Source of the DNA: Octopus sinensis
Taxonomy: Eukaryota
Assembly (NCBI RefSeq): GCF_006345805.1
Contig: NW_021833766.1
Location: 1-55,423, forward strand
DNA length: 55,423 nt
Direction: 5' to 3'
Positions 1-55,423 of the stretch are shown piece by piece. Each line of letters starts with the position of its first letter. The stretch's first letter is position 1. Made by a program: the position numbers and the translations under genes. The notes under the pieces were generated by a model, which saw nothing but the letters and a program-made list of their open reading frames with translations, was not told the DNA's origin and did no database searches.

Positions 1-185
1 GGCACACATTATTATGAGATTGACAAAGAAACGGTCATGCTTTATACTGAATCGCTCTACTTCAGCGTTTCCAATCTTTTCTTTCTTGAAGCAAACATGA
101 AATATTGTCAATGTCTGAAGGACGTCTCACGCAAAAATAATTACAGTTCATCATTAATCTTTATCTTTCGCTTTCAAAAACATAC

Positions 186-272
186 ATTTTGGGAAAGAGC
201 AAACGAAATTTTAAAAAGGTTTAGCAATGCCAAATCCAACAAGCACCACAACGACCCCTTAGAAAATTTCAT
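186..272 (-). CDS. Candidate first coding exon of a secreted or membrane protein (MKFSKGSLWCLLDLALLNLFKISFALSQN); the gene continues beyond the left edge
   Basis: Minus strand reads ttttttcag|ATG...CAAAAT|gtatgt: 87 nt, open, phase 0, with canonical acceptor and donor. The peptide has a basic N-terminus, a hydrophobic Leu-rich core and a small-residue (A-L-S) cleavage-like end. Confidence 0.6.
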
Positions 273-532
273 CTGAAAAAAAGTGCTTAGACTAAATTGT
301 TGTCTATTTCCCTTAACGAATCTAGAATTAAATACAAAATCATTGTATCCCAGTGTTACATTCAGTGAAAAGTCAATTATATTAGGAACAATAAAGAGAA
401 AGGTAAAGGCCTGGGTGGACAGAGAGGAAGAGATACAGACAGATTGAAACAGGATGGGACGATTCCCATTGCACAGTTTTCGCCTTATTTTTTAGTGGAT
501 TAGAGTTTAGGTTCGCAAGAGGATTAATATTA

Positions 533-932
533 TACTAGCACTATGACCCGGCGTTGCCGTATCTAGTGCTATTGCATGTTGTTCGTTGCCGGGTCGCAGT
601 AAAAATTTCTCTCTAAATCAAGAGCTAAGTTTCTTATCACATTTCAGCCTGGACCAGTTTTGTTGTTTTTGAGCTAGTTGGAGCTTTTTATGAGAGTAAC
701 TAATATTCATTGGACTTCGGCAATGCTCATATACCCATAACTTATGGGCATAAGGGGTCGGTTTATCGATTTTTTTAATGGCTTTCTGAGGTCTCTGGGG
801 AAAATGAAAAGATCTTAACGACCATCCTCAGACAGTTTTGAAAGCGCATAGAAAATACGAGCCATTTATGTGAAAAACTGTGGATTTGTATGAAGGACAC
901 ACAGACATTTTGCCGTTTATAGATATAGAGAT
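533..932 (+). mobile_element. Non-autonomous Helitron/Helentron-type (HINE/DINE-like) element
   Basis: Starts TACTAGCA...GACCCGGCGTTGCC with a subterminal inverted pair GACCCGGC (545-552) / GCCGGGTC (588-595) and ends cagacattttgccgtttatagatatagagat. This resembles HINE-type termini; no coding sequence. Confidence 0.5.
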
Positions 933-1844
933 GTTGGGTTTTAACTCAGAGTATTAATAACGCAGTTTTTGTTGTTGTTCACAATGAATTTAGATTGATA
1001 AAGTTTACCTAAAATGAAAATGAAACACACACGTATACTTAGGACAATATTATAGAACTGTTACTTCGTTTATTTATAATGGAATAATGGAATCTGATGG
1101 AGCACATTCAGCTAGTCCCACTACGTTGAGCGACAACCTATTGACTACCATTTTGCTATGTGAAAGAAAATAACAGCTCAGCACAGTAACAGACTGGAAT
1201 AAGTTATTTAGAGAACGGTATTTTTTCATTAGCAATGCCAATTCTTGCTTCTGTGATAATAATAGAAGTAAACATTCAAGAAAAAAAAAATGTCTATGTG
1301 AGTCTGTATCTGCGAACACGCTTGCTTATGTGTCCGTGCGTGTAAATTTGCTTGCATGTACGTATTTATGACTGTCTGTCTGTCTGTACAGATGTATGTA
1401 TGTATGTATGATGTATGTATGTATGTATGTATGTATGTATGTATGCATGAATGGATGTAAGAACTATATGTATATCAGTTCTGTTTGCAATTCATTTCGA
1501 CAATGCTCAGAGGGATAGAATCTCTATGTTAATTATCGGTGTTGGTCACTCCGCGAACAAATAACGCGTTTTTTTATTGAATGCGATTGTATTGCTCGGG
1601 GGCTGTAGGCAATCAGTATACGCCAAGGTCAAAACGGTAAGTATTATAGATTTAATATATAAAAATATGCAGACCTCACGCCACACCATACCAAAATATC
1701 AGCCATGTCTGAGGATTCATCTTCCTATAGGTTCTGCTTGGACATTCTTTATGTAGCACCCCAATTACCCACACGCGCGCAACACACACATACATACATT
1801 TGTGTATATTATATGTGTATGTGTGTGTGTGTGTGCATGTATAT

Positions 1845-1908
<64 letters not shown>

Positions 1909-2018
1909 AGTGAGAGAAAGAGAGAGATGAGTGGTAGGGAGAGACAGAGAGATAGATATACATATATTCTTCTATCCTTTTATTTGTTTCAGACATTTGA
2001 CTGCAGCCATGCTGGAGT

Positions 2019-2052
<34 letters not shown>

Positions 2053-2057
2053 CTTAC

Positions 2058-2230
2058 CTGCAAACATATATTTGAATATATATATATATATAAGAAGATC
2101 AGCGTCTGTTTTTTATTCCTTTAAAAGTTCAAGGGAAAGGAAAATTGAATGGATATATATACCAGTATGTGTGTTTATATTTGGTAACCATTGCAAAGGC
2201 AGGAAGAAAGAAACTTCGAACATTTGGGGG
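2058..2230 (-). other. Candidate non-coding first exon of the minus-strand gene (5' boundary approximate)
   Basis: Perfect minus-strand donor CAG|GTAAGT (GT at 2057-2056) lies about 180 nt from the ETS motifs and points toward the acceptor at 273. Confidence 0.4.
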
Positions 2231-2236
2231 ATATTA

Positions 2237-2276
2237 CGGAAGTGACGCGAAATATTAGATTGTCAGGCGGAAGTGA
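2237..2276. promoter_or_regulatory. Putative promoter core with two ETS/GABP-type motifs, the first an ETS-CRE half-site composite
   Basis: CGGAAGTGACG at 2237-2247 and GCGGAAGTGA at 2267-2276, in unique sequence flanked by divergent splice donors. Confidence 0.45.
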
Positions 2277-2518
2277 TACACAATAAAAACAATCTAACAA
2301 ATGTATTAAAAAATAAAACACAAAAAAGCCTTAATTGCGCTATATTCAAATATGTGTGAAATTTTATTACATAGAACTTAGCAATAAAACTGGATCCTGT
2401 CCACAAAGCTGTTCGTGAAAGCATTCATTAAAACACGCTGAACATGTGAAAAAAATTTGTGGTAAAACTATTTGCCGTGGCTTTTATTGCTTTCATTTCA
2501 CGGTTGTGTTTTCTTCAG

Positions 2519-2544
2519 AAACACCCAGGGTATCAAGTGCTCAG
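2519..2544 (+). other. Candidate plus-strand micro-exon, or 3' end of a first exon
   Basis: ttgtgttttcttcag|26 nt|gtaaat: pyrimidine tract, AG acceptor and CAG|GTAAAT donor. Confidence 0.25.
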
Positions 2545-2904
2545 GTAAATTACTTGGACTTTGCTTTACATACGAATTTACTGTAACTACAACAGCAGCA
2601 ACAACAACAACAACAACAACAAACAACAACGATGACGATGACGACGACGACGGACGACAACAACGAAAGGCACATGAGACTTTGTTTACGGATATTGTAA
2701 CGTCGATCTCGTATTTACTCTTCCCCTTTTCCTTTAGTGTGTATATATATATATATATATATATTTGTGTGTGCGTATGTGTGTAATAGATTTTCATACT
2801 CACACACACACGCACACACACACACACACACACAACACACTCACACACACACAACACACACACAACACACACACACATATATATATATAATATATATACA
2901 TATA

Positions 2905-3052
2905 CGGGCGTGGCTAATAGTTAGAAGTTTGTTTCGTAACAACATGGTTCCAGTTTGGGTCCCACTGCGTAGCATTTTCTATTATAACCTCGAGGCCAGC
3001 ACAGCCTTCTGGGTGGATTTCATAGACGGAAACTGAAAGAAGACTGTCATAT
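2905..3052 (+). mobile_element. SINE family A, decayed 5' half
   Basis: Diverged match to the head of the copies at 4990 and 45575 (cccactgcgt...agacggaaactgaaagaag), followed by (TG)n. Confidence 0.75.
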
Positions 3053-3072
3053 ATTCATTTGTTTGTGTGTAT

Positions 3073-3131
<59 letters not shown>

Positions 3132-3142
3132 TGTGTGTTTAT

Positions 3143-3354
3143 ATTCTTTCATTTTTTTATTATTTTATTTGTTTCAGTTATTTGACTGCGGCCATGCTGG
3201 ATCACTGCCTTTATTTGAACAAATCGACTCCAGGATTTATTCTTTATAAGCCTAGTACTTATTCTATCGGTCTGTCTTGCCGAACCGCTAAGTTACAGGG
3301 ACGTAAACACACCAGCATCGATTGTCAAGCGATGTTGGGGGTGGGGGAATAAAG

Positions 3355-3397
<43 letters not shown>

Positions 3398-3555
3398 GTC
3401 TTCTTTCAGTTTCCGTCTACCAAATCCACTCACAAGGCTTTGGTTGGCCCGAGGCTATAGTAGAAGAAACTTGCCTAAGGTGCCACGCAGTGAGACTGAA
3501 GCTGGAACCATGTGGCTGGTAAGCAAGCTACTTACCACACAGCCTCTCCTGCGCC
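3143..3555 (-). mobile_element. SINE family A (tRNA-derived, CORE-like segment, internal TA/TG microsatellite), full length
   Basis: Reverse complement has a tRNA-like head (tggctgtgtggtaag...ggttc), a ccttaggcaag CORE-like segment, a microsatellite, and a tail ending ccagcatggccgcagtcaaa...gaaac. There are 10 or more related copies in the window. Confidence 0.9.
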
Positions 3556-4141
3556 TTAAATGTGTGTCTGTGCATCCATACATGGCACTTGGTCCTGCTA
3601 TATACATTTCTCAGACATGGATATATCTAAGAGACGTGTTCAACCCTTTTTCGCATTTTCGTATATTTTATATATACACGAAAACATACATACCGAGTTC
3701 ATTTATTTTTTTATTCGCTTTCCTTGTTTACACTTCTTACACTTGTTACACATATTGCTTCTACCAAGTCTTGTGGTCACGTTTGTATAGTATATGTAGT
3801 TTTAGAAATTACCATCACGTTTTTTTTTTTCTTGATATATTATTGATTTTTTTCTATAAAAATCATATTTCCGCTAAAATATGCAAATAAACAACGTACT
3901 CACAAAAATATGAATGCCTGGCATGATTTTAAGTTATGTGCCAATTATTATACACTGAATATCATACGTTCTATGTAAATGTTCTCCAACTGTGATTGAT
4001 TTCAAGAAATACGATCATATACATTTATATAGACGCACAGACACATATAAATGGATATAGATGTACGTGTATATGTATATGTATGTATGTGTTATATATT
4101 ATAATATATAATATATAATATATATTATAATATTATATATA

Positions 4142-4215
<74 letters not shown>

Positions 4216-4222
4216 TAGACAG

Positions 4223-4282
<60 letters not shown>

Positions 4283-4483
4283 TAGATATATATATCATAT
4301 ATATATAAGTATATATATATATATAGATATATATACATACATATATAAATATATATATACACACACACATACACATTAATATATATCATCATCATCATCG
4401 TCATGATTTAGATCTCATTTTCCAACCTTGCATTGTTGCATTGCTTGGACTCACCATCCATCCATCCACCACCAGCCATCATC

Positions 4484-4570
4484 GGAGTGTTCGATGAAGG
4501 CATAACTGACCGAAAGTTCGAAGTTAGCGTCCTTCAATTGAATGTAAAACTGATTTTCTTATAACATACA
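4484..4570 (+). ncRNA. Degenerate hammerhead-like motif in a probable Penelope-like terminal fragment
   Basis: TCGATGA-A-GG-cataactga-CC-GAAA-gttcgaagtt-A, with a near-palindromic helix III and a weak helix I. The core deviates from CUGANGA. Confidence 0.35.
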
Positions 4571-5281
4571 AAACAAATATTAATATGGTGCTCCAGTATG
4601 GCCGCAGTAAAATGACTGATACAAGTAAAAGAGTAAAAGAGTATACATATGTGTGTGTGTGTGCGTGTGTGTGTGTGAATATATGTTGGGTGGGGCCGGT
4701 AAGATGCACATAAATATAACCCCATACATTTGAATATGAATGAGTGCATACAACATGCATACGGCGTATAAAACCTTGCACTTGCGAGCTAAAAATTGAA
4801 CATCACTGCGATCGCTCCGAGTAGAAGAAAGCTTACTCAAATCACACCAAGTGTCATAAATTAGGAATCCTTATTGTAGTGAATTGTTATATTCTGTGTC
4901 TCAAAAGAGTCACGACTCGAATATATTTGATCATAGATTTACGTAATGCTACCTGGTGCTAAACATCAGAAACAAACGAAATAGCAACACGCGTAGGAGT
5001 GGCTGTGTGGTAAGTAACTTGCGTACCAATTTCAGGGTTTCAGGTTCAGTCGAACTGCGTGGCATCTACTGCAAGTGTCTTCTGCTATAGCCTCGGGCCG
5101 ACCAAAGCCTTGTGATGGAATTTGGTAGAGGGAAACTGAAAGAAGTCCGTCGTATGTATATATATATATATATATATATCGCGGAGTAAGTACATAAATG
5201 TGAAAAAAGGTGGGAAAAAATAGTACTCGAATACGAAAGGTAGAGTAATATGCTTTGTTGAGATGCAGCAGAAATATCACA

Positions 5282-5327
5282 AAAACTGTTACTCAGAGTT
5301 TCACGTTCCCGTTCGTCGGATAGTTTT
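5282..5327 (-). ncRNA. Minimal type I hammerhead ribozyme-like motif (minus-strand copy)
   Basis: AAAACUAU-CCGACGA-ACG(GGAA)CGU-GAAA-CUC(U)GAG-UA|ACAGUUUU; helix II intact, one mismatch in helix I. Confidence 0.7.
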
Positions 5328-5338
5328 ACATTCTAAAC

Positions 5339-5384
5339 AAAACTGTCCGACGAACGGGAACGCGAAACTCTGAGTAACAGTTTT
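5339..5384 (+). ncRNA. Minimal type I hammerhead ribozyme-like motif (plus-strand copy)
   Basis: Helix I AAAACUGU/ACAGUUUU (8 bp), core CCGACGA (5347-5353, U4C variant), helix II ACG-GGAA-CGC, GAAA (5364-5367), palindromic helix III ACUC-U-GAGU, GUA cleavage triplet ending at 5376. Confidence 0.7.
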
Positions 5385-6029
5385 TGTGAACAGTTTTTGT
5401 GATATTTCTGCTGCTTTTCATTAAAGTATATATACACATATATATATTTTTATATATGTGTGTGTTTGTGTGTGCGTGCGTGTATGTTTCTGTGTCTGTG
5501 TTTGTCCCCAACCCTCACAAGACAACCGATGCTGCTGTGTTTACGTTCCCCGTAGCATAGTAGTTCGGCAAAGGACCGATAGAATAAGTACTAGGCTTAC
5601 AGAGAATAAGTACTGGGGTCGATTTGCTCGACTAAAAAGGCGGTACTCCAGCATGGCCGCAGTCAAATGACTGAAACAAATAAAAGAATAAAAAAATAAA
5701 AGTATAATATATCATAAAAATGTAATATAAATACTATGAAAATTAAAGATTACTAAGTTATTGAGTGTGATTCGGTGAGCACTTCTTTTAAATATTTTGC
5801 TTTTAATCGCAACTGATACATTTGACCTTTGAGGTTTTGCTATTACCATTTCTTATAAACAATGTTGGTTGCTATAAACATAGCACGAATCCCTTTATTG
5901 TTCTGCTTCATTGAAATGAAAGGTCCAACTGAAAAGTTTTGAAATTTAAAAACTAAATGTCAAGAGTCGAATTGAGAAAATATGAAAATCAACTTAAGGA
6001 ACAAGTGTCTGTTCTAGAATCACTACCTA

Positions 6030-6284
6030 GGTGGTGGAGGTGGTGGTGGAGGTGGTGGTGGTGGTAGAGCTGATGGTAAAAGTGATGGTTGTGATGGTGA
6101 AGGTAATGGTGCTGGTGATAAAGTGGTGATGGTATTGGCGATGACGGTGTTGTTAAAGTTGTTGGTGGTGGCGGCGGTACTGGTAGTAGTGCTGGTGGTC
6201 ACGCGTTAGATACTTCAAGACCCTCTTTGCCATCATATTCGTCATCATCATCATTATCATCATCATATTCAGTAGCATCTTCTT

Positions 6285-6335
<51 letters not shown>

Positions 6336-6390
6336 TCATATTTGTCATTATCATCATTATCATCATCATATTCAGTAGCATCTTCTTCTT

Positions 6391-6429
<39 letters not shown>

Positions 6430-6480
6430 GTTATTTTCCTCCTCCTACTCTCCTCCTTCACCACCATCACCACCTCCTTG
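6030..6480. repeat. Degenerate trinucleotide low-complexity block ((GGT)n, (CAT)n, (TAC)n)
   Basis: Visible triplet runs; explains the poly-V/T/Y ORFs. Confidence 0.9.
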
Positions 6481-6799
6481 TTCAGACCTAAGTGAAGTCA
6501 AATCGTGCAAATATATGATCGAATGAGAACCGACTATAAATAACACATCATTTACTGGTTCTCGTCTGCCGTCATTATGTCATATGTTTTCACTTTTTTA
6601 TTTCTTTCTTGTCGTCTCCTTTCGATATGATGAGGCGCTGTTTAGGGTAAGATTAGATTGGCATGCCTAAGAGGAAAGTTACAAGATTTGAGTAGAATTT
6701 CATGTTTGTATCTTTTCATGTTGGTTTAATAACATCGTAGTTTAATAACATTAATTAATGAATGTTTACAAACAAACACTCACACATAAAATGATAGAT

Positions 6800-6841
6800 A
6801 AACAGACAGCTAGCTAGCTAGCTAGCTAGATATATATATAT

Positions 6842-6916
<75 letters not shown>

Positions 6917-6926
6917 TTTAGATATT

Positions 6927-6990
<64 letters not shown>

Positions 6991-7018
6991 CAGATAGATA
7001 GGCAGACAGAGATAGATA
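6800..7018. repeat. (GATA)n microsatellite
   Basis: Long tandem GATA with TAGC and TA segments. Confidence 0.95.
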
Positions 7019-7789
7019 CGGTCATGTCTTTGTTTCTGTATAAGTGTGTAAGTGGGTGCTGTTACTTCTAATATATATGTTTCTTAGCCAAACCTGTCTT
7101 GAATTAACCAATATACGACCAAAGTCTTCTAGTCATGAGCATCCAGTCCTAAAGATGTTATCATTAATATCAGCTCGGCTCTGATCAACCAGATCTTTGA
7201 CTCAAATTCCTCATCTCATCATTTATAAAAAATATCTGCCTACAGTATATCAGGGCAGCATTCTGCTGACTGCATACATAAACTGTAGGGTTTAGTATAT
7301 ACAATACAATGAATCGAAATACTTTGACTCACCGAAATTACTCAGTTGGAAGATTCCTTATATGGGACGTACAAAAGTTAAAGAAAAAGAAATAACAGAA
7401 GATTTATACCTTCAATAAAAACCAGTTGATCGAAATGTTTGTACAATACAATGTAGATTGTCCAAAACCCAGAGGTTCAATTTATCTTATTAAACAAAGT
7501 ATGGTAAAAAAAAAAAAACAATAAACAAATTAGGCAGTTTGGTGATTATTTCTAGAAGACAATTGAATTCCCTGGCTCATAGCTTTATATTAGTGGGATG
7601 TGCAATAAATGTGACGAAAGTTATCGTTTAGACCTTTGTTGGATAAGGAGAGTCTCCCGACATAATCTCAGAGCACACAGATTTCTTTGTTATGAAGTAA
7701 TGAGGGTCCAGGTAAGTGGTCACTCTAACAGCAAGAAATAAGATCGTACTTTCTCTCATATTACACACACCAACTTTAAGAAGTACACA

Positions 7790-8126
7790 GGCGCAGGATT
7801 GGCTGTGTGGTAAGTAACTTGCTTACCAACCACATGGTCCCGGGTTCTGTCCTACTGCGTGGCCCCTTTGGCAAGTGTCTTCTACTATAGCCTCGGACCG
7901 ACCAAAGCCTTGTGTGTGTGCATGTTTTTGTGTCTGTGTTTGTCCCCTCAACATCGTTTTGACAACCAATGCTGGTTTGTTTACGTCCCAGTAACTTAGT
8001 GGTTCGGCAAAAGAGACCGATAGAATAAGTACTGGGCTTACAAAGAATAAGTCCTGTGGTCGATATGCTCGACTAAAGGCGGTGCTCCAGCATGGCCACA
8101 TTCAAATGACTGAAACAATTAATAAA
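7790..8126 (+). mobile_element. SINE family A with an internal deletion
   Basis: ggcgcaggattggctgtgtggtaag head through to ctccagcatggccaca...gactgaaac tail. Confidence 0.9.
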
Positions 8127-8738
8127 ATGAATAATGTTTTGATGTTTGATGTCATTTCATCACAAAAATGAGATGGTCACTGTTGGAATGTGTTTCACCA
8201 TAAGTGTACTCAAACACGCTGACCTACTTTCAACAACCACTCCAACTACAACAACAGCATCACCATTAGCAGTAGCGGTAGCAGCAAAACTATTTTTATA
8301 ACTATTTTTTTGTAAATGTTACATTTTAAAATTTTTATAAAAATATAAAATGAGTGAGATCAATAAAAAAATAATCAATTATCGACAGGTATCTTCGTTG
8401 AAAACAACACAGTAACATACACTTCTTTTCGTGATGGGAGTATAATTCTATACCATCATAAACATCAAATAAGATTTCAAAATTCAATACTTGATAGTAG
8501 GGTAAGATTGACTATAGTTCAGATAAAATAAATCGAATACAGCAATATAGGGTAACTAGTGAATGGTCTGTATCTTCAAATGAAATAGGTTGTAAGATGA
8601 CATGTTTGATTTTATTTATTAATGGTCATATTTTAAAGTCCATATTCATAAGAGAATTCTATTATTTGAAATTCAGACTTCAGAAGACGCACTAAAATTA
8701 ATGCTGTGTTCTTTTTGTCTTTCATTTTTTTTTTTCAG

Positions 8739-8994
8739 TTAAGAGTGCCAAAATTCGTTGCTTTCACTGTCATATCCTGGTTTTGCAGTGAGCAAACAAA
8801 CCTATTTCAGGAATCATCATCCAATTTCTTATTTTCCGACAAAATGTCCGTTTTATTACATTAACTAATCTTACGCTTTTAAATACAAGAAAGTGGGGTA
8901 GTTGGATGCAAACATGGCAGCTATTTCTAACACGTCTTGCGAGACTGTAGAGCGTAGAGTTACACACGTTTTAAATGGTCGAAAGAGAGCAGAG
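8739..8994 (+). other. Candidate plus-strand exon containing a short ORF start (8914-8994, MAAISNTSCETVERRVTHVLNGRKRAE)
   Basis: Very strong acceptor (ctttttgtctttcatttttttttttcag|), unique sequence, aaacATGG start context, open frame to GAG|gtaaaa donor. I recognise no homology. Confidence 0.35.
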
Positions 8995-9472
8995 GTAAAA
9001 TTTATCACCAAAAAGTGTACGAGATTATAACAGGAAAATCACAAAGTGCGTACTTTCTGATAAGCATTTAATTGAGGACCATTTCTTTTCTAAACAAATC
9101 TAGAAAAAGGAAAAAATGGAACTATGCAGTTAGTAGAAACGGCAGTCAATGTATTTACGCATGTATATCTGTCTGTCTGTATGTATGTATTTACCTACAT
9201 ACATATACATATGTATGCATATGTACGTGTATTTATACATATAAGTTTCTTTTTGTGGTTACATCGGGTTTGTTGAGAGCAATCATAGGAAAAATTCGGA
9301 GTAGCGCCAGAATATGAACTAAGTGAATAAACTACCACTCATTGCAGAATTCTTTCTTATGCAGCGATAAACAGAGATACATAAACATATGCATGTGTAT
9401 GTGCGTGTATAACTATACACACAAACATATATACATATATGTACGTGTCTCTGTTTGTGTGCGTGTGTATAT

Positions 9473-9518
<46 letters not shown>

Positions 9519-9570
9519 ATGTATGAATGTATGTATGTATGTATGTATGTATGTATGTATATACATATAT

Positions 9571-9628
<58 letters not shown>

Positions 9629-10282
9629 CTGTTATTATCAAATTATCGAAGCCATTATATGCTACAGATGTGCAGTATCGTCATATATGTAGGTCTAACT
9701 TTGTCAAATACACCGTTTAGACCGAGCTATAATATCATATCGATATTTCTGAATGCGAACGAGAAATGACGAATAGAATGTAACAATATTAACCTGACAA
9801 TACTGTTTATATCCGGTAACCTATTTTTCTCTTTTGCACAGATCAATGTCAGTTGCTCGCTGCCCTTTTTGTCCTTTTCTATTTTCTTTATCTTTCTTTC
9901 TTTCTTTTTTTTTTTAATTTTGTTGTTAATCTGTTCTCTTCCAATCACTCTTGTCGAGAGAAAAATACGGTATTGAAAGTAAAAACTGAAATGAATTTCG
10001 CTCGACAAAATACTCTATTCAATTGAGTATATGTGTTTGATGTGAACATGAACGGTTCTGTATGGAATTTTTAGACTAAAACTATTTTGTATAGCGAGAA
10101 AAGGCAAAAAAAAAAAAAATAGAATGTATTGAGTTGCCAGAATAGGTCAATTGACATACATACATGCACGCACGTTCACATGCATCACACATGCATATAC
10201 ACAAACTACACAGGATTTCTCACATAAGCAATGCAACACATGAGCAAACTCACTCGAACACACCGTAGTAAATAAACATATA

Positions 10283-10498
10283 CGAGGGGATGCTGAAAAG
10301 TTCCTGGTTTTAAGGGTGTCACTAAAGGTCTGGCTAAAGGCCCAGCCATCCGTGTTCTTTTACAGGGCTTAGAAAAACTGAATGACTATTTCAATAAGTG
10401 TGTGGATCTGAGAGGAGAATTTGTTTACAATATCATAATTAACTGATCCTCTTGCATTCTATTTTACCTATAGCGAGGGACTTTTCAGCATCCCTTCG
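10283..10498 (+). mobile_element. Mariner-type MITE (copy 1)
   Basis: TA-CGAGGGGATGCTGAAAAGTTCC ... GGGACTTTTCAGCATCCCTTCG terminal inverted repeats; no ORF. Confidence 0.85.
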
Positions 10499-10581
10499 TG
10501 AGTATTATGTGTGTGTTTGTGTGTGTGTGTGTGTGTGAAAGAGAGAGAGTGTGTGTGTGTGTATGTGTGTGTGTGTATATA

Positions 10582-10789
10582 CGAGGGGTTGCTGAGAAAT
10601 TCCTGGTTTTAAGGGCATGGCGGAAGGCCTGGAGGCCTAACCTTCTGAACTCTTTTACAGGGCTTAGAAAAAGAACTGCTGCAATAAGTGTGTGAATCTG
10701 CGAGGGCAATTTGTTAAAAAGAATCATAACTAACTGATTCTCGTGTATTTTCTATTACTCGAAGTCAGGAACTTTTCAGCACCGCCTCA
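10582..10789 (+). mobile_element. Mariner-type MITE (copy 2, same family)
   Basis: TA-CGAGGGGTTGCTGAGAAATTCC ... GGAACTTTTCAGCACCGCCTCA-TA; interior aligns with copy 1. Confidence 0.85.
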
Positions 10790-10903
10790 TAATCTACAAG
10801 ACCTAATATAGATATCAGAAATGAAAAGTGTAGGAGAAAGACTGGGAGAAATGCTGAAAAACAACCTCTACCAGGAAACTATTAAGTTTTCTAGTATGTG
10901 AGG

Positions 10904-11061
10904 CAGTGGCTCCGAACCTGTGGTTCGTGGGCCCTTGGTGGTGAACTAAATTCAAAATTTCAGATTTATATATATAAGGATAAGCTTATTAAAAGGGGTC
11001 CGTAGGAAAACTTATTTAAATAAAAGGAATCCTCGGTAGTGAAAAGGTTGAGGAACCACTG
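10904..11061. mobile_element. hAT (Charlie/MER5-like) MITE
   Basis: TIRs CAGTGGCTCCGAACCT ... AGGTTGAGGAACCACTG with an internal GGGGTCC motif; target duplication not preserved. Confidence 0.7.
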
Positions 11062-11717
11062 TAAAGCAAGAAATAAAATTGTTCCGACTCTATTAATTAT
11101 GCCAGCGTCCATTTTATTATTCAGTGTGTAGTTATCGACCATTCACTGCATTATGCTAATCGTTCACGTATTCGACATCTAAAATCCGGCAGGTGTCATC
11201 ACTAATTGTCCAAATGAGGTGTTATCTTGGCCGCCTTGTCAGTTCGTATTCAGCTCAATGCGTTACTTATTTCTAGAAAGAGTGACAACTTGGGAAGGGT
11301 GCTATGATAGGTACACTAATGCCTTGATGACTGTTGTAAATGAATACTAAGGATCTTAAAGAAAAATGAAACTTCAAATCTGTTATTTATACATTGATCT
11401 GTTATGTCATCTATTTAACTCATTCTTTTTTTCTCTCTCTGCTTATATACAACCATATATACACACATTCATAATATATCGCTTGAAATGGGTTTCCTGA
11501 TTGTATAGTAGATGCAATTATATTTCATGATTTTCTTTTTTAACATAAAGCAGGTGAAAGATATCTATTCAGTTATGTGAAGCAATAAAACTTCTATTCG
11601 TTATTACCTAATATTTCTTTATCTATGCGGTATGGAGCAATTATATGATCACATACAGGTGTGTGTGCGTGTGTGTGAGCGCGCTCGCGTCCATGTGTAT
11701 ATATATAAATATATATA

Positions 11718-11760
<43 letters not shown>

Positions 11761-12452
11761 CATTTAAAATACATACACAAATACGTGCATGCACACATAT
11801 ACACACACGCATACATACATAGTGCTTTATATAGCAAATCTATTATGTATTATATATAATAGAATTGATATCTTAAAATATTTTGTAACTCATATTTTCA
11901 AAAAAAATGAATTCTTTTGCGAGGGATTTGAATGACAAGTGAGAAGAAGAAAAATTACCCGTCTAGCTTTGCGTATCGAGCTTATTTGAATGGAATTCAA
12001 AATTGCACGTGTGATGAAATGCACCCATTGAAGCAGTATCTGTGTTCCATAGGCCGTCTTTGTCCGATGACACCGGTGGTATAGGCGCGAAGATTTATTA
12101 GTGTCAAGTTTCTTGGTGCAAGGTACCTAGATGCAGCCTAGCGGCCATAAATTCACTTGATTTCATTTAGTTGTTGTCAGTTCCCAATGGTTTGTTTGAT
12201 TAAGCATCGTCCCATGGATAAATCAGTAGAATATTCTGGACAGTCACCGATATGGAAGGTCATATTGGATTCACTATCCTGTTGAACATAGCAAATAACT
12301 TCACCCGCCCGCAGAGATCTGTTTCTCGAACACATGAATCTAACCGATCAGAGCTAAGGTCAGATATATGTGAATAATGCAATGAGACAGATGAGCAGAG
12401 GAAAGGATGCTGGGAGACTAGATACTTGGCATCCGTCATTGCTGGTCTAAAT

Positions 12453-12636
12453 CAGTGGTCCGCAACTGGTATGTCGCGGCACACTGATGTGCCACGAGAC
12501 GGCGCTAGTTGTGCTGCAATGTAACCTGAATATCATTTCCCCCCCTATACTTTTAGATATATTTTTAGTTCAGGTGTGCCGCCGAATTTTAAAAAGAATG
12601 TAAGTGTACCGCAAATAATTAGGTTGCGGAGCACTG
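12453..12636. mobile_element. hAT (Charlie-like) MITE
   Basis: TIRs CAGTGGTCCGCAAC ... GTTGCGGAGCACTG; left flank GTCTAAAT fits the NTCTARAN Charlie target; internal GTGCC repeats. Confidence 0.75.
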
Positions 12637-13080
12637 GTAAAAAATAATGGTATTTTGTTTGTGATCTGCGTCACTTTTCTTTACTTTTTCTGCCTCTCCG
12701 TTTTATGCAACGTTCAGCAGATTATCCGATACGATACTATACTATACTAATGCAGTCCGAAATGTTCAGGGGCCGAAAAGAGGTGCGGACGTCCTACCTG
12801 TAACATTCATGTTCGACGGTCCTCAAGAACAGGATTAATCTAGGGCTAAACAGATCGGCAACAAAATGTAATTTTCGTCATAATTATTGACAATTTTATC
12901 TTCCTTTTAATTATCTAAATACAAATATGGAGAAGTCTGAAAATGAAGTAAATTTTTAAATAGCCAAGAATTTCACTTTCAAAGTAAGGAGATCTCGATA
13001 TTTTTCGTCGATGCGTTTCGTGTTACTTCTTTCATTCGACAGCATATTTCGTTTCCTTCTACTTTTCGCTATTTCCTTAG

Positions 13081-13215
13081 GTGCTGTAGAATTAGCAAGT
13101 GGCAGCAATCGAAATTTACAAGGACGGAAGTAACACCCAATCCCTGACCGCCATGAGCATTTTCAATGACAATGGTCAGCGATCTCGAGAAATAAAAAGC
13201 AGAAGAGAATATACC
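13081..13215 (+). other. Candidate terminal exon
   Basis: Long pyrimidine tract ending ttccttag| at 13080, stops in all three frames within about 70 nt, AATAAA at about 13191. Confidence 0.25.
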
Positions 13216-13257
<42 letters not shown>

Positions 13258-13936
13258 TAGTTGTTCATAAAGAAAAATAGCTACAAAAATAAAACAGAAA
13301 AGACATCGAGTAAAATTGCTAAGGAAATAACATATTACATAACAGTTTACGTTGAAGGAGTCCGTGTAAATCTCCACGATAAACGCAATAAGGCATTCGT
13401 GTCGTTTTTATATTTTTTCATCATTCTTTTTGGAATAATGTTTTACACCATTTGTAAGTAAGTATCTGCTGAGCAAAATGCAACTTAGCAGAAAACATTT
13501 AAAACACTTGCAATGTGGTTATTATCGCTTTAGATCAAATACTTGATAGCTCAACGAATATAAACGACAGAGAATCAGATAACCAGAAACTTCACATTCT
13601 ATATCTGCTTGGTTTTAGGCTAGTAGGGATTTATATGTCACTTGACTGTAATATAACTTGCAAGGGGAGGAAGAGGAGGAGGAGGAAATAATATTTTACA
13701 ACATTCGTTGTTGCATGCACGAGTAAATATGTGTGCGTGTGTGTGTGCGTGTGTAAATCGCTTTCTTTTGAATGCATGGCTATTTATTAAGATATATACA
13801 CACCTTTGGGATAAATATGGAAAGTTGGTCACTGAAATTTGCTAATGCATCTCTATACATGTTTGAGTAGGACTTCTTGAATGGCTAGCTGATAATAGAA
13901 GCAAGAAATAATATTGCTTGAAATGAGGTTCCTTGG

Positions 13937-14017
<81 letters not shown>

Positions 14018-15049
14018 ATATATATACATATATATACATACATATGTGTGTGCGCGTGTGTGCATGTGTGTGCGTCCAGGTAATAAATAAACGAGAGCTA
14101 TTCTAGCTTGCAGCTAATGGCAGAATGAGAGAATTGCAGGGAAAGAGAGATAGGATGCTAGGTAGCAATGAATCTATTCTTGTGAACGAAATGTAATAAA
14201 AAAAAATTACAACACAATACTGAGTGGATTATTCAGAGATTTTAACAGCCACACCGATGCAATAGGAATTGAGTTTCCATCGTCATTGACCACATTATCT
14301 CTTTGCAATAAAGCAGAGGTCACTGGCATGGAGTAAAATGAGAGTATGTAGGAGTGTACAGATGGTTCTAATATTCTTCTCACAACGCAGCGCAACCAAT
14401 TCTGAGAGAGAAACTGGGGATAGTGTTAAGGAAACGACACTAATATTTTTTCACGACTGAAGAATGATGAAAGCCAAAGGTTACTTCGGTAGGAAAAATT
14501 TAAAGATCTAGAACAAAAATCGCATCGTATATGTCCGACCCTCTATTTGATTCTGTCAAGCAATTGCCTGTCCTTTCTTATAGGAGAATATTAGAATAGA
14601 AATTTCTATTTATGTTTCATTTTAACAACTTATTTATAAATCACCATTCTGCAATGGTATTAAACATATGTTAATGTGTAATCAGATTTATGCTATACCA
14701 AATAAAGTTCAAAATATTAAGTCTTACACGGCCTTGGTTATGATTTTAAATCCGTGATTGTTTTGAATAGGTGTAAGGTTTGTGAAATACGACGGGTTTT
14801 GGTTTTATGTACGGTTTTCTTAGCTTGAACAATTGGACAGTGCCTATGTTAAGGTAACTCTTTTCAAAGATTTTAGCCTGTTATATTGATCAAAGAACAT
14901 CACATAGAGCTCAACTATTCGACGACAGTATATAAATTTTCCGAGGTCTTCTGTCGCGATACGATTATGGGCTTCCTTTCAGTTATCAAGTAAATACCAC
15001 AATGATTCTACACTGATTTATTTAAATCTACACATCTTCATGTATTTCC

Positions 15050-15082
15050 ATGTGTGTGTGTGTGTGTGTGTATGTGTGTATA

Positions 15083-15118
<36 letters not shown>

Positions 15119-15299
15119 TGTATGTATGTATGTATGTATGTATGTATGTATGTATGTATGTATGTGTATATATATATATACATATATGGACACGCACATA
15201 CACAGACATATATGTATATCTATATAAATATAAAGCTTATAATCAGATGTATACACACACACATACATACAGACATATATATTAAGATAGATAGATAGG

Positions 15300-15391
<92 letters not shown>

Positions 15392-15405
15392 AAGAAAGAT
15401 AGATA
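15050..15405. repeat. Compound microsatellite (TG, TATG, GATA)
   Basis: Direct tandem repeats. Confidence 0.95.
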
Positions 15406-18051
15406 GAGTTTTTGTAAACTCACAAAGGTGCCTTTTGCATCAATAATATATAGTTAAGTGCAGATTACATACTGAATGCGATGAAATGGTTTTCTGAATC
15501 AGTTGCAATGTTATCTATACTTAGAAGAAAATCTTTAGCGTTAATATAAATTTTTCGTAGGAGCCGCAAAAGAATAACTTCGAAATTCCTATTAACCAAA
15601 ATTTGAACAGATATGCCAATGCTTGGTTGGACTGACCTTCTTTTTTAGCCAAAGTGAGAACTCTTCACATCGTCGAATATTATTATGTGCCACTGCATAA
15701 ATAGTAAATCATTTTCACACCAAAATAGCCTATACTATAAATTGTGTGGTCTGATCTTTGTGTCTTCATTTTATTCTTTACTTTTCTCGTTAATTACATA
15801 AATGTCATAACATGTCACATAAAAACCCATCTCGTTATAGGTATGCTCCCTCAAGGTTGATTCGAAGCCAAACAACTAACTACACAACTCAATTAATGCA
15901 CAAATGTCATAGAACAAAATAAATTCCATATCCTTACTCTTACTTCACACACAGCACTCACAGCACACACACACACATTCAGTTTCCTTAAAGGTACAGC
16001 TTATTGCTAGATCGGTGAGATAATAAGTATTTGGACTTTTACATTTTTTAATTGCTCACATCAAGATCGGCCTTCGGTCGATAAAGTAAATGCTAGCGAA
16101 GAACTAATGCAAACTTAATCAATCACCAATGCTTAGTATCTTGTCTAGTGCATGTATTTTTTCCTGGTTCATGGAAATTTTCAGTTCATGTGCAGTGCCT
16201 TGTATAATATATTTTGAGTATGTTCTGTATGTTTAATCTTTGGATCGCAGAAAAGATATGGTAACAAATACAAGAACAGTTTTTTAAAATGTCGTGAAGA
16301 AAATGTCATACTTGGGGAAATGTTAATTCATATAGATATAAGAAATTTAAACTAATAGTATAAATATGCTTGTAAAGGAAATTATGAACCTACCAAGTTA
16401 TAAAGACCTGACAACATAGCAAGGCATGATATGGATAACGGAAAAAAAATAAATAAGAGTATTGGAAATCATTAAAATCATGCAGACAAATAAAGACCTT
16501 GGTCCCTGTGATTTACACTTAAAAAACGTACACAAATTAGTACTACTAGGCAATTCAAACTAATTGAAAGGGCATGCAAAGGACAGCAGAGTATCAGTTC
16601 CTCTTATTTCTGACAATAGAAGGTAGATTCCAAAGAAAGGAGAGCCATGAGTCTAACTCTAGTAACAAGAAAAAAAACAGAAAAACTGATAGGTGTGGCG
16701 CTAGTATCCCAGGGAGCATAAACCAAATATGATCTCTTATAATTTTCTGTTAAAGTAGATTATGATTCTAAAACATACTTTTAGGAATGAAGTGTTAGGA
16801 ATTAGTTGTTAAGGTTTACAGTTTTAGTTTTAGAATTTAGGGTTTATAATTCAGTGCTAGGTTTTGGGTTGAGTGTTAACACGGAAAAGAAGCGATATTG
16901 GAAACATTCAAATGGTGAATTTTGTCTTTTTCTATTTTTGGAGAAAACAGAAATTTAAAGAAACTTATTAAATTATTAAAAAAAAAAAATATTATTTCCG
17001 TTACTTTGACTGATATTCTGCCAGTTGTTCGCTAAAAACATTTACTATGATTTAAATACATTGCAGTACGGCTTTGACACAATTCCCTGTATCATCGGTT
17101 AGAACAACGCCGAGTATTTCAACCAATATGCACACATACAAACGCCCCCAGCCTCACATATATGTGTTTGTGAATATGTGTACGTACGTGCATGTGTATG
17201 TGCGTGCATGTGTATGAGCGTGTATGTATGTGTATGCGTGTGTGTGTGCGTGTGTCTGTGTGTGTGCCTGTGTGTATGCCTGTGTGTGTGTGTGTGCTAT
17301 GATGGCTTATTTAAAGGAAGAGATGTCAGCGTTTAGAACAATGTTATATTTTTCCAAACTGCTTTTAGAAAACAAACAAAAAAATAAACTCATAAACAGG
17401 AGTGTCAAGTTGTTTTGGGGATACACTGGAATTTTCGAAACCATTTTGGAAAACAGGCTGTCACATATTTCAAGATCTACAGAGAACATAAAACATATTT
17501 CACTTCGAGAAAAGTAGAAATTCTATCACAAGAATAAATTAATAAGCAAAATGAACATATTCTTCTCACGTCATAGAATCTATGATATGCACGGGACTGA
17601 TCTCCTATATATATATATATTTGTATTTATTGACTTGTTTGTGTTGTGAGGATAATATGATAGACGAAGACATCTAAAATATTACTGAAAAAGACGGCCC
17701 CTCGCTGTGCGCAACAAAATGCTTTCTAAGGTTTTAGAAACGCTAATATTTTTCTCTTATTTCATTTTAGGGAAAATGGCTGTTGTTACATAAATAAAAA
17801 CAACGGAGAATTCCTATCATAAACAGGGAAAAAATATTTCTTCGTGTTTTATTCTCATGACTGTAAGGCAAATCTTTACAAACATAGACGAGATTGATGA
17901 GTATATACATACACACGTGTGCGCGCGCACATACACACACACGCACACATACACATATATCGATACATAGACAGGTGTGTGTATGTATATATTTATATAT
18001 ATATATATATACATCTATGCATAAATATACATGTGTGTATGTGTGTGTGTT

Positions 18052-18096
<45 letters not shown>

Positions 18097-18238
18097 GGAG
18101 CTACCTAGATAGATAGACAGACAGACAAACAGTCAGACAGACAGATAGATTCATAGATAGATAGATATATTGTATATATGAATATACTGACATGTGATTG
18201 TGTGTGTGTGTGTGTGTGTGTGAAAGAAAAAACGAGCG

Positions 18239-18294
<56 letters not shown>

Positions 18295-18362
18295 GAGGAG
18301 GAGGAGGAGGATGATTATGATGATGAGGACGGCGACGTCGATAATAATAATGATAATAATAA
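18239..18362. repeat. (TAA)n array, partly decayed to GAG/GAT, upstream of the Dong-like elements
   Basis: Direct tandem repeats. Confidence 0.9.
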
Positions 18363-19590
18363 CTGCCTGTCCCAGCCAGACATTGATCAAAATCTAACAC
18401 ACCAATGGCTACAAGGGACAGGTCTGAAAGGGGAAATGGAAGGTTTTGCTATTGCAGCACTAGATCAGAGCTTACCTATCAGAAACTGCCATGCAAACGT
18501 CCTTAAAGATGAATCTGACACCTCGTGCAGAATTTGCGGAAAATTCACAGAGGCAATTGATCATGTTGTCTCTGGCTATCCAGTCCTCGCTGAAAAGGAG
18601 TAACTCATAAGACATGACAGACTAGTGCAGTACATCCACTGGAATGCTTGTAAATACTACAAAATTAAATGCCTTGATAAGTGGTGCAGGCACCATCCAG
18701 AAGGCGTCACCATCCTTTCGAATTTCCCAATACAAACAGACAGAAAAATTGACTGCAATCGACCAGACATTGTGATCTAGGACCACAACAGGGGAACTTG
18801 TCTGTTAATAGATATGTCTGTCTTACAAGATAAAAATGTCTCAAGAAAGGAATACGGAAACCTTTCTTACTATAAAGATTTGCAAATTGCAATCACAAAA
18901 ATGTGGAGGCTAAATACTACGATAATACCAGTAGTAACTGTTTCGTTGAGAATGATAAAGAAGGGAGCTGGGGAGTATATTCTTTTCTACTCTTGGCACA
19001 AGGCCCAAAATTTTGGGGGAGGAAGGGCCAGTCGATTAGATCGACCCCAGTACGAAACTGGTACATAATTTATCGACCCCAAGGCAAAATCGACCTCGGC
19101 GGAATTTGAACTCAGAGCGTAAAGACAGACGAAATACCTATTTCTTTACTACCCACAAGGGGCTAAACACAGAGGGGACAAACAAGGACAGACAAACGGA
19201 TTAAGTCGATTATATCGACCCCAGTGTGTAACTGGTACTTATTTAATCGGCCCCGAAAGGATGAAAGGCAAAGTCGACCTCGGCAGAATTTGAAATCAGA
19301 GCGTAAAGGCAAACGAAATACCGCTAAGCATTTCGCCCGGCGTGCTAATGTTTCTGCCAGTTAGCCGCTGAGAAGTATATTAAGCAACACCCTGGTAACT
19401 CCAATTTCCTTGAACTACAAAAGATAACCTTGGTAGGTGCAGCCCATATACTACGATAGCACTCTCGATCTAAAATGGAATAAATGTGGTTATAATTTTA
19501 GCATGCATAACAAAACAAAAGTGCCCTTGCTGCTCTTAGTCTCCGCAGGATGCCCGGTACTAGGGCAGCTGAAATAAAGTTATAATGAAA
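18361..19590 (+). mobile_element. R4/Dong-clade non-LTR retrotransposon, 5'-truncated and decayed (copy 1), interrupted by a SINE
   Basis: LKGEMEGFAIAALDQSL, zinc knuckle CRICGKFTEAIDHVVSG, RHD, NRPDIV...IDMSV...K..YKDL...MW (restriction-like endonuclease). The frame resumes after the SINE as ELQKITLVGAAHILR. Stops and frameshifts are present. Confidence 0.9.
18982..19366 (-). mobile_element. SINE family B, composite two-unit copy
   Basis: 15-bp target duplication GCTGGGGAGTATATT (18967-18981) / GCTGAGAAGTATATT (19367-19381). Two tandem central domains (aaatt..gccgaggtcga.tttgcc) with different tails. Confidence 0.9.
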
Positions 19591-19594
19591 AGAA

Positions 19595-20632
19595 ATGCTG
19601 TCGAGCCAAGTAGGAAAGCAGCATAGAATAGTATATCAAAAATGGAGTGGAGCCCAGTGAAGAAAACAGTCTAGCGTATTATATAAAAAATACCGTGGAG
19701 CTACTTTTGAAACACACGAAGAAGGTCGGCGTCATCAAAACTAAAAATTGTGTAACTAAAGAAAAATCTAAACAAGAAGTGTACTGGAAGAAAGAAAAAG
19801 CATGGAAAGAAAAAAATGTACAGTTAGTTTGCAAGAGATGTGAACGCCAACACAGATACAGTGGACCGGTGGCTTTGTATGAGGAGAAGTGGCCTGAAGA
19901 CAGAGGCAGAAGCACTCATATGCGGGGCCCAGGAACAAGCGTTAAGGACCAATTATATGAAGTGCAATATTGATAACACTGCCGATAGCGACAAACGCAG
20001 AATGTGTGGTGAGAGGAGTGAAACGGTGTGGCACATCGTTAGTGAATGCCCGAAATTGACACGACGGGAATATAAAAGACAACGTGACACAATGTGGCAA
20101 GAATGATCCACTGGGAGCTCAGTGGAAACCACAGCCTACAAACAGCAAACTCCTGGAGGCGTCACCGAAAATAAGAATTGCAAAATACAATGGGATGCAA
20201 TGATCCAGTGTGATCACCTGACTAGGCATCGGAAACCGGACATTGTTGTGGTGAATAAAAAAGAAATAATAGTGTGATAATCGGCATAGCATGCGCCGGT
20301 AACAACAGGATTCATTTGAAAGAAGAAACAATACATAACTATGACGATTTAAATTGGGAAATGAGAAGATTGTGGTTAATGAAGAGAATAGACACGATAT
20401 CAATAGTAACTGGTGCACATGGAAATTATCTGCACTCAACTACCAGCATGGCTGAAAAACATCGGTGTAAGTGTGAAGGTAGAACACCTACAAAAATCAG
20501 CATTGTTTGGAAATGCAAGAATTCTTCGCAGGATTCTTGAAGCAGGACCAGTAAATAAGTATCACCTTAGTCTGTTGGCTGTTGACACCTGACACTTTCC
20601 ATCATACCGAGCAAAATAAGGTGTGAATTTTC

Positions 20633-20634
<2 letters not shown>
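19595..20634 (+). mobile_element. R4/Dong-clade non-LTR retrotransposon, 5'-truncated and decayed (copy 2, different subfamily)
   Basis: EENSL..Y, LKTEAEALICGAQEQALRTNY, RMCGERSETVWHIVSEC, IHWEL, IQWD..IQCD...RKPDIVVV, YDDL.WEM.RLW, LQKSALFGNARILRRIL, then a short 3' UTR and (TAA)n. Confidence 0.92.

Positions 20635-20687
<53 letters not shown>
20635..20687. repeat. (TAA)n array at the 3' end of the Dong-like element
   Basis: Perfect tandem TAA. Confidence 0.95.
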
Positions 20688-21178
20688 CGATCAAACTTGA
20701 GATTTTATAAGGGTGATACTCAAGCTTTCATGTTACCGATTTTCGATACAGTTGAAGAGTATATTTTAAATACCCATCTCTAAAGGCATTAAATATTTGG
20801 CAAAAACTATTCGTATGCATGATATACAGTAAGGCATAAAAAATTCAAATATAACATTAAGAACATGAAACTGTTGAAAGTATATGTAGATGCAAAACTA
20901 GTCAGGAAACAATGTGTATAAGTGACAAAACGGAAGGGAAGGGAAGGAAAGAATTAGAGAAAACAGAGTAGGGAAAGGGGGCGAATACATAAATATTAAA
21001 GAAAGAAAGAAACAAACAAACAATCAAACAAAAAACAAAGTAATAGAAAGAGAGAAAGAAACAGAGAAGGAAAGAGAGAAAAGAAAAGAAAAAGAAAAAA
21101 AGAGAAAGAAATGGGCAGACAGACAGACAGACAGGCAGGCAGATAGATAGATAGATAAATAGATAAATAGATAGATAA

Positions 21179-21231
<53 letters not shown>

Positions 21232-21281
21232 TAGATAGATAGATAGAGATATAGATAGATAGATAGATGGATAGATGGATG

Positions 21282-21353
<72 letters not shown>

Positions 21354-21682
21354 TATTTCTTTATTAGCCACACAGGGCTGCACACAGACGGGACAGATTA
21401 CAAAGTAGAGCTTTTCTTTTTGGGGGAAAGAAGAAAAAAGGTGGGGTAGGTTTTCGATCGAAAGGAATCGTAAAATGGAAAGGAGAAGAAGAAGAGAAAA
21501 AAAACAAAAAAAAAGGAAAAGAAACAAAAGGAAAAAAAACGAACAATAGGGATCGTGTATCACAGTGTCATGATGTAAGGTGTAAAGGGGGAAGCAGATA
21601 AGGTTTATCCGTGGGAAGAAAAGCCTACGGAAAAGACCACGGTAACCTCGGTCAATATTGTTGCATGTTACCACATTTGTTG
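21354..21682 (-). mobile_element. 3' end (UTR) of a retroposon embedded in (GATA)n
   Basis: Unique ~330-nt segment with (GATA)n on both sides; minus strand is pyrimidine-rich and ends ccctgtgtggctAATAAAgaaata, directly followed by (TATC)n. Confidence 0.6.
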
Positions 21683-21760
<78 letters not shown>

Positions 21761-21777
21761 ATATGTGTTAGAATAGA

Positions 21778-22488
21778 ATAGGTCATCCATTAAATAATGC
21801 GTTTTTTCACTTGCATGAACTAAAAGTCGGAGCAATAACCTGCCTGCGACAACTTGCTATAAAAGCTGTCGCTCAAGTCAACGCTAGAAGAAAAACAACC
21901 ATCTTTGGTTTGAAGACGAAAGGTGGTCTTCCATTAGGATAATGCTCGGCCACATACAGCGAGGATGACATTCCAAAGGCTGGTGCAGTTTGAATGGTAA
22001 ACGATGCCCCACCGAACAGATTCGCCGGATATTGCCCCATCTGATTATCATTTATTCCGCAATCTTCAAAATCATTTTGACAGAAAAAAGTATGAATTCT
22101 GTAGACGAAATTAGGACAGTATTGGAGGAGTATCTTTCGTCACGGACAAGTGAATTTTGGAAGAGGGGCCTTGCAAGTCTATCAGTTAGATGAATAGAAA
22201 ATGAAAGTGTGTTTATTTCAGATTAAAAAAGAATTTCGTTTATATTAATTTTGAAAAATAAACGAAGTATTAAAAATCCAGGGAAAGTTTATGAAAAAGA
22301 CAAAAGACGAAGACAGGTGGTGTACAATACAAACAGATGTATTAGCATAACGCTCAGGAATATAAAGTATTTTACGTTTCGAGCCTACGCGCTTCTACAG
22401 AAAGGGACACAGAAAAAACAAAGAGAGAAAAAAAAATGTGTGTAATGGCTAACGATCTATTCCACTTTATTTATGGGATGACCCAATA
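21778..22488 (+). mobile_element. Internally deleted mariner (DD34D) transposon
   Basis: TIRs ataggtcatccattaaataa / ttatttatgggatgacccaata. 21920-22193 translates to VVFH*DNARPHTA...W*TMPH..DSPDIAPSDYHLFRNLQNH...EFWKRGLASL, matching the mariner HDNARPH and YSPDLAPSD motifs. Confidence 0.92.
22287..22465 (-). mobile_element. Probable Penelope-like terminal fragment with degenerate hammerhead motif, inserted in the mariner right end
   Basis: Minus strand cttt-CTGTAGA-A-GCGC(GTAG)GCTC-GAAA-CG-TA-aaa around 22370-22404; palindromic ACGU helix III. Confidence 0.45.
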
Positions 22489-22611
22489 CTTTGTACGACT
22501 TAATTTATGGAGAAAGATTTTGCTTTTTATGAAGGAAGGTGAAATTATGTGTGGGTAAGATGTATTCCAGCTTTGCAGCACTCTTTCAATTTGAACTTAT
22601 TCTTATATTTT

Positions 22612-22748
22612 TTTTTTTACTTGCTTCAGTCATTTGCCTGCAGCCATGCTGCAGCATTGCCTGTAGTCGAACAAATCGACCCCAGGACTTATTCTTTGTG
22701 GGTCCTGTACTTATTCTATCGGTCTCTTTTGCCGAACCGCTAAGTTGT
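22612..22748 (-). mobile_element. SINE family A, 3' fragment
   Basis: Matches the family tail (gtcgaacaaatcgaccccaggacttattctttg...gccgaaccgctaag). Confidence 0.85.
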
Positions 22749-22832
22749 GGTTGGGAAGCATATGTTAACACTTCCAATCAATTAAGATTAGAAGCCTTGA
22801 GAGCCACTACCTCGTACTGCGTTAGGGTATTT

Positions 22833-23060
22833 CTTGTTGTTGTTGATGTTGTTGTTGTTGTGTTGTTGTTGTTGTGTTGTTGTTGTTGCTTATGCTGCTG
22901 CTGCTGCTGCTGTTGCTGTTCTTGTTCTTGTCGTTGTAGCTGCTGCTGTTGTTATCACTAGTATCATAATTACTACTACTACCGGCACTAATATTGCTGC
23001 TTCTGCTTCTGCTGCTGCAGCTGATGATGATGATGATAATACTGATGATGATGACGACAA
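22833..23060. repeat. Compound trinucleotide repeats (GTT, GCT, GAT)
   Basis: Direct repeats; explains the poly-C/A/D ORFs. Confidence 0.9.
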
Positions 23061-23542
23061 TATTTTAGTTAATGGAACAACGACGGATTACTCGGCAAAT
23101 CAAAAATAATTTACAGTTTAGGGATAAATCATCGATAAATATTGCGTAGGTAGATACAAGATAAAACAACAGAAAACAGAGTTTATAATATAAGCGAAGC
23201 ATAAATGAATTCATATTAAACACGAGAGAAGAACAGGAAGATGAAACAGCAAATAACGTAGATTACCTTTGGTTTATATTACAATTTACTTTGTTCTAAA
23301 CCTTGCAAATGTCGAAGAATAATATAATTCAAACTTGAAATAATATATGAAGTCAAATATCAAATCTCGATAGTTTATGGCTTGAAAACATTAGAACAAT
23401 AATCGAAGCGCATATTAAACGTATGTGGGTAGTTGACGCTGATATCTATTACCCAAATGATTCAATTAGATCCGAGTTATTTGAGATTAGTTGTAGGAAG
23501 TATTAGCGCAGCACAAGAGTGGGCCTCACGTGTTTGCCGGCA

Positions 23543-23600
<58 letters not shown>

Positions 23601-23667
23601 TTCTCTCCCTCTCTCTCTCCCTCTCTCTGTATATATTTACGCAAACACACACACACACACACATATA

Positions 23668-24519
23668 TTGTGTGCGAAGGGTAAATTGTCGCCATTTTAT
23701 ACATTTAATTTCGTATATGCGCATTGTTTGCTTTTGACTTGGCCCACTACACAGTGTGGTAGGGTCAGTAGGGCACCGTCTGTGAGAAAAACAACACCAG
23801 GAAGCAATTCACTCTGCCAGAAATTTGGAAACGACATGCTATACTGCGTGGCATTTGCGCTGAAAGCTTCAATATGAACAGATGATGAACACAGAGTAGA
23901 ACTGGGTGTTTGCTGTGTCCCCAAGACATGTACCGAGAGTGATAATAATCAAACATCCAGTAAACATCATGGTGTTTGTAGTGATGACTTCCATTCATCT
24001 TCCCACACAGTCTCGGACTCAATACGAAAGTCCTTCATCAAGTACGTGGAGGAAGTAGTGATGCCCTGGGTCAAGAGGGTGGCTGCTGGAAGACCTCTGC
24101 ACTATGCCACGCAATCAGGAAAACCCAGTCATGATTTCTAGACAATTTCTGCGACCGCATCACCCCTAACATCTGGCGACATAACTCCCTAGACTGCAGT
24201 CCCCTTCGTTATTATGCATGAGGCACAGGTGAGCGAGAGATCAACAAATCTCCTTGTAACATCAAAGATGAACTGAAAGCATGGATTATGCTGCCACAGC
24301 ATTCACCAACTTCAACAGGAAGATCGCCCAGAAGAGTTGCAAGATTCCGAAGTCGTCTCAAAGTCGTTGTTGAAGCCAATGGTGATTTTATTGAATAAAT
24401 TTACTTCTTACTATGTCAAGATATTTTTGTGTAATTTTGGTAAATATATCTTTCAAAATGAGATGTCAGTGTTATTTTCTATCTTAGCGTAATTTAGACG
24501 ACAATATAATCACCGCACA

Positions 24520-24522
<3 letters not shown>
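23668..24522 (+). mobile_element. Decayed Tc1/mariner-superfamily element, maT/DD37D-like
   Basis: Imperfect TIRs (tgtgtgcgaagggtaaattgtcg / cgacaatataatcaccgcacactg-TA). Fragmented translation KHPVNIMVF...PFIFPH.L.LNT...VVMPWVKRVAAGRP...IWRHNSLDCSPLRYY...RSRLKVVVEANGDFIE*. Confidence 0.88.
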
Positions 24523-24599
<77 letters not shown>

Positions 24600-24987
24600 T
24601 ACGTGCACAAGCGCACAGATGTATATATATAACCACTTTTGGCATATGAGAAGAGAACGTCTATAAATGTCAATGCGAAGCTTTAACGATACTACATAGC
24701 GTTCCATACACAGCAGACTACATTACATGCAACACCGTATACGTATGCAGTCGTACATACAGGCACAGACAAATATGTATATGTGTGTGTGTGTGTGTGT
24801 TGTGTGTGTGTGTGTGTGTGTGTATGCACGTGTGTGAACGGGTGCATGAATACAAATATTCACATGCATATATATATTACTTAAACGCACGTGTGTGTCT
24901 CTGTGTGTATATATATATATATATAATATATATATATATTATATATATATATATATATACATACATACATACATACATATGCATATT

Positions 24988-25018
<31 letters not shown>

Positions 25019-25907
25019 TATATGTGTGCGAGCCTGCGTGTATTTGTATGTGTGTGTTTGTATGTATGCACGTGTCGCGTGTGTGTATGTGTGTGCACGT
25101 TTTTTCGGAGCCTATGTATATGTGTATGGGTGTATGCTAAGATTTTATTATTTCCGGCTATTGGTAATCGTTATTTATTGCGAAAGGGAAAGAAACCATA
25201 ACATTTTACTAAATTTATAAGAATTCTTGGCCGAATTCTTTATCTTTGTTTCGTGTATTTTTGACTTATTCTATATCTTTTCCATTATCTGCTTGTGTGC
25301 ATGCATACATACATACATACATACATACATACATACATACATACATACATACATACATACATACATACATGCATACATATTAAACATACTCACATATATA
25401 CCTGCATACATACCTTCACACACATATTCTAAGAAACGCATACTCAAATACAAACACATATATATGATGTCATTTGCGTATATGTTTTTCGTTAATATAC
25501 TTCTTATTATTCTTTATATTATCACCCACGATATTATCATTATTATGAATATATATGTATACAAATCTGCATGTTGTTATCGTTGGTTTTGTTGTTTATC
25601 TCGTTATTATTTTTATGAACTGTCTATACCATTTCGCACAAAATTTTGTGGATTTCTAACAAAGTTAGCTATCTTTCTTCTTTATGGAAATAGGTGGGGG
25701 TCGGCTCTTTATTGGTAAAATCAATACAGCATCGGACATAATTACTTGTGGTAAACTTAATTGTGGCTCATTCCTTCTAAGTTCAAAACCCGATGGTGTA
25801 GATTTCGCTTTCTATGCTTTCCATGTTGATAAAATAAAGTACAAGTGAAGTTAGCGATTAACATCTCTCCGCAACATATTTTTGTTTTTGTCTAAAACAG
25901 AAAAGGC

Positions 25908-26130
25908 AAGACGGGCATGGGTTTTACAGAATCGTTAGATCGCTCTAAAAATCGTCTTGAAGTATTTATTCTGGCTCCTTATAGTTTTTACGCCCTTAGT
26001 TCAAATCCCGCCGAGGTCAGCTGTACCTGTTATCATTTCATGAGCAAAGAAGCAAAACGTCAATTAGATACCGAGGTTTATGTAACCAACTATCACTTCA
26101 TTAAATTTGCTGACCTTGTACTTACAGTTG
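25908..26130 (+). mobile_element. SINE family B, strongly decayed
   Basis: agttcaaatcccgccgaggtc and a gaccttgtact tail; another remnant lies at about 25760-25900. Confidence 0.6.
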
Positions 26131-26310
26131 CAAAAAAAAATAATAATGAAGAAAACTATCTTGTGTCATTTGTTACTTTTTCAAATCAAACCTGGCCGCA
26201 TTTATCGTGTAAGAAGAGATGTGATAATCAGCATATACTAGATGTTTGGAGAATAGGATAGCAGAATCGCTAGACAAATTATGTACAGCAATGCTTCGAT
26301 ATACGTGTTA

Positions 26311-26540
26311 ATTTGTTCCCGGTGATAGCTCGTAAAGTGAAAACTCGTAAAACAGAGTGATAATTTTCCATAGCAGCATAGAAATTTTATGCCGTCATTT
26401 TATTTCGTCGTTGCCACACACGCAAGATTTGTTCCCGGTGATAGCTCGTAAAGTGAAAACTCGTAAAACAGAGTGATAATTTTCCATAGCAGCATAGAAA
26501 TTTTATGCCATCATTTTATTTCGTGTTGCCACACACGCAA
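26311..26540. repeat. Near-perfect tandem duplication, 116-bp period
   Basis: atttgttcccggtgatagctcg...ccacacacgcaa at 26311 and again at 26427; differences are one substitution and one 1-nt indel. Confidence 0.95.
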
Positions 26541-26547
26541 AATGGCT

Positions 26548-26843
26548 GTTTTACTCTTTTACTTGTCGGTCATTTGACTGTGGCCATGCTGGAGCACCGC
26601 CTTTAGTCGAGCAAGTCAACCCCAGGACTTATTCTTTGTAAGCCTAGTACTTATTCTTTTGGTCTCTTTTGACGTACTGCTAAGTTACGGGGACGTAAAC
26701 ACACCAGCATCGGTTGTCAAGCGATGTTGGGGGGGGGGACAAACACAAACACACAAACATATACACACACATATATATATACATATCTACGACGGTCTTC
26801 TTTTCAGTTTCCGTCTACCAAATCGACTCATAAGGCTTTGGTT
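26548..26843 (-). mobile_element. SINE family A, 5'-truncated
   Basis: Tail, microsatellite and ttcagtttccgtctaccaaatc segment are present. Confidence 0.88.
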
Positions 26844-26889
26844 GAACACTTTGAAGTTTTTAACGTTATACTATAAGAGGTGAATTATC

Positions 26890-28480
26890 AAAAACTGCAC
26901 CCATAATGTTAAAACATCTTTAAATCATCAAATAATAATGTGATACATTGCGGACTTTTAAGGAAGTTTTAAAGAACAGAAAGCTTAATATACACCTAAG
27001 GCATTAGTAATGAAAGAATAGTATGTATTTGAAAGGAAATCAGGATTATACATGAGATCATTGAAACAGTAGTGCTACATTTTCTTAGCTAAAAGAAAAT
27101 GTATTGGCACCAGATAATTCTTCTTGCGGTAATGAAATCACCGAATACTCACCGAATATAAATTTAGAAGGCATGATAAAATATTAAGCTATTGGAATTG
27201 TCCGTTCCAAGAGGAAATTATTTTGCTAAGAATTTACAGTATATTCTGTTATCAGACGATACAATAGAGGTGGTATTTCTAGGGTTCTACTGTAAAATTT
27301 GACATCCACATTGAATTAATGTGGGTCTAGTTGCTTTGCGTAATGACGTCCGATATCTGATAGATTATAGAAAATTAATGAATTATTTATTCTGCAAAGC
27401 CTTTTCCGTTTTAATAAATGGAAATTCCTTTTAACAATAAATATAAATAAAACTAGAATGAACATCTCAGGACACGCAACAACGGTCCCTATTTAAATGT
27501 TTGGAGCATGTCGATTTTGCGAAAAGGTAAAGGGAATTAATCCTCGTTTTATTTTATATTTTATTTTTCTAAAGGTTGTTGTTTTTTTTTGGGGGTTTTT
27601 GCAGAGAGAAAGCGTAACATTAACATATATACCATTTAAATCAGGTTTAACGTTAAATCGCAAAATTTATAAAATTTGTAAATTTCTGAGTAACTGATTT
27701 TTCAGTAATTTTTGTTCTTCAATCGGATCTGAATATGAACACTCAGTGATCAGATGATTATCTTGCAGGAAAGTTATGCAGTGAGTCATGTCTCAACGAA
27801 ATGAAGTAGAAATATTTTATCTGTAAAAAATCATATTTTAGCTTCCAGATTTTAAGATTCTAACTAGATTATCTTCGATATATTTTTTTCTGAATTGATT
27901 GTCTTAAATATTTCTCTACAAGGCAATCTTGAAAAAAAATTACTGGTTTCATAGGGGAAATAATGCATTTAAGAAAAAACACATACTGTGGAAACGGAAA
28001 GTGGATCAAGAAAAAAAAAAAAACACATCATCTTTTCTAGCATTCAATTTACTGAAGAAAAGATTACGGATAATAATTTTAATGACGTACAAAATATTAT
28101 CTTGAACCATCTGGCAAAATTAATAACAAAACTAAATCCCCATATCCTAAAAGAAGTGCTGTAAAATACATTTGGATGCCACTTCCATTTAGTACTGACA
28201 TTAACGATTTGCATGGGGAAATTGTCAACATTAATAAATTTCAAAAAGTGTTTATTGAATGATGTGACAGTTATAATTTCAATAAAAATGTCGAATATGA
28301 GAACATTGTGTTTGAATGTAAAGAAGGAAAAACCAATTGTTGGAAATGAAACGACGACGGTGCTTCTTTCCTTTGCTACAACATATATGCGAATAGGGGA
28401 TTTCTACCTTACTTAATACAAGAGGGAAGCTAGGAAACAATTTGCAACTGGAATATTCCTTTAAATGAAGCATATCGAAG
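26890..28480 (+). pseudogene. Heavily decayed hAT (Charlie/Buster/ZBED5-like) transposase
   Basis: Collinear motif remnants: LSDDTI (~27250), LFC (~27390), VIR*LSCRKVM (cf. EVRWLSRGKVL, ~27750), LNISLQG (~27905), LLSFATTY/CE*GISTL...K..N.L (cf. TTYLCE.GFS, ~28360-28445). Confidence 0.75.
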
Positions 28481-28989
28481 ATAAAATCTTGACTGGATGA
28501 AGTTTCTAAACTTCTCTGTTATCAGGGTTCTCATTAAATTGCATAAATGAGCATATATTTTCATGGAAGTAAGTGTAGCATTTTGGAACCTTACCATAAA
28601 ATGAAGAAATGGCAGGTTTGCACTCAACGTGTATAAGCAGATTTTCTGTTATGAACCCTACCACTTTATAATTAATATATCTAAATCTTGGTATAAAATA
28701 ATCTTTATAACATATTCTAAACTACCACAGTAGCTTTTCTTTATAAGAAACGATATTTTATTGCAAAAAGCTATTTCATTACGATAGACCAACTTATAGT
28801 TTTACAATACTTGAATAATTATGTTGCGGCTTATCAATAATAGTGATATCTAAAATATATGACTCGAAAAATATATTTAGTAACTTATTATCGTATAATA
28901 AGCTATCGTAAAATAAATTGGTTATAGTCAGCTGTAGATCCCTTCTTAAAGAATAAAATTAATTTTCAGTAATTGGTAGATGTAATAAA

Positions 28990-29190
28990 GCAGCAAACTG
29001 ACAGAATCATTAAGACGCCGGGGAAAATGCTTAGCAGTATTTCGTCCGACTTGACGTTTTTCCAGCGAGGTCGACTACGCCTTTCATCATTTCGGGGTTG
29101 ATAAAATAAGTTCCAGTTGATCACTGGAGCCGACGTGATCGACTTACCCTCTCCCTGAAATTATTGGCCTTGTCCCCAAATTTGAGATCA
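28990..29190 (+). mobile_element. SINE family B, decayed
   Basis: aaatgcttagcagtatttcg...gaggtcgactacgcctttcatcatttcggggttgataaaataag...ggccttgtccc. Confidence 0.8.
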
Positions 29191-30274
29191 CTATGTATTA
29201 GAGGCACGGAGAAAATCCATCTTAATCATCCATCCTTTTCTAGGTTTATGATACTAGATTAGATTTTCTGCTTAATTTCAAATCATTCCTCACCACATTT
29301 ACTATTTTATTGAATATACAAAAACAAAAATCTAAAATGAAGAACATGAGTACAATTGATAAGTGGGGTTGTTTTTATGATTAGAAAATTTTGGCTCGAT
29401 TTTTCAGTCACCAGTTTAAAATCAAACACCTTTCAACTAGTCTAATTAATCATTTGAATTATTCTGAAAAAGTAACTACGATCTAAGCTTTATTTGGGGA
29501 ATGAGAACTTATAATACGCACTTACTGTTGTTGGATGAATTATTTTAAAATGGTTACTAAGACAAATAAAACAATGTTTGGAAACTTCCGGTGAAGTGTG
29601 ATTCCTGAGTTACAAGTGTCTCTGGCATATCACCTACGTCCGTTCCAGTGGTAACTCGTTTAACAATACGTTTAATGTCGTTTTAAGCGATAGGGTTTGA
29701 TCTTAAAAATCGGTCATAGAAACAGATAAAACTCGATGTTCTGTTTGTAGATCTCGGAGAATGATATTTTATTTATTCACATTTTTATATCTGAATTAGC
29801 GAAAACTCTGTCGCTTATTATTAACATTTTAAAAAATCTTATCCGTACACTCTTCATTAAAAGAGTTAAATTTTTTTCAAACTTGATACGTTTCGTCAGG
29901 AGTAATAAATCAACTTCTAACGGTTGCAATAAATTGTAAAGAGTCTGGTATTTACTGTTTAGTCACCATATTTATTTTTCGTGGTATTCTCAGGTGAGTT
30001 TATTTTCTTATTCATATTTTCTTTATTTCAAAGTAAATTTTCTACCTGATACATAACCCTCTTGATAAAACTTTTTCTTTTCTTCCATTTATATTCATCT
30101 ATTTATTTATTTTGCTATAGACACTTTAAATAAACTTTGTTTGAAGATAGTTATGTTTTTCATAGATATGCGAATGTATTGGTCTCGTTGTATTGTTTAA
30201 ATGAGGCATTAAAGTAAGTTCGCTAATTAATACTGCTTATTTTATATATGTATGTATGTCTCTATCTATTTATT

Positions 30275-30315
<41 letters not shown>

Positions 30316-30857
30316 TCCCATTCGTCGGACATATTCTAACATTGATATTCGAATACTATTTTTTCTACATTGTTTTGGCATTTATGTACTTACTCTGCAT
30401 ATGTGTGTGTGTGTGTGTGTTTACACATACACTCGCACACAACAAACTTTGTGGCTAGCAATCAACACGTGAAGCACGTAGTAGATTACGACTCAGCCAA
30501 ATCTTTTAAACACATAAACAAAAATACGCACACACACACACACACACATACACACACGTTTCTATGTATGTATTTATGTACGCACGTATATATAGATATG
30601 TGTATGTATGCTTGTAGGTAAAATCGACAGATGTCCGAAAACTTAGTTTCTGTCAAAGTATCTAGATTAAAATTTGATTAACCGTGTCTAAGACACAGAC
30701 ATCGAACCCAAAACACCAAAACTACAAAATCAAGTCCTTAACCAGTTTCGTGTTTCCATATTTTCTTCATATTCTATTTTTCTCTCTTTCTATAACTACT
30801 CTCATCATTCTTTACCATTCATATTTTTCATATATATATATTTTTTTCATATTATTC

Positions 30858-30892
<35 letters not shown>

Positions 30893-31439
30893 ATACCATC
30901 TTTCTCATTTCTCACTCAGATATGTGTTCCTGCCCATTTTGTACACACATACATATTACTCTTCCAATCAACTCCCACTACCACCAAAACCCCCACCACC
31001 ACCACCGCCAACACTCTAGCAATATATTCAGAATAAGCTATTTCCTCCTGTCTAAAACACCAATACATACATATCAGTGCAAACACATACACACAAAAAT
31101 ACGGGTGCGTGCGCACATGCATACACACACACGCACGCACTCACACAGCGTATGCATATTTACACTGGCAAATAGGCATTTATACACTCACACACATGCA
31201 TACGCACACAGGCGCACTCGGACACCCCCCCTCGCACACACACACACACACAAGCACAAATACTCTAGTGACAGACATTATGTAAATTTAGCAAGAGTCG
31301 AGTGGGTGAGGGATCTTGTACGAAGTACAAGACCCACAAAACAAATTATAATTTGTATACATAGCTTCATGCATATATGTGTGTGAGTATGAGTGCCTGC
31401 GTGAGTATGCAGGCGTATGTGTGCCTAAATATATATGTA

Positions 31440-31483
31440 GAATTACATGTATGCATGTAAGTATATATATATATGTATATATG

Positions 31484-31571
<88 letters not shown>

Positions 31572-31615
31572 TACATATATGTATATAAATGTATGTATAT
31601 ATATGTATGTATGTA

Positions 31616-31687
<72 letters not shown>
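31440..31687. repeat. (TA)n microsatellite
   Basis: Long TA/TATG run; one of dozens in the window. Confidence 0.95.
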
Positions 31688-31688
<1 letters not shown>

Positions 31689-32399
31689 GAACATGCTTAC
31701 ATCTATGTACGTGAGTATTAATTTTCCCGCAACTGTCAAGTGTCGAGACAGACTCAACTATACGACCCAACAGAAGTAGAGTTTATATATATATATTGCA
31801 GATATATATTCCTATATCTGTATGCATGTATGTATATTGCATACAGTGTACATAGATAATTAAGTTTACAACAAGTCGCGAAGATAAATGTGATGCAGGC
31901 TTACATAATTTATATTCTGAAATTCACTGTTTTCTCAGGCACATACATTACATATATACACACACGTCTGCATACACAGAAGCGTGCGCACACGCATACA
32001 CACACACACACACACATTGTCTTTCTGAAACAGAAAGGCAAACGTCTGAGGTGTGTGTGTGGTTGTGGGCGTGTTTGTGTGTCTGTGCGTGTTTGTGTGC
32101 CGTTATGTCACGCGGTCTGAAACCTTTGGAGTAAAGATATATGTAAAACATATAAGTTGTTTGATATGTAAAAGGAAAAATAAACTAGGTTGAGTAGTGT
32201 GGATTCCATTGTTGGTGCCAGAAATGACTGTTGCGTGTGTGCAAGTATAAGAAAGTAACAGCATAGGAATAAAAGGCATTACTTGTCTACTGATAATGAA
32301 AACAAACAGAGCTGGAGTAAAAGAAGAAAAAAAAAATGAAATTGTTACGATTGCGGGAATTTCCGATGAGATTTGTTACTGAAAATAGATGGGTAAATT

Positions 32400-32640
32400 T
32401 GCCTGAAGGGAAAGCACAATATTGGTTTTAAATTTTGGCACAAGTTTATAAGTTTTAAGGAAAGTGTTAGTCGATGACGTCGACCCCAGTTTTTAACTGG
32501 TACTTTTTTTTTTTTCGACTTCGAAAAGATGGAAGGCAATATCGATATCGGTAGAATTTGAATTCCGAAAGTAATGAGTCGGAAGGAATATCGCTAGACA
32601 ATATGTCTGACGGGCAATCTATTCAGACAGCTCGCTGCAG
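32400..32640 (-). mobile_element. SINE family B, decayed
   Basis: gtcgaccccagt...actggtactt...tcgacttcgaaaagatggaaggcaa...gaatttgaa. Confidence 0.7.
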
Positions 32641-33974
32641 CCTTGGGAAATGGAATATTAAAAGAGGTGAATAATAAATACGTAGAGCGATGCTATCTAT
32701 GTCCAAACTTAATTTCTGTTGGCTTTTAATGTAACCTACACTATATCGGCTATACAAAACCAAAAATCAATGTTGAAGCAGATATTCAAGTTAAATTAGA
32801 ATAAACTAGATGAAAGCATCACAAGGAATATCTGATGGGTAAAATTCTAAAAGTAATTGTGAAGAAATACGTGATCATTTAACATACAACTTTTTCCTTA
32901 AATATATAAATGTCCCTGTAAAAAATCGCTGTAGTTCGTTCATCCTTTGACAGGTTTTGTTTTACGTCTTCAGGGAAGTCCAACAAATCAACCTTCGTTA
33001 TTCATCATGGCATGTCAGGTGACTACTTAGTGCTACTGGTAACATGTTGCTCAAATTAACCCACTACATGATCGAGCCGTCGGCGACTAAAATATAAACC
33101 CTATCCCGTTTGTTTGGTAAGGATGGTGGTTCTTGTTGTGTACTCTGCGGCACAAATTAAACAATAAGGGATATAAGTCTTCAGAAAGACTGAAAAGCCA
33201 CATTTGTGCTGCTCATGTTCGAGTGAACAATCATTACTCGAAATCGAGTTGCAGCCACCTTGTATATACGAGTGTATATATGGAGGTATTGTTTTTATTT
33301 GAGCCTCACATTAAGAACTCTTATAATCAAAGAAGATTTAGAACTGTCAATCTAGTCTGTTTCTATATCAGGGTTTATATTGTCCAATCTGATATTTATT
33401 TAAGTCGATGTGTTCTAGTTTACTTCTTTTCTCTAGTCGGTCTACAAACCACATAGACATAGAAACTGTAAATGACATAGATTCTATAAAGAATTACAGA
33501 CTCCGATTGAAAATATGCTCCTGATTACATAGCAATTGTATGTTTTATCGCTCTCATCTGCTAGGGGTCATCTTCAACACATGACTGAAATACGTTCCAC
33601 AACTAAGTATATATTGTAATCGCAACCAGAATTCAGAAACTTCACAAACTGGAGCAAATTTACTCGTTAAGAGATAGATTTCACCCACTAAGTTAAATCT
33701 ACTTATTCGGATTTTTATTTTTTCAGAAAATTGAAATTGAGAAAATTTGAATTTGGGTAATTTTATGAGAAAATAATTTCTGATTATTCACCTATAAATT
33801 TAAAGATTTCTATAGTGTACTTTTCAATTACTGTGTTAAAAATGGAATTATCTAATTCAGAAGAGTGTTTGGATCTGGAATCTGTTCATCATTTCTTCAT
33901 AAATGAGTGAAATAATGTTGTTATGAGTTATTTGTTTTGTTTTGTATTTTCTTGTTTTTGCACTTATATATAAA

Positions 33975-34170
33975 TGTTGCTTACAAAGGCGCAATGCCTA
34001 AAATCTCGATGGGAGTTGACCGACTGTTGGTATTGACCACAGCACTTGACAAGTAGCTTATCAACCTCAGAGGAGTAGATACCGAAGATGACATCGACAA
34101 GATTTGAACCAAGAGCATAAAGAAGCGGGAAAAATACCGACAACACTCTAAAGACTCTGCCACTCCAGTA
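33975..34170 (-). mobile_element. SINE family B, strongly decayed
   Basis: ttatcaacctcagagga...gatttgaacc in the expected order. Confidence 0.55.
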
Positions 34171-34584
34171 CCCTTTCTTTAAACTTAAAATAATTAGGTT
34201 ACACAACAGTAATCTTAAATTTCCTCATTGCCAGTTGCTTTATTTTAGTAAAAGTTTAAACCCTTATTACTGAGTGGTTGTGGTTTACAGTGAGCATAAA
34301 TTTAAAGCCACAATCATGCCTGGAGATAAATGGATCGAAATTTGTCGGGAACGGGGTATTGTAGACATTTTCGCTGCTGTTGTTATCTTTGTTACTTTCC
34401 CTTAAGTCTGTATTCTCTATTATCACTAATTGATTAGAACTCAAATCAAAGGTGTTCCAGCCGTGACCATTACGTTTCTTTCTTGTAAGAGAGGTGGTTA
34501 TAATACGAGACAAATTTCACTACTATCACAAGTAGGTTGGGCACGCTGGTAAAGACAACCTCATTAGTATACGCTGTTTAGCTA

Positions 34585-35175
34585 TGTGGTGACGGTAGTG
34601 GTGGTGCTAGAGGTGGTGATGAGTAATGGTCTTGGAGGCGGCAGAGGTGGTGGTGGTGGTGGAGATGGTGATAGTTTTGATATTGCTATTGCTGTAGTAG
34701 CTGTTGATGGTGATGATGACAGCAGTGGTGTAACGGTAAACATGGTGGTTGTATTGGAATTGGTGGTAGTTCTGTTGATGGTGTTGATAGAAATTGTAGT
34801 AGATGTTGATGCTAGTGGTAGTGGTGGTGGTGGTGGTGGTGATGGTGGTGGTGGTGGTAGGAGTGGAGGTGGCAATGGAGGCAGTTGCAGTGGAAGTGGG
34901 GGCGACGGCGGTGGTGGCGGTTTAAGCTTTATCTTCGTATAGGAGGTAGTGATGGCGTATATGCAAGTGGTAATGGCGCAGGTTTCGATGTAAATGATGC
35001 TGGTGTTGATGCTCTTGGTGGCATTGGAAATGGTACTAATGGCCTAGGTGATGTGGACGTTCGTGGTAGCTATGGCGATGGTGTGGAGGAGTTGGAATAG
35101 TGGTCGTGGTATTTGTGATGATGGCCATAGTGGTGTTGGTGGTGGTGGTGGTGGTGGTAGCGGTGGTGGTTGTGA
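34585..35175. repeat. Degenerate (GGT)n low-complexity tract
   Basis: Triplet-derived; gives spurious Gly/Val- and Pro/Thr-rich ORFs. Confidence 0.85.
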
Positions 35176-35283
35176 TTTGTATCACATTTCCCTATACAAT
35201 TAATCATCGTGGCTATTATTGTAACTATTTTAATATTAATTATTCTGTCCACGACCAAACAGTTAACCACACATACATGCGCG

Positions 35284-35314
<31 letters not shown>

Positions 35315-36704
35315 GCACACACACACACACAAAGTTTCTCTCACATACACATACACGCATGCACACGGAAAAGTTAAGAAATGCATACGTACATACATAT
35401 ATACATAAATTTACGTATGTATATATATATATGTGTGCGTGTGTGTGTGCGCGTGTGTGTGTGTATGTGTGTGTGCATATATATATATATATATGTATAT
35501 ATATACGTAAGTATATTTATATTTATGAATATATATATATACATGTAAATATAAACATATATATATACATACCGATATATATACATACCTATATGTATAT
35601 GTATACATATACATATCTATGTATGCATGTATGTATATATACATTCACCCACACACTGGTATTACATTGACATGTACACGTTAAAATTGAATGCACTATA
35701 GAACAGGTAGATTAGAATATCTTAAAGACTTGCGCGCCAGCAGGGGTGGCTGTAATTTAGGGGTCAGATTTAAAAAGGACCCAGGGGTTAGTTGACATGT
35801 AATGACACTGAAAATAATAGGTGAAAACTTTATTGCCCCGGTCTTTTAACAAACCAGTTGCCTTCAGACTTGTTCCTATTTTATGATTCTATACGCACAT
35901 ATAACACACACACACACACACACAGATAGACACACATGTAGACGCACACACACACACATTTATATGTATAATATTTATGTGACTGTGTATATATGCTTGT
36001 ATGTATGTCTATGTGTATGTGTGAGTGTTTGTGGAGTGTGTGTTTATTCCTCACTTCTAACAAACAAGAGAAAAAGTATTTAAAATAGAGAGTAGAGGAT
36101 AGTTAAATTAAATCAATTCGGCTGAAGTTGTATGGTTTTACTTAAGTTTCTGCTTCCAAGTTGCTTAATACAGCAGCGTAAGTTATTATAAGGCAATGTT
36201 CCCTTGGACGAAGGAGCATTTTATTACAACACAACATGATGTTGTCTCAAGGCGCAGTGGAACCCAAACCTTAAGTAACACCATACAGCTTCAGTCGGTG
36301 GAGGGGGGGGGAGACGGACAGCCGGATAGTTAGCTAGATAGATAGATTTGATGAAAAGGGGATTCATGAAAGATCTGTACATGCCAAAGTGAAAGACAAC
36401 AGAATTAATGGGTGGAGAGAATTACTCAAGTCAGACAGTTCCATTTCCTAACATAGAATACATCGATTAAGTGACGTACTCTATTGTTTGGCAATCTTAA
36501 ACTTCAATAGTATTCAAAGATTAATAGAACCATGAGTGTGGTACAGAATGCATCGATTAAGTTACGTACAATCTGAAACGACAATAGTATTCAAAAATTT
36601 GACAATCTGAAACTTTAATATTATTCAAAACTTCACAGAACCTTAAGTGTGGTACTGTTACAATCGTTTCATTAAGGATCTTTATTGTGATATAAACAAG
36701 GTAT

Positions 36705-36969
36705 ACTCAGGGGCGCCGTATGCACAGCCTCGATGGGAATAGGTAATACGTTATGCGGTTCTCAGTTCCTCAGGCTGACCAAATATACAAGCGAGGTTGC
36801 TACATACTTCACTGTATGATGTTTACATGCGAGCAGTGAGATGTTGACATGCAATACATCATATCCAGCATGTCAATGCTCACTTGTATATTTGGCAAGC
36901 CAGAAGAGCTGAGGCGTGTGTAACGTATTACATATTATTATGAATATTGTGCATACCACCTACCTGAGT
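36705..36969. repeat. Long imperfect palindrome (fold-back/MITE-like)
   Basis: Nested complementary blocks: actcagg/cctgagt, gtatgcaca/tgtgcatac, gtaatacgtta/taacgtattac, ctcag/ctgag, ccaaatatacaag/cttgtatatttgg. Confidence 0.8.
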
Positions 36970-37269
36970 GTGTGATATTTACGTCACAATAAAGACTTTT
37001 AATGAAACGATTGTAGTAGTACCAGATAACCCACTAGTGTGTGTGTGTGTGTGTGTGTTTCTGTGTGTGTATGTGTGTGTGTGTGTGTGTGTGTGTTTCT
37101 GTGTGTGTGTGTGTGTGTGTGTGTCTGTGTGTGTGTATGTGTTTCTGTGTGTGTAACGATGGATAGCAATGAAGGGTTTTTCAAGAGCACTAATAATAAC
37201 TACAGAAACAATAAAGGAAATATTAGAAATAGAAGAAAGAGTCGTTGCGACTGCTTAGTAAACTGTCGT

Positions 37270-37670
37270 AAGGAATTGTAGTTGTAAGGAAAAGAATGCA
37301 TTTCCGCTGGGAAATGAAAGCCTTCCTAAGAACGTAATATAGAAACGTATAGTTGGGGTGCCAGCAGGTGCATTTGTATATACATGTGTGACAACTGATT
37401 GCTTCAAACGTCGATATCGGGAGCACACTGCTCTGGAAACTAAAGGAAAGAAAGTTGCAATACAACATGAATTTCAGGACAATATGTGCTTAAGATTTTG
37501 CAATCTTTTTCCTCAGGAAGAGCTATGTAGTTTAATGTGTACAGATATACTTGTGAATAGGTACTCCGAAACAGTTAATATAAGCAACCACAAGCTAAAA
37601 GGCTCATTGTCACTCTTTTGTAAAAATCATTAATAGTTGAAACTCTGATGATTCAATTTGCATGAATTCT
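37270..37670 (+). pseudogene. Decayed Penelope-like element GIY-YIG endonuclease C-terminus plus hammerhead remnant
   Basis: One frame reads NCSCKEKNAFPLGNESLPKNVI*K..V...VYTCVTTDCFKRRYREH...CNLFPQEEL...LVNRYSE....NHK, paralleling the PLE pattern CNC...CPL.G.CL...VIY...YIG.T...FK.RY..H...CNLC..EK...LLN.RSE...CRH. CTGATGA follows at 37645-37651. Confidence 0.72.
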
Positions 37671-37969
37671 TCTTTATCATTTTATAAGTATTGATCTCAT
37701 GTTTTTAAAAATAATTAAATGTATGTAAGAAGATCATATGCGTTTGTGTATATATATGTATATATCAAACCACATACACTACCTTGCATATGACTTCGAT
37801 ATAGCCTAAGAATATTTGTTAGTGTATATTTTTGCCCATATATAAATAGATATTTTTGAGTATGTTCTATTTTACTCATGTTTGTATATAATATTTTATT
37901 CTATTAAACGTTATCTTGTTATCTACTCCTGCTTTTTTCTTTTTACACAAGCAAAATATATGTAAGTAG

Positions 37970-38009
<40 letters not shown>

Positions 38010-38796
38010 ATATAATATATATATATATACAATAGTTATATGCATTTATATTCTTATTGTTCATCTTTCTTTTATTTCTATCTTTAGAAATAGCATGTTC
38101 CTAAAACGTGCATGCTGGTATATAAAAACAGGTATATGTATATATATATTTTACATCATCATTGCATTTCTTTCCTAGTTCTATAATAGTAACAATGTAT
38201 ATAAGAAATATATTTATGTTTATGGTATACATGGATACATATGTGACTGTTTTTATATATACATACATGTGTGGATATATAAATATATACTCACTACACA
38301 GTATGTGGGTTATACTTTCAACCCAACATATATCAATACTGATATATGCAGTAAGCCTAGGAAGAATATTAGTACGAAGTATACACACACACATATAATA
38401 TAGGTATGTGTGTAAACGTGAATGTTCGTGTATGTGTGTGTGTGTATGTGTGTGTATAAAACAATATACACTATCTTGTAGGCAGTTATATGGAAGAATG
38501 CTTATACAGGGTGGGTAAGAATATCTACTAATTTATTTTTGAACTAGATGGTAATAAATTAATTCTAATAGAGGTTAACTCAACTCTAGGATGGATACAG
38601 TTGCTTTGTCATGAAAGACAATGGTTAAGTTAGGTACTTCACAGATATAAAGAAACAGCTGATGAGTACTAAAAGGGTCAGTCTTCACCATTTTATCTCT
38701 CTGTTAGTTTCGAATCCTTATTTGTATCTTTGATTTTATTCTTCATTTTGTTTAGAAATTTATTTTATTATCATCTAACAACGAAGACAGAAATGT

Positions 38797-39099
38797 TGTT
38801 TGTTCCATCTCGACCCATGCTTGGCTCATTAGGGCCGGTTTCCCGGTTTCCTTGGCGTATAGGTTTCCCACCTGGACGGGACGCCGGTCCGTCGCAGGTG
38901 AGCTGCAAGATGCAGGAGGAAAGAGTGAGAGTAAGTTGTGGCGAAAGAATCAGCAGAAGTTCGCCATTACCTTCTGCCGGAGCCGCGTGGAGCTTAGGTG
39001 TTTCGCTCATAAACACACACATCGCCCGGTCTAAGATTCGAACCCGCGATCCCTCGACCGCGAGTCCGCTGCTTTAACCACTAAGCTATGAGTCTCCAC
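38797..39099 (-). mobile_element. SINE family C (tRNA-derived), tail type 1
   Basis: A box tagcttagtggttaa and B box ggttcgaatc; 13-bp target duplication AAGACAGAAATGT (38784) / AAGACATAAATGT (39100); AAC-type 3' end. Confidence 0.9.
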
Positions 39100-40497
39100 A
39101 AGACATAAATGTAATACCACTTCATAGATATTGACTTCAAAATCTCTTAGATAGAAAAACTCGAAGGCTGTCCAATGGTAGAATTTCTAACACGTTTTCA
39201 GGTGTGGGTTCGTATCCTGCAGTTAGCCCTTGATATTTTTCTATCCACATATTTTTGTTAATCCACTTACGTACTATAGTTTATGACTTTATCTATTCGG
39301 GTTCAAGTGTTAAAAACGAGATATTTCACGTATTCTCGAGGTTTCTAGATTCTTATAACGTTAAAACTATGTTATCGTGCTCGTGTTTGTTATTTATGGC
39401 ATAGCAGAATCACGACTGTATTATACTGCTAAGGTATATTAAACACATTTCAGGTAAAATATATTACTATGTAGAAGTCAGAAATGTAGATTCAATGTCG
39501 ACACGGTAAGCAAAGTAACTCGATAAATCTAATACTATAACATTGCTTGAATAATTCATACCGTCCTGCATACAAAAATTATAAAAAACGAAAATAAATT
39601 GCTTTTTTTTTTTAAATTTGAATTATAAAGGCCGTGGGTGTATGCGCAGAGATTGAGAAAAAAAAAAGATATAAAAAGATAGAATGTGTATGTGTAGTTG
39701 GGTGTGTGTGTGTGTTTGTGTGTGTTAGCAAATCTCATATTAGCAGACATGCATATACTTATATATAGATACACACATACATAGGAACATATATTCCGTA
39801 TATGTATGTATGTATATATATATATAATATATATTATATATAATATATTATATATATCTATATATATATATATATATATATACAATTCTACAAGCGTGTA
39901 TATGTGCGTGTAGAAGTATACATATAAATACAATATGCATACATATATATATTTGAATGTGTGCTTGGTGTGTGTATATATAGATACAGAAATAAAAAGA
40001 AAAGGAAAGAGATGGAGAAAGAGAAGTAGAGGGAGAGAGAGAGTGAATCAGTTGGAAGTCATTAACTATTTTGCTTTGAAGCAAGACTAGTTTATCAAAT
40101 CTCGCTATCGGGTGCCAAATAAATCTAGTGTGACATTTCCGTCTCAGTAGCTACCCGGGTATCATACATACTGGTTATAAATTTAAAAGTGTATAATTAA
40201 TATGTTAATTAGATGTCTCTATTTTGAAAGCAAGTGTTTGCTTCTCTTACCTGTCAAAAAAATGTACCATAGTTCCGCTTTCATAATACACTGTAGCTAC
40301 ATAATACACTTTTCTTACCGTAGGGATTTCAAGGCCCACCACCAACATTTTTTAACCTACGGTAAAAAAACTTTCCTCGCCGAAGCGAAATAAATGGTTT
40401 CAAGCGCGGAATTTGTTTTTAGCGATATGTTGTACAAAAATCTTCCGTTACAACCAGTTTCTTTAACTTAGAGTATGTGAAATTGAGCCGTCTTCTA

Positions 40498-40770
40498 CGT
40501 GGGGATGCTGAAAAGTTCCTAGCTTTGGGTAAAAAAAAAATACAGGAGAGTCAGTTAATTATGACTTTATTTAAAATATTCACCTCTCAGATTCACACAC
40601 TTACTTTCAGCAATCCTTCAGTTTTTCCTAAGCCCGGTAATGAACTCAGAAGTTTCTGGTAATTGTGATTTTATTCAATATATTCACACAATTATTGCAG
40701 CGGTTTTTCTAAGCCTTGTAAAAGAAATTTCGCGACACCCTTCAAGCGAGGAAATTTTAAGTAATCTTCG
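40498..40770 (-). mobile_element. Mariner-type MITE (same family as 10283), inverted, with an internal partial duplication
   Basis: TA-CGTGGGGATGCTGAAAAGTTCC terminus; interior is the reverse complement of the 10283 copy (cctctcagattcacacactta). Confidence 0.75.
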
Positions 40771-41281
40771 TAAGATGTTTTCCTCTTAAAAAAGGATTCC
40801 ATTCCAAACATTGGATTTTCCATTCCTTATGACGATTCACCGTACACTTTTTTAATGAATTTTACAAAATGGAAGACAAGTCTTTCCCATATTACATTGT
40901 AAGCTTGTGTATGTCGAGTTGGATTTCAGATGGTGGACAGAAGCGAGTTTGAAAAATACTGTTCAATGACATATTGACAGTGATGGAGAAAATACAAATA
41001 GCGATATCATTGTTGATGTTGTTGTTCAGTTCTATTCCAGGACGAGCAAGTGTGAACACAATACTTAATATTATAATATTTATAATACGATATGACGATA
41101 TGGCGGCAGTCATAAAACAGGGGCAGACTGAGTAGTTACCTGTGGTAACTACGTATTCTGTGTTGGGATGAAAGGCAACGACCATCTCGGCGAATTTACG
41201 ACGGACAATATGCCGCTAAGCATTTTGCCCGATGTGCTATCGATTCTATCTGCTTCCCTTTTAAGCCATGTCGTTAATAAT

Positions 41282-41495
41282 CCTTTCTAGTATAGGCACA
41301 AGGCCTGAAATTTTGAGGGAGAGGACCCGCTGATTGCATTGACCCCAGTGTTTCACTGGTACTTAGTTTATCGACCCCAAAAGGATGACAAGCAAAGTTG
41401 ACTTCGGTGGAATTTGAACCTAAAATGTGAAGACAGAGAAAGTTCCGCAAAGCATTTTGCCCGGCGTGTTAACGATTCTGCCTGCTCTACGCCTT
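41282..41495 (-). mobile_element. SINE family B, tail type A
   Basis: 15-bp target duplication CATGTCGTTAATAAT (41267) / CATGACGTTAATAAT (41496). Confidence 0.9.
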
Positions 41496-41524
41496 CATGA
41501 CGTTAATAATGCTGATATATTTGT

Positions 41525-41742
41525 AAGGCGGCGAGCTGGCAGAAACGTTAGCACGCCGGGAAAAATACCTGTCGTTATGTTCTGAGTTCAAATTCCGCCG
41601 AGGTCGACTTTGCCTTTCATCCTTTTGGAGTCGATTAAATAAGTACCATTTAATTACTAGGGTCGATGTAATCGACTTAATACCCTTGTCTGTCCTTGTT
41701 TGTCTCCTCTATGTTTAGCCCCTTGTGGGCAATAAAGAAATA
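41525..41742 (+). mobile_element. SINE family B, tail type B
   Basis: ggcggcgagctggcagaaacgttagc head, gagttcaaattcc B box; perfect 17-bp target duplication AATGCTGATATATTTGT (41508 / 41743). Confidence 0.92.
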
Positions 41743-42727
41743 AATGCTGATATATTTGTGGTTTTTTACTGCATATTTTCCAGTATGTCCTTCGTGATTT
41801 TAAAGAGACGGCAGGAAGTGAGCAGAGGAAGATTTAGCTGTTATTTCAATAAATATGACAAGAAACCAAGTAGATGTTTCCTCATTGGTTCACTATTGTT
41901 GATGATCTTGTGTTAGATGTGGTGTTGACTGGAGTATTGACAATGATGTTATGCTTCTAGAGGTATAAATATGGAGAATTAATTTGGTTACATTTTACAA
42001 TGAAATTCCTGAAATTTCGCTCATTGATATGACGTGAAACTCCTCCCTAAATTAATTCCATTGAGTCACGTTTGCAATTCTATGAGATCGTGGAGGGTAC
42101 GTGGGAGAAGTTCATTACAGGTGAGTGAAAATCGAGAGAAGTGGGGAGGCGAGACGAGAGAGAGTGAAGAGAGCGAGAGAGAGAGAGAGAGAGAGAGAGT
42201 GAAAGAGAGAGAGATAAAGGAAGGCGTAATAATACAATGCATGTGTATGAGAAAGTTAATTTGTAAGCGGTGTTGTGTGACTGAGAAAGGAGAGAAAGAA
42301 AGAACAAGACGAAGAGAGAATGGGGGAGGGAGGAGAGAGAGGGATGAAGCGAGAGAAAGGGAAGTGAGGATGTGAGGTAAGGACTATCCAATTAAGTGCG
42401 GACAGCATCTGTGCAGATCAATGAGTACATTTGATCGAATTATCACATCTTTTCGATACTGCATGCAGATTTGCGCACAGAGATTACATGTGTGTGTGGG
42501 GGGGGAGTGATTAGTGCGTTTATGTGTGTGAGTGGGCTTCAGCGAGTGTGTGTACAAGAGCGTGTGTATTTGTGATTAAAGATACATGTGTCTACAAGTG
42601 TGTATAAGCATGGATATATATATATATACCGTCATACCTGTATTTATTTATATATATACATATGAATGTATATATATATATATGTGTGATCGTATGTGTA
42701 TGTAAATGTATATATATATATATAATA

Positions 42728-42763
<36 letters not shown>

Positions 42764-43302
42764 ATGTATGTACAGATATGTGTGTGTGAGTGTGTGTATA
42801 TGTGTGTATGTGTGTGCGTGTGTGTGTGTGCGCGCGCGTGCGTGTGCATAGAGGAAACGCACAATAAGTTTAATGAATCTAGAGTAGAATGAACTGAAAA
42901 GGTGGTGAAGAGCGATATAGAGAACTTCTCAGCTGAAAGTTTACGAAGTGAGGATGGGTTCTAAGATTTACCGAATCTCAGACAATAAAAGATATGACAC
43001 AACTGATGTGTCACACATACACACGCATGCACATACACACACACACACACACGCACACACACACGACGTCTATAATACATGGTAACACAATTCCACGACT
43101 GTCCCCTCATCTCCAGAAAATATGCTTGACCCTTTCTTCAATGGGATGTTAACTTTGATTCTTCAGATTATCTCCCCTTTTCATATGCAGACAAGCTTTT
43201 TCGTCATTGGGTGTTTCAATCACAGCCACCTGAAGAACCGAGGTTGTATGGTATTTGATGAACCTATATTTTTCGATGTTCTTTAAATGCTTGTCACTAG
43301 AT

Positions 43303-43570
43303 CAGTGGTTCTCAGACACTTTTTTCTATGTACTTTCCATTTTACTATACTGGACCCTCATAGTAATTCAGTGTTTTAAAAAATTCCTATTATGTTTTTG
43401 CAGCTAGATATTATTAGGTATTGTATAAAAACATTTGTTAAAATATGCTGCTTATTAAAGACGTATAAGCAATTTATTGCACATCAGGTTTAACAACAAA
43501 ATCTTACGTGGACCCTCAAGGGTCATGTGAACTCGATAAGGGTCCTGTGGACCCCGGTTGGATACCACTG
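43303..43570. mobile_element. hAT (Charlie-like) MITE
   Basis: TIRs CAGTGGTTCTCA ... TTGGATACCACTG; 8-bp target duplication CACTAGAT / CACTAGAC; internal GGACCC repeats. Confidence 0.85.
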
Positions 43571-43699
43571 CACTAGACTTTGAAAGTTGATTCACTTCGT
43601 TCATTCTTGTGTGTTTACACATACACATCCATGCAATACACCTATGCATATATGTATATATATATATTATATATATATATATATATAATATATATATAT

Positions 43700-43820
43700 A
43701 TGACTGCTCGCTTAGCCAGCGGGGTCGCGTCATTCGAAGGCTAAAACAATGCGAATGCATTGTGACCAGCGATGTGTAACAACATCTGATGGTCTGGTCT
43801 GTCACGTGATCACGTGATAT
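43700..43820 (+). mobile_element. Probable retroposon 3' tail inserted in (TA)n
   Basis: GC-richer 120-nt segment ending in tandem CACGTGAT units, with TA runs on both sides. Confidence 0.45.
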
Positions 43821-43996
43821 ATATATATATATATATATACGTTTATATATTTGTTTTGCAAGATTTTTGATGTGAAATCGAGTGTTGAAACAGATATTGT
43901 TGTATTTAGGAATGATCATTTTGCCAGTTTAGCCAATAAAAAACACACGCACTATATATTTGGTGTTACTTTGCTTTGGCGTTATTTATTTTTTAC

Positions 43997-44372
43997 GTGG
44001 AGGCGCAATGGCCCAGTGGTTAGGGCAGCGGACTCGCGGTTTCGATTCCCAGACCGGGCGTTGTGAGTTTTACTGAGCGAAAACACCTAAAGCTCCACGA
44101 GGCTCCGGCAGGGGATGGTGGTGATCCCTGCTGTACTCTTTCACCACAACTTTCTCTCACTCTTACTTCCTGTTTCTGTTGTAACTGTATTTCAAAGGGC
44201 CGGCCTTGTCACTCTCTGTGTCACGCTGAATATCCCCGAGAACTGCGTTAAGGGTACACGTGTCTGTGGAGTGCTCAGCCACTTACACGTTAATTTCACG
44301 AGCAGGCTGTTCTGTTGATCGGATCAACCGGAACCCTCGTCGTCGTAACCGACGGAGTGCTTCCACCACCAC
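43997..44372 (+). mobile_element. SINE family C (tRNA-derived), tail type 2
   Basis: Head tggcccagtggttagggcagcggactcgcgg...ttcgattccc is shared with the 38797 copy; 13-bp target duplication ATTTATTTTTTAC (43984 / 44373); (CCA)n end. Confidence 0.9.
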
Positions 44373-45210
44373 ATTTATTTTTTACATCAATCTTAATCTT
44401 ATTTCGGCCAGAGTTAATATTATTAATACTATAGATAGATACATACATGCATACATACATACATACATACATACATACATACATACATACATACATACAT
44501 ACATACATACATACATACATACTTACATACATACACGTATGTATGCATGTATGTAGGAGATTATATTAATTTTTATTAAATACTTAGTTACCGCATTCTT
44601 TCCTGACCAACGTGCGTTTCAACTGCATCGACTGCACATTGTTAGATATGCATCCTAGCGTCCTTGCATGTACATTATTAATACTGTTACTCTACGGAAA
44701 CTATGCAATCCCAAATAGGATACTCGGGTTTACCAAGCAAGAATTATCTTTAGAGTCTAGCAACTTATTGTTAACACTGGTATCACTAAAGGACCGTTGG
44801 TGCTAGCTGGCATCTGAAACCGATTAAAGAAGAAACGCGATATGTATATATGCATATATAGAATATGTGACGTTTAGCTCAGTGATGATCTAAAACAATA
44901 GTACGCTGTATAAGTGCTATAATTGGTCATCCGTTAGATTCCAAGCTCACAGCTGAGGCTGGAGCTAGGGATGCGTAGTATGCTTCCGAGTCAGCAGGTG
45001 TATATTAAAAAAAAAAGGAAAACAAAACCAAGGCAAGACGAGTATCTCAGGAATTTAGAATATTTAATTAGAGTAAGGTAAATTAAAAATGGAGAAGTAG
45101 AAGTAATTATATCCATTTTTATTCACCTTATTCTAAATGATCTGAGATGCTCGCCCTGCCCTGGGTTTTTTGTTTTCCTTTTCCTTTTATATATCTATAT
45201 ATATATATAC

Positions 45211-45247
<37 letters not shown>

Positions 45248-45574
45248 ATATGAGAGAGAGAGAGAGAGAGAGAGATACAACATACATACATACATACATA
45301 CATACATACATACATACATACATACATACATACATACATACATAATACATGCATATATCTCTTCATTCACCAGAGCCAATAGCACACGAAAAAAAAATGT
45401 AAAATATACTTTAATATATCATATTTGAAATGCCGCGATTTTTTGAGACGCACTATTCGATGTAGTGTAAAAATAATATCTATCATTACTAAATATTTAA
45501 AAGTTTCTCTGAAAGTGGCGTCACCAGATGCATACGTACAACTTTGACGTTAATCAGTCACTATTGATATATAT

Positions 45575-45970
45575 GAGTGGCTGTGTGGTAAGTAGCTTGC
45601 TAACCATCCACATGGTTCCGGGTTCAGTCCCACTGCGTGGCATCTTGGCCAAGTGTCTTCTGCTATAGCCTCGGGCCGACCAATGCCTTGTGAGTGGATT
45701 TGGTAGACGGAAACTGAAAGAAGCCTGTCGTATATATGTATATATATGTATGTGTGTGTATGTGTTTGTGTGTCTGTGTTTGTCCCCCTAGCATTGCTTG
45801 ACAACCGATGCTGGTGTGCTTACGTCACTTATCGGTTCGGCAAAAGAGACCGATAGAATAAGTACTGGGCTTACAAAGAATAAGTCCCGGGGTCGATTTG
45901 CTCGACTAAAGGCGGTGTTCCAGCATGGCCGCAGTCAAATGACCGAAACACAAGTAAAAGAGTAAAAGAG
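45575..45970 (+). mobile_element. SINE family A, nearly full length
   Basis: Head, CORE-like segment, microsatellite and tail all present. Confidence 0.92.
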
Positions 45971-45973
45971 AGG

Positions 45974-46028
<55 letters not shown>

Positions 46029-46083
46029 AAAAGAGATACAATACAGATATATACACACACACACATTATCTGTGTATTTATAT

Positions 46084-46431
46084 ATTCTCTTATTCTTTTA
46101 TTTGTTTCAGTCATTCGACTGCGGCCATGCTGGAGCACCGCTTTTAGTCGAACAAATCGACCCCCGGACTTATTCTCTGGATGCCTAGTACTTATTCTAA
46201 CGGTCTCTTTTGCCGTACTGCTAAGTAAACACGCCGACATCCGTTAGCAAGTGATGATGAGGGGACAAACACAGATACACAAACATATATATTATATATA
46301 TATATATATATACGACCAGCCTCTTTCAATTTCCGTCTACCAAATCCGCTCACAAGGCTTTGGTCGGCCCGAGGCTATAGTAGAAGACATTTGCCCAAGG
46401 TGCCACGCAATGGGACTGAACTCGGAACGCA
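46084..46431 (-). mobile_element. SINE family A
   Basis: Reverse complement of the neighbouring copy. Confidence 0.9.
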
Positions 46432-46442
46432 TGTAGATAGAC

Positions 46443-46780
46443 GAATTTGGTAAACGAAAACTGAAAGAACCCCGTCGTATAGATCTATATGTGTATGTGT
46501 GTGTACGTGTATGTGTGCGAACGTGTGTGCGTGTGTGTGTGTGTGTGTGAATGCGTGTGTGTGTCTATGTGTCTGTATTTGTTCACCCCACTATCGCAGG
46601 ACAACCGATGCTGGTGTGTTTACGTCCGCGAAACTGGCCGTTCGGCAAAATTGACCGATAGAATAAGTACTTGGTTTACAAAGAGTAAGTTCAGAGAGCG
46701 ATCTATTCGACTAAAGGCCGTCCTCCAGCATGGCCGCAGTCAAAATGGCTGAAACAAGTAAAAATAAAAGAAAAAAAAGA
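46443..46780 (+). mobile_element. SINE family A, 5'-truncated
   Basis: aactgaaagaaccccgtcgtata, microsatellite, then tail ctccagcatggccgcagtcaaa. Confidence 0.85.
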
Positions 46781-47597
46781 ATGTATATTTGTCCAAAATC
46801 ATGCATTAGGAGTGAATGGTGAATGGAGAGTAATTCAATGAAAAAGCAGTAGTGGGAGTAATAGCCACGACTGAGTGTGAATAAGAGAAAGTAAGAGCAA
46901 TGAGAGAGAGAGGAAGTGGCAAAGAGAGCGTCGTGTATCTTCCACTATAATAATCAGTTATAATAATACACTTGTGTATTCCTCCATCACAACATATGAA
47001 TGAGAAAGGAAGTGGTGATTCACCAATGGAAGTGGGATGGTGAAATGTAAATGGTGAAACAAAGATCAAACAGTGTTTCAACTCTGTGTGAGTATATGTG
47101 TGTGCGTATGAAAGGGAGGAATGTGAATGTTTGTGTAAAATGTATTTATATATTTCAGTGAGTGTATATGTGTTTGTGGATGTTTATTTAGAAAGATACA
47201 CAGAAGATGGCATTACGGACGCGCATTACACATACATATATACAGACACACTTAAAAAGGAAGGAAGCGCGCTGTGACATTATATAGAAAACCGCCTTCG
47301 CTACGGACTCTACTACTCATATATATAAATTTATACACATGCACATACGCACACAAGCGAGCGCGCGGGCACACACACAAACACACACACACACAGTTGA
47401 AGCACTGATTTTTCCCCCACCTTTTTGTACCCTTTTAATATCAAAATACTACAATTAGCCGTCATTTTTGATGGCACAGGATTTGCTATACACAAACACA
47501 AGCACATATATATGTATATAAACGTATATGCAACTATGCATGTATTTACACACATATGTATGCACACACCTGTATACACACCTGTATACATATACAG

Positions 47598-47636
<39 letters not shown>

Positions 47637-47646
47637 GTGTGTGTGT

Positions 47647-47678
<32 letters not shown>

Positions 47679-47680
<2 letters not shown>

Positions 47681-47750
47681 CGAGGTGTGATCAATAAGTA
47701 TTCAGAATGTTGCCATAGTAACGAATCTAAAAGACGCGGAGTGAAACACG
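47679..47750 (+). mobile_element. Isolated mariner-type terminus
   Basis: TA-CGAGGTGTGATCAATAAGT at the end of a TA run; no partner TIR seen. Confidence 0.4.
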
Positions 47751-48026
47751 GATGGACAGAGACAGACAGACAGACAAACAGATAGATAGACAGGTAGAAG
47801 GAGAAGGAGAGAGAAAGAGAGAGGGAGGGTAGGTAGACATGTAGGTAGATAGAGGAATGAATATACATAAGTTACTTGATGAATAGGTAAATATTTAGAT
47901 TGGTGGTTAGACCTATCTAACTAAATATGCATCAATTTATCTTTCTATAGATCGATGAGTAGACGGAAAGGTGTTTATACAGGTAAATAGAGAAATAAAT
48001 AGACTGATGAATAAACAGATAAATAG

Positions 48027-48108
<82 letters not shown>

Positions 48109-49032
48109 AAAAGGAGAGAGAGTGGAGAGAAATAGATACCTGTATGAATAAAATAGTAAGAGAGACATGCAAAAAATTCCAGAAAACAAAGTTTAAGAAA
48201 TAAAAATGAGGCAAAATGCAAATAGATATACATGAGGAAACATTATAGTTTGGAACATATTTCAAAGACAAAATAATAATACATTAAAAGTTCCACCCAC
48301 CCCCATACCAAAAAGAAAGGAATAAATTCCAAAATAGTATAAATTAGAAAGAGATAATGTAAAAGAACGCAAGAATCAAAGTGAAACAAAATGGCCGCCA
48401 GCATGTGAATAAGTGCAAGCTGATAAGTTTAAAAGAGAAGACGAAAGAAACTGAAGGAGAAGGTGATAGAGAACAGTGAGAGCGCAGAAATTCATCAATA
48501 TAAAACGTGAGTAATTGATGTTATGCTGTATATAGTGCCATTAATATTACCTGGTCGATAACCTAATGGTAAACTTTTATAACACATTTTTCCACATTGA
48601 AAAATTTGATGGAATTACTTCTACTTCAGCATATTAATAAAAAATGCATTATGAAAAATATGGTATTTGATAAATATATATAAACAGGTAGACATACATA
48701 CTCGCTGAGACATGCAAAGAAGACATACAAAATGACACATACACAGGGACAGAGTTACAGAGACATAAATAATGGTAAACAGACATACACATCCAACTCT
48801 AATCCTCGACACACAAACACACAGGTAAAACATCACTCACAAACACGTCAGAATTTGTTTATGTGAGTGAATATATATATATATATATAGGTAGGTAGAA
48901 GCATGTGTATGTGTATGTGTGTATACAGAGAGACAGAAAGAGAGAGGGAAAGAGAGAGAAAAGGGGAGGAGAGAGACACAAGCTAACAAACACAGAAGAA
49001 TGAAAGAATGAAGAAAGATACACACACACACA

Positions 49033-49064
<32 letters not shown>

Positions 49065-49739
49065 TACACATACAAACTGACTGGAAGAAAAGGTTGTGAG
49101 AAAGCGAAAGTAGAAATTTTACACTGATCTTTTGGCATGGCATTTCCCAGGTCATCGAAATGTCGATTGGTGCATAAATTAGATTGAACAATTTTACCTG
49201 TGTTTTATTTATTTATTTATTTATTTATTTTATTTTATTTGCTGGAGCGAGGAATTATCGTCTATTATTTAATTGGTTTCGCCATAACCGACCACGATGC
49301 ATGTGTGTGTGCGTGTGTGTGTGTGCGTGCGTGCGTGCGTGTGTGTGGTGTGTGAGTGTGTTGTGTGTGTGTGTCGACAGACTAATCAAGAGGAGGAGAT
49401 GAGGGAGAAGATAGAATTGGGAAAGGGACAGATGCTCACAGAATTTTTTTTTTTAGGGATATTGCCAGAACTAAAACGAAATCCCGAGTGATTTTCTTTA
49501 TGAAATATATCCGATATATATTGATTCTAAAGATTGATACATGCCTTTTTATGGCCACTCGCCGGTATTGTAACAATGCAGGTCGGGTGAGGTGAAGGAC
49601 AAGATGTAGAGATTAAGCTGCATGCATCTAATGATGTTTAACCTTTTCAGATAATCATGAACTAGACTTCGCCTTTCATATTTCCCATTCTGTTCAGATT
49701 CTTTAAAGAAATTTCGAAATCCTGACATGGAACACATGT

Positions 49740-49772
<33 letters not shown>

Positions 49773-49985
49773 CACACACACATTATGGCCACATGATGCT
49801 CGTGCAAAATACTACGAAATGAAGGAACGCACTCGGTATTGTTACGAAGACTAGGAAAATGTCTTCACAGTTGACATTTTGAATTTCGCTACTTCTGGAT
49901 ACTCGACCTCAATCCTCAGACAGCAAGTTCTGGAATGCACTCAGGCATGACAAATTATCTCTTTTTCTCTTTCCCTCTCCTTCTC

Positions 49986-50043
<58 letters not shown>

Positions 50044-50824
50044 CAATTATTAAGGTGACTAGACACAATTTAAAATCAAAAGTATACAATTCAAGAGTCA
50101 CTATGTATGTATATATATGTATATATATGTATATATATACAAACACGCGTGTGTGTATGTGAGTGTGTGTGCACGTGCGTGTGAGTAAAATGTTCCTGTG
50201 CGTTTTTCGTGAGAGCAAATCTTAAAGAAATAGTATTACATTTATTTATTAGGTAATGTTCTCAACTGATTTGCATTGATTCATTCATCTACGTATTCCT
50301 GACTTTGGTCTCACAGACATGTTGTCTCCTACATTGTATTCTGTCTCTGCTCTAAATTCCTTTACATCTCGGAATAGTTTAATTCTCAGCCACTTCTTTT
50401 CAGACAACCTGGAATCAGAAGTCGCATTTTTTCTCATTTCTCGTATTGTATTCAGTTCTTCGACCTCAAAGCTCACCATATTTCGATCTGCAATTTTTTT
50501 CAAACACAAGGTTAACTGTGTTGTTGTCATCACTCATGACAAGCATAATTTGAAGGACAACATCACGGACCTTCCCTCTACAGACCAAGTCAATAGAATT
50601 ATATAAAATGATGACATCAATGTCTGTGAAGAGACTTCCAAGTGTTCTGTGAACAATTACATTAAAATTGAGATGTTACTACGTTCTTTAGTAATCTCGT
50701 AAAATACAAATACATAATCACTGCGAATTTTTTTAAAAAATCGATCACTGTGCTTCAACAAAACATTGCTCAACTCTTAGAGGCGTTATAAATACTTGAT
50801 TACGAAATCTCTTAAGAAATCTTA

Positions 50825-51005
50825 TGGCAGGGTCAGAATCATTAGCAAATCAGTAAGTTTCCGGTTCTTTACGTTCTGAGTCCAAATTTCGTTTCCTATC
50901 GACTTTGTTTTTCATCGTTTGGGGTCGATAAAATAACTGCCTGTTGAGCAACTGGGCTCGATGTAATCAATTACAGGTCGGCTTCCGGCCCAAATTTCAG
51001 GATTT
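50825..51005 (+). mobile_element. SINE family B, decayed
   Basis: ttacgttctgagtccaaatt...tcgactttg...ggggtcgataaaataa...aaatttcagg. Confidence 0.7.
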
Positions 51006-51169
51006 CCATCAAAAACTTTCCCTGGGTACCAATCCAATATATTCACTGCGCATGACTGATTGACTATTGGTGTTTTTCTCCCGTTTTTATTCTTGAAATA
51101 AACACACAAACACACACACATCATATACATAGAAATACATATATGAATATTTATTTATATATATATATA

Positions 51170-51545
51170 TATTTCGTTTTGGGATTTGGTTTGCAAGATT
51201 CTTTATGTAAGTTCGTGTGTTGAAGTATATTGTGTTGCATTTGGGGAGAGTCATTCTCTTTTAGTGCCTTATATTTTAACACACTCACCGGTAAAATTTC
51301 CACTCATTTTCTTATTTATTTTTCTGAAAGGAAATTTTAAAGATGACAAGATGCAACGAAAATTTTAGAAAAATAAAGAAGGAAATGAGTAGAAATTTTA
51401 CCGGTGAGCGTGTTAAATTAAAAGGCGCTAAAAGTGAATGACTCTCCCAGACACAACAGCATATATATTGAAGAAGTCTCAATGACTGAAACCGGTACTG
51501 AAATGTTTTTTTATAAAATTATTTTAGCATTTTCTTCCATGACTT
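51170..51545. mobile_element. Inverted-repeat element, probably Penelope-like terminal sequence, with an adjacent hammerhead-like motif
   Basis: Arms 51231-51329 and 51363-51461 are reverse complements. TTGAAGA-AGTC(TCAAT)GACT-GAAA-CCGG-TA follows at 51468-51497. Confidence 0.6.
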
Positions 51546-51585
51546 GTTTTTCCATGTATATCGACTCGTGTGTTCCTTTTCCACC

Positions 51586-51632
<47 letters not shown>

Positions 51633-51858
51633 CAGAGTCAGAGAGAGAGAGAGAGAGAAGTGTAGTAGAAAGACAGGGAAGAGAGAAAGAGAGAGACAGA
51701 CAAACCGACAGACAACAGACAGACAGACAAACAAACAGACAGATTATGCTGCTATGGGGTATAGGAGAAATAAAAGGATTACCTCATGCAGAGCACTAAA
51801 TCATCGTACAGAAAAGGGTTCACATATTTAGTCAGGATTGATTACTGATATACATACA

Positions 51859-51906
<48 letters not shown>

Positions 51907-52266
51907 GAGATACAATGAAAGTCAGAGAGAAGGTGAAAGACAGACAGTCAGACTGAGGCACAGAATCACAATTGCTGCCAAGATACCCACAGACAAACGC
52001 ACAGAGACACACATTCGCATATATACCTTCACCCAGTCACGTACATCCTTTCTTACATTCATACATCTGTCTGTCTGTCGCGTCTTTCCATGCCAACATT
52101 CTTATAAATTACGTCACAAGCACTTGCACTGCCGTCATGGAATCTCTTTTACTCTTCTTAGAGCTTGTGGGTGGGTAGAGTCGTATGGTTATGCATGATG
52201 AATGTATGAGGCTCACTGCATGCACCTGCGTGTGTGTCTGTGTGTGTGAGACATATATATATATAT

Positions 52267-52625
52267 TGTTTTATTCTTTTGCTTGTATCAATCAATTGAT
52301 TGCGGCAAAGCTGGAGCATCGCTTTTTAGTCGGAGAATTCGTCAACGTGATTTATTCTTTGTAAGCCCGATACTTAATCTATCGGTCTCGTTTGCCGAAT
52401 CTTTAAGTTACGGGGTTATAAATACACTAACATAGGTTGTCAAGTGATCAGTGGGGGGGGGGACGACAAGCACAAACACAAAGACACAGATATAAATACA
52501 CACACATATTTACAACGAGCCTCTTTTCAGTTTTCGTCTACCAAATCCATTCACAATGCTTTGGTCGCCTCGAGGCTAGAGAAGACCCTTGCTCAATGTG
52601 ACACGCAATGGGACTGTAACCGGAA
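52267..52625 (-). mobile_element. SINE family A, decayed
   Basis: Collinear with the 53040 copy, with many substitutions. Confidence 0.8.
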
Positions 52626-52667
52626 GCATCTTTTTTAGACTTATAATGTCAATAGCGCAGGTATATA

Positions 52668-52883
52668 TCAACAACAGGCGAAGAATCGCCAACAGCGGTG
52701 GTTTATTTTTTTATTATTTATTTAATTTGGTAAGCTTCAGGTTGGATGGTGATCTAGTTAGACAGTGATGTTCTCTTGCCATGTGTTACCAATGGAATGT
52801 TGGTATTGATGAAGCCGAAATATGCAGAGATCCAAATCTAGCCATGACACCACCGCTGTTGAGTGATCTTCGCATAGTGTTGA
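52668..52883. mobile_element. Candidate MITE with ~34-bp imperfect TIRs
   Basis: tcaac..gcgaagaatcgccaacagcggtgg / ccaccgctgttgagtgatcttcgc...gttga. Confidence 0.55.
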
Positions 52884-53039
52884 TTAATTTCTGTTTTTAA
52901 GAATACATGTCTATAACAGATGCTTTCTCGGGGTGAATAATGCAGCTTAGAAGGCTGCCCACAAATGTACACACACATACCACACACACACAGACACACA
53001 CACACACGCACACGCACCACACACACACACACACATATT

Positions 53040-53560
53040 ATTTTACTCTTTTACCTGTTTCAGTCATTTGACTGCGGCCATGCTGGAGCACCGCCTTTAG
53101 TCGAGCAACTCGACCCCGGGACTTATTCTTTGTAAGCCCAGTACTTATTCTATTGGTCTCTTTTTGCTGAACCGCTAAGTGACGGGGACGTAAACACACC
53201 AGCATCGGTTGTCAAGCAATGCTAGGGGGACAAACACAGACACACAGACATACACGTACACACATATATATATATACATATATATACGATGGGCTTCCCT
53301 CAGCTTCCGTCTACCAAATCCACTCACAAGGCTTTGGTGGGCCCGAGGCTATAGTAGAAGACACTTGCCCAGGGTGCCACGCAGGTGTCATACATATATA
53401 TGACGGGCTTCATTCGGTTTCCGTCCCCCAAACCCACACAACAGGCTTTAATCGGCCCGAGACTGTAGTACAAGATATCTTCCCAAGGCGCCGCGCAGAG
53501 GGACTGAGCCTAGAACCATGTGATTGTGAAACAAACTTCTTACCATATAACAACACCTGC
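53040..53560 (-). mobile_element. SINE family A, young copy abutting an older head segment
   Basis: 53040-53383 is close to the other full copies; 53395-53560 repeats the head region in diverged form. Confidence 0.88.
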
Positions 53561-53646
53561 GTCTATATATGTCCAGAGGCACTATCTTGATAGTTTTCGT
53601 GTTTTTCTGTATGTTTCTTCGTTGTCCTCCTGTGTCATATTTTATA

Positions 53647-54460
53647 TGGCCATGTGGTAAAAAAATTAACTTCTCAGCCTTGCGGTTCCGAGTTCAGTCC
53701 CACAGTTTTGTTTCTTGGGCAAATGTCTTCTGCTATAACCTCAATGCCGCTTAAAGTATTGTTAATGGATTTGGTCGATGGAATTTGAAAGAAGCCCATC
53801 ATTTGTGTGTGTGTGTATTTACGTATGTGTTTGTCTTTGCCACCGCTTGACAGCCAGAGATGGTGTGTTTACGTCCCCGTAACGGATCTTTTCGATTTGA
53901 ACGGCAGTTTTTAACATAATTTCTAGGTAACTAAAAAATTTTAAACTTCGTAAACTGGTAGAATGTGTTTATAAAACATCTTTTTCTCTTGGCTTTATTG
54001 AGAAAATTCTATAGTTTGTAAGATATTTGTTGTTGTTTTTCTTCAATTTCTGCAATTTCAACCAATCAGTGACGTCTATTGAGGTAAAAAAAAAACATTC
54101 TGTGCCGTATGAATATGTCCCTCGTTTAAGAAACAGATTGGGTTTATTTACATTTGTGAAGATTAAAAGATATTCTTCTCCCCATCCCTAACCCTAACTC
54201 TAACCCTAACCTTAATCCTAAAACAGATTGAAATGCAATAGATCGATACTAGGGTCATAATTATGGGTGACATTTTCATATGACACCGCTAGAAAAGCTG
54301 CCGGTCAAACCGAAAAGATCCCCCGTAGCTTGCGGTTCGGCAAAAGATAATTGATAAAACGAGTACCAGTCTTTAGAAAAACGAAGTACTGGTGACGTCT
54401 AAAACTGGCAACGCGGCGGCCCAGGACGCAGTCGAATGACTGAAACAAATAAAACGAAAA
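53647..54460 (+). mobile_element. SINE family A, interrupted by a MITE
   Basis: gtttacgtccccgtaac| ... |ttgcggttcggcaaaaga continues the family sequence across the insertion. Confidence 0.85.
53884..54321. mobile_element. MITE with ~28-bp TIRs and an internal telomere-like (CCCTAA)n tract
   Basis: GGATCTTTTCGATTTGAACGGCAGTTTT / AAAAGCTGCCGGTCAAACCGAAAAGATCC; 8-bp target duplication CCCGTAAC / CCCGTAGC; ccctaaccctaactctaaccctaaccttaatcctaa at about 54186-54221. Confidence 0.88.
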
Positions 54461-54606
54461 TATACATCTTCTCTGTATATCCAGGTCTGTTTGCATCCTC
54501 TCTCCCACTAACAGCTTTCATTTTCATTGTGTATGTTGGTGTCACTTCTCTCACTATTTCTAAACACCATTTATCACTTCTGACTCCATGTCTATCCCTC
54601 TCCCTG

Positions 54607-54644
<38 letters not shown>

Positions 54645-55423
54645 CCTTTCTCTCTCTGTCTATCTATATCAATGTCTTCGTGTTACTCCTACAATATCTT
54701 TGTCTATCTACTTGACTGCCTGCCTATCTATGTGTCAGTTTTACTCACGTCAATTCGCTACTTTTACGTCCGTATGGGTGTTTATTTATGCCTGTTTTTG
54801 TTGTATGAGAGTGTGTTTGTGTGTTGGAGTATGCCTTAATCTCCCCCTCTCTTTTTCTCTCTCTCTTTCTTTCTGTGTGTGTGTGTGTGTGTTGTGTGGT
54901 GTGTAGATATATCTATATGCCTGTATGAGTATTTGTGTGTCAATGTGTCTGGCAGTTTCTCTGTTGAACAGACTGCTGACTTTTCCGTTTTTTGTTTAAC
55001 AATCTAACCCCGAGACATTATTTTTTCTGCCATTCTTCCTTCCTTCTTTTCTTTCTTTTTTCCTTCTTTTCTTTCTTTTATCCTTTCTTTCTTTATCCCC
55101 CTCTCTCTCACTCACACACGTCCTTTTTCTCAATGTCTTTCTCGCCTGCCTCAAAAAATCTTTTAAATCTGCCGTAGCTATCGCAACTAAACTTAGAATC
55201 CGGCCGATGAAGCATCAGAATCATTTGAGTCAGTTTAAACGTCCTGCTTTTCCTGGGTTTTCTTCAATGCGCGGGCGTGTCTTACGTGTGTGTGTATGTC
55301 TGTGTGTATGTACACACTCACCTGTGTGTTTATGCTATATTCGGTCAAATTCATCCTCAAATCAGCAGTAACGCAGTAGACCAAGGATCTCAAAGAAGGC
55401 GATATCTTCATAAATATCCAATC

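What the first reader, a model, noticed from the sequence alone, without database searches (positions are those of the whole stretch)
5248..5431. Mirror-image pair of hammerhead ribozymes forming a palindrome inside a SINE
Seen: both arms of a ~180-nt inverted repeat encode a complete type I hammerhead topology: 8-bp helix I, CCGACGA core, 3-bp helix II with GGAA loop, GAAA, palindromic helix III ACUC-U-GAGU and a GUA site. One copy lies on each strand, 11 nt apart. Established: Penelope-like elements carry minimal hammerheads whose short palindromic helix III is thought to need dimerisation, and they often leave inverted terminal copies. Inference: a transcript from either strand contains one ribozyme plus its own antisense, so the long hairpin should compete with the ribozyme fold. 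That would make it a self-silenced ribozyme and a dsRNA substrate, located downstream of a SINE pol III promoter. The U4C core is present in both copies, so it predates the inversion.
Basis: partly seen in the sequence, partly recalled or inferred. Interest (0 to 1): 0.75.

Follow-up and report, generated by a model that had tools for sequence, protein, structure and literature searches.

The report
Back-to-back Penelope stubs inside a SINE
The mirror-image pair of hammerhead ribozyme motifs is real, but it is the common back-to-back stub of a Penelope-type jumping gene sitting in the TA repeat of an unrelated SINE, likely built when both cut DNA strands copied the start of the element's RNA, and it is not a purpose-built RNA switch.

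Summary
The palindrome and both hammerhead (HHR) motifs are real, but each arm has one damaged helix and the insert is larger than reported: about 5181-5426. It is two head-to-head 3' ends (pLTRs) of a Hydra-clade Penelope-like element (PLE). Long copies run RT, CxCX5C linker, endonuclease, 3' UTR, then this HHR. It sits in the central (TA)n of a SINE; other SINE copies are empty there, and at most 3 of 89 family loci lie in a SINE. Palindromes are the family norm (47 of 72 loci), and 114 of 118 close inverted insertions have the ~70-nt tail on exactly one arm, as here. Inverted pLTRs with a one-sided tail are published. U4C is ancestral in this subfamily, a younger sister subfamily with intact ORFs has the canonical core, and copies show CpG-type decay. 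Arm 5' ends pile up just upstream of the HHR, not at its cut site. This fits priming on both target strands from two internal sites of uncleaved RNA (inferred). A T4 run at 5324 would likely stop SINE Pol III before the sense HHR. The scan found this kind of insertion before on other DNA. Low interest.

The parts
4993..5152 (+). 5' half of the host SINE (A/B-box-like head; approximate limits)
   Evidence: matches several other SINE copies in the window; promoter-box reading is from recall
5153..5179 (.). (TA)n target microsatellite, left part
   Evidence: sequence; other SINE copies have an uninterrupted (TA)n(TG)n centre
5181..5252 (-). ~70-nt PLE tail of the left arm; in intact sister elements it is 5' UTR ending about 66 nt before the ATG
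   Evidence: alignment to L248 and L152; layout
5253..5327 (-). left arm: pLTR end with HHR; 5' end at -8 relative to C3
5282..5327 (-). minus-strand type I HHR motif, U4C core, C3 at 5319, predicted cut after 5290; A.C mismatch in helix I
5328..5338 (+). the 11-nt spacer: 1-2 junction bases plus element positions -17 to -9 of the right arm; 5330 is the inferred RNA start
   Evidence: alignment; arm-end counts
5339..5384 (+). plus-strand type I HHR motif, U4C core, C3 at 5347, predicted cut after 5376; A.C mismatch closing helix II
5376..5401 (+). 13-nt tandem duplication within the right arm
5330..5426 (+). right arm: pLTR end without tail, ending at the short 3' site
5427..5490 (.). (TA)n/(TG)n microsatellite, right part
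5491..5700 (+). 3' half of the host SINE (approximate limits)

Best explanation
The feature is a ~246-bp insertion of two head-to-head pLTR ends of a Hydra-clade Penelope-like retrotransposon in the (TA)n centre of a SINE, likely made when the element's enzyme cut both target strands and primed two cDNAs from two internal sites of uncleaved element RNA. Shown: PLE identity, (TA)n target, palindromes as the family norm, tail on exactly one arm, both 3' ends internal to the element's 5' UTR, arm 5' ends clustered just upstream of the HHR. Inferred: one strand primes at the tail end (+138 from C3) and the other at the short end (+66); both run towards the RNA 5' end (about -17, an Initiator-like site); the two cDNA 3' ends anneal by microhomology. 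The HHRs ride along uncut. If the locus is read through, the hairpin is predicted to mask them, as a by-product and not a selected function. Confidence is about 0.95 for the identity and about 0.6 for the two-strand priming mechanism.
For: Long copies are collinear from RT motifs through the CxCX5C linker, endonuclease and ~1.2-kb UTR to the HHR. Closest full protein P0002 (51%) has the RW and DKT motifs. Sister subfamily (~82% nt) has intact ~712-aa ORFs, HHR at -205 from the ATG and a canonical core. Inverted arm at 50 of 89, 47 of 72 and 28 of 63 loci. One-tail rule: 87 of 90 and 27 of 28. In 34 of 87 the tail-less arm reaches at least 6 nt further 5' than the tailed arm, so neither arm contains the other; the reverse holds in 13 (p=0.003); the window is such a case. 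Young subfamily: 40 arm ends at -17..-1, 0 at -28..-18, 5 exactly at -17, of 91 arms; four spacer-less palindromes centred on a self-complementary 4-mer. PMC11167929 (main text read): a purified PLE cuts and extends both strands, starts at two internal sites that bound the tail, and uses mainly uncleaved RNA.
Against: In the young subfamily most arms are nearly symmetric and the asymmetry is not significant (7 against 4, p=0.55). Central deletions after insertion could also make non-nested arms. The -17 edge is blurred in the window's own subfamily (8 of 119 arms at -28..-18). The start site is inferred from arm ends and a recalled Initiator consensus, with no RNA-end data. PMC11167929 saw no difference in start site between strands, which does not by itself explain the one-tail rule. 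Clade placement rests on motifs, with no tree. No intact ORF of the window's own U4C subfamily was found among the 9 long loci fetched.
Confidence: 0.85

Rival explanations
1. Same element, but the inverted arm arises by self-priming or fold-back (on an antisense template, as proposed in PMC3846280), with the tail set by endonuclease resolution of the intermediate (PMC8557442).
For: Many young palindromes are nearly symmetric with 0-4 nt overlap. Arms mostly share subfamily-diagnostic bases (51 of 61 and 62 of 74). The model is published for head-to-head junctions.
Against: 34 of 87 pairs are non-nested; L263 and L293 carry only 7-13 nt of tail joined to a long tail-less arm; arm ends stop at a sense-strand position (-17); both-strand extension was shown in vitro.
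Confidence: 0.25
2. One reading: a SINE Pol III transcript carrying a ribozyme and its own antisense, acting as a self-silenced ribozyme and dsRNA substrate with a function.
For: Hairpin far more stable than the HHR fold; SINE head lies upstream on +.
Against: Nested, near-unique insertion (at most 3 of 89 loci in a SINE); first T4 at 5324-5327 precedes the + HHR (Pol III stopping at 4 or more T is recalled); each arm is damaged; family changes are mostly C>T and G>A (114 of 223 substitutions in inverted arms).
Confidence: 0.05
3. The short palindrome is the remnant of a longer inverted insertion whose centre was deleted later.
For: Long inverted insertions exist (L063, L071, L252, L262). Palindromes are unstable (general knowledge).
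Against: Centres cluster at -17..-1 with none at -28..-18 in young copies, and identical junctions recur at separate loci (L267 and L273).
Confidence: 0.08

Closest known systems
Hydra clade of Penelope-like elements (Craig et al. 2021, PMC8557442; passages and supplement Files S1/S2 seen), including Hydra-1_Obim
   Same: C-terminal endonuclease, RWK and DKT motifs, CxCX5C linker, CxxC and CxH around E and N, (TA)n target, HHR near the 3' end. Hydra-2_aMil has the same inner helix I, palindromic helix III and cut triplet.
   Different: The HHR listed for Hydra-1_oBim is a different sequence, so this looks like another family. All Hydra HHRs in File S2 have U4; this subfamily has C4. The 3' UTR is about 1.2 kb.
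Inverted-pLTR insertion units of endonuclease-positive PLEs (Adineta Pen2a, PMC3846280; D. virilis Penelope, PMC2377424; passages seen)
   Same: Head-to-head inverted pLTR with the tail on one of the two ends.
   Different: Here the unit is reduced to two ~90-150-nt arms, the tail is about 70 nt (30-40 nt in those papers), and the one-tail rule is counted (114 of 118).
PAc/Poseidon of Anolis (Frangieh et al. 2024, PMC11167929; main text read)
   Same: Two internal 3' ends bounding the tail; AT-rich target; HHR-uncut template.
   Different: Other clade; there the ORF starts inside the HHR, here 205 nt downstream; the text I read does not discuss inverted insertions.
Minimal and PLE hammerheads (Cervera and De la Pena 2014, PMC4209133; parts 1-2 of 4 read); U4C viroid variant (PMC3088659, passages)
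   Same: Type I HHR with short palindromic helix III, thought to act as a dimer; opposite-strand pairs 100-700 bp apart were noted there. U4C is a known natural variant with much lower in vitro activity.
   Different: Helix II has only 2-3 bp with a GNRA loop; U4C is the master state of a whole retroelement subfamily.

Membership tests
Hydra-clade PLE | single ORF, RT followed by a C-terminal GIY-YIG-type endonuclease, linked to this pLTR | tested here: met
   Pfam GIY-YIG hit only on homolog P0047, none on the element's own pieces
Hydra-clade PLE | CxCX5C linker; CxxC and CxH flanking E and N; no CCHH cysteines in the GIY-YIG core | tested here: met
   read by eye from translations; the one sister ORF printed (L244) lacks the second linker Cys
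Hydra-clade PLE | DKT motif | tested here: met
   own-subfamily copy L152 and sister ORF L244
Hydra-clade PLE | RWK motif | tested here: inconclusive
   present in the sister subfamily; no own-subfamily copy with that region was fetched
Hydra-clade PLE | insertion into (TA)n | tested here: met
   68 of 89 loci have (TA)n within 15 nt of the 3' end; nearly all 63 young loci by eye
Hydra-clade PLE | canonical HHR in the pLTR | tested here: inconclusive
   U4C in this subfamily; canonical core in the sister subfamily
Hydra-clade PLE | phylogenetic placement in the Hydra clade | not tested
   no tree built; reference proteins were not loaded
Type I hammerhead ribozyme | core nucleotides and three helices | tested here: inconclusive
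   all core positions but U4 present; the sister subfamily differs at N7, the GNRA loop, loop III, U4 and 11.1; no compensatory changes seen within the family; no Rfam match
Type I hammerhead ribozyme | self-cleavage | not testable with these tools
   indirect only: no pile-up of arm ends at the cut site
Host SINE family | HHR palindrome is part of the SINE unit | tested here: not met
   4 other SINE copies printed lack it; at most 3 of 89 family loci are nested in a SINE
Non-LTR retrozyme | non-coding tandem HHR monomers | tested here: not met
   belongs to a coding element; a direct tandem arm upstream was seen in 1 of 89 loci

The most novel reading that the evidence does not exclude
These octopus stubs are a genomic record of the PLE insertion reaction: a dimeric enzyme primes both strands of a cut (TA)n at the two feet of the tail in the 5' UTR of one uncleaved mRNA, both cDNAs run off at the transcription start (-17) and anneal. 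This would replace the antisense self-priming model for head-to-head PLE repeats, map the promoter from DNA alone, and show that a subfamily with a weakened (U4C) ribozyme spread to many hundreds of copies without needing to cut.
Probability: 0.5. Interest if true: 0.5.

Novelty: new member of a known kind. Interest (0 to 1): 0.27.

Why it matters
The locus itself is an ordinary dead insertion. The family statistics matter a little more: how PLEs form inverted ends and a one-sided tail is still open, and this family gives counts (114 of 118 one-tail; arm ends bounded at -17; no excess at the ribozyme cut site) that a mechanism has to explain and that the existing in vitro PLE system can test. 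Intact young ORFs of the sister subfamily offer a Hydra-clade enzyme for that test.

Tried and rejected
Rfam: no HHR match; the miRNA matches are far below gathering score and reflect a generic hairpin. ARAGORN: no tRNA in the window. RNA evidence: no RNA holder listed; four contig runs laid on the locus were swamped by other repeat copies and no piece spans it, so nothing can be said on expression or editing. Editing imprint in DNA: A>G 24 against T>C 18 in inverted arms, 4 against 9 in 25 solo copies, no clear signal. Ribozyme-cut template: 8 of 119 and 4 of 91 arm ends are compatible with +30, most with microhomology ambiguity, and the weighted bin is about the same as its neighbours. MITE: rejected, since the outer ends are retroelement 3' ends and the centres vary. 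Pfam did not recognise the element's own ORF pieces. Target-site duplication cannot be resolved in (TA)n. Lunse et al. 2017 (PLE hammerhead dimers) was not held and was seen only as cited in PMC6765202; it may list U4 variants. bioRxiv 10.64898/2026.07.22.740005: abstract and outline only. Searches for a published two-strand priming model found none, but Evgen'ev and Arkhipova 2005 and Arkhipova 2006 were not read, and the supplements of PMC11167929 were not opened.

Full report
Observation. The inverted repeat is present: arms 5277-5327 and 5339-5389, 96% complementary, 11 nt apart. A generic hammerhead pattern hits both arms, with C3 at 5347 (+) and 5319 (-). Each arm has one defect relative to the family: A.C closing helix II on +, and A.C in helix I on -. 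The predicted hairpin is -85.5 kcal/mol against -3.7 for the monomeric HHR fold, and forcing that fold in 5180-5431 raises the energy from -126.7 to -73.0. Rfam does not recognise the motif.

It is a repeat family, not part of the SINE. The genome (G000, 2.72 Gb; octopus is my inference from the SINE and from earlier scan notes) has 312 exact copies of the 34-nt core, 468 with four core positions free and 1214 of a 25-nt 3' motif. These count arms, not insertions, and are lower bounds. Four other SINE copies in the window have a plain microsatellite centre. A script flagged 3 of 89 family loci as nested in a SINE, of which only L086 is clear from the coordinates. The insert runs from about 5181 to 5426 between (TA)n tracts, and the left arm carries a ~70-nt tail.

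The parent element. Walking upstream gave copies such as L151 and L152 that are collinear from RT motifs through a CxCX5C linker, an endonuclease with CxxC and CxH around E and N, and a ~1.2-kb UTR to the HHR; all 9 long loci fetched are broken or 5'-truncated. Homologues of about 570-800 aa were found (52 proteins); the best has the RW and DKT motifs. These are the stated features of the Hydra clade (PMC8557442, passages). Its File S2 lists Hydra HHRs of the same build, all with U4, and a different HHR for Hydra-1_oBim. A younger sister subfamily in the same genome, about 82% identical in the ORF, has open frames of 721-728 codons at several loci, a canonical core and 2286 matches to its own 3' motif. 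In it the HHR lies 205 nt before the ATG and the tail ends about 66 nt before it, so both 3' ends of the stubs are internal sites of the 5' UTR. I built no tree.

U4C. In the first 100 of 468 rows (hand count) position 4 is C in 84, T in 11 and G or A in 5; G5A occurs 8 times, C7T 17 times and G8A 9 times. This is the symmetric pattern of CpG decay from a C4 master, and catalytically essential positions are not spared. U4C is described as lowering activity considerably in vitro while still allowing viroid infectivity (PMC3088659, passage).

Palindromes are the norm. Set A: 89 loci chosen by the core motif (90 fetched, one overlapping locus dropped), 50 with an inverted arm. Set B: 72 of the first 100 matches of the 3' motif (second arms and places already held were left out, which removes some intact-core copies), 47 inverted. 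Set C: 63 loci from the first 100 matches of the sister subfamily (second arms, one tandem neighbour and the last rows left out), 28 close inverted (one search counted 30, two of them false matches to AT-rich reference). Exactly one arm has the full tail in 87 of 90 close pairs of sets A and B and in 27 of 28 of set C. [quoted passage not shown]

Mechanism. Shown here: in 34 of 87 pairs the tail-less arm reaches at least 6 nt further 5' than the tailed arm, the reverse in 13; the window is such a pair (-17 against -8). In set C the asymmetry is weak (7 against 4). [quoted passage not shown] Ends compatible with the HHR cut site number 8 and 4 and do not stand above neighbouring bins. Known: a purified PLE cuts and extends both target strands, starts at two internal sites bounding the tail, and uses mainly uncleaved RNA (PMC11167929, parts 1-2). 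Inferred: each strand primes at one of the two sites, both cDNAs run towards the RNA 5' end, and they anneal by microhomology, giving a short head-to-head palindrome with two uncut HHRs and one tail. The published alternative is self-priming on an antisense template. Later central deletion is not excluded.

The hairpin would mask the ribozyme in any read-through RNA, but that follows from the insertion geometry shared by many hundreds of loci. A Pol III transcript from the SINE head meets its first T4 run at 5324-5327, before the + HHR (the termination rule is recalled). No usable RNA data were found.

Earlier notes of this scan (unchecked AI notes, opened) describe the same kind of insertion in this and other genomes, some with the same two-strand idea; they are not independent support. 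One reports ends at the ribozyme cut site in another family, which I do not see here. The sequence look-up found nothing.

Verdict. A new member of a known kind: an inverted pLTR stub of a Hydra-clade PLE. Interest 0.27.

Noticed in passing
L244, L248, L256, L262 (G000): Young Hydra-clade subfamily with intact ~712-aa ORFs, canonical HHR core and at least 2286 matches to its 3' motif; its HHR differs from the one listed for Hydra-1_oBim.
   Followed up: partly
window 5376-5401: 13-nt tandem duplication whose register can start exactly at the predicted HHR cut site; similar short duplications occur in L008 and L018, so probably slippage.
   Followed up: no
L277: Solo copy of the young subfamily whose 5' end abuts (TA)n at +28..+30, compatible with a ribozyme-cut template; a single case.
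   Followed up: partly
L263, L293: Insertions where only 7-13 nt of the tail end are joined head-to-head to a long tail-less arm.
   Followed up: partly
L267 and L273: Two separate loci share an identical -17/-4 junction but carry the tail on opposite arms.
   Followed up: no
L061, just downstream of the tail: 415-codon open frame of a related PLE RT, apparently from a different family, in the adjacent microsatellite.
   Followed up: no
window 18157-18600: Open frame whose C-terminal part resembles the end of a non-LTR retrotransposon ORF seen in L155, by eye only.
   Followed up: no
window, about 3142-3554, 7787-8134, 26549-26842, 45572-46782, 52256-53806: Many further copies of the host SINE.
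   Followed up: partly
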